Part shown: positions 1-64,000 of the stretch, piece by piece
Position numbering within the stretch: position 1 is the first letter of the stretch
Layout of the letters: each line of letters starts with the position of its first letter
Assembly: GCA_965287045.1 (NCBI GenBank)
Contig: OZ336872.1
Location: 32,550,001-32,614,000 of the forward strand
Direction of reading: 5' to 3'
Source of the DNA: Carcharhinus amblyrhynchos
Taxonomy: Eukaryota
Length of the DNA stretch: 64,000 bases
Translations under genes and position numbers: made by a program
Notes under the pieces: generated by a model
Databases searched by the model: none
Told to the model about the DNA's origin: nothing
The model's input: the letters and a program-made list of their open reading frames with translations, nothing else

Positions 1-136
1 TTGTCAGTTACATTCTCAGGTGTTGAATACTTCGAAAGGATTGAAATTAGCTATCATCACAGCAAATAGCTGTAAGAGGGCCACTTCATTTTGATCAGAA
101 AATAAACCAAAGTTTTCTTAACACTTTCAATACAGT

Positions 137-271
137 GGCCAGGATTCTTCAATGACATACGTCCTACCCCAATGCAAGTGAGAACAGAGAAATTGGCACT
201 CAGCCAAATCTCCATTCACTGCAGTGGGACTGGAGAATCCCAGCCATGGGCGCAGTCAGAAAATTCCAGCC
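137..271. mobile_element. Short MITE (family A), probably PIF/Harbinger-derived
   Basis: Imperfect TIRs ggccaggattctt...aaaattccagcc; the internal gagaaattggc...gccaaatctccattcactgcag is shared with copies at 33862 and 44272. Confidence 0.6.
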
Positions 272-999
272 ATTATACCCTTGTGGCTTTGAAGGTATCT
301 GTACACTCCAAGATATGTTGGCAATTTTTAACACTTCTATTTTTAACATAGTCTTAGAGAAATATAACAGATATTAGGTAGGATCTCCAGGTAAATAAGT
401 TCTTTTTAGCTTTCATTAACAATCACATTTCTGAGATAGATTTGAACGACCATGGTTTGGTGGGTCAGCATGCAAAGTACCAAACAGCCCATCATTCATT
501 CAGTATGCATTAGTATCAAACTGGCAAGGGAGGAAAAATGGTGAGCCTGAGAAAAGTTAAGACTCCTACAGCAAAAGCAAGTTATTCTGCATCTGCCCAT
601 GTTACACTTGAATCAAGATTGATTTATCTTGACACTGCTGACCCAACTGTAATTTCTGAAATATATTCAGAACTCTACAATCCATCATGTGACAACTCCA
701 GGCACATCTGTAGCAGAGGTCCTCATGACAGATGTGCTGCAAGGCATATCTTCTTCCATCAATGCTCAAATTGCTGTTCTGAAAACCTGGGGTAATGTAC
801 TTGAAGCATTGGATTGGCTAGGAAGGGTAGGCCTTGGGTGGAAGTTTTTCTATTTTTTGGGCAAGGTGTTAACTCGGGCGGGACAAGTGGAGAGTAACTC
901 TCCAGCTGCGCTACTTCTTTTTACCACCATATTTTTCAGAAGCTGTGAGAAAAAAAAACTGGAAAGGACAAGATCCACAATGTCATGCTGGTAGGTGGG

Positions 1000-1600
1000 C
1001 TATAACTGAATCCACCTGTCAGCAACTTGGGTTTGTAAACAATCAGGGTGACCCCAATGTAAATGAATAAAAAGTGAAACATTCGCCACCATGCAATTGC
1101 CCCCATCCTTCCAGAACTTCCCAATCTACCCATGGTACTTGACATCACATTCAAATCCTCCTGGCATTTTCCCCATAGAAGTCTGTTTCCCAGCACCACA
1201 ATGGAACTCCACACAATAACGCTTGGTAATGCCCAGGTACTGCCAGGGTACCCCCCACGCATGACCCTCTCTCCCCCCGGGGCTTTATTCACTTCTGTGC
1301 CTCTGGCAGGCTCTGCTCATCAGGCGCACATTGTGGGAGACCTCACTGATTCGCTGGGTATGCCCACAAGCCACATGAATTCTCAATTTAACATGAGGGA
1401 GAATCAAACATAAATGTCAGACAATGACATCTAAATGGCGATCCCAATTTTTAAAGTTAGGATTCCCGTTAAGTCATTGGAGTGAGTGGGGTCAATCATA
1501 ATGTGAAATTTCACCAGCATAAGAGCCATTTTGGGACTCCTGTTTAATTCTCTCTGCCCCCTCTGTTGTTCTGCCCCCAGAAACAAGAATGGAAAATTTA
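1000..1600 (-). mobile_element. Degenerate non-autonomous DNA-transposon-like repeat
   Basis: The reverse complement of ~1370-1500 matches 19030-19140 (gggaatc-taac-tt-aaa...ggatc-ccattta...ttaaattg---attcatgt); boundaries approximate. Confidence 0.45.
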
Positions 1601-2199
1601 GCTATGCAAAAGCAAAGATCATTGTAATTCAGCATAAAGGACTGAAATCAACAGCAATAGAAAGTAAGAAAGATGTGTGACAATATTGTGCCTTTAAGAA
1701 ATATATATTAATCATGTTTCCGTGCAGGATGTTTTAGCAGTCGTTCAGATTTTGTCAGCACTATGTTGTCTGCAGCCGGTGTCCTTTATTGGTATTGAAG
1801 CTGTATAATTGACATCGCATTGGTTTTAATCTGAACTAATGCAGTGTTCTGTTGTTTCGTGTTCCCCTGGAGTGGCAGAGTTGAGCTTGATTGGGGGTAA
1901 TTGACAAGTCAGGTCATGTGGCTAGCGAAAGCTACTTTCACAGAGCATTCCAGTTTTAGTTTTGATTTTCAGAAGCTGCTTGAAGCTGAGAGAAACAGCA
2001 GCACTTTTCCTGCTTTCTGGAGTTGGAAATTGTTGTCTGACTGGCTGGTTTTGGAAGCTGCCAGAGACTGAGTTTACCTCCCTGGGATTTTGCTGTTTGG
2101 AGGATATATCCTTCTCTAAAGACTGCTGTCCTGAAGTGTTAAAATGCTGGAAATCCAGCAGAGCACAAATGATAATGATGACAATGTTAGCAGTTCTTT

Positions 2200-2780
2200 A
2201 GTACCATGCCTGTAGCCAGAGGGGGTTAGAAAATCCATCTGCCATTTCTTCTCTTACTTTTCTTAGCAGCCTGAGGTATATTTCAGAGTAATGTCAGCAT
2301 AATATCTCTTATGAAAAGATATATGTAAAGTACTCATTAAGAACCAGGCCCATTTCTTCCACCTCGACAGAAAGGTTATCTTCTTAGTCTGTATTCAGTC
2401 CTATTATTTCCTTTGTTAACTTTGTGCTCTTTGTGCAAATAAAACATATTCAGGTTTTCATTGATTTTAGTTGCCAATATTTGTTCTAGCCTTCTCTTTG
2501 CTTTCCTAATTTCCTTTTAAATTTTGCGCTCGCACTTTCCAAACTGTGCTCCTCTGGGTTGTCTGCAGTATTGAGCTCTTGGTCTCTGTCAGAAGCTTTC
2601 TTTTGTTGCTTTACTTACTAGATATGCTCTCTGTTATTGGGGGAGTCTGTATTTGGGATTCCCACTACTTTCCCTATGGGAACATATTTGTTCTGAGCTT
2701 TCATTATGACATCCATGAGTACCTCCAAATCACTCTGACAGCGATTTAATTTCATGTAACTGTTCCCAGTCCATTGTTGC
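2200..2780 (-). mobile_element. Old degenerate CR1 LINE fragment
   Basis: Pyrimidine-rich sequence resembling the antisense of CR1 ORF2 upstream of the RT domain; similar to 59050-59750. Confidence 0.4.
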
Positions 2781-3006
2781 AAAATCAAACTGTAGCAGTC
2801 CTTCTATTTCCTTGGTGCTGTGGAGACTTCCATAGTCAGGCTTCTTTATAAATGAAATTGTAATAAACAATCACAAGCTTTGAGACTCCAGACATGGTTT
2901 CGTGTAGGACGATCCCAGATTAATCTAGATATCAAAACCATATTCTTAACAGCTATTGGTTTGTTCAGTTGTTTGTTTGAAACATAGGTATTTCTAATTA
3001 TACCAG

Positions 3007-3815
3007 TGTTATGATCTAAGATGAAACTAATACTGGAGAAGTCAGATCGAAGAGTGAAACTTGGCCTATTTTTTTAAACTATGTGAATGTAAGTTACTGA
3101 ACAAATTCACAAGAGTCTGCTAATGAACTTCCAATAAAAATCATAAAATATTTATTAAACCGAGAAAACTGAGCTATATTACACCAGGCAAAACGGATGG
3201 AACAAGGACAAGATGATGCAAATTCCTGCGATTGCTTTACCCGTCTTTACAGGCACATAAATCAGTGAAGATTTGCCACAAGCTTAGCACAAAGGCTTCT
3301 CGTTTGAGACTGGGTTCAGTTGCAAATGGGTTTCTTCTGGTGAATTCCTGAGCACTCACTTGAAGCTTCTCAACCAGTTTGCATCTCCCGCACCTCTGCT
3401 AAACTGATCACTTTTCTGAGCCCTGAAACAAATTAGTCAGTTAACTGCTGTCCCATTAGCATTGTAGTTTTTCTTCTCAGAGAACGAAAAATCTCCATCA
3501 GCTCTCTTTATCTCTCTGCCACTGGATTACTGTTGCCAAACAACAGTAAAGCATTTCTACTTTGTGTTTTGTTTCCAAAATCACCAAACTTTTAACACCT
3601 TTTGAATCATCCCTTTAACCTCATGGTTTGTAAACTTTCATTAAAATTGATATATATATATATAAATAAAACATAAAACCTTTTAGTCACAATCCAGATG
3701 CCCAGTTGCCAAGATTCGCAAACAAAACCTAAATGAAGCTGAAATCACTTCAATCTTTCATAATCCACAAATATATATCTATAAATTCAACTTAAAATTA
3801 TACATTGTCATAACA
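3007..3815 (-). mobile_element. Probable solo LTR (Gypsy-type)
   Basis: Ends TGTTATGA...TCATAACA (8-bp terminal inverted repeat, TG...CA); flanked by ccag/ctag (4-bp TSD with 1 mismatch); tttatt at 3151 is AATAAA on the minus strand. Confidence 0.6.
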
Positions 3816-3937
3816 CTAGGTCCCACTTTATGCATGGAATACCACTCGGGTATCATGAATCATTGCCACAAAGCATTATCTAGATCTTCCAGGCCCAAAT
3901 CCAAGTCCTATCTTGCTGGATCAAGGACACAAACGAT

Positions 3938-4141
3938 ATGACGTGGAAATGCCAGCGCTGAACTGGGATGGACACAGTAAGAAATCTCACAACACCATGT
4001 TAAAGTCCAACAGATTTACTCAAGATCACAAGCCTTCTGAGCACTGCTCCTTCATCAGGTGAGTTATCTGAGGGAGGAGCAGAGTTCGAAAGTTCATGGT
4101 TCCTGTTCAACTTTAACCTGGTGTTGTGAGACTTCTTACTG
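3938..4141. mobile_element. Penelope-like pseudo-LTR fold-back insertion with decayed hammerhead motifs (older copy)
   Basis: Inverted arms agtaagaaatctcacaacacc...ggtgttgtgagacttcttact; the minus strand reads ctcac CTGATGA a ggagc agt gctca GAAG gc tt gtga; homologous to 36824 and 60101. Confidence 0.75.
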
Positions 4142-4150
4142 AAATGATGG

Positions 4151-5971
4151 ATGACGAATGTTGGACCCTTGGAGGATGAGAGGGGGGATTTAGCGGTGGG
4201 AGATGAAGAAATGGCTGAGGCTTTAAATAAGTTTTTTGCCTTTGTCTTCACGGAGGAGGACACGAATAGTTTGCCGGATCTTAAAGATAGAAGATGGTAG
4301 GAGTTGAGGGCCTGAATGTGATCACTGTCACTAGAGATGTAGTGCTTGATAGACTAATGGGACTGAAGGTGGACTAGTCCCCAGGACCGGATGGAATGCA
4401 TCCCAGGCTTCTGAAAGAAATGGCAGAGGTGATAGTGGATGCCTTAGTAATTATTTACCAAAATTCGCTGGATTCCGGGGAAGTGCTGGAAGATTGGAAA
4501 ACGGCTAATGTTACGCCGCTGTTTAAAAAAGGTAGCAGACAAAAGGCAGGGAATGATAGGCCAGTTAGTTTAACGTCTGTAGTTGGAAAAATGCTAGAAT
4601 CCGTCATCAAAGAAGAAATAGTGAGGCAACTAGAAAAGAATGGTTTGATCAAGCAGACGCAGCACGGATTCGTTAAGGGGAAGTCGTGTTTGACGAATTT
4701 ATTGGATTTCTATGAGGATGTGACTAGCGCGGTAGACAGAGGGGAACAGGTGGATGTGGTGTTTTTAGATTTCCAAAAGGCGTTTGATAAGGTGCCTCAT
4801 AAAAGGTTGCTACAGAAGGTTAGGGTACACGGAGTTGGGGGTAAGGTGTTAGTGTGGATAGAGGATTGGCTGTCTAATAGGAGGCAGAGAGTTGGTATCA
4901 ATAGGTGCTATTCTAATTGGCGGTTGGTGACCAGTGGAGTGCTGCAGGGATCGGTGCTGGGGCCTCAGCTATTTACCATTTATATAGATGATCTGGAGGA
5001 GGGGGCTGAGTGTAGGGTGACGAAATTTGCTGATGACATGAAGATGAGTGAAAAAGCAAACTGCGTGGAGGGTGTGGAAAGTCTGCAGAGGGATCTGGAT
5101 AGGCCGAGCGAGTGGGCAAGGACCTGGCAGATGGAGTATAATGTTAGCAAGTGTGAGGTTATCCACTTTGGCAGAAATAATAGTAGGAGGGATTATTATT
5201 TAAAAAGCGAAAAGCTGCAGCATGCTACGGTGCAGAGGGACCTGGAGGTCCTTGTGCACGAGTTGCAAAAACCCAGTCTGCAGGTGCAGCAGGTGATCAA
5301 GAAGGCGAATGAAACGTTGGCCTTTATAGTGAGGGGGTTAGAATATAAAAGTAGGGAGGTCTTGCTGCAACTGTACAGGGCACTGGTGAGGCCGCAGCTG
5401 GAGTACTGTGTGCAGTTTTGGTCGCCGCACTTGCAGAAGGATATATTGGCCTTGGAGGGAGTGCAGAGGAGGTTCACCAGGCTGATACCAGCGATGAGCG
5501 GGTTGGACTATGAAGAGAGACTAAATAGACTGGGTCCGTACTCGTTGGAGTTTAGAAGGATGAGGGGGGATCTTATAGAGACATATAAGATAATGAAGGG
5601 GATGGATAGGATAGAGGTAGAGAGATTCTTCCTGCTTAGAAAGGATAGCAGGACTCGAGGGCACAGCCTCAAGATAAGGAGGAGGGGGCGCAGTTTAGAT
5701 CGGAGTTGAGGAGGAACTTCTTCACTCAAAGGGTGGTGAATCTCTGGAATTCTCTGCCCATTGAAGTGGTGAAGGCTACCTCGCTAAATATATTTAAGTC
5801 ATGGGTAGATAGGTTTTTGATAGACAAGGGAATGAAGGGTTATGGGGAGAGAGCAGGAAAGTGGAACTGATCCACTTCAGATCAGCCATGACCTTATTGA
5901 ATGGCGGGGCAGGCTCAAAGGGCTAGATGGCCTACTCCTGCTCTTATTTCTTATATTCTTATGTTCTTATG
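4151..5971 (+). mobile_element. CR1 LINE, 5'-truncated, relatively young
   Basis: Starts in ORF2 (NVGPLEDERGDLAVGDEEMAEALNKFFAFVFT), runs through the RT domain to the 3' tail ggcctactcctgctc and (ttcttat)n repeats. Confidence 0.95.
4396..5709 (+). pseudogene. CR1 ORF2 reverse transcriptase fragment (437 aa open stretch)
   Basis: RT motifs DWKTANVTPLFKKG, RPVSLTS, QHGF, FLDFQKAFDKVPH, SGVLQGSVLGP, KFADD; disrupted upstream (stop/frameshift) and frameshifted near 5680. Confidence 0.92.
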
Positions 5972-6739
5972 ACCTCAAAATGGAAATTTCAAGGCAGCAT
6001 CCAGCCAAGTAAATATTTACTTGCACAATGTGGTGCAACTGGTCACAAACAAGTGTAGAGCATTTTACGATGACAAAGGTTATAAAATTCAATAATGTCC
6101 CACATAAGGCTGCATGGCTGCAGTTTATGCTATCTGGAAATTCTGCCACTCTGTAAAATTGTTCTTTAACACTGTCACTGGTTGTTAATGGGGAATGAGA
6201 TTACATTGCTCAGACACAATGCTCAATTCAGATGCACATAACTGAGTGCCAGACGTTATTGATATCCCTAGTGGCAAAGTGAAATGATTGCAGCATTAAC
6301 GTTAAAGGAGGTTGTGATCTAAACAGCCACTGGCAGTCTTGTGCTTTTAATGGGGTTGAGCTCTAAGTCCAATTATAGCATGCAGCATAACTCAGCAATC
6401 AGGCTTGTGGCAAACTGAAACCTCTACCAGCACTGCTCTCCAGACAATTATACATGTATTGTAGTGTTGGGGCAGTATTGGGTGGGTGCTAAGGGTCTCC
6501 AGTAGTCTGTCCAGGCTTCCTGACAGACCCTCCAGTGTGTTCTTCTTCCAAAAGGCAATGATACAGAGGAATTGCAAAAGAGTACCTACAGTGCCCTGCC
6601 TGAGAAATCTTTGCTTCCCTCTTCTTAAAATACACAAAACCAGTGACAGAATATATAAAGTCAACAGTATTATTATATTGAAGATACATGAACATGTATT
6701 TTAACTTAAAATTTATAAGTGTAACTAATAACTGTAACT

Positions 6740-7084
6740 GGGTGGCACGGTAGCACAGTGATTAGCACTGCTGCTTCACAGCTCCAGGGTCCTGGGTTCG
6801 ATTCCTGGCTCAGTCACTGTCTGTGTGGAGTTTGCATGTTCTCCTCATGTCTGCATGGGTTTCCTCTGGGTACTCCAGTTTCCTCCCACAGTCCAAAGAT
6901 GTGCGGGTTAGGTTGATTGGCCATGCTAAGAAATTGCCCCTTAGTGTCCAGGGATGTGTAGGTTAGAGGGATTAGTGGGTATAGTATGTAGGAATATGGG
7001 GGTAGGGCCTGGGTGGGATTGTGTTCGGTGCAGACTCAATGGGCCAAAGGGCCTCTTTCTGCACTGTAGGGTTCTATGATTCTA
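6740..7084 (+). mobile_element. HE1-type V-SINE, full length
   Basis: tRNA-derived head (ggcacggtagcacagtgattagc A box; ggttcgattcc B box), V-domain (ggtttcctc...cccacagtccaaagatgtg), CR1-like tail ending gttctatgattcta. Confidence 0.92.
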
Positions 7085-7453
7085 ATAGAAAATATTAGCA
7101 ACAAGTGAAGAGGGCACTCAATAGAACATATCCTGCTGTCATACTGTTTTAATTCAGTATTATTACAGTTACACAGCTCTTTGAGAAATCTTTTTATTTT
7201 GAGCTTCTATATTACTGACTTCCAACAACCTGTTCTGAAAACTCTGCTCATATTTTGACAGCTGTGACAAATTCCACCACAGCAGCTGAAACAATCCATG
7301 ACAGCCCAAAACAATCAAAAACATTCTAAATTTTAAAAAACTACAATATTCTAAAAAAAACTCGATTTTCTCTCTCTTCTAATGTTATCAGTTCCTTGAA
7401 AAAATTCCAGGATTCACAGCTGCATTTTCAACAAAATGGCAAGGTAGCACAGT

Positions 7454-7796
7454 GGCATCGGCATGGTGGCACAGTGGTTAGCACTGTTGCCCCACAGCAC
7501 CAGGGTTCCAGGTTCGATTCCTGGCTTGGGTCACTATCTATGTGGAGTTTTCACATTCTTCCAGTGTCTGCATGAGTTTCCTCTGGGTTCTCCGGTTTCC
7601 TTCACAGTCCAAAGATGTGCAGGCTAGGTTGATGGGCCATACTAAATTGCTCTTTAGTGTTAGGGAATGGAAGGGAGATTAGTAGGGTAAACATGTGATG
7701 TTATGGGGATAGGGTCTAGTAGGATTGTTGTTGGTGTAGACTTGATGAGTCAAATGGCCTCCTTCTGCACTGTAGGTATTTAATGGATTCTATGAT
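7454..7796 (+). mobile_element. HE1-type V-SINE
   Basis: Same head, V-domain and tail as 6740. Confidence 0.9.
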
Positions 7797-9636
7797 TAGC
7801 TCTTTCTTTGGTCACATCCTATCTGTGTACCAAGTTTTGTTAAAACCTTCCATTTGTTTCTGAGATATATTGTTTACAGACTAACAGGAGTGAAGACATT
7901 ACCTCCACCAACCTGAAGTGGAGGAGATGATGTTGTGTTTCAGCACATCCACTCAACATGTACTAATGATGTATTTTGTTCAAGTTTGAAAATACATGCA
8001 ATTTTCATGTGCAGACTTCTCTTTGTCTTGTACGCTATTATTTGTCACTAGTTTGCCAATCAGAACTCAATATTCTGCTTACACAGCTTTCATGTCCAAA
8101 TGAGCAAGTCACTACGGAGACATAGAAAACAGGTAGGATGCCTGTTTTTTAAAAAGGCAAACGTTACCAGAAAGTTAAATATAAAGTAAAATTAACATTA
8201 AAATTGTGGAGAGATTAGCGAATTCAGATAGAATACAAAAAAATTAAGAAATGATTTGAAAAGAAGTACTAGAAATGCATTATTTAGAATGTGTTAAAAT
8301 CTATTCCTTAACACCACGAGAACAGTAGTACTATCACTGTATTATTGGGAAAATGTTTAGCCTCAAAGCACTTGAGCTGAAATCTTTGAAAGGTCCAGGG
8401 AGTACAGAAATCCTTGGAGTTGCAGCTAGTCTAAAGGTTAAGAATTCTTCACTTTGTAACAACAAAAGGCATTTGGGACAGAGTTACAGACTGTAACACC
8501 ATCTTGGGGCACATCATATTACCAGTCATTGCTCCCTCAAGCAATAATGAAGGTTCTTTTAAAAACTCAATTACATCAGCATCTTGTAACTCCCTCGTGC
8601 CTATTAAATATTCTCCACCTGAGGCATTTGTGCATCCAGAAAAAAGTAAGTTTAATTGCTGTCTTCTTTTGTTTTGGGTCAGAAATGCTGTGCTGAAAGG
8701 TTTAAAGCATGAAAAAGTATCTGAAGATCACCAGAGCTGTCATCAAATCTTCAGCTACTACCCAATCTGTGATCTAATCTGCATATATAAGAGGCCAGGT
8801 CTCTTGAGAAATCTCTCATCCTTAAACACTTCAGATAGGTGCATGTTAGTTTACAGCAAACGTGATATTTCATTACAGGTTCAATTTTGATACATCTCAT
8901 GTATACTGTGACTGATGAGTCTTTTTGCCAGAATTTATCTTTACAAATGAACAATATGAGTGAAATGGAGCATAGTATTTATAACCTTTGCCACTGTTCA
9001 ATTGCTCAGGCTGCTATTGGACACTTCTTGGTTTTAAAGTAGATGACTAAATTAGAGAAACCACTTAGTCAATGAATATCACTGAGATATATTAACCATT
9101 GCTGCATTAGACAGATCCAAGCAGAATAATAATTTTAGATCCTTCATTATGTCTACGAAACACCAATGTCTCCTGTCAATTAAAATTTCAACACAAATTT
9201 ACTACTTTAAAGAAACAATCAAGAAATGCAGAAAAAGGCCATGGTGAAGTGAGAATGTAGTCTTGTGAGCTCCACAATAACCAGATTTTGGCTATTTCTG
9301 CCATTCAGAAAGGCTCTGAGTTCAATTTTAAAGGAGTTGTGACATTCTGATAAATATACCACTTGATTTTGTTTTTCATTTCTGCACCTTGGACTGTGTT
9401 TATACAGAACAATTCCTAATTTCAAACCATGGAAAATTAATGCTGTCTAATTCAATCTACCCTTTTAAAATTGTGTTTAGATCAGACAGCCACCATCTGT
9501 AATAGCAACAATTCTGGTTGCCGTAGTTACTGAAGTCCACCGTAATTACATAGCAAGGTAGATTCCAGAGCAGCAGCTGGTATACTTAGAAATACAGAGA
9601 ATTTACAATGCAGAAACTATCCAGTTGGCCAAACCC

Positions 9637-9713
9637 ATGGTTAGGTGAAGAGGGGTTAGGAAGAAGCTCATTCTCCATATCAGCTTCTTCCTAACCCCTC
9701 TTCACCTAACCAT
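9637..9713. repeat. Perfect 32-bp inverted repeat with a 13-nt loop
   Basis: atggttaggtgaagaggggttaggaagaagct (9637-9668) and its exact reverse complement at 9682-9713. Confidence 0.97.
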
Positions 9714-9825
9714 ATCTGCATATCCTTTTATTCCTTCCTTCTTTGCGTGTTTATCTAGCTTCCCCTTAAATACATCCGTTTTATTTACTTTTAATATTTG
9801 TTTACTTGTTTATTGTCACAAGTAG

Positions 9826-10092
9826 GCTTACATTAACACTGCAAAGAAGTTACTGTGGAAAATCCCCTCATCACCATACTTCAGCGCCTGTTTGTGTACA
9901 CTTAGGAAGAATTTAGCACAGTCAATGCACCATAGCAGCACATCTTCAGGACCATGGGAGGAAACCAGACCACTCGGTGGAAACCCATGCAGACATAGGG
10001 AGAACGTGCAGACAGTGACCCAAGCCAGGAATCAAACCAGGATCCCTGGCACTGAGAGGCAGCAGTGCTAACCACTGTGTCACTGTGTTGCC
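9826..10092 (-). mobile_element. V-SINE with an alternative (Rex1-like) 3' tail
   Basis: Antisense HE1-like head and V-domain (gtgacccaagccaggaatcaaacc...gcagtgctaaccactgtg), but the tail ends cttgtgacaataaa. Confidence 0.8.
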
Positions 10093-10509
10093 ATTTACTA
10101 TATTCCTTGTGGAAGAGAGTTCCACATTCTAACAGTTCTATGAATAAAGAGATTTCTCCTGAATTCCTTAGTGGATTAATTGCTGATCATTATAAATTGG
10201 TGGCTCCTGGTATTGGTCACGCCACAAGTGGAAACATCTTCCATGTCTACTTGGTCAAATCCCTTTATAATTTACAAAATCATTACTAGATCATTGAGAC
10301 AAAAAGGCCCCAGCCTGATTTTTCCACACAAACAAGTTTATCTGTATGGTGCTGTTTACAAGTTGCAGTTTTTTTGCAGCGTTTGTTTTCTGGAGGAAGA
10401 TCTTCCAGATTAGATTGAGGTGGGCTTGTTTCTACAGACCAGACTGTATTATTAGCTTGCCGACAAAACAAGGTCAGAAAATTGAACACGTTCAGCAAAA
10501 TTAAATCTA

Positions 10510-11395
10510 TGTCTTACTCTAGTTTTTGAAAAGGAGAGAGACCGGGAAATGTTGGTATTAAGTGTTATGTGGTGGCCTTGCATAGCAAATCATTAAGAGT
10601 TAACATGCAGTTATAACAAGCAATTAGGAAATAAGATGGAACATAAGCCCTTATTACAAAGAGATTTGAGTAACAGGGTGGAAAAGTCTTACTCTAATTA
10701 GATAGTGTCTTGGCAAGACCACACTTGAAGTGCTGTGCACAGATTTGATTTCCTTACATAAAATAGGATGAACTTGCCTTGGAGAGGAGTACAGCAAAAG
10801 TTCCCCTTCTGGGACAGGGGATTGAATAACTTATGAGATAAAAGCAAATTGCTGTGGATGCTGGAATCTGAAACAAAAACAGAAAATGCTGGAAAATCTC
10901 AGCATTGATGGGGAGAAAATAGAGCCAATGTTTCAAGACTGAATGACCCCTCATCAGAGCTCTAATAACGTATGAGGAGAAATTGAGTAGACGAGATGTA
11001 TATTTTAAGGGAAAAAAGAGGTGATCTCATTGAAACAAATGCAACTCTTGAATGGTTTGAAAGGGTCGCTGCTGAGAGAATGTACCTCCTGGTTTAGGAG
11101 TCTAGACCGAGAGATCACAGTCTCAGAATAAGAGGTTGACAATTTGTGATTAAAATTGGGAGAAATTTATTCACGCAAAGTGTTGTGAATGCTTCAAATT
11201 CACTGTCTCAGAGGTTTGTGCATATTCAGTCAGCGAGAATACTTAAAACAGAAACTGGTAGATTTTTGAATGCTTGTAATCAAGGATTATGAGGATAGGT
11301 GGAAAAGTGCAACTGAGATAGAAGATCAACCATTATTTCTGAAATGACAGAGTGAGTGGAATAGGCTACACCTGCTTCTATTTCTTATGTTCCTA
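10510..11395 (+). mobile_element. Old CR1 3' fragment
   Basis: Degenerate homology to 5230-5965, including the tail ctacacctgcttctatttcttatgttc. Confidence 0.8.
10838..10963 (-). mobile_element. Penelope-like terminal repeat, family 2, with a decayed hammerhead motif
   Basis: Inserted in a CR1 with TSD aataac(t/g)tatgag (10825-10837 / 10964-10976); the minus strand reads agagct CTGATGA ggggtc attca gtctt GAAA c a tt ggctct. Confidence 0.75.
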
Positions 11396-11754
11396 TTAAC
11401 GTATGGGACAAAAGCCTTTTACTGATGTTGATCTTTTCTACCTCTTTCTCTCCCCCTCCCCCAGCATTGTGTCATTCACTGGAGCAGCCAGTTGTTCTGG
11501 GCAACAACCTTCTGTTTTAATTCTTTCCCTCCAATACTCCTGCCTTCTTACTACATGGCAGGGAACCAGAATAAATGGGTTAATTCTACTCAAGGCAAGC
11601 TATAAGCATGGTGTGCTGAATGGCCGCCTTCCACCATGTACCTGCTACTGCAGGCAGCAAGAAAAACATGCCCTAGCACTGATGATATTAGTAAAAGCAC
11701 AGGTGCCTCAAGGAACCACTATCGGCAGCAATGTGGTTAGACACTATGCATGTA

Positions 11755-11965
11755 GTTTCAACACATGAACCGCAGGATTTCAAGAAGACAGTTCACCACC
11801 TCCTTCTCAAAGACAATAAGATTTGATTTTATACAATGAAAAATATTGTTTTTGCGTACCATTGAGTACACAGGGGAGAAGGAAAGAGAGAGTGCAAACG
11901 GTAAGGAATGAGCAATAAATGCTGATCTACTTAGCGATGTCCACATACGTGAATGAATAATTATT
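11755..11965 (+). mobile_element. 3' end of the CR1/L2-group LINE, interrupted by a short antisense Rex1 tail (~11818-11900)
   Basis: ttcaagaagacagttcaccacc...gcaataaatgctg...ccacat-cgtgaatgaat matches the reverse complement of 19490-19590; the insert resembles the antisense of 38895-39008. Confidence 0.6.
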
Positions 11966-12145
11966 TTTTAATGTAGAAAAGATAACTGTTTGGAGGAATG
12001 AGAGAAATTCTTTTTGATTTTCACTTGAGTAAAAAGAATCTCAAGCTCAAAATTAAAAGTTGTCATTTTGTTTGTAACACCTCACGAAGCTTTCCCCATC
12101 TAGATGTGATATCTTGAATGCCCTTGGTCTCAGTTAGACATTAGA

Positions 12146-12335
12146 TGGAGATGCTGGTGTTGGACTGGGGTGGACATAATAAGAAGTCTCACCCCAGTCC
12201 ACCCCAATGCCCACTGCAATCCAACACTGGCATCTCCATCTCATGGCTACCACTGACACCACAGACCGTAGGCTCAAAGTGGAAAGGATCTCCAAGAAGA
12301 TCACATACATCAACATAACCTTGTGTTGTGAGACT
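12146..12335. mobile_element. Rearranged Penelope-like insertion containing the ORF start
   Basis: 18-bp direct repeat tctcagttagacattaga (12128-12145 / 12336-12353); repeat pieces in both orientations; ATG at 12243 reads MATTDTTDRRLKVERISKKITYIN. Confidence 0.75.
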
Positions 12336-14299
12336 TCTCAGTTAGACATTAGAAAAGAAAGGGATATAATTCCATTGTTGGCCATCTCCTGCTCATCAAA
12401 AAATAATTTATGAAGTAAAATTGAATTGGGTGAGGGAATCTCAGCTTTAAGTCCAAACTGGACTGTTATCATTGAGTGTATTTCATATGCTCCTTCAGCC
12501 AGGATTTGAGTGAATAGCAGAAAAAAATGGCAAAACCATGGGTGAGTTTTATTGAAGTGTGCTTCTCACTCATCGATTACAGTCTAGCTCTGACTACAAC
12601 AGCAGACAAGCTTGTAAAGTAGATTCATTCCTGCTTCCTTCAGCTGAAAGATCAAGTGCATCAACAGGGGAAAACAACAACATACTAAAAAGAGGAAGGA
12701 AAATTGGGTAGGCAGTAGAAGAACAAAAAGAAAATTGACAACTGCAACATTTAGAATAGAAAGGAATACATTTTGATTTTAATACATTTGAGTCTAAATC
12801 TGGGAAAGCTTCTGAAATAAGAAATGTGAACTATAAATAAAGGGTTGTTAAAAATCCTGGCATTGACTTTCTCCTATAACCCACAGAGCAGAAGCAAACC
12901 TTCTAATGAGCAAATGACTGACAGAGGCACAGTGCTAGTTTTGATAATACAAGGTTGTGTAAAAGATCAAACAGAGTGACTATTGTGCTGTTTGAGTAGA
13001 TTATCTCTACAGGTGAGCTAGTCTACCCTACTGTGAATACTGCTGGCCATATGAAGGGGGAATAATTGTAGGGCAGAACCTAGTAAATCTGCTGTTCCCA
13101 TTTAAATTATAATGCTTCACAGCAATCCAGGTTTAAGTACTTCATTTTGAGGAAACAAGCAGTTATTTTTTTCTATCAAAGTCACAGGGTCTAATGGGAA
13201 TAAAACTCTTTTATGATACAAGTTCAGTGAATGACATATACTGTAATTGCTTGCTCAAACTAGTAAAATGAAATCCTTTGAAAAAGCGAGGATCCATTAA
13301 GTATTAAAATTGCTCTTAAGAGCAGATCACCCTGTATCATCCTTGCTGCTTGGTTCTTGTGAATTTCTGACATAAAGGGGATGTACATTAACTCCTCAAT
13401 GGCTGTTATGCTAGATATTTGAACTTTCTAAAGTATGTTATTCAAATTCAGCCACAGTTTTGTACATGGACCAATGTGTACTTTTCCTGACAGCTCGTGA
13501 GTTTTGATTAACAATGCCCAAGTAAATCCACAATGATTTCTGTTGATTACTGCCTGTTTGCTGGAATAGATTATACAATTAGAATTTACTTTAACAAATG
13601 AGCAGGAGCACAATAGATGCTATTCTATTGCCTTCTTCCTGTAATGACTACAATCACTTTGTACAAAATTGTAAAGAGGTTCCTTGAAAAGTGCTTTAAT
13701 CACTTTTGTGAACTTGGAAAGAGGAGCAATAGTTCACTTCCAAACCCTTGAAATGTTACCAATATCTGTGCAGTTTTATAGATGTGTACTTTGATTGAGC
13801 AATCGTCTAATTTAAACTCATTAAAATATATACAGACTGTTTCAGAATAATTGGGAGCTCTTCAAAATGCTGACAAAGTGGCTTGCCAAACTTTTCCCCC
13901 TGCAAACTGCTCAAAGTAATAGAACGTATTGCTTCCTCAAGAGATATTTAATAAGCCATGGAGCATCTATTGCAATAGGTTGAATTTTCAGACCCCCTCT
14001 CACTCACATATTTGAAAGTGGGGGGCATGCGGGAGGGAGTGGTGGTGATGGTCATAAATTAAAACAGATGGCCTCCTCACCGCCTTCCTGCCCATCCCCA
14101 ATATGTCTTCAATATTGTGATAGTCAGGGAAGGTGTCAGGTTTTAAAGCTAAGGATTTTGGCCAGTGGGTCAGGGAATACAGCAGCCCATAAAATCAAAC
14201 CCCATGTAATACTTCAAGGAATGACGCTTTATATATAACAAAAATCACCATTGGTTCAAATCTCAAAACTTACTTTCAATTGTGGGGCTCATGGGTTCA

Positions 14300-15230
14300 C
14301 ATAGTCTGAGGTCACTGAAGTGGAAAATGATGGAAATATTAATACATGTGAAAGATAGTATTGGCAGTTGGGAAACTGATAAGTTAACAAGGATAATATC
14401 CTGTTCCCATAACTAACATACAAATGCTGCATCCGAGACGGCACCAGATGTCACAAATAAAACTCTATTATGGTTGTAGCCCCTTATCATTGTACAAAGT
14501 GCTTTTTGTGCCCTGAGCAAGAAGATGCTGCGCAGATTTTACAAACAGCTGGTTTAAGCATTGTTGCTTCTAAACCAGTACTATATTGTCTAGATTGAGA
14601 ATATTACAGAGAGTAATACTGCAGTGTAAAGTCTACATAATAAGATGGAAGAAGGAAGAGAAGCCATTGCAATTTATACTTTGACAGCGATTAGATCGAT
14701 AAGAACCAGATAAGAACAGTCCCAGCCAGTTGGACAACAGTGGAGAGATGTTGGAGGAGGTTGAAGTGGTCATCAGTATCAAAGGAGGGATAATTTACCT
14801 TTGCCACAGTCATATACAATGTTGTAGGACACTCATAGGAGTTGGTATGAGGAGAGATAGGAGAGAAAATAATGATGCAAATGCAAGGCTAGGACAAGGA
14901 GGAAACTTCAGAAGAAGTATAGCCTGAGGGGTTAGTGGAAGGGAGGGGAGGAGGAACAGCTTGAATAGTTTAAATCATGATAAAAGAGACATGAGCTGTT
15001 CACACTGATTATTGGAACTCAGGGCAGAGATTGGCTGCAGCAAATAGCTTGGACGCTTTCCAAACAGAAACTAAACAAGTACATGAGAAAAATGGGGATA
15101 GAAAGAAATGCTAAAATGTTGCAAAGAAGAAAGGTGGAATGAGAAGAAAAGCATGTGAAAGATAAACTAATACTGACCATTTGGCGTAACCAACCTGTTT
15201 CAGTGCTGTATATTTTATGTAATTCTGTGT
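14300..15230 (+). mobile_element. Very old CR1 fragments
   Basis: Weak similarity to the CR1 3' region and tail (ctgtttcagtgctgtatatttta). Confidence 0.35.
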
Positions 15231-15614
15231 AGTAGGCTGAAAAGAATTGATTGACAACTTTAGCTATTGTGAGGTGCTCCGCCACATGACTATCTCAAGA
15301 GCTTCAATGTCAGTATTATAGATTCAAGTCAGCTACTTCAAGCATCAGAATTGAGGTCTGATCTTCAAATATTGACACATTTCAAAATACACACTTATTC
15401 AGTGCCAGCAACAAATTCTCAGGCAAGAAAACAATTTTTGAGCAAATGTCACAAACTTCAAGAAAGAAACTCAATAATAACCTACATTCTTTCCAAAAGT
15501 AAATCATTAACCAATGCTATAGGCATACAAGATTGCAGCCTTAAAGGGTCATTTTCAACAGGGCTTTGATGCTTGTTTTTATGCAGAAGTATTTCTATCA
15601 TTTTTTTGTAAATC

Positions 15615-16170
15615 ATGGTTGTTGCTCACTGGTAACTCTTTCATCGCTAAGTTATAAGTCAGAGGTTTCAAGGCCAACGTCAGTGATGAACACACCTACG
15701 GAGTTTTTTTTATTTGTTCATGGGATGAGGGCTTCACTGGCTGGGCCAACATTTATTGCCCACCTCTGAGGGGATTTAAGACTCAACCACATTACTATGG
15801 ATCTGGAGTCACATGTAGACCAGACTAGGTAAAGATGGCAGATTTTCCTCCCTAAAAAGCAGTCGTGGGTCAGATGGTTTTTACGACACTCAACAATGGT
15901 TGTCTTTTAATTCCAGATATTTTTATTGAATTAAAATTTCACCATCTGGGAAATCAAACCCAGGTTCCCAGAGCTTTACTCTGGGTCTCTGGATTATTAA
16001 TCCAGTGACAATACCATGCACCACCGTAGCTTTAAAATGAGATGTTAAATTGAACATTGCCTTTTACCTTTCAGGTGAATTTAAAAGATTCTAAAGAGTT
16101 TTTTGAAGAAGAGTATGAGTTCTCCCAGTGTCCTGGCCAACATTTAGCAATCAACCAGCATCACAAACAA
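15615..16170 (+). mobile_element. Deu-domain SINE (SacSINE1-like), interrupted by another SINE
   Basis: 16035-16165 atgagatgttaaa...tcaggtgaatttaaaagattc...gaagaagag...ttctcccagtgtcctggccaacattta resembles the recalled Deu domain; decayed head at ~15620-15700. Confidence 0.6.
15703..16028 (-). mobile_element. tRNA-derived SINE sharing its 3' tail with the CR1/L2-group LINE
   Basis: Reverse complement of the 26822-27140 family; the tail (ttcatgggatg...ggccaacatttattgccca) matches the LINE end at 19490-19545. Confidence 0.75.
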
Positions 16171-16639
16171 CAACCTGCCTTTTTTCATTCATTCAATGTA
16201 ATGGTTTTAATGGGATCCAGGGCATCAAAGGTAGAGATGATAGTATGGTGGAGCAAATCTGTGGGTGTAGAAATTGTGAATGGAGGGCCAAGGGTTAGAC
16301 AACTGTGATTTTAAGCATGCAATTTTAAGTGAATTGAGGCGTGTATATAAAAGGAAGTAATATTTGGAGGGCAGTGTGATATGGGTAGAGAGCGATACAT
16401 GGAAGTGATCAGAGATGACTGAATCTATGATTGATACTACATGAGTAAGAGACCATGTGAGATTGCAAAATCAAGCTGGTGGTCATGAACATGGGTTGGG
16501 GAGTTTACATGAAAGCTGAAATAAAGGAAGGATAGTAAAGTCATGAATTCAGAGGAGCAAGAACATGAATGACCAAGTAGGAGATTGATATCAGCAAGAA
16601 AAAAAAATCGCATTGTCCAGAGGTTGAGTCAGGAAAGCA

Positions 16640-17008
16640 ATAAAGATTGCTTCCCCACCACCACCCCATTCCCAACTCACTAGGGTCATCTGCCACATTT
16701 CTTTGACAGACTGTATTCTGATCATTTAATGGATGCTATTCGCACCATTCCTAGCCTTTATCATTACCATTTACATTCCCTCTATCCTTTTGTCTCCGCC
16801 AACCCTATCAATGCCCAACACCACACCCTCCAACCCTTACAGTATAAATCTCGTACTATTTTACTTGTCTTTAGCTCTGACAAAGGATCACCCTGACTCA
16901 AATTGTTGGCTCTATTCTCTCTCCACAGATGCTGCCAGACCTGCTGAGATTTTTACAGCATTTTCTGTTTTTCTGTCAGATTCCAGCATCCGCAGTATTT
17001 TACTTTTA
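16640..17008 (+). mobile_element. Penelope-like element 3' end, family 2, with a decayed hammerhead
   Basis: tagct ctgacaa aggatc accct gactc aaat tgtt ggctct, followed by cagatgctgccagacctgctgag...ccagcatccgcagtatt; reverse complement of 10838-10963. Confidence 0.7.
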
Positions 17009-17149
17009 TCATGAAGATAGCTTCTTGAGAACATTGGTGGATGATAGAGAACTGAGATTCTAAATGAGTGAGAGGGATGGAACAAAATAAGATTCTCACA
17101 GAAGAAGAAAGTACCAAGTGAGAACTAACATAGGTTAAAAGCTCATTTT

Positions 17150-17282
17150 CCTGTGTGTACATTGGCTGTCTTTTCCCAATAATACAATAGTGACAACATC
17201 TCAGCGTGTATTCCATTGGCTGTACAGCAATTTCGGATGTCTTGAGGATGAAAAAGGTATTCTGTAAATGTAAGTTCTTTAA
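17150..17282 (+). mobile_element. Deu-SINE-like 3' tail fragment
   Basis: attggctg...acaatagtgacaac...cattggctgtacagc...gatgtcttgagg...aaatgtaagttcttt resembles the recalled SacSINE1-type tail. Confidence 0.5.
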
Positions 17283-17394
17283 GAAAATATCTTGATTTAT
17301 AACCATTTCTGTTCCATTAGTATGCAACTGAGATTATATATTCAAATTGAAATACCAGAGGAATTTCACTTCTTGAACAATGTTCAAACATACT

Positions 17395-17528
17395 GGCTGG
17401 AATTTTACCACCTGCCTCCTACGGGAATCACAGCGGGCGAGGGGTGGAAGATGGAGAGGTCCGTTGACCTCGGGGGACAGGGGGTAATTTTATGGTTTTG
17501 GGACGAGCAAGGCCATAAAATCCCACCC
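17395..17528. mobile_element. Short MITE (family B)
   Basis: TIRs ggctggaattttac...taaaatcccaccc; the core gtccgttgacctc...cgagcaaggccata is shared with 63630-63753. Confidence 0.65.
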
Positions 17529-19161
17529 ATGGTATTCATCCAGTTTTCACCAGGAGATGGGCAGGGGAACCAGATGGGCTACTACATTTATCATGGACAG
17601 CCATATTGTTATGAAGTTCATATTTTCATCCAAAAGGAGGAATTTACAAAGGCTTTACAGCAAAGCAAAATCATCAGAATTAGTGGTTATGTTGCTTTGC
17701 TTGTGCAAATATTTTGTATTGCTGCAGAACAAACTCAAGGTACAGGCAAACCCTTGCAGCTGAATTTCCAGCAGTAAGTGATTTCAGTTCAGCTAAAATA
17801 CTGAAGGAACTTTTGGGAAAGGCAATGGATGTAGAATGTTCCCTTTTGAAATATTGGGTTATCTAAACAAAGAAATGATTCTACTGTCCCTGCAGCTGCT
17901 ATTCGTGTCAAGGGTATATCATGAAGCTCAAAACTGCAAACACCTCATTAAAAATAAATACAGAACAAATTCATCACAGAATTCATCCTAATTCTTTCAG
18001 CCTACTATTTTAAGCATACCACAGCAGTAAACTTAGTTAACAACATTAATTTTACTGCCAAACTATACTTGTGATAATCCAGCAATGTGGAAAAGTTTGA
18101 CAAGTAATAACCTATAATTAGTAACAATTGTTCTTTCCAGATATGATCTAAGCTAGAAATATTAAAGCCAGGAATTATGGCTCCCTTGTTGCTTTGAAAC
18201 GCTGCAGACAATCCGCTTCCTATTGACTTTGCCAAATATTCTTAGTTAATAAAATTTTCACAATCAAATCGCTTTCTTTTAAAGTCTAAAATAGATGAGT
18301 CCCATTTTGGACAGGAAATATTTCCATGTTGTGAAGTGAAGCTAAATATACTTAACTCAAGTGGATTAAATGAAACAATTATTTGGAAGCAAAGTATTCT
18401 TTCTTTTTGCCTCAAAAAAACATGAGACACACTGAACTTAGAATACTCTGTCTCCATCGTGACTTATGTACTAGGTATTTGCAGGCTGAACTTTGCCATT
18501 GCAATCATCAAAATTATTACTGCTCCTGTGGTGAATTAATTGAAAGCTAAAATACATTATTGACATGGAATGGAGTCTGCCCAGCACTTTTTAAAAGAGA
18601 AACTGTACATTGCTTGGCCTTTACATTTGCATCTTAACTCAGCAACACAGCTACCCAACTCACAAGAACACAAGAATTAGGAGCAGAGTCAGTTGATCCT
18701 TTGAGGCTTACCATGATTTGGTAAGATCATGACTGATATGACTGAAGCCCCAACCACATTTCCTAGTCTGTCCCCTAAAACCCTTATACGATATATTCAC
18801 TGGGTTGCTATTTACTTTAGGTATCTGATTTATATCAGAGCAATATAGAGAGGATGCTAGTTTCAAATCAATGGCAAGTTTATTTGCAATACTTTAAAAT
18901 ATCTCAGAATGTACAGGATTTCCCACATACACACGGTGTCAGACAGAACTAAGTGCTGAACGGGAGTGGGAATGGCAGGAATTGACCGGGATTTCCTCAC
19001 TCAGTTGTCCCGACTTCCCCACCAATGATGTAATGGGAATCTTAACCTTTAAAGTCAGGATCCCCATTTACGTTGATGTGACTCTCATGATCAGCTTTTA
19101 CACCTGATTAAACCCCCACATTAAATTGTCAATTCATGTCAGCATACTACACCTGACAAAC

Positions 19162-19358
19162 ATAACCCATTGGAGGCAGATGGACCTCGGGGTCCTTGTG
19201 CATGAGTCACAAAAACCCAGCTTGCAGGTGCAGCAGGTGGTCAGGAAGGCGAATGGGATGCTGGCCTTCATAGCGAAGGGGATTGAATATAAAAGTAGGG
19301 AGGTCTTGCTGCAGCTGTATAGGGCCTACTCCTGCTCCTATTTCTTATGTTCTTATGA
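19162..19358 (+). mobile_element. Internally deleted mini-CR1
   Basis: Matches 5238-5381, joined directly to the tail at 5929-5971; flanked by gaggca(g/c)a. Confidence 0.85.
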
Positions 19359-19489
19359 GGCACACAGGTGAGAACAGCACACAGCGGGGAAAGTATCATG
19401 CTCGGGCAGTGCCAGGAGCCAGTGCCAAGGAACAGTGCCCAGTGGCAATACCAGAGCAATGCTAAGAGTGGATTGTTCCATGGGGGGGA

Positions 19490-21075
19490 TATTCATTTAT
19501 GGGATGTGGGTGTTGTTGGCTAGGCCAGCGTTTATTGCCCATCCCTATTTGCTCTTGAAAAGGTGACGGTGAGTTGTCTTCTTGAACTGCTGCTGTCCCT
19601 GAGCTGTATGGACAAAAGGAAGGAAGTTCCAGGATTTCGAACCACCAGTGAAGGAATGGTGATATATTTCAAAGTCAGGGAGGTGAGTGTCTTGGAAGGG
19701 AACCATCAGGTGGTGATGTTCCCAGGTATATGCTGCTCTTGTCTTTCCAGATGATAGTAGCTGTGGGTTTGGAATGTGCTGCCTTGATGAGTTCCTGCAG
19801 TGCATCTTTTAGATGATACACATGGCTGCCACAATTCATTCGTGGTGGAGGAACTGAAGGTTTGAGGAAGGGATATTAATTGAGCAGGCTGCTTTATACT
19901 GGAGGATGTCAAGCTTTTTGAGTATTGTTGGAGTTTCACTCATTCATGCAAGTGGAGTGTATTCCATTATACTCCTGACTTAGAATCTATAGAATCCTGC
20001 AGTGCAGAAGGAGGCTATTTGGCCCATTGAATCTGCACCGGCCACAATCCCCACAACCCCATGCATTTACCCTAGCTGGTCCCCCTTACACTAAGGGACA
20101 ATTTAGCATAGCCAATCCACCTAACCCACACATCTTTGGACAGTGGGAGGAAACCAGAGCACCCAGAGGAAACCCACACAGAAAGAATGTGTAAACTCCA
20201 CACAGAGTGACCCAAGCCAGGAATCGAATCTGGGTCTCTGACGCTGTGAGGCAGCAGTGCTAACCACTTGTGCCTTGTAGATGGCGGACAGACTTTGGGG
20301 AATCAGGAGATCAGTCACTCGCTGCAGGATTCCTAGCCTTTGATCTGCTCTGGTAGCCACATTATTTACATGGCTAGTCCAGTTCAGTTTCTGGTCAATG
20401 GTAACCCTCAGGATATTGATAGGCAGTGATTCAGTGATGGTTATGCCATTCAATGTCAAAGGGAAATAGGTTAAATCTTGTTGGAGATGGGCATTGCCTG
20501 GCACTTGTGTGGAGTGAATGTTACTTGCCATTTGTCAGCCCAAGCCTGGATATTGTCCAGGTCTTGCTGCTTAGGACATGGACTGCTTCAGTACCCGAGA
20601 AAGTCGCGAATGATACTGAACATTGTGCAGCCATTAGCAAACATCTCCACTTTTTATCTTGTGATGGAGGGAAGGTCATTGTTGAAGCAGCTGAAGATGG
20701 TTGCATCTAGGACACTGCCTTGCGGTGATATCCAGGAACTGAAATGATTGACCTTCAATCACCACAACCATCTTCCTTTGTGCCAAGTATGACACCAACC
20801 AGTGGAGGGTTTTCCTCCCTGATTCCCGTTGGCTCCAATTTTGCTTGGGCCCCTTCATGCCACAATCAATCAAATGCAGCCTTGATGTCAAGGCAGTCAC
20901 TGTCACCTCACTTCTGGCTTTCAACTCTTTTGTCCAATGCTGTAATGAGGTCAGGAGCTGAGTGAGCCTGGCAGCACCCAAACTGTCTGTGAATAGTTTA
21001 TTGCTAAGTGCCTTGTGCCAGCACTGTTGATGACCCCCTTGCATCACTTACTGATGGTCAAGAGTAGACTGGCCA
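19490..21075 (-). mobile_element. CR1/L2-group LINE (second family), RT plus 3' end, 5'-truncated
   Basis: Minus-strand ORF pieces WTKELKARSEVTVTAL, WLVSYLAQRKMVVVIEGQS, NILRVTIDQKLNWTSHV...QRLGILQRV, SAIYKAQV; 3' end at ~19490. Confidence 0.85.
19982..20266 (-). mobile_element. HE1-type V-SINE nested in the LINE
   Basis: Antisense of the 6740 family; LINE sequence actcctgact|tgtgccttgtag resumes across it. Confidence 0.9.
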
Positions 21076-21344
21076 TGTCCCCTCTCCCCAGGGACATGAT
21101 GATCTGATGATGTTACCAGTGAGGGGCAGGGAAGATCTAGAATCACATTCTCATCAGCAAGAACTGTGACTTCCGGATCTTGAGTTCCCACCGGCAATAT
21201 CACTGATGGTGAATATGGATTCAGGATTTCCCCAATATTCTGATACAGGTGTCCAGCGTCAATAAAACATACAGGGAGCTAAGCAGCCTTGAACTGATGA
21301 ACTGTGTCAGCCATGTATACCATCTAATGGGCGGCATTATGGTC

Positions 21345-22465
21345 GGCACGGTAGCACAGTGGTTAGCACTGCTGCTTCACAGCTCCAGGGGCCTGGGTTC
21401 GATTCCCGGCTTGGGTCACTGTCTGTGTGGAGGTTGTACATTCTCCTCGTGTCTGTGTGGGTTTCAAAGAACAAAGAACAAAAACAGCCCGGGAAACAGG
21501 CCCTTCGGCCCAACGAGCCTGTGCCGCCATCTTAACACCACCAGTCCCCCCCTCCACCCATGACCCTTATCTAATGTTTTATGGCCATCCACATTGAGGG
21601 AAACTAATTTAGGGACAATTTATTACTGCCAATCAGCCTAATAGCACATCTTTGGGGTGTAGGAGGAAACCGGAGCAACTGGAGAAAACCCACGCAAGCA
21701 CGGGAGAATGCGCAAACTCCCACAGACACCGGCCCAAATCCATGTGCCTGCACAGCAATCAGTGATAGTCACTGATCTGTCGTCTTGCCCAGTATCTGGT
21801 CCAGTTTAAGCACACACTAACGACATGAAGCACTAGGCCAATCTCGAACACCCAAGAGCAGCCCAAGTACGACCCATCGCGTGTATGCCCCTCGTTGGAC
21901 ACAAGGTGGACTGACTTAAAACCTGTGAATGAAAAGGAAAAAAACATTATTATTGTACCATATCCATTTACCTTACCAGGGACGCCCCAATGCTTGTTTA
22001 AACAATCTCCTATATCCACCCATCTCCAACACACTCATGTGCCTAAGTTACTCTTAAACAACTCTAGCGTGTTTGCCTCCACCACCTTACTTGGCAGAGC
22101 ATTCCATACCCCTACTCCCCTCTGTGTGAAAAACCTCCCTCTAATATCTGTGTTATACCTCTCCCCCCTCGCCTTAAGCCCATGGCCCCTTGTCCTGTGT
22201 CTCTATCATAGGAAATAGCTTACCTCTGTTTACTCTATCTATACCCTATTTCCTCCAGGCGCTCCGGTTTCCTCCCACAGTCCAAAGATGTGTGGGTTAG
22301 GTTGATTGGCCATGCTAAAATTGCCCCTTAGTGACCTGGGATGTGTAGATTAGAGGGATTAGTGGGTAAATGTATAAGGGGTATGGGGATAGGGCCGGGG
22401 TGGGATTGTGGTCGGTGCAGACTCGATGGGCCGAAGGACCTGTTTGCCCTGCAGGGCTCTATGTA
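21345..22465 (+). mobile_element. HE1-type V-SINE split by a CR1 insertion
   Basis: Head to ...gtgggtttc (21465), resuming tttcctccaggcgctccgg at ~22249 and running to the tail. Confidence 0.9.
21466..22248 (-). mobile_element. 5'-truncated CR1 with a long 3' UTR containing a V-SINE body
   Basis: Minus strand encodes the CR1 ORF2 C-terminus (RTRGHGLKARGERYNTDIRGRFFTQRGVGVWNALPSKVVEA), then unique UTR, V-domain (~21610-21730) and tail (tgttctt)n. Confidence 0.85.
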
Positions 22466-22475
22466 TAATCTAAAA

Positions 22476-22615
22476 AATGCACTGAAGGAACTCATCAAGG
22501 CTCTTAAAGGCAGCTCATTCCAAACCCACAGCCACTATCATCTGGAAGAACAAGAGCAGCAGATACCTGGAAACACCACCACCTGATGGTTCCCCTCCAA
22601 GGCACTCACCATCGT
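22476..22615 (+). mobile_element. Fragment of the CR1/L2-group LINE
   Basis: Reverse complement of ~19680-19805. Confidence 0.75.
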
Positions 22616-23659
22616 GTCTGTTAACTGCAAGGTTAATCAGGCAAATCTCCAAGAAATGTATCCAACTTTATGATTACTTTCTCGCAAAAGGTATCACAAT
22701 GTTACTTTCATTATTCTAGGAGAGTGTGCTGTATTTCAAAAACACATATTTCCTTGTATCCGGATAACAATTCCTTTTTATTCCTCAAATATTCATTAGA
22801 AAATCACCACTAGAGTGCTAGTTAAAAAATGTTGACATTGATTTCTATTTGGTGTGAATCTCATTTATGGACCGACCCCAACTGTGTCCAGGGGTAGAAC
22901 AGTTGAAACTGCAAAGCTTAGCAGTTTGCTTGTCTCTGCTTGTCCAAGGAGCTTCACTGCCTTTGAATGCAAAGGCATCCAGGGTTATCTGTAACTAAGT
23001 GCAATTCTAAATTGATTGTTCAAAGTGGTAATGAGCCAGACTACTTAGTGAATAATTTTGCAGACCTGCCTGCCATATCTTTGAAATTTCTGAATTTGCC
23101 ATAGACGTTTGCCTTGGTTCTAATATCCCATCTCCAGACAAACAAACTTGGCCCTAGTGAGACCTTACTCATATTCATTCAATGGCGATGAGATATTAGC
23201 TGGGCACTAGACAACCTGGGTGGTTCAAACCTTGTTCAGCATATTTACAGGGAGCAGGAACCCCTTATGAATAGTATGGCAAGCAGTAGGTTTCACTACA
23301 AAATGGGGGAGTCTATTTTTCCCTTTGTCTAGTGCACATATACTCCAAGGATTAAAATGTAATATCCCCCAAAATTAGAAGCAGGGATTGTTCTGTGCAA
23401 TTAAATCACACCAGATGATTGCAATGCAGGCCGTGTACTAATTTCATGCTGCATGTTAATTTCAACAATTTCAGAAGCCAGCCAACACTAGCATACTGTT
23501 TATTGGCTGAACAGATTAATAGAGTCTGTATCATGAATAGCTAGCACCACTCAAAGCTAGTTTGCACTGTTTCAAGCTAGCCTGCACCTCTCAAAAGAGA
23601 AGTGCATTACAGCTAGAGTAGGGGCTGACAGTCATGCAGGAGATGGTGGACCTGGTGAA

Positions 23660-25900
23660 CACTGAAGAATGGCACAGCCTGGGAGAGGATGTTCCAATGT
23701 TTTCAGACACTAAACTGGAAGCCTTGATAAGTATTCATGGCCAGTGAATACATCAACAAATACCATATTCTACCAACTGCATCACTAGCCTCAGGCACTG
23801 TTCAATTCATCACACCCCCATCACTCATCTACTAACAATTTCTATCAATCAGTGCTCACATCTTCGATTCAATCGCTCCATAGCACTCTCACATAATTAG
23901 CACTACTATAAGTCTCACACTTGCATCATACAGGTTGCACATAATGTCAGCTATTCAATCATGACATAATTCAAACAGATCACATCTGATTTACTAACAC
24001 ACTTTATCATCTCTTGTAAGTCAATGCAGCACACACTAGAGGCAACATAAGCTCGCTGAGGAAAGGATAGGATGCCTGCATGCATAACCCCCAGAAAGGA
24101 AATGGGTCTGATCATTATTAGGGTGGTTGTTGCTTAGGGTGTGGCCAGAAGCGGAGCTGACATAATCAAAGAAAAAGGTGACTTTATACTAATCCTCTTC
24201 CTCATATCCCACTTCTTCCTGATCCCAATATTTCCTCCGGTTTAAAAACAGTAGATGGCGCTAGCGTGCATCACTTATTTTCACCCCATGCCACACAACA
24301 CCTCTACTCTTGAACCATTTTCCTTTCGGCTATTCAAGAGATGTAATCTGGTCAGGCAATGGAGGAACACCAACAAGAAAATGATGATAAAGACATAGTT
24401 CCATCACTTGATTTCACACTCATTGCCATTGCACCTGATTGAGAGGAAAGCTTAGAGGTGGAACCTGCACAAGTTGAGACACTGTGCATGAGTGGTAATC
24501 AGCCAGGACAGGGCAAGGATGGAGCAGGTTACCAACTCACCAGATGGCGACGTCAAACACGGATTCTGCTGCAGAAGACTCAAATGAGCATTTAGATGGG
24601 GCATCCCAAAACAAATTCAAGATGCATTAGGAAGCATACCAGACAGCCTGCATTCAACATCAAGAAACATAGAAGGAGTCCAGAATCATTTGCCCTCTGG
24701 GCAAAGGGTATGGTGCAAAGCTTAGGGCCTATCCTTTTCAGTATGAAGTGGTTCTCTAACTCTGTTTACACATTTGAGGACCCAACCTTGATGCTGATGG
24801 CTGATGTTGTAGTTTTCATTGCAGCACCAGTAACAGCCATTCAGTATCTACATGCTCCCATCATAACTGAGGATTATAGTGTACATAGGAGCTTGCAGGG
24901 TGCCACAGCCGTCCTGTAATCAGTTCTCCATGAGACAATTTTGAGACACTACTGTGGGACTGGCTGTCAATTTATGGATTACAGCATTCTTCCTCCCGCC
25001 CCTGCCACTCTACTAGTGCCCTTGCTTTCAACGTTCATCCTGTCAATCCACACTTTCTGTTCATGCAAGATGATGTGGTTCATAGCAGGGCCTTGTGGAT
25101 TCAGATACATTTGAGCGAGTCCTCCAAGGCTATTTACAGCCTCCTCCATTGAAAGTCAGCAGCCTTGGCTTGGCTGCAGCATTGGGGTGGCAATATATAG
25201 AAGCCCTACAACAGGCAAATGCACAAAGAAGATAAGCATTAAGGGACTGGATAGGATGATCAGTTGATTTTGCATGCATTACAATATGACTTCATTAGAC
25301 ATGTATATGGGAATGTTTATTTTGTAGTGATTTTTATGCATTGTGACCATGGAAAAGCTGCGACAGAGGAAAAGTAAGGTGTGGGACTTCTGGTGAATGG
25401 GAAATTGAAGTTACATTTTCTAGTACTGTACTTGGATAATTCTTCAGACAAGCACAGGCAGAAAGGGGTTGCCTAGGTTGCTTCCTCCTCCTCACATTCC
25501 TGGCTCTCAGCTGCTTGCATATAGCTAGTGTGAAAGGATGACACCTCATGATGGTGAGGTGGTGCAGCCACCACAGACCACTACAAATCCTGGCATACCT
25601 CTGCCACATAATGCAGGATTCCTCACAGTGGTCCATGCAATTGTTTCGGCATGACAATTGTCTGCTCTGTCACGTTTTGTGTGGGGTCAAATCAGAGTTG
25701 TCTGCTGATCAACATGATGGTCTGCCTGTTCTGCATGGTTCTGGCAAATATGCACTCTGTGCTCTCAGTAATACCCTCATACAATTTGTCCCACAAAAGT
25801 GCCTGCATCACAGATGTCATTTTGGAGCTCTATAGACACCATTGGCAGCCAAAACACAAATGCAATTTCTTGACCTCCACCCCTGACCTCTTCAATATGT
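23660..25900. mobile_element. Degenerate PIF/Harbinger transposon
   Basis: Colinear homology with 52840-55800 (e.g. ctgatgg--atgt----tttcattgcagcac at 24795 and 54128); FSDTKLEAL-like Myb N-terminal motif at ~23700. Confidence 0.5.
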
Positions 25901-26821
25901 TGCAAACCATGATAAATAATTCAGTGCAGAGTGTCTTCCTAACATTTCCAGGAATTCAATTTTAACTACATTTTATAACTGCTGGAAAAAATGTATTTCT
26001 GGAATATTTTTGCAATGGCAATGTACATTGAAGTTTGTTTGGTCTTATTGATTTGACTTGCTTATAATACCAGAAGAGTCAACTTTACATTCCTCTCTGC
26101 AATTGCTAGATTGAGATTGCAATTGATATTATTTAAGTACCAAAATGAATGGTATTCCAATCTCCTTAGTTATCTTTATGGGCCTGACAAAGTACGGATA
26201 TATGTGTTGATAGTTGGTCATCTTGTCAAGTTTCATGCTGTTCTTGGAGAGAAAGTTTGCTGTAGCAAATATGGTTAAAGTGAGGTTGTGCTGCACTTCA
26301 TTCTGTGCTCACCAGTCAGTTGATTTTTCCTAAATGAAAACAAGCTCACTGAGGATACAGTCCATATTTATTTTGACTTTGGTGAAGAGGTTTTAACAAT
26401 AATAGAACCCAGCAGCAAACAGTCTACATTTCACCTCCGATATGCCGAGTTGCCGAGATATACAGAAGTGTTCACTTGCCAGAGGTCTAGTGGTATAAAC
26501 TGCTCTGCCTCAGGCGTTCAATGACAACATATATAAAGTCAGCTTATCCTCTTGTGTACTAAATATCTTTTGAAGCTTTCAAAACAAGTACTTTTCAGTG
26601 CTCATAACACCTGCAAAATTGATTTTTAAGTAGCAATATTACAGAGTTAAATTGATGAAATATAGCAAGCCATCTGCAATATTTTTCAAAGGTTTGCGAG
26701 GGGCATTGTTTTCACGGTAAATTATCCGGAAACACACATGTGCCAAAACTGCCAAACACTGTATTTAAAGCTTTATATCAGCCAAATACACATTAGCACC
26801 ACATGTTACTGTTGAGGAGAA

Positions 26822-27140
26822 GATGGTGGTGTAATGGTAATGTCATTGGATGCCCAGGCTAATGTTCTGGTGACATGGGTTCAAATCCCAGCATGGAAGC
26901 TGGGAGAACTTGAATTCAATTAATACATCTGGAATTGAAAGCTGGTCTCAGTAATGGTGCTCATTAAACTGTTGTTAAAAACATCTCAATCTCTAATGTT
27001 CTTTAGTGAGCCAAATCTGTCATCCTTACCCGATCTGGCCTACATGTGGCACTAGACCCACAACAATGTGGTTAACTGTTAACTGCTCTCTTAAATGGCC
27101 AAGAAAGTCACTCAGTTCAAGGGCAATTAGATTTGAGCAA
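26822..27140 (+). mobile_element. tRNA-derived SINE (same family as 15703)
   Basis: Head ggtggtgtaatggtaatgtca...gggttcaaatccc; body ctggcctacatgtg...acaatgtggtt; tail caagggcaattag. Confidence 0.8.
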
Positions 27141-27764
27141 CAGGTACAATTTGCACCAGGCGCGGCGAGGCCAGAAAATCACCCCATAATTTTTGTCAAC
27201 AAAACCAGAAGGGCGAGTTTCCCCATGTGCTGTGGAGTACGAAGTTTACTTTAACAGGTTCGCTGACTTCCCAGAAGTCAGCTGTTGGACAGAGAGCACT
27301 TCAGAGCAGACCAAAGCCAGGAAAATTATCTCCTGTCTCAAATGTAGCATAGGGCAATGGTGGGTGAGGGTTTGATCCTAGTAGTTGTAGGGTGCGATTT
27401 GGTATGATGTGGGAGGAGTCTGGGGCAGGAGAGCCTGGAGGAGTGAAGGGGAAGCATTTGCACTCTCTCCAAAGTTGTTCTTGCCTACTTTCAGCTAATG
27501 GGTTTCCTGAGGTCAGAACTGAATCTATTTAACTGACTAAAATGTCAGGTTGACTGCCTGCTTCTCGATATGCTCCTGTTAAGCCTGAAAATGAATGGGT
27601 TGGAGATGGGTTTGTGATTTTTTAAAAGTTTTGACACCTGAGACAATCCCAACCACCAGCTGTAGGTGTGAAATTTAGCCATGATTTTATAGGGATTTAA
27701 CTGCCCAGAACAGCTTAATTTTCTACTTTAAACTTTAAATGTTCTATGTTCTATGTTCTAAAGG

Positions 27765-28030
27765 AACGATCCTTTAAAACAGAGATGAGGAAGAATTTCT
27801 TCAGCCAGAGAGTGGTGAATCTATGGAACTTTTTGCCGCAGAAGGCTGTGGAAGTCAGGTCATTGAGTGTCTTTAAGTCAGAGATAGATAGTTTCTTGAT
27901 TAATAAGGGGATCGGGGTTAATGGGGAAAAAGCAGGAGAATGAGGAGGAGAAAAGTATCAGCCATGATTGAGTGGTGGAGCAGACTTGATGGGCCGAGTG
28001 GCCTAATTTTGTCTTACAGTTTATGGTCTT
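27765..28030 (+). mobile_element. CR1 3' end
   Basis: FKTEMRKNFFSQRVVNLWNFLPQKAVE followed by the tcagccatgattga tail. Confidence 0.88.
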
Positions 28031-31000
28031 TAACAATGAGAGGAGAGAATGGGGATGTAGAATTAATCTCAGAAGAAGTCAATGTAGGGATGTTTTCAGG
28101 ACATTCTTTTTTATGGAGATTATGATGGACATAAAGGCAGAGAAGTAGAGGCACAAAAACCCTGGAATCATTTAATATTTCAATGCAACAGTGGGAATCA
28201 GCACAGATTGTTCTGGATAGCTACATTATAATGGGCTGAAAGGCATTTCTCATCACGTTTATGTGATCTTGTGAAATTTCTGCTACATGTCCTCAAACAA
28301 TTTACCTACTCATTAACAGCCACTCTGTGCTGAATAATGAACATAGAACAAACAAGTTCAAAGGAATGCTGACAAAATAAACTGTAAACAGGTTGGAAGT
28401 GATTTCAGACAGCAGGACGATCTCTAAGTCACAAGTCATACATGGAGTCAGAATTCTGACTGAAGAAGATGTGATATTTTTCTCCAAAGTCCACACCTGT
28501 TAACATCTTATTCTCCCTCAACCACTGACCATGAGCAAATATATTATTAGATATCAGCAATACTATAGCATCCTTTTTTGCTGGGAGAAAATGGAGAGAC
28601 CCCTTTGCTCTTCAAGTGTGAGATGTCAATGAAGGGAACAGAATCATACTTTATTTTCTATATCCAACATCAGCATCAAGCACTTTTTATGTCAGCATTG
28701 CTTGAATATGGGTGGGGGTGGTGGGGGGGTGGGGGGCAGTAATGTTCTCTTAGTACTGCTGTGCTTAAACACCCTTCTGTAGCAGTGTGAGATTTTAATT
28801 TGATACATAAACCATATGGACAGCCTTCTTGAATGAGACTGCAGATTTCAAGCAGTTCTCAGATTGTTCACTAGCTAATTTGACCAATTGGTATGATACC
28901 AGACCTTAGAAACCATAATGATGCCAAATTAAATCCAGATCTGTGCTAAGTTACTTCATCTGAACTGAATGGCAGCAAGGTGCTTCAGTTGGGCACAGCA
29001 TTCTTGCAATTAGGCTGTGTTTCAACTGCTTGCTTTCTAGTGATTCCAACTGTTATGTGCCATGTGGGTGAGGTAAGAATTGTTGACTTATACTGTTGGT
29101 TGGGCAAAGTGCCCAAGGACTGTCAGCATCATGAAACTGCACTCCAACATGAGTCAGCACCTTCAGGTGAGAAGGCAAGAAATGAAGAGAAAATCAGAAG
29201 ATAAAAATGTGTACTGTGGTGTAGCCTCTTGTTCACATGCAACCTTACAACCATCAGGGAAAAAACACGCTGAACATCAGAGTAGGCCAAATTTCAAGTT
29301 AAGGTACCAGAGGAGAATATTACTTAAATCTGCACTATTTAATTTCCTAGCACAAATCTACAAGTGAAAGACTTGTTACTCACTTTTCCTTGATTTTTGC
29401 TGCACAACATAGATCCTTAATAAGATTGTTGAGTTAAGAGGGTCACTTATTCTGTCATTGATTCGATCCCCATGTTTCATTATTCTTGTTTAATAATGAC
29501 TCAAAGATTTTGGTTGTTACAAGTGGCATTTCAACATGAGGTTTCGAATGAATCAGTCTTTCAGATTTCATTCCAGATGAACAAAAATCATTAATAACTA
29601 ACATTATGAACGTCTTATAACATGGTACTAAATGACAAATCTACTCCTGTTTTAAAACCAGGATTTTTGGCACCTGGCAGCTAATGAAAACTAAACAGTT
29701 CAGTTCAAACAGAGATGAGACAATCTTTTGGACTATGATTCAAGTGACCAACCTTTTTTACCCCTGTCTGATTTCTCTCCTATTCCAGTCACTTGTTGTT
29801 CCCTTCTATGCTTAGCTGTGAGCTGATACCATTTCAAATTAAAAATTACAAGAAAACAGGGGCATCAGGTTCAGCTTTTTCATGCCAATGTTACAGGCTT
29901 GTGAAAGTCGAATGGGGATGGGATGTCTACTGAAGTTGGTAGCATAGTTCAGTGACAATTTGGTGAAAATAGAAAGAATTAATGAATAGAAAAACTGGTT
30001 AAGCAGGGTTGAGAGCTATCAAAAAAGGAAATGATTGATTCTTTTGGCCTATTCCTAAAAAATACTTATTTTCTATTTGATTCTAGTCCTTCACATGCTT
30101 TAGCTTAAAGGATTTTAGAGGGATAGAAACCTCTGGTGCTGGATATGTCAAGATATTGAAGGATTTATTGTATTTTAATATGGTTCCTTTCAAATTAGCA
30201 TTAGTGAAAGGAAGTTGGAACTTTTGTGATTTCTTTTTGAGTAAAATGTGATCTCCTTAACACAGCTTTAACTGTTAATTTGAAGAAACACCTTTCCAGG
30301 CAAAATCTGTACTTTTGAAAAACAACCTTTTAAAAAATATATACTAGATAAAACCACTTGTGGAGCTACTAATCTCGTCATATTCTGATAATGAGTTCTT
30401 ACACACTGAGGGTCATTTTCAGCATGGCTGCTTCGATGCTGAACTAGCATGGCATATAGTTCACTCATTACCAAATCTGCTATGGGAACGAAAATCAGGC
30501 CCGTTCCATTACTGGCAGTGATATTTTTGACTGACATTCTCATATTATAAGTGAAACTTCTGGTCGAGATTAGCGAACGTTATTCAACCCTGGTGGGAGA
30601 GGGTAGGGGACGGACCATCAGTAGTTGAATTGGAATACAGAATATGGATTGCTGTAGACAAATGTACAAAAACTGATCAAATCTGCTTTGAGCATACATT
30701 GTGAAGGCTAAAATATTTTTGAAATAAAGCAATTTGTTGATGGTGCAGGTTGTTTCATTACAGATAAATAACATTATTGGTCTGGAACATTTTAATGTTT
30801 AATGAAAGATCAATTTTTCAATTTTACAAAACCAATAGACATATTTCAAAACAATATTTTGCTTCAATGCCAAGTTAGAAATTTCATGAAGCTTCACTTA
30901 CATAAATAACATGGAGCCAAGATGTCTGCTAACAGACTTATTTTTTTTTTGAAAACTGCAAGAGAGTGAAGCAAAGTGACACTGATTAATGATGTCGGAG

Positions 31001-31203
31001 TTTGCTTCTTTTGAAATGCAGACAAACTCCACAAGAAGTTTATATGCTTTATAAACTCTGCCTCTAATTATCCGAGCAATAACTTGTAGAAAGTCAGCAA
31101 CTTGAAGGTTTAGTTAGTTTGTGAATTTGAAATGTGTGTGAGAGAGCAGAAAAAAAAGCTGCTATTGTGCTTACTGATAGCAATCCTGAAAATATCTGCA
31201 GGA

Positions 31204-31531
31204 CAGCATGGTGGCACAATGGTTAGCACTACTGCCTCACAGTTCAAGGGACCTAGGTTTGATTCCCGACTTGAGTCACTATCTGTCCGAAGTTTGCACA
31301 TTATCTGCGCTTCTGCATGGGTTTCCTCTGGGTGCTCTGGTTTCCTCCCACATTTCAAAGATGTGCGGTTTAGGTTGAATTGCCCCTTAGTGTCCCGGAA
31401 AGTGTAGGTTAGAGGAATGAGCAAGAGTAAACATGTGGGGTGATGGCGATAGGCCCTGGGTGGGGTTGTTGTTGGTGCAGATTCGATGAGCCGAATGGTT
31501 TCCTTCTGCACTGTAGGGTTTCTACGATTCA
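31204..31531 (+). mobile_element. HE1-type V-SINE
   Basis: Head, V-domain and CR1-like tail as at 6740. Confidence 0.9.
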
Positions 31532-33861
31532 TTCAGGAGGAATGGAAAATTACAGTAGGAAGTTAAACTAATGTGCATCATTAGGCAGTTTCTGACATTG
31601 TTAATTGAACAAATAATTAGATGCTTCATTGGACATTTGTTGCTTCTGATTTTGATAGGATAGTATGATCTTGTCAATGAAAATATCATGTCTATTTTGA
31701 AAAGAAAGGAATAAAAATCTTTGCAAAACGTGATTCAATGCTTTAGCCAGACAGTTTGCCAGCTAACTGTTTGCTGGGTGATCATATGCATAACTCCTTG
31801 TCACATATTGTTAATGGACGTATTGTCTTGTTCAAACTTCATAAAGACATTAGTGTTTAACCTGAGATTTTAGTGTTGCCTCATTCTTTCTCATAATTCT
31901 GATGCCCAAAAAGTAGAATAACCTGTTCGGGGTAAAAGGTTAGATACTTAGATCTTAGATACTTTACTGATCATAAAGGTAACAATAAAAATGATTCATT
32001 GTGATGCAAAGGCTCCAAGCCAAGTCACATATTCACCATTGATTGACTTAGCCATAAACCAAGGAGAAATAGGTTTAAAAAGTGAACAATCTCAATTTCT
32101 GGCTGCATTAGCAAAGGTTATTTCAAGGACCACAAACAAAGATTTTATCTCAAAAGGATCAAGTTTATGGTCACTTTTTTTAAAATGCTGCCAGTTTTAT
32201 CATTGTGCCTGTACATGGCAAGGAAACAGGGGTAATCTGATCAGGGCAGAGGATTCTGCAAATAGATTGCAATTCTCTTTCCATGGAATATATGAAAATG
32301 TCCAAAATACACATAAACTGGGTTGGGAACAAATCAGAATATTTAGCCATGAAGAACGAATGGGCTGAACATTCAAAGGGAAACCATTTTGGAGAGCTTA
32401 TATATTATTTTCTCCATGAAAATAGATCAGTAAATGTATATCAACGACTGGTGTAGGCAAATCTGTGAAGTATAGAAATCAGAGTACTGAAGGAGGCCAC
32501 GGAGTCCCTGTCACCAATGCCAGCTTTTCTCATGCAGCCAAGTACTCTGATCAAATTCCCCACCCTTTCCCATGTTCTCCCTTCTGAGATGCTCATCTGA
32601 TTTTCTTTTAAATAATGCTTTATTCTCTGTCTCAGTAGACACCTACAGTCAAGTAATTCCTGTTCTCATGAACTACAATGTGAAATAAATCTTCTAATTT
32701 CCCCTTTGTATGATTATTTTCAACCTGATTTGGGTCTACATTTCAGTGAAAAATTACAAGCACAGACATTCTTACAGGAACAAAAATATTTTCGTCAGAA
32801 TTAGTCACTGACAAGTACATCCAAAATTATCCATATAAATGCTTTATTTAAGGGTGATAGTTGAGGTGTTTTTCATCTGATTGTTTGAATTTGCTCTTTC
32901 AATTACTAGGCTCTAGAAAGACAGACGTCCTTGCCAAAGTGAGAACAGCCTTGCATTATTTTTCACATTGTCATTTTTGTGAAACTGTGTTGTATTTGGA
33001 TGCGAATTGTTTGGTCACACTGCAATTTATAACAAATACTTCTCCAAAAACTGTGTCTTTAACATTCTCAACTGCACATGTCTCATTTCCTAAGTGGCCT
33101 GCATAAAAGAGCTACCCACTGAAAATTTAATTTTGTATTTGTTATCAAAGGGCATGGAGACCACATTTAGATTTTTCAGAAAACCTAAGTTCTTAGGAAA
33201 AATAAGTTACACATTGCCAGATTCCTAAAGTTCAGCTGATTATCCATCATATTAGTTACCAAAAATAATTTAGGAGCCAGGAGGCAGTCAGAACTTTTTC
33301 AGTAGAAAACTATGCCACTTGTCAAAATATAGAAATAAGTTATCTGTGTGGTCCAATCCTAGAAATCCATGCTCCAAAGCACTTCAGCAGGCTTTTTTGT
33401 TCCTTTAACTCTCCAGTTATTTACAGCACAAAACAAGCCTTTTGATATAACTGGTCAATGCTGCCATTAGTGTTCCAGGCAAGTCCTCTGTCCACTCTTT
33501 TCTTCTAACGTATCAATATAGCCTTCTTTCTTTTCTCCTTCATGTGAATATCTAGTTTCCCCTTAAATGTATCTATTCTACTGACCTCACTCATTCCTGT
33601 GATGACAACTGCTAGTCTATAGAGAAAGAAGTTTGTGCCAAACATTCAGCAGGGTCACGCTCCTAGCACCAATGCCAATCAGAAGGTCTAGTTACAAAAC
33701 AGACCGTCTTCAGCAAAAGGTGTTGAAGCAAATTTCTCTCCATTTGTCAGGTATTTTGAAACCAAAATGGAAATCATACTGAGACATATGACATGGGGTA
33801 AAAGGTGAATGACAAAAATGTTTGTCTCAATGTAAGGCCCCAGACCAGAATTGAAAATTCT

Positions 33862-33981
33862 GGCTGGAGTTCTCTGGTCATGTACGCCCAGCTACTGATG
33901 TTAGCCAGAACGGAGAATTTGGCGTTCAGACACATCTCCATTCGCTGCAGTAGGGCCGGACGAGATCAGAGAATTCTGGCC
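33862..33981. mobile_element. MITE (family A) with a 3-bp TCT TSD
   Basis: tct|ggctggagttctct...agagaattctggcc|tct; followed by a family-2 Penelope-like remnant (ccaaagatgctgccag). Confidence 0.7.
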
Positions 33982-34554
33982 TCTGTCTCTCTTTCTCCAA
34001 AGATGCTGCCAGTCATGCGGAGTATTCCCTGCATTTTCTTTTAATTTTATGTTTATCTAGGTTTTTTGGTTCCGTGGTAATTAAAACTCAGTCAGCATGA
34101 ACAGGAAGTTTAATAGCCAAATATAACCACGTTATTTATGTCAGTGAAACTTCATGAAATTTGTAATTTGGTATCAAAGCAAAACATAGTTTTGAAAATT
34201 ATCTGTCTACTGGTTTTGTAAATTTGAAAAATTGATCTTTTGCTAAACATTAAAATATTCCAGACCAATAATTTTAATTATCTGTAATGTAACAGCTAGC
34301 AACATCAACAGATTACTTTATCTCAAATACAAAAGTCAGCATCACTTATGTGCTATTAAAATAAACTTGTCTTTATATTACACTTCATGCAAGAATTATG
34401 CATTCACGTACAATAAATTGCATCAAAGTTCAATCATTCTAATTACTTATGCAAAAATGGTATCATTTGTGCAAAGCCACATTTCACAAACAAGAAATTG
34501 GATGAATTTGTTTTCAGTTTTGGTAGTTTTGTAAGTGGACAGAACTTATTCTTT

Positions 34555-34740
34555 TTTAAATAGTGTTATGGAACCTTTAATTTTCATCTGAACTCCAGAC
34601 CTCTTCAATACTTCATCTGAAGAATGGTATCTTTAACAAGGCAACACTCCCTCAAGTGCTGCAATTGCATGTTACACTTAATTTCATTTGCCTAAGTCTG
34701 GCAGTGCAATTTCACTCCGTGAACACATGGTTCAGAAGCT
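34555..34740 (-). mobile_element. Old Deu-domain SINE fragment
   Basis: tagtgttatggaacctttaattttcatctga...catctgaagaatggtatct...cactccctca resembles the antisense Deu domain. Confidence 0.5.
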
Positions 34741-35664
34741 GTCCTCCTTTCCCAGCAGGCAATTCTTTATATTTCTTTATAATTCTTTATGTTTACAGAA
34801 TCTCTGTTTCTGCTGTTTGCTATAAAACAGTTAGTTCTGCTGATTTCTAGTTTTGTTGTGCAGATATACAATGCATTTTAAATGGTGGATTAATCACTAC
34901 TATAGATTTATTTGTCAAGAGCGATCTGTTAAAAATAACCTCTTTAGGTAAACAATAAGCATTTACTATTGGCTTTCAACTCATCTATGCAACGTGAAGC
35001 GGCACTTAGTTCTTGAAGTTCCCTTAAAATGTCCAATTATTGTAGCTGTTTCTAAATAGTTTCACCACAGCAGGAAGCATATTTCATCAGTATATTCAAC
35101 TTAAATGTGCACCCCAGAGAATTGACAAAAAGCGATGAAAATCAGTTGTACATTTGCAAGCAGATACTCCACTTGGAATAATTTTAATATAAAGTATGCA
35201 AAATATTTTCAATCCTAAGACATCTCATCCATGCAATTTGTCAAAAACTTGCCTAGCTTGTCGGAGAAATTATTCTTAACAGGAACTCAAGGAATGGTTT
35301 AGTTCAGGTCAAATCAGAGTACTGATTTGAACTGTATGAACCAGCCATGGGAATCACTATGGTTTCACTGCTGGAGACTGATTCAAAACTGTCACGTACA
35401 CGACTCAATAGCATAATTATAATTAGTATTTGTTTCCTGAATGGAATCCATAACCTTCTCAGAGTGGCAATCAGCAGCAGATTGCCACTCAGTAACGACT
35501 TACCCACGCATAAATTGTAAAGCGCCTGTCTTGCCCAACCTTCCTGACTCATGCACGGTGAGACTGAAGGATCAAAGCGCGTCCTTGGTCCCAGAATCAA
35601 AGTACAAAAAGAGTGAGCAAAGGATAATATGCTCCTTTTATGGCAGTAACTGCTGGAAAGTACA

Positions 35665-35975
35665 AGAGTTTAAAGGCCCCATTGATAGGGAGAAGGTAAG
35701 TCAATGGGATGTGGGGGTGGGGGTTTGAACATTGGTAGTTGGGGGGATCCAGATATTGGGGAGGGGGGTGTTGAATTGGACCTCAGGGAGCAAAGGGGGT
35801 TTGGTCACTGAGCAGGGGCGGGGGGTGGTTTAGGGATGTTAGGATGGGTAGGCCGAACATCAGGTGGAGGGAACGGACATCAGGGCTGGGTCGAATATTG
35901 GCAGAGGGTGGGTCCGTCAACTGCTGGGGGGATTGAACATTTGTTGTGGGGGATGAGGGGAGGGTGTTGGACAGA
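35665..35975 (+). repeat. G-rich degenerate tandem repeat within a DNA-transposon-like element
   Basis: Repeated (g/c)aacat(c/t)gg-like units between G-runs; an antisense counterpart lies at 47150-47520. Confidence 0.5.
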
Positions 35976-36823
35976 AATGCTCCATTTTTCCACCAGCTCT
36001 TAATTATCACAATACCAATAAAACAGGTAAACAGACTGATGCACAGTAATTGTATCTCACTGAGAGCAAAATCTAGGCACTGGAAGAAGTATTGCATAAA
36101 TAAATTTGTACCGACATCACATATATAGGGGCAATTCACCTAGCCCACTATGCTACTCCAGCAGCACAACGCGTTGGGAGACATCAGCTGTTTCACTGGC
36201 TTCCCACTGGGCGCCACAATCTCCGTATATCTCTGAGCTATGAGTTCCAGAGTAATCAGCTCCATGCCAGAAATTGGCACAAAGCCGCTTATCAAATGGA
36301 AATCACAATTTAAAATTAATTGACGGGCCTGGGACTGAAGTCTCCGGGCCCGCTAGCATCTGGCCCCCTCCCACCCACCAGGAGTAGTTCACTACAGCAG
36401 GATTTATAACTGCTCCCCCTAGTGGGGAACAGGCAACCGATCCCGCTGGAGTGAAGGGAGGCTAATGAGGCCACCCCAGGAAGTTGGGAGGTAAGAGGGG
36501 TGCCCCTGGGACAGCACCACGTAGCACTGCCCAAGAGGCACCTTGGCACGGCTCACCAGGCAATGTCAAGGGCTAGAGCCACAGGGAGGTGGGACCTACT
36601 GGGGGGCGGGGGGGAGGGGTCCTGCTACCACTCTGTACAGGGATTGCAGGCAAATGGAGGGAGGACAGATATTAAGGCTGGCCACCTGTGTCCGTGAGGG
36701 GAGGAGAGGGTGGATCGGGACTGCCAGAGAATCATTAGGGGTGGGGGAGGGAAGTTGGAGATCAGAGCTGGTCAGGGGTCGGGGGGAGGGGAAAGTCAGG
36801 GCTTGTTTGGGGAAGTCCTGGAG

Positions 36824-37059
36824 TAAGAAGTCTCACAACACCAGGATAAAGTCCAACAAATTTATTTGATAATAAACCCACAAGCTTTCGGGGTTTGCCC
36901 CTTCGTCAGGTGAGTCTCACCTGACGAAGGGGCAAACCCCGAAAGCTTGCAGGTTTACTATCAAATAAACTTGTTGAATAAACTTGTTGGACTTTAGCCT
37001 GGTGTTATGAGACTTCTTACTGTGTTTACCCCAGTCCAACACTGGCATCTCCACATCAT
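36824..37059. mobile_element. Penelope-like fold-back insertion with two opposed hammerhead motifs
   Basis: TSD gaagtcctggag (36812-36823 / 37060-37071); palindrome centred on 36915. Confidence 0.9.
36876..36914 (-). ncRNA. Minimal type I hammerhead ribozyme motif
   Basis: Minus strand: ctcac CUGACGA a gggg-caaa-cccc GAAA gc UU guggg; stem I ctcac/gtggg. The mirror copy on + at 36916-36952 has a weakened stem I. Confidence 0.8.
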
Positions 37060-37461
37060 GAAGTCCTGGAGGCCAGGAATCAAGGTGTGGGGAGTTCACA
37101 AGCCCGGCAATGGGGAGTTGTGGGGATGGCCAGCAATTGGGAGGCCACGCTGAAAGATCGGCGCATGTGTAGTGACCCGGTCAGCGCTATGCTGGCGGCC
37201 TCTCGGGCAGGAATAGGCCCCACCCTCAGATTTCCGGAGGGAATCACATGAGGGCACTCTGTGATTCACACAGCGTTGGAGATTCACTCTGGAAATCACA
37301 CAGGAGAAAGCTAGCAGCATTTACTCCCATTTTCTCGCAAATTAGGAACTTTGAATCTTTTTGGGAGAATCCCAGCCATAGTCTTCCAATATAGTTCCTG
37401 GGTGCAAATTTATTTATTTCAAGCAGAAATTGCAATCATGTGGAAGCAGACATCCACTTAC

Positions 37462-39008
37462 ACCAATCTGAGGTCCCTATCTGCTTCACGAAGACAACCT
37501 TCATTCCTGTGTCAAAAAGCCAGGCAGCATGCCTTAATGACTATTTTCCAGTGGCTCTCTGACATCAATCATTATGAAGTGCTTAGAAAGATTAGTCATG
37601 ACACAAATCAATTCTTGCCTCCCAGATTGCCTGGATCCACGACAGTTCGCCTGTCGCCACAACAGGTTCACAGCAGACGCCATCTCTCTACCCTCAACCC
37701 TGCAGCATGTAGATAACAAAGTCACTTACGTCAGGCTCATATTTAATGACTGCAGTTCAGCCTTCAACACCATTATTCCATCAAAACATATCTCCAAACT
37801 CCGTGGCCAGGGGCTCAGCTTCTCCTTATGCAACTGTATCCTAGACTTCCTAACCCACAGACTGCAATCAGTAAGGATAGGGAAAAACACCTCCTCCATG
37901 ATCATTCTCAACACCTGTGCCCCACAAGGCTGTGTCCTCAGCCCCTCACTATACTTCTTATAGACCCATGACTGTGTGGCCACATTCCCCTCCAACGCGA
38001 TCTTCATGTTTGCTTATGACACCACTGTGGTGAGTCGGATCTTAAACAATGATGAGATGGAGTACAGGAAAGAGATAGAGGATCTGGTGAAATGGAAGGA
38101 CAACAATAATCTCTTCCTCAATACCAACAATGTGAAGGAGATAGTCATCAACTTCAGGAAATGTAGTGGAAGACATGCCCCTGTCTACATCGTAAAAAGT
38201 CTGACAACACCAGGTTTAAGTCCAACCAATTTATTTGATAGTAAACTCACTAGCTTTCCTAGTGAGCTAGTGAGTTTACTATCAAATAAATCGGTTGGAC
38301 TTAAACCTGGTGCTGTCAGACTTTTTACTGTGTTTACCCCAGTCCAACACCGGCATATCCACATCCTGTCTACATCAACAGGGATGAAGCGGAAACTGTC
38401 CAGAATTTCAAGTTCCTCAGTATTCAGATCACCAACAACCTTTCCTGGTCCTCCACGCCAACACTATAGTTAAGTAAGCCCACCAGCACCTCTACTTTCT
38501 CAGATGGCTAAGGAAATTTGGCGTGTCTGCTATGATTCCCACCAACGTCTACAGATGCACCACAGAAAGTATTCTTTCTGCTTGTGTCACAGCTTGGTAT
38601 GGCTCCTGCTCTGTCTAAGACTGCAAGAAACGTGAACAAAGTCCAGTCCATCACATAACCAGCTCCCATCCACTGATGCTGTCTACACTTCCTCTGGCCT
38701 CGGAAAAGCATCCAGCATAATTAAGGACCCCACGCACCTCAGACATACTCTCTTTCGTCGGGAAAAAGATACAAAAGTCTGACTTCATGTACCAACCGAA
38801 CAGTTTCTCCTCTGCTGCCATCAGACTTTTGAATGGACCTACCTTGTATTAAATTGGTCTTTCTCTACATTCCAGCTATGAATGTAATACAACATTCTGC
38901 ACTCTCTCCTTTCCTTCTCCATGTACAGTACGCTTTGTCTGCAAAGCATGCAAGAAACAATACTTTTCCCTGTATACTAATACATGTGACAATAATAAAT
39001 CAAATCAA
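37462..39008 (+). mobile_element. Rex1/Babar-clade LINE, 5'-truncated and decayed
   Basis: MKCLERLVMTQINSCLPDCLDP, NRFTADAIS, YVRLIFNDCSSAFNTIIP, APQGCVLSPSL, FMFAYDTTVV; tail catgtgacaataataaatcaaatcaa. Confidence 0.9.
38192..38364. mobile_element. Penelope-like fold-back insertion lacking the hammerhead core
   Basis: TSD cctgtctacatc (38180-38191 / 38365-38376); arms meet at tagctttc|ctagtgagctagtgag. Confidence 0.9.
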
Positions 39009-39769
39009 TGTTGATTTGAGCCAACAATTCTAGTGGTATCCAGGAAAGTGGATGTTCAAAGTGAGCAGGCTGCTTCAATGACGGGAACTCAACCACCAGC
39101 GCCAACATTTCTTTGCAGGTGCTCAACTAAAGCAGGGGAAACCTCATGAATGAATGCAAATTGGGGGTCGATAGCCTTGACAACCTTTTAACTAGGGCTG
39201 GATTTTTCCACCAGAGTAAAGCAGATCAGCAACTATAAGAATAGGGCTGCTAATCTCCAAGATTTTGCTGAGGACTCCAGAATTTAAAGATTCATCTCCT
39301 GCAAGTAATTGTGTGCAACAGAACATCGAAACATTTGTATTAAAAAACTGGTGCCCTTTTAAAACTTTTTGAACACTTTATTTGTTCCAAAAATATACTG
39401 GCAATGGTAAGGAACTTTATTTTTACTGCATAGAGCAGTTGGCAGTATGAGGTAATGTGATGGAACATCCAGATATAGTCCAACTGGAGCTGAAGAACCT
39501 TAATGAGGACTCAGAGGTCTCCTCGGTAAATCAAGATGGTTTGTTTGGTGGAGACAGGGAAAGTAGGAGTCCTCCTCTGGGTCTCTTGATCACTCCTGCC
39601 CTGTATTCTCTATCCCAAACATCTCCATCTAAGGATGCTACCTTGTCTGCCCTGCTAACTCTCTGCCTCCTCTTTAAAGATTTGATCTCAGGACATTGAT
39701 GAGGTACACAAGATTTTATTTTTTTTACAAATGAATGGCTTACTAGGTTACATCAGAGAATGCTAAGTG

Positions 39770-39985
39770 TTTGTCACATGTAGTGCAGAGTTATGTGTAG
39801 ACCAGACCTGATAAGGATAGCAGGATTTCTGTTCTGAAGGACATGAGTAAACCAGTCATATATTTACAATAATTCAGCAACATTCATGCTCATTAATAAT
39901 TTCAGTATCACAATTTAGATGGGATTTGAGCTCACAATTTCTACGTTGCAAATCTGATGTTATAAACAATACAAAACTACCGCAT
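39770..39985 (-). mobile_element. Decayed tRNA-SINE (15703 family)
   Basis: atgtgtagaccagacctgataaggatagcag...ggacatgagtaaaccag matches 15810-15880. Confidence 0.55.
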
Positions 39986-41238
39986 GCTGTATTTCTCCAG
40001 CAGGACATGTATGAAATTTACAAGTAAATGTATTTCATTGTCACCAATGCTATCGTATTAGATGTAAAGACACATCAACAGCTTTGAGTTTCGTTCTCTT
40101 TAAAAAATATTCAGCAAAACAACTTGGGCCGTGCTAAACATTTCTCTCCTGGCACATTCAAAATTATTTAATCCTAGCTCGAATATTCCAGCAAAAATAG
40201 GAGCACGTGGCCAGATACAAGCGGTCAGCATCATAAGCAGCATAAAGGCCAGATTTTCATATCTCTTTAGCATATTTGTCAGTCAATTAGAGAAATGAAG
40301 AGTCTTTGTATTTGAATGGTATTTTCTTTAGCCCGTGGGATGTGACATTTTTCTTTACTGCCTTAAGAATTCAGTTCGGTAGGAGGACGAAGCATGCTTG
40401 TGAATACTCTGCTGACCTAACCTTTTCACATGGAGGTACAATGGCAGCTGAGGAGGATCTGTAAAAAATATCAAACTAATACACTAGCACTGCATTGAAT
40501 AATGGCCTTCCACAATTCACTACACAGTTTGTTTTCCTAACTAAACTTGACAGCAGTTTAAAGTTTAAAAATTTTGAGAATTGGATCATGGGCAGTGAAA
40601 CTGTTGTTGAATATTCAATACAGACACATTACAAAATGGATTCTTCTGAGTTTCCAGTGGATTGTAATTATACACTCAGGACCCCAGATGTGACATTTAG
40701 CCAGCACAGCATTACCAGATGTTAAATCTTTAACTCACAAGCCATACATTGCAGCAATGAACATGTTCTGCTCAGCAGTGCATAAGTACTTTCCTAATAG
40801 AAAATTAGAAAAAGACTTGAGTTCACCTGACTAGTTTATTAAAACTGACATGATCACAAAGGACTTTGTGACCTATGTAACCTTTTATGCAGTCAGAGGT
40901 AGGATACTGATTGCCTTCATTAGCACAGTTGATAATTGTAGGAAAAAAATGACAGGGTAGAAAAGGTGTGAAGATCTTGTCGAGCTAATTGCACCACCAG
41001 CTGCTTGCAGTGCTTCATGCTATAGCTGTTAACTGACCATTGCCATCATCACTTTGTTAAAAAAAATCTGGAATTAAGGAGAAAAGCTCTTCACATCTAC
41101 TGAGGTCATTTACTATGTATTCTCTAATGATGTTCATTGAATTTCATTTTATATTTTATTGAAAGGTTAATTTGCATTAATTCATCTTAAATACATATGT
41201 ATGGAAAAGATTACTCTTTGTCTAAGTGATGTACAAAT

Positions 41239-41591
41239 GGGTGGCATGGTGGCACAGATGGTCAGCACAGTGGCACAGCAGTTAGCACTGCTGTCTCACA
41301 GCACCAGGGATCCAGGTTCAATTCTGGCCTTGGATGACTGTATGGAGTTTGCATGTGGGTTTCCCTGAGGTGTTCCAGTTTCTTCCCACAGTCCAAAGAT
41401 GTGCAGGTTAGATGGATTGGCCATGCTAAATTGCACCAACTGTGTAGGTTAGGTGGATTAGCTATGATGGTTGTGCTGCATTGGAAGGATGGGGATAGTG
41501 CAGGAGGTGGACCTGGATGGGATGCTTTTCAAAGGATCAATGCAGACTCAACGGAATGAATGGTGTCCTTCTGCACTGTAGGGATTCTATG
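41239..41591 (+). mobile_element. HE1-type V-SINE (diverged)
   Basis: Head, V-domain cccacagtccaaagatgtgcagg, tail ctgcactgtagggattctatga. Confidence 0.88.
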
Positions 41592-44271
41592 AAATGACTG
41601 ATTTGGATACGTTTACACTCCAGTCTTCCTCCTCATCAATAATGGCTTTGTACAGAGCCATTATTACAAGTACAAAGCCATTATTATAAGTACAAAGCAA
41701 TGGCTGGTGTATTTTCACTTTCCTGCACATTGTGTTTTCCTTCTTTTTCTTTTTAACGGAAATCCCTTTGATGCTGGCAGTCTGTAAATGGAAGCCACAT
41801 GCAGGATAGACCATCAAACAGCAGCCTGGAGGCAATGCTACAAATCCACAGCTTTAAAAGGCCTCCATTATCGTGAAGCCTAGGGTTCTCAGCTCTTTAT
41901 CAATCTGATACTGAAACCACTCGTGGTAATGCAAACACTGTGCTAAGTTCTTATATGCTAAGAAACGCTAAACTGGCCCAAGAAAGTGTGGTGCTATTTT
42001 ACCAAAAAAATACAAATGCTAATACTTCTGTAGCGGCATTTATTTTATTATTCAAGCTAATTTAAATATAAAACACTGTATGCGGGAAAAATATAAAAGA
42101 TCCATCCTTGACAAACGTAAAATGAAAAATGTCAATAGTTCCCTAGCTAACCCACCCCATTCCTGAAACTACGTTTTAAATGCAGTAATTTTCTATGTAA
42201 ATCAACGGTGAATAATAAATAACTACTTATGAAGTGATTGATGGTATTTATTATTAGGCAGCAGCATCATAATTGTTATGCTTCCAGGCAGCCCATGACA
42301 CAACATGCTGATCTTCACATTTGCCTTGCTCGTTGATCTGGAGAAGGTGTAATAAGTTTCATTTGATGTATATGAAAGAACAACTTCCAACAATTGAAAA
42401 CAAAAGTTCCCTTGGGGGAGAGCAAGGTAAACAAACTATACTCCATAACTTTCTCTACGCTATGTCAAGGTAACCTTTATTAAAGTTCATGCATATTAAA
42501 CTGTACTACTTCAAATACAAACAGTTCTGTTTATCTTGAGGCTGCTTGTTCTCTGGGATCCAGCTCACTTACAGAAGTGGGCAGATTTCAGAGCATGATC
42601 AGTAGCACAAAAACTGAGCATGTGCAATTATGCAAATATTGCTCTTATGACTTCCATTTCCATTTGCAGGCGTTCTTCAGTAGCTTGGGGTGGAGGGAGG
42701 GAGGGAGGGTGGCTGGTGGGCACAGACTAGCAATGTATAAAATTTGTAAAAGTGGCTGAGCAAAACAACGTGCCAACCACTGATACACAATGATGTTTTA
42801 CATTTACTAGACCAATAGATCTGAAGGAAAAGCTAACTTTAGCTGCCACTAGAACTACTGCCAGCTTTTGTATGATACAGTGGTGTTGCGAAAGCATCAC
42901 TGATCACAGTGTTGTGATGGATAAACAGCATCAATCTGCTCTAACAGTGCAAACAGAATTTCTCAGCCTCACTCAATGCTTCCTGGAACGCAACCCTTTC
43001 TAATTTTTCCAGCTTCTCCTGTTCTCTTTCCTGTTGTCACCACTCTCTTCTTTGTCACTCTTTCTCTCCCCCCATGATGTCTGCCTTTTCTCTCAATTGT
43101 ACAGTGGAATTCCCTTGTTGGTTTGCAGTGGCAGTACTCAGAGTAATAGCCATGTATTACACACTTCTGTTGAGACAGAGAATGAATTGCAGTATTAGTC
43201 CTCCCATGTCAGGTTGTGAACATATGAGCTTGGGAGCAATGGGCTGTGCAGGATTGAGAAAGGAGTTCCTCACCACTAACTTGCTCAGCATGAATAGGGA
43301 TTATCTGCAAGTTTTTGTGCATCAGTTGAGTTATTTAATTTAACCTAATTTGAACTCAGCACTCGAGGTCACTTTGGTTCAAATTCTTTAAAGATTGAAT
43401 TATTTAAGCCATAATATTATGCTCATGCTTCTAGTATTTTAATTTAGGAACATTATTAAAATAACTTAATATTAAAATGCCTGTCAAAATGAAGAGTGAA
43501 CATAGAAGTTGTGCTATTGCTCAGAAGGAGATAATTGCACAGAAAAAAACCAATCTTTTCTGGACTCATGAATTCACTCCCAAGTTTGTGCACTCTCAAC
43601 TGTTGAGTGATGACAGACTTGGGCTTTATAAAGTATACAGTTAAGAAATAGAAAACAAGCATAAATGAGCAACTCTGGAGAGAAAGCCACAGAACACTGG
43701 GAAATTAGAAAAAGAACTTAAGTGTGCAAATGGTTATGCATAATACCACACACAAGTCAACCCATCTGTCTTTCCTGGGGACAGGTGGCCTCTGGTTGAT
43801 ACCAAGGGTATGATCACACACAGGTAAAGCCCTGCAAGAAAGAACGCTATCCTGACATTGCACAGCTCAACAGGCCAATGTGATACAAAAACAGAAAAAG
43901 CTGGAAAATCCCAGCAGATTTGGATGGATTCAGCAGTGTCCTTTACAGGATTGTAATGAGTGGACTTGATAGTCTGAAGTTCTTTGTCTACTCTTATTTT
44001 CACACACTTGAAAGTGCACCCATAAAAGCTGACTCAAACTTTATTTGCTTGACCACATGTTTTCAATCACCTTCCCTCATACCTTTTTTGCCAATCTTTA
44101 AATGTCCATGATAAAAATCTGCTTTTAATTGTTGGTGCGCAGAACAAATTTAAAGTTCGTCTTACCTGGCTGGAGCTCTCCCTTTGTTGTTTCATTAAAA
44201 GGAAAGTGTACGCTGATTATGTAAAATGATTCTAATCCCATAATGGTACCTACTGGAGTTTTGTTGCAGTT

Positions 44272-44407
44272 GGGTGCAATCTTTCCGGCTGTTCGTGCCA
44301 CGCTCCCACTGCAGTGAGATTGGAGAATTTGGTGCCTAGCCAAATTTCCGTTCACTACAGCAGGACTGGAAAATCCCACTGGCATGAACATTGGTAACAT
44401 TCCAGCC
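44272..44407. mobile_element. MITE (family A)
   Basis: gggtgcaatcttt...acattccagcc; core shared with 137-271. Confidence 0.6.
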
Positions 44408-45249
44408 ATAGAAATTGATTGCAGGAATTATTATTTTTGTTGAATTTTAGTACATTTATCAATGAAAGGCATCAATGCTCAATTTACTCCCAGTAAATCT
44501 TATATGATGACAACAATGCACGCTTCTTTCCTCTCAACCCATTCATCAAAAATATACAATCTGGTTACAATAGGAATTGGTTAGAGGGACTTTTCCAACT
44601 CACATTTAACCACATTGATCCTGCCTCAGATGGATAAAGCACATTCTTTTAAGTGCACTAAGTGCACAGTAACAACCCAATTATAATATTGCATCTTGAG
44701 CTGCATCATGTCACTAAATACAACATGTAGTAATGGTCTATATGAGTAAATCAGTGTTATGGAACTAAAGTTAGAAATAAATTTTATTTAAATTGCTTCA
44801 CATACAACTAGACATCAGAGCAAGAACTGTTTGGAATATATACTTAATTACCTACATGGATACTACAACACAGAAACACACTATTTGTGCAACCAGTCCA
44901 CATGACCAGTAGTCCTAATTCCAAATGCTTGCCCTATCCCTGTAACCCCTTTTCAACTACTTACATAACTCATTCTCAAATGTTTACACAGACTCAACTT
45001 TATTTCTGCATTCCACAACTTCACAATTTTGTAAAAACTTTTTCTTGCTGTCTGTCCTATATATCTTAAATGTATTAAGATATCTAGTTCTGCCTTTAAC
45101 AGAAATAGATTTATTTCCTCTGTTGTGTTCCATTTCTTGAGAATTATGACAAAAACAGCCCCAATTTCTTTTGTTGTATCTGTATTTCCGACAACAGCTA
45201 AGGTCATCTGCATTGTACCCTCTGTGGTGACACAACATTCTTCACTGGA

Positions 45250-46320
45250 ACACAGAAACAAGAGTCTGCCATTTAACCTCAGCCTCAAGCCTGTTCCACC
45301 ATTCAAGATACCATGGCCTAGAGGTAACCTCATTCCATATCCCTGCTTTTGGCCTATAATCCCTTAGTACCTATAGCTAATAAAAATCTAGTCATCACGG
45401 TTTTTAAATGTACAACTAATTTTGCAAATATTGGCATCTGTGGAAAACTGCTACCGGCCAGTATGTGAAGCAGCACTTAGTCTCATTCTTGAAAAGTCTG
45501 ATCCTAATTTTTATATCATCATCAATCCTGCACTCCCAAACCACTGGAAATAATTTCTCCCAATCTACCCTAACCTTTCTCTTAATATTTTGAATATATA
45601 GATCAAAATACCCCTTCAGCTTCTAAATTCAAGGGAATGCAGCCCCAGTTTGTTTAATCGCTCCTTAAAGCTCACCTCTTTGATTCAAGATACCAGTCTA
45701 ATAAATGTAAGTTGTACTCTCCCAAGGTCAGTGTATCCTTCCTGAGGAATGGTGACCAGAACTGATCACAGTGTTCTAGTTATGGCCAAACTACTGCTTA
45801 GTATATGTAAAATGTGCCTTCTCCCCTGTGTATTCTAGTCCTCGTAAAAAGTCTGACAACACCAGGTTTTAGTCCAACCGATTTATTTGATAGTAAACTC
45901 ACAAGCTTTCGAGGGGACTCCCTCTTCGTCAGGTCACACATCCACATCATATTCTAGTCCTCTACATATAAAGGATAAAGGATGGCACTCCATTAGCCTT
46001 TTTGATCATTTTCTGTACCTGCTCGTGACATTTTAATGATCTGTGAATCTGTGCCCTTGTACCCCATTCTAGTTTTTTACCATACAGAAAAAAAAACTAT
46101 TCTTTAGGGCCAAGATGACAGCACATTTCCCAACAATCAAATTAATTTGTCAGTTTTTCCCATTCACTTAATTTATTGCTATCATTTTCTAATCTTATAT
46201 TTCCACTGCATATATTACCACCAATCTTAATGCCATTGGCAAATTTGGATATGTGGCTTAGTTGTTAATTAATACAGTGAATAATTGAGGTCTCAATACA
46301 GATCCTTCTGGGATACCATG
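45250..46320 (-). mobile_element. Old CR1 3' fragment
   Basis: Antisense tail (gcctgttccaccattcaa) and RT C-terminal remnants (gaccagaactgatcacagtg). Confidence 0.7.
45844..45949 (-). mobile_element. Penelope-like insertion with one hammerhead core and a ~10-bp opposite arm
   Basis: TSD tattctagtcctc (45831-45843 / 45950-45962); minus strand ac CTGACGA a gaggg agtc ccctc GAAA gc tt gtgag. Confidence 0.88.
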
Positions 46321-47149
46321 GGTGGCATTTAATGGGTGGAGAGCTAGCAAGAGCTTCTTTTGGGCAAGGCCTGACATATATAAGCATTTAACTGGATAGC
46401 AATGGGTTCCCCAGGATCAAGGACCTCAAGCGTTTAAGCTCCGTCGAATGACAGCTGCAGGCTAGTCAGAGGTTGGTAGGAAAGTTTGAATTGAGCAGCA
46501 GTGGTTGCTGCCAGAACTACACCCACCTAAGGCCTAGGATTCCAGTCCACAAGTTAGTGATGGCAAGATGGGGAGGGGAAAGCAGGGGCAGCAACAAGGT
46601 CATGGGGTGGCTCTCAATAGGCCTCCTCATTCGTGATGCTGGTTCATTCAATCAGCACTGTGTCTTTGAATGAGGGTCCCCATCCATGACTCCCAAGAGC
46701 CCATCAGCAATTCCGTGTGTTTGGTTGTCATGCTGCCTACATGGCAACCCCACACCCCATCTCTTAAATTGTCCATAGTTGTACCTTTGGGAAAGTATAA
46801 GATTTGCCTTTCATAGGTATAAATTACTTGAGGCGGGAGGGTATGTGTGGCCGTGTCCAGTTAGATCAGTTGGCAAGATGAGTAGTATGTGGTTCAGAAT
46901 AATACATTCAATTCCCATTCCAGTGCAGCTTCCCCTGGATAATTAAACTGTGCTGGAAACTATTCAATAACGCGATTTAAATTGCTAACTTCAGATGGTC
47001 CTGCAGGTGTTACGCTACCAGCTACTCTGAAAGAGTTAGAAGAAATTAAAGCACTTCTGACTTCAGTGTAAGTATTTTAGGAATCCAGACTGAGACTGGC
47101 ATGGGACAATGCCCATACAGGCTACCCCCATGTAATTCCTCCTCACTAT

Positions 47150-47520
47150 TCCCCCTCAACGAAGCATCCCACCATTGGAATTTCTTATCCGTAATCCCCC
47201 ACCCAGAGGGGATTCCCCACCCCACAATCTGACCCCAACCCCATCACTGCTGATCTGACCAAACACCAACCCAATCAGGCCCCAAACCCCTCCCGACGTG
47301 CCCCTCCCCTTGGATCTGACCCAACCCATGCCCTCTGAGGTCCAACACCCCCCAGAAATGTCTGACACCCCTGATGTCTGATCCCCGCACCCGCCCCGCC
47401 CCCCACTCCACCCCCAAAGGGATCCCCTCATAGCTGAACTCCTTTCTGCCACGGAGATTTCCCTTTCTCCCTTTCAGAAGCTATAGGTGTGAGCAGGCCC
47501 CTTTAAAGTCCTCTGACAGA
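47150..47520 (-). repeat. C-rich degenerate repeat, antisense of the 35665 family
   Basis: tctgaccc/ccaacacccc units; cctttaaa motif is the reverse complement of tttaaagg at ~35670. Confidence 0.45.
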
Positions 47521-47864
47521 GGGGAAATGTCAATTTCACTAGAGGTGGGGGGAATACCAGTCTGTACATCTGTGCAAGGCCCCAATGTATGCATAAAGCT
47601 TTGGTTTGAAGTTTCTGAGCCTTCAAGTTAAATCCTTTAAAACCCTATTGATTCCATTGAAACCCTTTGATTTCTAACAAAGGCTCTTGAGGTATGAGAA
47701 ATGATCCATATTGTCCAGAGGCTCACCATGGTTCTTGATAGTTGGGGGGCAGTTTTGTGTGGCAGGAGTGGGCAGGGAGATAACCTTTGTTTTCCAGATG
47801 TTTAGTCTAAGGCCCATTCTCTAATTTACCTTGGTGAATGGCCAAGCTACAATGGTTAGTCACT

Positions 47865-48631
47865 TGGCCTCTGCACATACAGGGATTGTCTATGTACTGC
47901 AGCTTGATGACAGAGGTTGTGGTGATCTTAGTTCTGGCCTGGGGTTGACAGAGGTAGAATATTTTCCCGCTTGTCCAATGGTTTAGCTCCATGCCAGCGG
48001 GGAGCTTCAGGGTGATGGTTTGAGGTAGCGTTGCAAGGCAGATGGAGAAGAGCTATGTTTCATTCCAGTTTGCACATGTATTGGGTCTGTGGTAGTTCCA
48101 TTGGTGAGGATCACATCAAAAAAGCCATCCAACAGCTGAAAAACAACAAGGCACGGATGGAAAGCCTGCTGGAATATTAAAATGTGGCAGAGCGGCACTC
48201 TTGACAAGAATCCATAACTTCATCACCCTTGTCTGGAAGGAAGAGAGCATGCCAAGAGATCTCAGAGATGCCTTGATCGTGACCTTCAGAAAAAATGAGA
48301 CAGGTCCAGCTGTGGAAATTACAGAGAGATTTCTCTGCTCTGCACCATGGGAAAGGTCACGGCAAGAATCCTTATCAGCTGCCTCATCCCTGTGACTGAG
48401 TCCAGCTTCCACCCATCAAGAAGCACAATGGGCATGATCTTCAGCGTGCAACACATACAGGAAAAGTGCAGGAAGCAGCATCAACCTCCACACATGCTCT
48501 TCTTTGATCTCTCAAAAGCCTTCGACTCTGTCAAGTGTGAGGAATTGTGGAAAATCCTCCTCAAATTCGGTTGCCTGCAGAACGTTGGCTGCATTCTCCG
48601 CCTGCTCCACAATGACATGCAAGCCGGTGAT
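47865..48631. mobile_element. RTE-clade LINE RT fragment with an internal inversion
   Basis: + strand 48115-48631: IKKAIQQLKNNKA...WKEESMPRDLRDALIV...STMGMIFSVQHIQEKC...FFDLSKAFDSV...LLHNDMQA; - strand from 48114: VILTNGTTTDPIHVQTG. Confidence 0.85.
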
Positions 48632-48967
48632 TTAATCAGCATGGTTGGAATGAATTACAACAGAATGTTTTTTAAAAAAGTGAGCCCTCTGGATATTAAA
48701 ACACTGAGTCCTCCGTTATTCCCCATTGAAAAAGCTGTAGCAAACTCTGAGCTATTACTGATCAATATCTTATTTGATAGAACTATTTTCTTTCATGTTC
48801 TTGTGACCTACTTTAAGTGAATATATTTGAACAGCTTTAAGGGGTATTCACAGAAAACAGCAAGACAGGTGGCGGGGGGAGGTCAGAAAAATCCCTGTGA
48901 TGTCTGTTGATAGCTTCAAATCAAGCAATTGTGAAAATGGGATAGTAGGGCTGGATTTCCCAAAAGA

Positions 48968-49499
48968 ACTACTGTGCGCAGTTCTGGTCGCCTCACTACA
49001 GGAAGGATGTGGAAGCTATTGAAAGGGTGCAGAGGAGATTTACAAGGATGTTGTCTGGATTGGGAGGCATGCCTTATGAAAATAGGTTGAGGGAGCTAGG
49101 TCTCTTCTCCCTGGAGAGACGAAGGTTGAGCGGTGACTTGATAGAGGTTTATAAAATGTTGAGGGGAATAGATAGGGTGGATTCTCGGAGGCTATTTCCC
49201 AGGGCTGAAATGGTCGCTACGAGAGGACACAGGTTTAAGGTGCTGAGGAGCAAGTACAGAGTAGATGTTAGGGGTAAGTTTTTCACTCAGAGGGTGGTGA
49301 GTGAGTGAGTGGATCGGCTACCATTGGTGGTGGTAGAGGCAAACTCGCTGGGGTTTTTTAGAAGACTTCTGGATGAGTACATGGGATTTAATGGGATTGG
49401 GACTTACAGATAGTTCTATGGCCTGGTAGGTATGGATGTGATCGGCGCAACTTGTGGGCCGAAGGGCCTGTTTGTGCTGTAGTGTTCTATGTTCTATGA
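48968..49499 (+). mobile_element. CR1 3' end (different subfamily), young
   Basis: EAIERVQRRFTRML...LFSLERRRLSGDLIEVYK...RGKFFTQRVV; tail (gttctat)n. Confidence 0.93.
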
Positions 49500-50204
49500 G
49501 ACAAGAATTGAGTACAGAAACCTTCCATCTAGGCAGATCGGTCTCCTTCATGAAAGCTGCTACGCACAATATTTTCATTCCAGGACAGTGGAGATGAATG
49601 GAGTCAGGCTCACTAGACTAGAGGCAACAATGGAGGTGGGCAGGCAGTGAGGTCAGTAACCTGGTGCACCCATTTACTGAGACATCAGCCCAGTTGTAAT
49701 GATGAATGTAAGACTTTCAAACTGTCATCCCTCATTCTTCCACCCCACAAGAGTCCATGCCACATGTGTCTCTAACATATCAATTAATGCCTCATGCCAC
49801 CTCATATTTCCCAAACCACCTCATATCCTCTATGGATATCCAAACCCACTCTTCCAGTATCCACTTTGTACAGAACCAATGAGCCATTGAGACATTCGAC
49901 AAGTCTTGGAAATAATCCTGAAACTAACACAATAAATAATGTCTTTGAAAAGATCCATTGAAAAATATGGTTCTGCTTACAGAATTTTAAAAACGGCAAT
50001 CAACAGCAGCCATTCATACTATCAATGTCAGAAGCTTTTATCTATTTCAAACTTCTTAATTATTCATAATAAAAAGGTCAATCCATCAAAGCTTTCATTC
50101 ACCTCTGCAACTGTATAGATATTGCTTGCTGAAATCTGAATGTATTAGCCATTCTTGGAATTCAGCCAAGCATTCATAATGAGGCTACTTGGCCACTGTA
50201 ACAA

Positions 50205-51010
50205 CATGGGAATGTAGAAAATAGCAGCGAGCATACACCATTTAGCCTTTCAAGTCTTGCTCTGTCATTCAACATGATCATGACTGATCCTCTATCACAA
50301 TACCATACTCCAGGGCTCTCCCCAGATCCCTTGACACCTTTAAAGTCGAGAAATTTAACTACTTCCTTTTTAACTATATTTAGCGATTTGGCCTCCACAG
50401 CCTTCTGTGGTAGAGAATGGTTCATCATCCTTTGAGTGAAAAAATTTCTCCTCACCTCAATCCTGAATGGCCTGTCCCATATTCTGAGGTTGTGACCCCC
50501 TATTCAAGACATCCCAGAAAAAGGAAAAATATCCCTAAATTAGCTCTCCTCTCGTTCTTTTAAATTCCAATGAATGCAGGCCCATTGACCCAATCTCTTC
50601 TTATATGACAATCCTGCCATCCCAGGTGTCAGTCTGGTGAGTCTTCGCTGTACTCCCTCTATGGCAAATACATCCTTTATCATATAAGGACACCATAACT
50701 GCAATCAGTACTTGAGGTATGGTCTCACCAACGCTCTGCAGTAAGACATCCTTGCTCCTGCACTCAAGTCCTCTTGCCATGAAACCAAGCTGCCATTTGC
50801 TAACTGCTTGCAGTACCTGTATACTTGCCTTCAATGGTAGGTGAAATAAAACACCCCCAATCCCTTTGTACATCAACATTTCCCAATCTATCAGAAACTA
50901 AATAAAACCTTGACATTTTGTTTCCCTGTCCAAAGTGATAACTTCGCACTTACCGCATTATACTACATCTGCCCCATATTTGACCACTCACCCAACTTAT
51001 CTAAAACATC
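50205..51010 (-). mobile_element. CR1 3' fragment, decayed
   Basis: MRRNFFTQRM..LPQKAVEAKSLN and LGFMARGLECRSKDVLLQ on the minus strand. Confidence 0.85.
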
Positions 51011-52204
51011 TCTAAAGAAGCCTTTGAGGAATCCGTGCCATCAAGACTGTTATGAACCTGATTAAGGAGGTTCTGTAGGAGCATGCAGTTCGGGTGACAG
51101 CTATCTTGAGGGACATTGAATGAAATACAGCTGCCGATGAATGCAACAAGACAGCTGAATCAAATGCATGGGCAAGTGAGAGATCTTATGTACCAGAGGC
51201 CAAGTCTGATGGCTTTGGAACTGCACATGGTGCCACATATCTGCAGGGGATGATGCAGGTGCTTGCAGTTTTGTAAGACATATCAGTGTTGTATTGGACA
51301 TTGAAAGTGAAATGTACATTTTTATTTAAAGTATCATTTGCCTGTTAAATCATGTTTAATTTATGTCAGTTCTGATTCATGTTAACTACAAATGGAGAAT
51401 CTTGCTGCCGTTTTCTTCATTTGGGGGACATTCAGTAAATTTGTTTGCCGTTGTTTATGGTTTACCCCATGGCGATTGTAACAATCTTCAAGTCAGAATA
51501 CGTAAGGCTGAGAGAACATCCAGAGACAACTCTTGGGAAGCATTGAGGCTGGAGTTGCTGTGAATTTGTCCCAACTGTAAAGGTCAAAATTTCAAAATCT
51601 TGACAACTTCCTTGTCTTAAAATTTCTTGAGGCGTATGGACAATTTTGCCCATGTTACAGACTTTTTATGATATTATGCCACATGATATGACTGGTCAAA
51701 ATATATTACAAGTTTGTGTTGTGAGCTACTTCGTTCCTATTTAGACAAATTGTTTGTCATCACTTAGATCCCACTAGCATTCTCACTGCTGCTGGGACTT
51801 GTACTACAAGATTATAATGATCAGGTAGAAACTCACTCACGTTGTAAAGGTCAAGCTTTATGAAATGCTGTGGCTTCACCAAATCATTTAATTATCTGAC
51901 TTAAATAGAGCATGATTCAGCTTTTTATTTATGCAAAAATAAAGCACCTGAATGAATAACTGTGAGCCTTCTCTCTAACGACATAACTTGAACTTTAATG
52001 GGGGAGAACTCGGATATAATCTGAAATGGGTACAGGGATTACGCTGCTCGATTAACTTTAATATGCAGTACATTAAATTCATACTGCCTCCTTTTTAAAA
52101 TCACTTCTACATGCAGCCAGTGCCCATCAGTAGGGATTCCAATATCTGTGGCTAGTGCTATTCAAAGGCAACTTGAACCTATAAAAGGGCTGATGTATTC
52201 TCGT

Positions 52205-52765
52205 TGTTTGATTTATTATTGTCACATGTATTAGTACAAAGTGAAAAGTATTTCTTCTTGGGCGCAATACCGACAAAGCATATCGTTCATAGAGAAAGAA
52301 AGGATGGAGTGCAGGATGTAGTGTTACAGACATAGCTGGGGTGTAGAGAAAGATCAACTTAATGTGAGGTAGGTCCATTCAAAAGTCTGATGGCAACAGG
52401 GAAGAAGCTATTCTTAAGTTGGTTAGTACGTGTCCTCAGACTTATGTATCTTTTCCCCGGTGGAAGAAGATGGAACAGAGTATATTTGGGGTGCATGGGG
52501 TCCTTAATTATGTTGGTTGTTTTTCCAAGGCAGTAGGAAGTGTAGACAGTATCAATGGGTGGGAGACTGGTTTGATTGATGGACTGGGCTTTGTTCGTGA
52601 CCCAATTGTAATCTCTTGTGCAGTCTTGGACAGTGCAGGAGCCGTACCAATCTGTGATACAATCAGAAAGATTGCTTTCTATGGTGCATCTGCAAAGATT
52701 GGTGACAATCATAGTGGACATACCAAATTTCCTTAGTCTTCGGAGAGAGTAGAGGGCATTCTTAG
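52205..52765 (-). mobile_element. Rex1/Babar 3' end
   Basis: LYSLRRLRKFGMS...CTIES...WYGSC...IIKDPMHP...LPPGKRY...NSFFPVAIRLLN; antisense of 38490-39008. Confidence 0.9.
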
Positions 52766-53475
52766 CTATAGTGTTGGCATGGAGAGAACCTGAGGAGATT
52801 TTCAAAACAGATTCATGCTGACATACTTTGAGCAGTGATTGAACTTTAAAGAGAGCATGCACAAATGCTTTCAGACAGTGGAGTCAAGGTTTTGGTGGAA
52901 GATGTGTAAGATGTGGAAAGGTGAAAAGATGTCCAGCATCCTGGGGGAGCAGAAAGTTCACCAGACACAAGATCAAAAGGTAGTAGGAAAAAAGGTAGCA
53001 GAAAATGCCAATACTAGCAGTTTTACTCCAAGAACATCCATGCAGTGCAAGAAGAAGTGCAATAATCTCAATCAAGTTAGCAAAGTGATTGACTTCATCA
53101 GATGGCACGTTGTACCAACTGCATTATTACTTTTATCCATTAATCCATTCACTACACCTGATTCCTCACCTATCAACAATCTCCATCAATCAGCCATCAA
53201 CTGTACTATTCATATGCTCCACCGACACCCTCAAGAATTTAGCACTGCTCAAGTTTTAAGCGCACAACTTACTTGTTTGCACACACTGGCAAATATTCAA
53301 TTATGACAGCCACATTACACAAACATATTGCATAACTGAAAGAGAGCAAATGTGCCTGCATGTTTTGACATCCATGACAAGGACAGAGCTGGTTGTCATG
53401 GGAATTCTGGCCACAGCCATTGGCACAGCTGAAGTGATCAATTATGAAGCTATCACACAGAGTGGCAGATTTGTT

Positions 53476-53790
53476 ATAGAACATAGAACATAGAACACTA
53501 CAGCACAAACAGGCCCTTCGGCCCACGAGTTGCGCCGATCACATCAACACCTAATGGCGCAGGTAAAGGCCATTTGGCCTATTGTGTGGCACAGTTCTGC
53601 AAACAAACACTGTGACTCAGTGCCTTTCCTTTGCCTTTTCCCCATTCCCCTACACATTGTTTCTGTTCAAATAATCATCTATTGCCCTCATGAAAGTCTC
53701 AACTGAACCTGCCTCTTGCACACTGCCAAGCAGTGTATACCAGACTCGAACCACTTGTGTATAGTAAAAGGTTTCTCTTACATCATGCAA
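53476..53790 (-). mobile_element. Short CR1 tail (53476-53550) nested in an older CR1 3' end
   Basis: (atagaac)n...gcgccgatcacatc is the reverse complement of 49435-49498; then RETFYYTQVVRVWYTLLGSV. Confidence 0.8.
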
Positions 53791-54548
53791 ATACCTATAT
53801 ATGCTGAGACAGTGTGCACAAGTCTGCAGGAGCCAGTGCGGTGAGAGAAGATAGCATCGATGCCAGTTCACCAGAGGGAGAGATCAGACATTAGTTCTCC
53901 CACAGAGAAGTCAGCTTTGGACTTTGATGAGCCAAACTGCAAGAGGATACACAATCAAATGCATTGGAAATCTTGCCAGAAAACCTGTACCTAATATCAA
54001 GGAGGATGAGCAGTCTAGCATCAATTTGGCATAGGGCAATGTGCAAAAGTTGGAAACCATCTTTTTCAACAAAGAATGGGTAGTCACCTTCCTCAGCACA
54101 CAGGTGAAACCCAGCATGATACAACATCTGATGGACAATGTCTCAGCTTTCATTGCAGCACATCTTCCATCAAAGTGCTGCATTGGTTCTGGATATATGT
54201 GATCAAAGCAGTGTCCAGCTTGCTGCAGTAGTTCAGCAATCTGTTCTCCAACTGCAGCAGCTCCCTGGAACACAAACCTGTGATCCTCTTTCAAGGCAAC
54301 AGCATTCATGCTCCTACACCTCCCCAAATGCCACTGCATTTACATTTATCTGCTAGTCAGCCAGTCCAGACTGCTGCACCCCAAGCCTAGAGACTAAGTG
54401 TGAAGCTGGGCTTTCTGGTCACCCTCCAAGGCAATCTCCTCAACTGAAGGTCAACAGCCTTTGACTACCGTAACCTCTGGGCAAGCACCTTGTCAGAGCA
54501 CAAGGTGAGGCAAAGGCACACAAAACAGGCACTAGGAGATGCACAAAT

Positions 54549-55183
54549 ATAAGAACATAAGAAATAGGAGCAGGAGTAGGCCATCTAGCCCTTCGAGCCT
54601 GCCCCACCATTCAATAAGATCATGGCTGATCTGTCGTGGCTCAGTTCCACATTCCCGCCCTCTCCCCATAACCCTTAATTCCCTCGCTTATCAAAAACCC
54701 GACCCGCGTCTTAAAAATATTTAGCGAGGCAGCCTCCACCATTTCAACGGGCAGAGAATTCCAGAGATTCACCACCCTTTGAGTGAAGAAGTTCCTCCTC
54801 AACTCCGTTCTAAACCGCCCCCCCTTTATCTTGAGGCTGTGCCCCCTAGTCCTACTGTCCTTTCTGAGCGGGAAGAGTCTCTCCACCTCTATCCTATCCA
54901 TCCCATTCATCATCTTATATGTCTCAATGAGATCTCCCCTCATTCTTCTAAACTCTAACGAGTACAAGCCTAGTTTATTCAGCCTCTCCTCATAGCTCAA
55001 CCCCCTCAACTCCGGTATCAGCCTAGTAAACCTCCTCTGCACTCCCTCCAAGGCCAAAATATCCTTGCGTAAGTGTGGCGACCAAAACTGCACACAGTAC
55101 TCCAGCTGCGGCCTCACCAATGCCCTATACAGCCGCAGCAAGACCTCCCTACTTTTATATTCAATCCCCCTCGCTATGAAGGC
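54549..55183 (-). mobile_element. CR1 3' end, young, same subfamily as 4151
   Basis: 166-aa open ORF2 C-terminus (LVRPQLEYCVQFWSPH...FFTQRVVNLWNSLP); flanking aaatataa repeat. Confidence 0.95.
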
Positions 55184-55899
55184 GCTACGAAATATAAACA
55201 GATTATTTTTGTATCCATTGTGTTATGACTTAATTTGTAAATTTAGATTAGAGTAGGAACTTTCTGGTGATTTTTATTTTTGTGTCATCAGAAAAATGAT
55301 TATTAATAGTGAAAAGGCAAGGAAATGTGGGACTGTTAGTGAATGAAAAGATGTGGTTATTAGTATTGCTCATGAATCATATGAACATATGAAGCCCAAC
55401 AGAAAGGGGATTCTCTAACTTGGATTCTGCTTTGCTCTTCTTGTTCTATTTGCTCCTCCTCCACTTCTTCCCTTTCATCATACTCGCTCCACCTGCTTGT
55501 CTCTGGCAAGAGGATGGCAAGATGAAGCTATTTGTTTTTGCATGGAGAGCCTCAATAGCTTCCATTACGCAGCAGTGTGCTGCAAGGACACAAAATGTAC
55601 TTTAGGTGGGCACTTCACTAAAAGTGGCTTGGCAGCAGTACTTATGATTGAGCTGGCCAGAATCAGAAGGACATAGCTGCCAGATTTGGCTTGCAGCAGA
55701 TTCCAAGAGAATCAACATGAAGGAAAAACCTTGTCCTGCTGTGTGTGGCCTCTTTTCATAAGTCATGTTTAATTCCAAGAAGATGCCTACCAGGCCACCC
55801 ATGTCTGGAATAAATCTGATTCAGCACAAGCCTTTAAACCACCAAAAAGGTACTTCAGCACAATCCAGGCCTCTCCTTGCAGCATATTCATACTTCAGA

Positions 55900-56260
55900 C
55901 AAGTTTGGAAAAGCTTGCAGTCAAGTATTTCAGTAGCCAGTTCAGTTAAGTTTCTGGTCAAGGGTAATCTCCAGGATGTTGTTGATTGGGGATTCAACAA
56001 TGATTATGCTGTTGAATGTGAAGGGGAGATGTTTACAACTCTACCCTGAGAAACTCCTGCATTGATGTTCTGGGGCGGAGATGAATAGCTCCAAAAATCA
56101 CAACCATCTTCCTTTAGCTTTCCACAACATATCGAGAGCTTGACCCGATACCCACTGACTTCAGTTTTGCTAGGTCTCTTTGATGCAGCACTTGGGCAAA
56201 TGCTGCCCTGATGTCAAAGACAGTCACTCTTATCTCACTTTTGAAATGCAACTCCTTTTT
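55900..56260 (-). mobile_element. Decayed CR1/L2-group LINE fragments
   Basis: Matches 20375-20460 and 20740-20930 (cagtt-agtttctggtcaa, cacaaccatcttccttt, ttgatgtcaa-g-cagtcact). Confidence 0.7.
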
Positions 56261-56476
56261 GCCATTATTGATAATAAATATTTATCAAAACTGGTGCCTT
56301 GAATTTTAAAAACAATGCAGCATTTACAAGGAATAAAATAAGAAAGTCAATAATCTGATGCTTATCATGGAAATCCAAACTCAATATACCCCAAATGTTA
56401 TTTCGAATAATGGTACGGTCTACCACATCTCAGTTCTGACACAGACTTTCACAATCTCAGTGAGACCTCACTTCAA

Positions 56477-56673
56477 GTCCAAAGATGTATGGGTTAGGTT
56501 GATTGGCCATACTAAAAATTGCCCCTTAGAGTCCTGAGATGCATTGTTTCGAGGGATTAGCAGGTCAATATGTAGGGATATGGGGGTAAGGCCTGGGTGG
56601 GATTGTGGTCGGTGCAGACTCGATGGGCCAATTGGTCTCTTTCTGCACTGTGGGGTTTCTATGGTTCTATGAT
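56477..56673 (+). mobile_element. 5'-truncated HE1-type V-SINE
   Basis: Starts at gtccaaagatg and runs to the tail ttctatggttctatgatt. Confidence 0.88.
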
Positions 56674-57793
56674 TGAATGAGACAAGTCTGAAATAATTAT
56701 GTGCACTTTATTACTATGTAAATATACCAAGGATGTGCAAATTACATTACATATTCCAACATCAGTCATATTGAGGCTTAATGGCAATGATTAATAACAT
56801 TAGCATCAATCTTCACTTAATTTCTATTCTCATACACAAAATCATAGAATTGTTACAGTGCAGGAGGCTGCCATTTCGCCCATCATGTCTGCACCAGCTT
56901 TTCAAAAAAGCATTACACCTACAGCCATTCTCCTTGTAATCTTCAAATTATTTCTTCTCAAATAATCATCAATTTCCTCTGGAAAGCTTTGATTGAACCT
57001 TCCTCCAACACACTCTCAGGATCCAGACCCTAACCATTTGCTGCGTGAGAAAGTTTTTTTTACATCACTCTTGCTTCTTTTATCAATTGCTTCAAATCTG
57101 TGCACCCCATTCTTGATCCTTTAAGTATTCAGATTTGGAATATGTCTATAAAATATCCTCTCAGCCTTCTTCTCTCCAAGAAAAAGAATCCCAACTTCTC
57201 TGATCTTCTGTTTCTTATAACAGGAATCTCTCATCACTGGGATCATTCTTGTAAACCTCTTCTGCACTCATTGCAATGCCTTTAGATCCTGTCTAAAATA
57301 GAGTGACTAAATTGGATGCAATACTCCAGCTGAGATCTAACTGGCGTCTTATACAAGTTCAACATGGTCCTTGGTCTTGTACTCTGTGCCCCTATTAATG
57401 AAGCTGAGGATATTGTATGCTTTATTAACAGTTCTGCCACCTTTAAGGACTTATGCACATATGTTCCTCAGTCTCTCTGCTCCTACATTCCTCTTAGAGT
57501 TGTTCCCTGTATTTTATACTGTCTCTTCGTGTTCTGCCTACCAAAACGTATCCCTCATATTTCTCCTTATTAAAATTCATCAGTCACCTATCCGTCCATT
57601 CCACCAACTTGTATTTGTCCTACGCACATTTGACAATGCTTCCAAGTTTTGTATCATCAGCAAATTTTGAAATTGTTCCCTGTATTTCAAGGTCTTGATC
57701 ATTGATATATAATCAGGAAAAGCAATGGTACCAATACTGACCCCCAATGAACTACACTACATACCTTCCTCCATTGAAAAACCATTACTCTCT

Positions 57794-58668
57794 GGGCCCA
57801 ACTTTACCATTGCATTGTGCCCATTTTTGGGTGTGAAAACTTGGTAAAGTCATGCATGAGACCAATAGCATGATCCGCACTCCAGCTTCTGAAGAGGTAA
57901 GTTCAGAGCTTCCAGTGGCTCTCTAGCTCCAATCGGTGGTGGGAGAGGAGGGAAGGGCGGGGAGGCGGGCCAGATCTATATCTCTAGTGGTGTTGGGGGG
58001 TGGTGAGGGGGTGGAGGGAGGCTGGTCAGATGTATCTCTGCTGGTGGAGGGCTGGGGGGGTGGAGAAAAGGGCCAGATCATTTTCTGGTGGGGGGGTGGG
58101 ATACCAATGGTGGTGGAGGGGGGGAGAGAGAGGAGGTGGGTCAGATGTATCTCTGGTGGTGGGGTGTGGGGGGGAGGGGGGGAAGAGGGCCACATCATTT
58201 TCTGGTGAGGGGGAGGGAAGCAGATGGTTCTCTGGTGGGGGCGGGGGAGTGGGCCAGATGATTCTCTAGTGGGGAGAGGGGATGGGGGCGGTGAGGAAGG
58301 AGGCCCAACCATTCTCTGGTAGGGGGAAGGGGGAGGCCTGATCATTCTTTGGTGGTGGGGGGAGGGGAGGAGGATGAGGCCAGATCATTCTCTGGTTGGG
58401 GGGGTGGGGGGGAGCGGGGATGGAGGGGGGGGGGGGCAGGAGCAAAGCATGATCATTCTCTGGTGGGGGGGGGGGGGGGGGGGGGGAAGGAGGGAAGAGG
58501 GGGGAGGGCCAGAGCAGTGTTTTGGGCACTATAAGCCCTGCCCATAGCGCAATTCAGACTCGTGATTTTTTTCCAGCCTGAGTGCATGTGGGGGTGCACA
58601 GGTTTTCAAGTCAGATCTGAATTGCACCCAGATTCAGCACTTAGAATCAAAATAGTAAAATTGCCCCC
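57794..58668. mobile_element. Non-autonomous DNA transposon (Harbinger-like) with an internal G-rich tandem array
   Basis: tct|gggcccaactttacc...gtaaaattgccccc|tct; removing it restores CR1 accattactctctgtttcc. Confidence 0.7.
57940..58520 (+). repeat. G-rich minisatellite, unit ~ggccagatcattctctggt(g)n
   Basis: More than ten imperfect ~35-50 bp units separated by long G-runs. Confidence 0.85.
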
Positions 58669-59749
58669 TCTGTTTCCTATTATTCAGCCAATTTTGTATC
58701 CATTTCCCTTCTATTCCAAGAGCTACAAATTTTCTTGTGAGTCTGTTGTGCAGCACTGTGTCAAATGCCTTTTGGAAGCCAATGTCATCAACAGCATTGC
58801 ACTTATGAGCCCTCTGTGTTAACCTCTTCAAAAAACTCCAGCAAATCAGTTAAACGTGGTTTTCCCTTAAGAAAAGTATGCTGGCTGTCTTTCATTAACC
58901 CATATTTGTCCATGTGACAATTCATTCTGTCCTGAACAACAGTTTCTGGAAGTTTGCCCACCATCAAAGTTAAATTGACTGGCCTTTAGTTGCTGGGCTT
59001 ATCCTTGCACCGTTCTTTTGAACCAGAATGTAACATTTATAATTTTCCAGTCTTTTGGCACAACCCCTGAATGTAAGGAAGACTGAAAAATTAATGTCCA
59101 ATGCCGCTTCAATTTCAACTCTTACCTCTCTCCTTCATCATCTCACGCCATCCTAATGTCTTGTTAAACTTTGGTACATACAGCCTTTCTAATCCTTCTC
59201 AATTTTAAACCCTTCTCTACTAAATTCCTCCTCTTTCACCATGACCTAGGTAGCATCTTTTTCCTTAGTAAAGGCAGATGAATTCAGTTAATATCTCAGC
59301 CATGCCCCCCATGTATAAATACCCTTTTTGATCCCGAATCAGGTTTACTCCTACTTCTGCCACCCTTGGGATTTCTCATTATGTTGGCGGCCAATCTCTT
59401 TTCGTATCTCCTCTTGCTTTTTCACCTCTTTTCGAACTTTCTGTATTCAGATTCACAATTGTATTTTCTACCTGATGATTGTCATAGACTTTCTATTTCT
59501 TCTTTATCTTAATTTCTATCTCCTCGTCATCCAGTGAGCTCTATATTTGTTTGCCCTATCTTTCCCTTTACCTTGATTGTACACAAACCATTTGTTTCTT
59601 TGAGGGTAGCCTATTGTTCAGCCAGCGTTTTCCTGCCAACCTTTCACTCCAATTTATTCAGCCCAGGTCAATTTTTATTGGCTTTCTCCCAGTTAGTTAC
59701 CCTTATCCTAGATTGGTCATTGTCCTTTTCTATAGTCATTCTAATGACA

Positions 59750-59870
59750 CTGGTTTCATTAGACTTTTAATTCCAGACTTTTATTGAATTCAAATCTGCT
59801 GTGGTGGGATTCAAACCCTTGTCCCCAGCGCATTAGTCCAGTGACAATACCACTATGCCACTACCTCCCC
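59750..59870 (-). mobile_element. Head fragment of the tRNA-SINE (15703 family)
   Basis: ttttaattccaga...gtgggattcaaaccc...tccagtgacaatacca matches 15905-16020. Confidence 0.7.
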
Positions 59871-60194
59871 TGAGTGCAGCCCTAGCCAAGTCCATGGTGC
59901 CACAGGTGGCTCAGCTGCACAGGGCAGTACAAGAAAGTCAAGAAGAAAATTCATTGAGCAGAACTTTCTGTAAGGCATAGATTGCTGTAATACTTAGTTT
60001 TTAAAAATTTCTGGTTGTATATTTCACTTAAATCCTATTTAAGTTTAGTCTTTGTTGTTAAGACGTTATAACAATGGTTACTCCTGGCCTCCTTGATATT
60101 CATGATGTGGGTATGCCGGCGTTGGACTGGCGTAAACACAGTAAAAAGTCTGACAACACCAGGTTTTAGTCCAACCTATTTATTTGATAATATT

Positions 60195-60234
60195 CTCACA
60201 AGCTTTCGAGGGGTTACCCTCTTCGTCAGGTGAA
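60195..60234 (-). ncRNA. Minimal type I hammerhead ribozyme motif (mirror copy)
   Basis: Exact reverse complement of 60262-60301. Confidence 0.85.
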
Positions 60235-60261
60235 TGGAGAGTTCTGGCCCAGAACTCTCCA

Positions 60262-60301
60262 TTCACCTGACGAAGAGGGTAACCCCTCGAAAGCTTGTGA
60301 G
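60262..60301 (+). ncRNA. Minimal type I hammerhead ribozyme motif
   Basis: ttcac CUGACGA(60267-60273) a gaggg-taac-ccctc GAAA(60289-60292) gc UU gugag; stem I tcac/gtga; palindromic stem III AAGCUU. Confidence 0.85.
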
Positions 60302-63300
60302 AATATTATCAAATAAATAGGTTGGACTAAAACCTGGTGTTGTCAGACTTTTTACTCTCCTTGATATTGTCAGGAGTGCCGTAATATAAGTGCGACAATG
60401 TTAGAAAAAGTAGAGCCGATGTGGCAAGCACACTGCTGTCAGTGGCTGCCAATTTTCTGAGCACAGACCGGCCAAAAGCTCAGCCCACCCAATCAGAACA
60501 ATGGTCTTCCCCATTCATCAAAACATTCTTCAATTTCCTACTTTCAAAACAACTATTCATGTTTGCCTATTGATACAAGTGCTGTGAAACTTGTTCCACA
60601 GTGAATGGGAGGGAGAGATTCCAGAGCCAAGAGCTCCAGAGCATTGAAACTGCTCTGTAACGTAAGAGAGTACAATCATAATTACAGCACATTATTCAAA
60701 CCAGTCCATCTGCAATTTGATGTGTTCCTACCTCCCTGCTGATTTCTCCCTCACTCCACTATAATGCTTCCCTCAATTTCTGGTCCCAAATTCTGTGCAA
60801 CTTCTTTCATCCTTTTATGTCTTTTAATGAAACTACTGACCATTTAATTTTCATCTGTCTCTTTTTACATTTTGATAAAATCACTACTCATCCATGAATC
60901 CAATTTATGTTTTAATTTTGAATTACCACCTCAATCATTCTCTCTACTTATACATCTAAGGTAAGCTTTCCCCTATTAACCATCATGGACTTCAAATTTC
61001 TAAATTTGACCAAATATCTCTTATTGGTAGCATCAAGTGGCCATGGAAATAAAAAGAAAAATTGGAAATGCAGTAAAAACATAATGTGCTTGAAACGCAT
61101 ACAGGTTCAATTTCAAAGTAAGCAGTTGGAGCTTCACATCTTAGCTCTATAGAAAACTCTTCAGTAAAACAAATCATATCAAATACTTCAACTCTACTCA
61201 TGTATTTTGTGTAGATCACTGTCTCCTGAGGATCAACTTTTAAAGGGACGTACATTTTGCCTTTCACTTCACCAATCCATTTGAGTAAAGGGGAGAAAAA
61301 ACACAAGTACTTATAAGAGCTGAATCCAAAGCTATCAAAATAAATGTGGCTCTGCAGAAGAAACTTGCCAATGAACTCTTGTAGTGCTGTTTGTGTCGAA
61401 AGACAGCAGCTTATAATGATGCTGCACAGTTGTCCTTGCATTATGAGCCAAGAAAACTGGGCTACATGCAAATATCTCACTCTGATCTTAGGCACCAGAT
61501 TGCTAGGAAATATGGTGAATCACCTCACAATGAACCGAACAGAATTCCACTTCCATAAGTGACATTGATTTTGGCAAGGCACTTCTGCAAAAGTGCGCAC
61601 AAAAAAAAACTGGCTCAATTTGAGCGTAGAATATGAAGTGAATCAAGCTTGCTGAATGACCTTTTATTTTTCCTACTTTCTTGCAGTCTTGTAATCACAT
61701 ATCCATTTTTTCATCCATATTTTGGGTTTCAAGGGTACTTTAGACCAGGGTATGAATTACTTCCAGTTGAATTTTTGAAAGGATGCGATGAAGTGGGCCT
61801 TCTCCCATTTTGTGATGGACAATATATCCATGCAGATCATTTTAGTTTCTTAATGGGAAAAAAATGTGGTTTTTTTGATAAAACTCAAAAACATACTGTT
61901 ATTGCTGGATTGTGAGATGCTTAATTTCAACCCTTTACACACAATTTAAGTACTGAAATTGTTTAATTGTTTTCTTCTTTATTGTCATGTGATATTTTAG
62001 GCTTAATCAAAATCATTGCAATATTGCTTAATTATTAACAGCTCTAAGGAACTCTTGAGAAGTGCAGTCCATTAAGGTAATCAAAAATTATTTGACAATT
62101 AATTACAACTGGATCAATATAACTCTGATATATCATTCAAGATAGATTTCTAATTGCTGTCTTTCCACCCAGTAGCTTGTTATAGTAGGATACCAATAAG
62201 CTGTAAGAGCATTAAGTATGACCTTATAATGTATTCAGTATTTCCAGCACGAGCAACAAAATAAGCACAGTCATTTGAAACCCAGACCAATAGTTACTTT
62301 ACCCTAAGAAATTGTAGTGTCATTATTCTCAATTACAGGGCTTGGTCTGGAAAAAGCATATATTGTGTTCAGACTTGACCTTTCCTATGACAAGTCTAGC
62401 AGATGAACAAACGTTGAATGTTTCATGAATTGAATTCAGAAAGGCATTCAATTTTCCATCTCCCAAATATTAGCATATTTTAACATCTTAGTACATGCAA
62501 ATTGGTCATACTTTACATTTTCACTGAATAAATTACACTTGTGGTATAATTTTCTTCTATGGCATTAATCTAATTGTTTAGTTACAATATCTGTTACAAA
62601 ACAGTCTTGCATGATCAATCCCAGTTTTCAGTTGCGCAATCTGTCACTCATTTATTGGGCAACACTGGTTGTTGGTTTTAAATACCCTATGACATTCGCA
62701 GTGGGCAATACTTAGATTAGATGATTAAACCATAAAAGAAAATAGTCAAATTAAATTTCAGAATAGAAGTGCCCAAATCTCTCAGGGCAGAGTTACACAG
62801 TTTTACTCATTCTGTCACACATTGTGTATAGAAGCAACTTAATCACAATCCTGCAATTATTCCATGATGATATCTGTCTTGTGCAGGAGATCTGAAATTG
62901 AGACCTTCAAATCCAGTATGTGGTCAAGTTTTACAATAATCTGATAACTCCCCAGACGATTTACAGTCCACCTGAAAGTGACTATACGTCTCCTTAAAGT
63001 TCAACTGCTTACTGGTAGCAGTACGAAATATGCCTAGATGGAAAGCATTTCAACTTAATTTGCAAACAAGAGAAAACTAAACTGACCACCACAGACATAC
63101 GTGGGCAACGGTTCTCCTGAATACGATCTAAGTGCTGCCACCAGCGGGGAAATTGGTGCATTTTCCACTGGTGCTCTGTAACTCTACCCTGAGAAATTTG
63201 AGCACTTTATTCTGAAATTTAATTTAACTATTTTCTTTTATGGTCTAATTATCCAATCTAATTATTGTCCACTGCTGTTGGAGCGCCAATGAGGAGGCAT

Positions 63301-63629
63301 TCAAAAACTCTAGAAGTGAAAAACTGCCCCCATGTGAATCACACCGGACAAACTCACCAGGTATGTGAGGTTCCTGAATCGGCCATTAGCTGTTCAGCTG
63401 ACATTCAAGAACAGTTCCATCTCTTCCTTCTTTGAGAATAATTGAAAGAAGAATAATGCAGTCTCACATTAACGGAGGAAGCATTTGATCTTAGATCTTT
63501 TATGAAACCAATCTTTGTGATTTGGAAATTTGTAATTACTTCTAACACTCTCATCTGTAGCAATGTCCCCAAAAAAACCTCACTGAATCCAATAACTAAA
63601 TAGCTCCCCAAAAATTTTAAAATATGGAT

Positions 63630-63753
63630 GCCAGAATTCTACCACCCTGCTCACTATGGAATCTGAGCAGGCAAGGGCCAGAGAATGGAAATGTCCGTTG
63701 ACCTCAGGTGGGATTTTCTGGCCTCAAGTCGAGCAAGGCCATATAATCCCGCC
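63630..63753. mobile_element. MITE (family B)
   Basis: gccagaattctaccacc...ataatcccgcc; core shared with 17395. Confidence 0.6.
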
Positions 63754-64000
63754 TGTAATATCACGGATATCAAACCTATAATTTTCCTGATTAAAATTGC
63801 ATCTCAATTGTTCTATCTTTTACATATACCCATGATAATAGAATTGCATTCTAAAATTGCACCTAGTACAGCAGCAACCATATGGCACAGTGCACTGAGC
63901 TTTTGAGTTTGTTTTCAATAAAGTAGAGAGATATAGAATAGCACATATGATGTCTCACGAGTTACTATCAACTAATTATTGGAAGACAAACACTCCCCCA

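Follow-up and report, generated by a model that had tools for sequence, protein, structure and literature searches.

In the accessible portions of the published accounts, an inverted copy together with a tail on one side only is the textbook insertion of EN+ Penelope-like elements (PLEs) (PMC3846280; PMC8557442), Penelope of D. virilis included (PMC2377424). The origin of the inverted pLTR has been sought either in self-priming on an antisense template (PMC3846280) or in resolution by the endonuclease (PMC8557442), as the available text of these reports has it. For PAc (Poseidon of Anolis carolinensis), the available part of PMC11167929 describes in vitro reactions in which both target strands are cut and extended, RT is initiated at two sites that delimit the tail, and cleavage by the ribozyme is dispensable; there the two start sites stand without a link to inverted insertions, and the later steps of integration are left unvalidated. 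The minimal hammerheads (min-HHRs) of metazoan PLEs cleave weakly in vitro and are thought to work as dimers, and pairs on opposite strands, 100–700 bp apart, are already known from Schistosoma, according to the accessible text of PMC4209133; PMC6155905 and PMC6765202, likewise available in part, served as background. The inverted pLTR with its tail, the minimal hammerheads and the two RT start sites are already published. A literature search conducted mostly without subscription papers, figures and supplements returned no double- or twin-priming model of PLE integration, and the genomic case for twin priming over fold-back may be the new part of what follows.

The DNA analysed here, referred to as the window, is a stretch of 64,000 nt from the shark Carcharhinus amblyrhynchos (contig OZ336872.1), and it contains at 60101–60356 an insert of 256 nt with the organization expected of an EN+ PLE, an inverted 5′-truncated copy with a 30–40-nt tail on one end. 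It differs from the known cases in that both arms measure only about 110–145 nt, hence its look of a solo palindrome. A first-pass annotation made from the letters alone had described a perfect palindrome between exact target-site duplications (TSDs), with a hammerhead core in each arm and a following AAUAAA, and all of these features were recovered. The arms at 60140–60247 and 60249–60356 are 108 nt each, 100% complementary and separated by 1 nt; the bounding direct repeats of 12 bp occupy 60089–60100 and 60357–60368, with no 13th matching base and no further occurrence of the 12-mer within the window; the CUGACGA..GAAA cores lie at 60267–60292 on the plus strand and 60229–60204 on the minus strand; and the hexamer is at 60312–60317. 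Beyond the palindrome, on one side only, stand 39 nt (60101–60139, minus strand) that constitute the PLE ‘tail’; the same sequence enters the ORF in the tandem copy at locus L119, comparison with which places the parent's start codon at 60103–60101 (minus strand), the very end of the tail. The window copy itself has no ORF.

Relative to this ATG, inverted-repeat searching and comparison with the parent and with the ends of family members place the tail-bearing arm of the pLTR (60140–60248, minus strand) at −145 to −37, so that with its tail it runs from about −145 to +2, and the inverted tail-less arm (60249–60356, plus strand) at −144 to −37. The two meet head to head at 60248–60249, beside a GGCC of the parent sequence where other junctions also fall, through a blunt joint or a 1-nt overlap that makes an untemplated base unnecessary. 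A cap-derived extra G at the centre was considered and rejected, since in 16 of the 30 loci that show three Gs here a longer arm merely has a point variant. Both arms comprise CUGACGA, an additional A, a stem II of 5 bp, GAAA, GC, UU and a stem I of 4 bp. Motif, folding and family comparison identify the putative minimal type I hammerhead of the tail-bearing arm at 60196–60233 (minus strand), with a 4-bp stem I, the extra A after the core, a 5-bp stem II and the triplet CUU, the palindromic AGCU standing where stem III would be; its predicted cut follows 60200. The corresponding motif of the inverted arm, at 60263–60300 (plus strand), would be cut after 60296, the position that we take to follow from standard hammerhead numbering. 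The two ends of the insert fall 59 and 98 nt downstream from the predicted cut.

In three further organisms (X5, X6 and X7) contigs join 60088 or 60091 directly to 60357 or 60360 and so present the empty site, with a single copy of the 12-mer and 4/435, 13/660 and 12/649 differing bases in the flanks. The insertion is therefore likely younger than those splits, in keeping with the first-pass annotation's view of it as recent; the identity of its arms is weaker support, being found also in 6 of 40 other sampled pairs. For X4, a second sample of the same study, contigs span the two junctions by 25 and 23 letters, short of the bridging threshold of 31.

With its pLTR and 39-nt tail the insert represents the 3′ end of an RT- and GIY-YIG-encoding PLE of about 3.0 kb. 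The arms at L033 reach further upstream, and a search with that extension retrieved copies that enter the end of an ORF bearing a CX4CxxC linker and a GIY-YIG motif; in the translations of L044, L050, L051 and L123 this linker is seen between RT and EN. The tandem loci L119 and L123 have a period of about 3.02 kb and a tail that ends in the ATG of the ORF, the copies at both being interrupted by frameshifts or stops; with L134 they provide the tandem or partially tandem pLTRs. At L119 (2352–6954) the two tandem pLTRs differ in stem II type and the inverted arm resembles the distal one. The parent ORF, taken from other genomic copies, matches RVT_1 and, above cut-off, the GIY-YIG domain PF01541; its nearest proteins are from sharks (84–91% identity), followed by turtles and invertebrates, while a PDB search gave no relative of the parent protein. 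Because the ORF combines matches to RVT_1 and GIY-YIG with a CX4CxxC linker, the parent is likely an EN+ PLE of Neptune/Nematis type, a placement made from the linker, CX2–5CxxC between RT and EN being a criterion shared by Neptune and Nematis in the accessible text of PMC8557442. The same linker, and an ATG situated at the end of the tail rather than in stem II, distinguish it from PAc as described in the available part of PMC11167929.

Across the 2.92-Gb genome, exact matches number 18,672 for a 24-mer taken from the arm and 26,252 for a 29-mer further downstream, the reversed control giving 0 in both cases; with more than 18,000 arms the family far exceeds in copy number the known EN+ PLEs with which it was compared, as far as their published descriptions were accessible. 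The genome-wide copies and the RT and GIY-YIG parent that the first-pass annotation had proposed to look for were thus both found. As to what the insert might be, that annotation had offered a retrozyme-like mobile unit or an abortive product of PLE integration; the latter stood, longer copies continuing from the same end into the GIY-YIG and RT ORF, and the former did not, as set out below.

The window also holds five older relatives of the insert. Those at 36822–37060, 38192–38368, 3938–4141 and 12146–12336 belong to related PLE subfamilies and are two-armed insertions with other centres, older, smaller or decayed, the first of them retaining both hammerhead motifs and the second embedded in a fragment of another retrotransposon. 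At 45844–45950 a tail-less arm of 91 nt faces a second arm of only about 13–16 nt of tail-end sequence between 12-bp repeats, an extreme inequality of arms. A Pfam scan of the 59 window ORFs of at least 95 aa, which small exons would escape, gave only RT fragments of other repeats (RVT_1; 4378–5706, 37541–38470 and 48299–48817), and a G-rich degenerate minisatellite with a unit of about 50–68 nt lies at 57996–58494.

The architecture of the family was read from 71 loci that take in the first 100 exact hits of one contig (C1, first ~12 Mb), with 7 duplicate loci excluded (a further duplicate pair, L115/L133, may persist), and from a second sample of 100 arms anchored downstream, 10 of which were excluded as duplicates. 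In the first sample each of the 52 head-to-head pairs combines a tail end with a tail-less one, the latter at −30 to −39 in 45 of the 52. Arm lengths form a continuum, with 5′ extents from 30 nt to more than 3 kb, longer than a whole unit. In the 46 simple pairs it is the tail-less arm that extends more than 20 nt further upstream in 15 cases and the tail arm in 10, so that each can carry sequence absent from its partner; in the 21 that agree within 20 nt, a hand count gives the tail-less arm as the longer in 14 and the tail arm in 5. The 5′ ends of the two arms are coupled: 24 of 46 pairs have them no more than 25 nt apart, where permutation gives 5.9, and for arms that reach beyond −200 the figures are 7 of 19 observed and 1.5 expected. 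Maximal TSDs, in 30 clean cases among 38 examined, are 12–16 nt long, with none of 9–11, which compares with 8–10 bp for rotifer PLEs in the accessible reports; in these 30 cases the mean overlap of target and element sequence is 1.7 nt at one end and 1.5 nt at the other, the shuffled value being 0.36. Single arms show a TSD in 6 of 21 instances, 4 of these tail-less, and in the other 15 no TSD was seen within the range searched. At L121 (5099–8001)/L229 and at L246, arms without and with a tail stand head to head about 2.9–3.0 kb apart with unrelated sequence between them, for which a later insertion and RNA captured between two cDNAs are possible readings.

The joints favour microhomology. 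Within a few bases of the window's centre there are 232 places with a joint, and of the 50 listed 25 use the self-complementary GGCC, 10 have a 4-nt overlap and 4 are like that of the window (hand count); near the ribozyme cut site there are 231, with AGCU used in 26 of the 50 listed (hand count). None of these latter 50 has both arms ending at the cut, and ribozyme-cut RNA as the template was rejected for lack of any sign of it among them. In the second sample arms terminate at their 5′ ends most often between −121 and −150, where the arms of the window copy end: 23 of the 72 arms at risk stop there, or 0.0106 per nt against 0.0022 over the next 100 nt. A defined SINE-like RNA of 150 nt was rejected as a separate element, having 70 matches where the read-through form has 18,351; 5′ ends are in excess at −121 to −150 all the same.

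Taken with the parent and the exact TSD, these observations make it probable that the insert is a 5′-truncated two-armed insertion of the ~3.0-kb PLE that arose by twin priming. The element protein would cut the target strands 12–13 nt apart, and both 3′ ends would be extended on element RNA, each aided by 1–3 nt of pairing. One cDNA would start at the tail end, in the ATG (60101–60139, minus strand), and the other about 37 nt upstream, at 60356 in the window copy; both would stop after some 110–145 nt, likely at the 5′ end of one shared RNA, possibly a transcript that starts within the pLTR. The cDNA ends would then be joined head to head by microhomology end-joining, with gap filling producing the TSD. 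The plus strand reads the left TSD followed by the complement of element RNA from the tail end, and the minus strand the right TSD followed by the complement of element RNA from −37, which is the product expected from dual priming at a 12-nt staggered cut and joining of the cDNAs. As the two cDNAs have the same polarity, neither templates the other and either may be the longer, as observed. Such a reaction would have in common with PAc, as characterized in the accessible part of PMC11167929, two RT start sites bounding the tail, cutting and extension of both strands, a hammerhead in the pLTR and uncleaved RNA as the main template. Against the general picture of twin priming, the priming site in that account is non-homologous to the target, whereas the shark junctions overlap by 1–3 nt. 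A further difference from PAc is that the TSD columns show no clear ATT preference.

The alternative that survives best, though we regard it as unlikely, is a fold-back, in which a single cDNA begun at the tail end would loop round on itself, or change over to its own strand, and serve as its own template until about 37 nt before its origin; the arms would become unequal through sequence lost later from the centre. Such self-priming has been proposed for the palindromes of rotifer PLEs (PMC3846280, in the text available), and it would account for the near-identity of the arms of one insertion (a median divergence of 1.2%, against 5.2% to other copies, the partner being the closer in 39 of 41) and for the coupling of their 5′ ends, both of which also count in favour of twin priming; inequality of the arms could also be explained by fold-back with subsequent deletions at the palindrome centre. 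The tail-less arm, which under fold-back should not exceed the tail arm, is the longer in 15 of the 46 pairs and in 14 of the 21 near-symmetric ones, and tail-less single arms with TSDs occur. Loop-less palindromic joints, which can form from two annealing ends but are sterically impossible for an intramolecular hairpin, are the commonest class. The fixed stop at −37 would moreover go unexplained, and it matches the second RT start measured in a related PLE (PMC11167929, accessible part).

Twin priming might instead proceed on two RNAs held by a protein dimer and perhaps paired through the palindromic AGCU of their hammerheads, which is rather less probable still. The anole protein is predicted to be dimeric (PMC11167929) and dimers are regarded as the working form of minimal hammerheads (PMC4209133), in the available text of both, and a few pairs (L111, L137 and L153) differ in stem II type between their arms, so that a single pLTR as template is not the rule. 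Most pairs, however, match in stem II despite the coexistence of at least 16 recurrent types, their 5′ ends are coupled, and mismatched pairs could be obtained from two unlike pLTRs of one tandem transcript, as at L119. Twin priming on one shared template is on these grounds preferred, but the choice of one RNA over two is held with less certainty than twin priming itself. Since 25 of the 46 pairs differ by more than 20 nt at their 5′ ends, run-off from one RNA end is not general, and the excess at −121 to −150 could reflect RT pausing or microhomology instead of a start site, the AT-rich box lying no more than some 15–30 nt upstream. A-to-I editing was also considered as proof of one template. 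At L033 (4455–5025) three head-to-head segments form a near-perfect palindrome of 570 bp in which both arms depart from most copies by the same 8 A>G changes, possibly from an A-to-I-edited template; the argument was dropped because 4 of the 8 mirrored changes (L033/L199) are at CpG, 4 being non-CpG, and because A>G does not dominate the private mirrored changes of 98 insertions (7/33, non-significant).

That the palindrome of 256 nt stands on its own as a non-autonomous unit, akin to a retrozyme or MITE and copied whole with the aid of its ribozyme, is very improbable and already largely refuted: although about 20 loci align to nearly all 256 nt at 90–98% and joints close to that of the window are numerous, its own centre recurs at only 11 places against the 18,672 arms, the 9 of these that were read comprise 6 stem II types and both orientations of the centre, so that the 256-mer is not itself amplifying and a MITE- or SINE-like unit amplified whole is rejected with it, arm lengths are continuous up to full length, the ends ignore the cut site, and there is no tandem array, each strand's single sense ribozyme being paired to its own complement. 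With metazoan non-LTR retrozymes (PMC7229834; bioRxiv 10.64898/2026.07.22.740005) the insert shares the absence of an ORF, a type I hammerhead and PLE-derived sequence; those, in the accessible descriptions, are head-to-tail tandem repeats with ribozyme-excised, circularised units, in contrast to the single head-to-head shark insert. At L034 (3968–5405) a palindromic stump is tripled with a 604-bp period inside a minisatellite, a tandem amplification of DNA that might be taken for a retrozyme array.

The hammerhead would be cargo of the pLTR inherited from the parent. The putative ribozyme motif on each arm is of the minimal type I; it agrees with the min-HHRs of PMC4209133, so far as that account is accessible, in its type, 4-bp stem I, extra base between 9 and 10.1, G10.1–C11.1 pair, palindromic 15.2–16.2 without stem III and highly variable stem II, and may differ from them in its majority triplet. 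In 139 arms, which were selected by motif score and hence biased towards conservation, CUGANGA is found in 121 (CUGACGA in 111) and GAAA in 124, the departures being mostly of CpG type, and the triplet is CUU in 109, CUA in 24 and CUC in 1, so that the CUU which the first-pass annotation had thought a poor site is that of the family majority. The 16 recurrent stem II types are all paired (3–5 bp), with a mean of 3.9 pairs against 3.2 when the halves are swapped, a value reached in 0 of 2000 swaps. Core and stem II pairing are thus kept across genomic copies, one of the checks put forward at the outset; another, a search with Rfam hammerhead models, was negative, no such model matching at E≤10 over 59000–61500, where only miRNA-precursor hairpin models matched, below their gathering scores. 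This miss is expected because the motif has no stem III, but it is still a miss. Folding of single-arm RNA recovers stems I and II at a stability no greater than that of shuffled sequences (z −0.4 to −1.0), while the whole insert is predicted to fold as one hairpin (−207.7 kcal/mol, z −33.6), as had been proposed for read-through transcripts. The one sense ribozyme of such a transcript would be paired to its own complement and is predicted not to cleave; buried in this way, the copy is likely dead on arrival. Conservation of the core would reflect selection on active parent elements, not on the window copy.

The insert is an ordinary by-product of an abundant shark PLE and not a new kind of mobile ribozyme, and as one among thousands it carries little weight by itself. 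A young high-copy family with exact TSDs amounts to a sizeable natural data set, one that speaks for double priming and allows the model to be tested directly. We lean, by a small margin, towards reading the two-armed insertions as an in vivo record of symmetric double priming, with a stagger of 12–13 nt, RT starts 37 nt apart on one uncleaved RNA, 1–3 nt of target pairing and end-joining of the cDNAs, the tiny palindromes being run-offs from a start of the element mRNA in the pLTR. If this is true, the TSD, the inverted pLTR and the presence of a tail on one side only would all follow from a single double-priming reaction. Many two-armed insertions also imply many perfect inverted repeats, and hence possible sources of dsRNA, in shark genomes.
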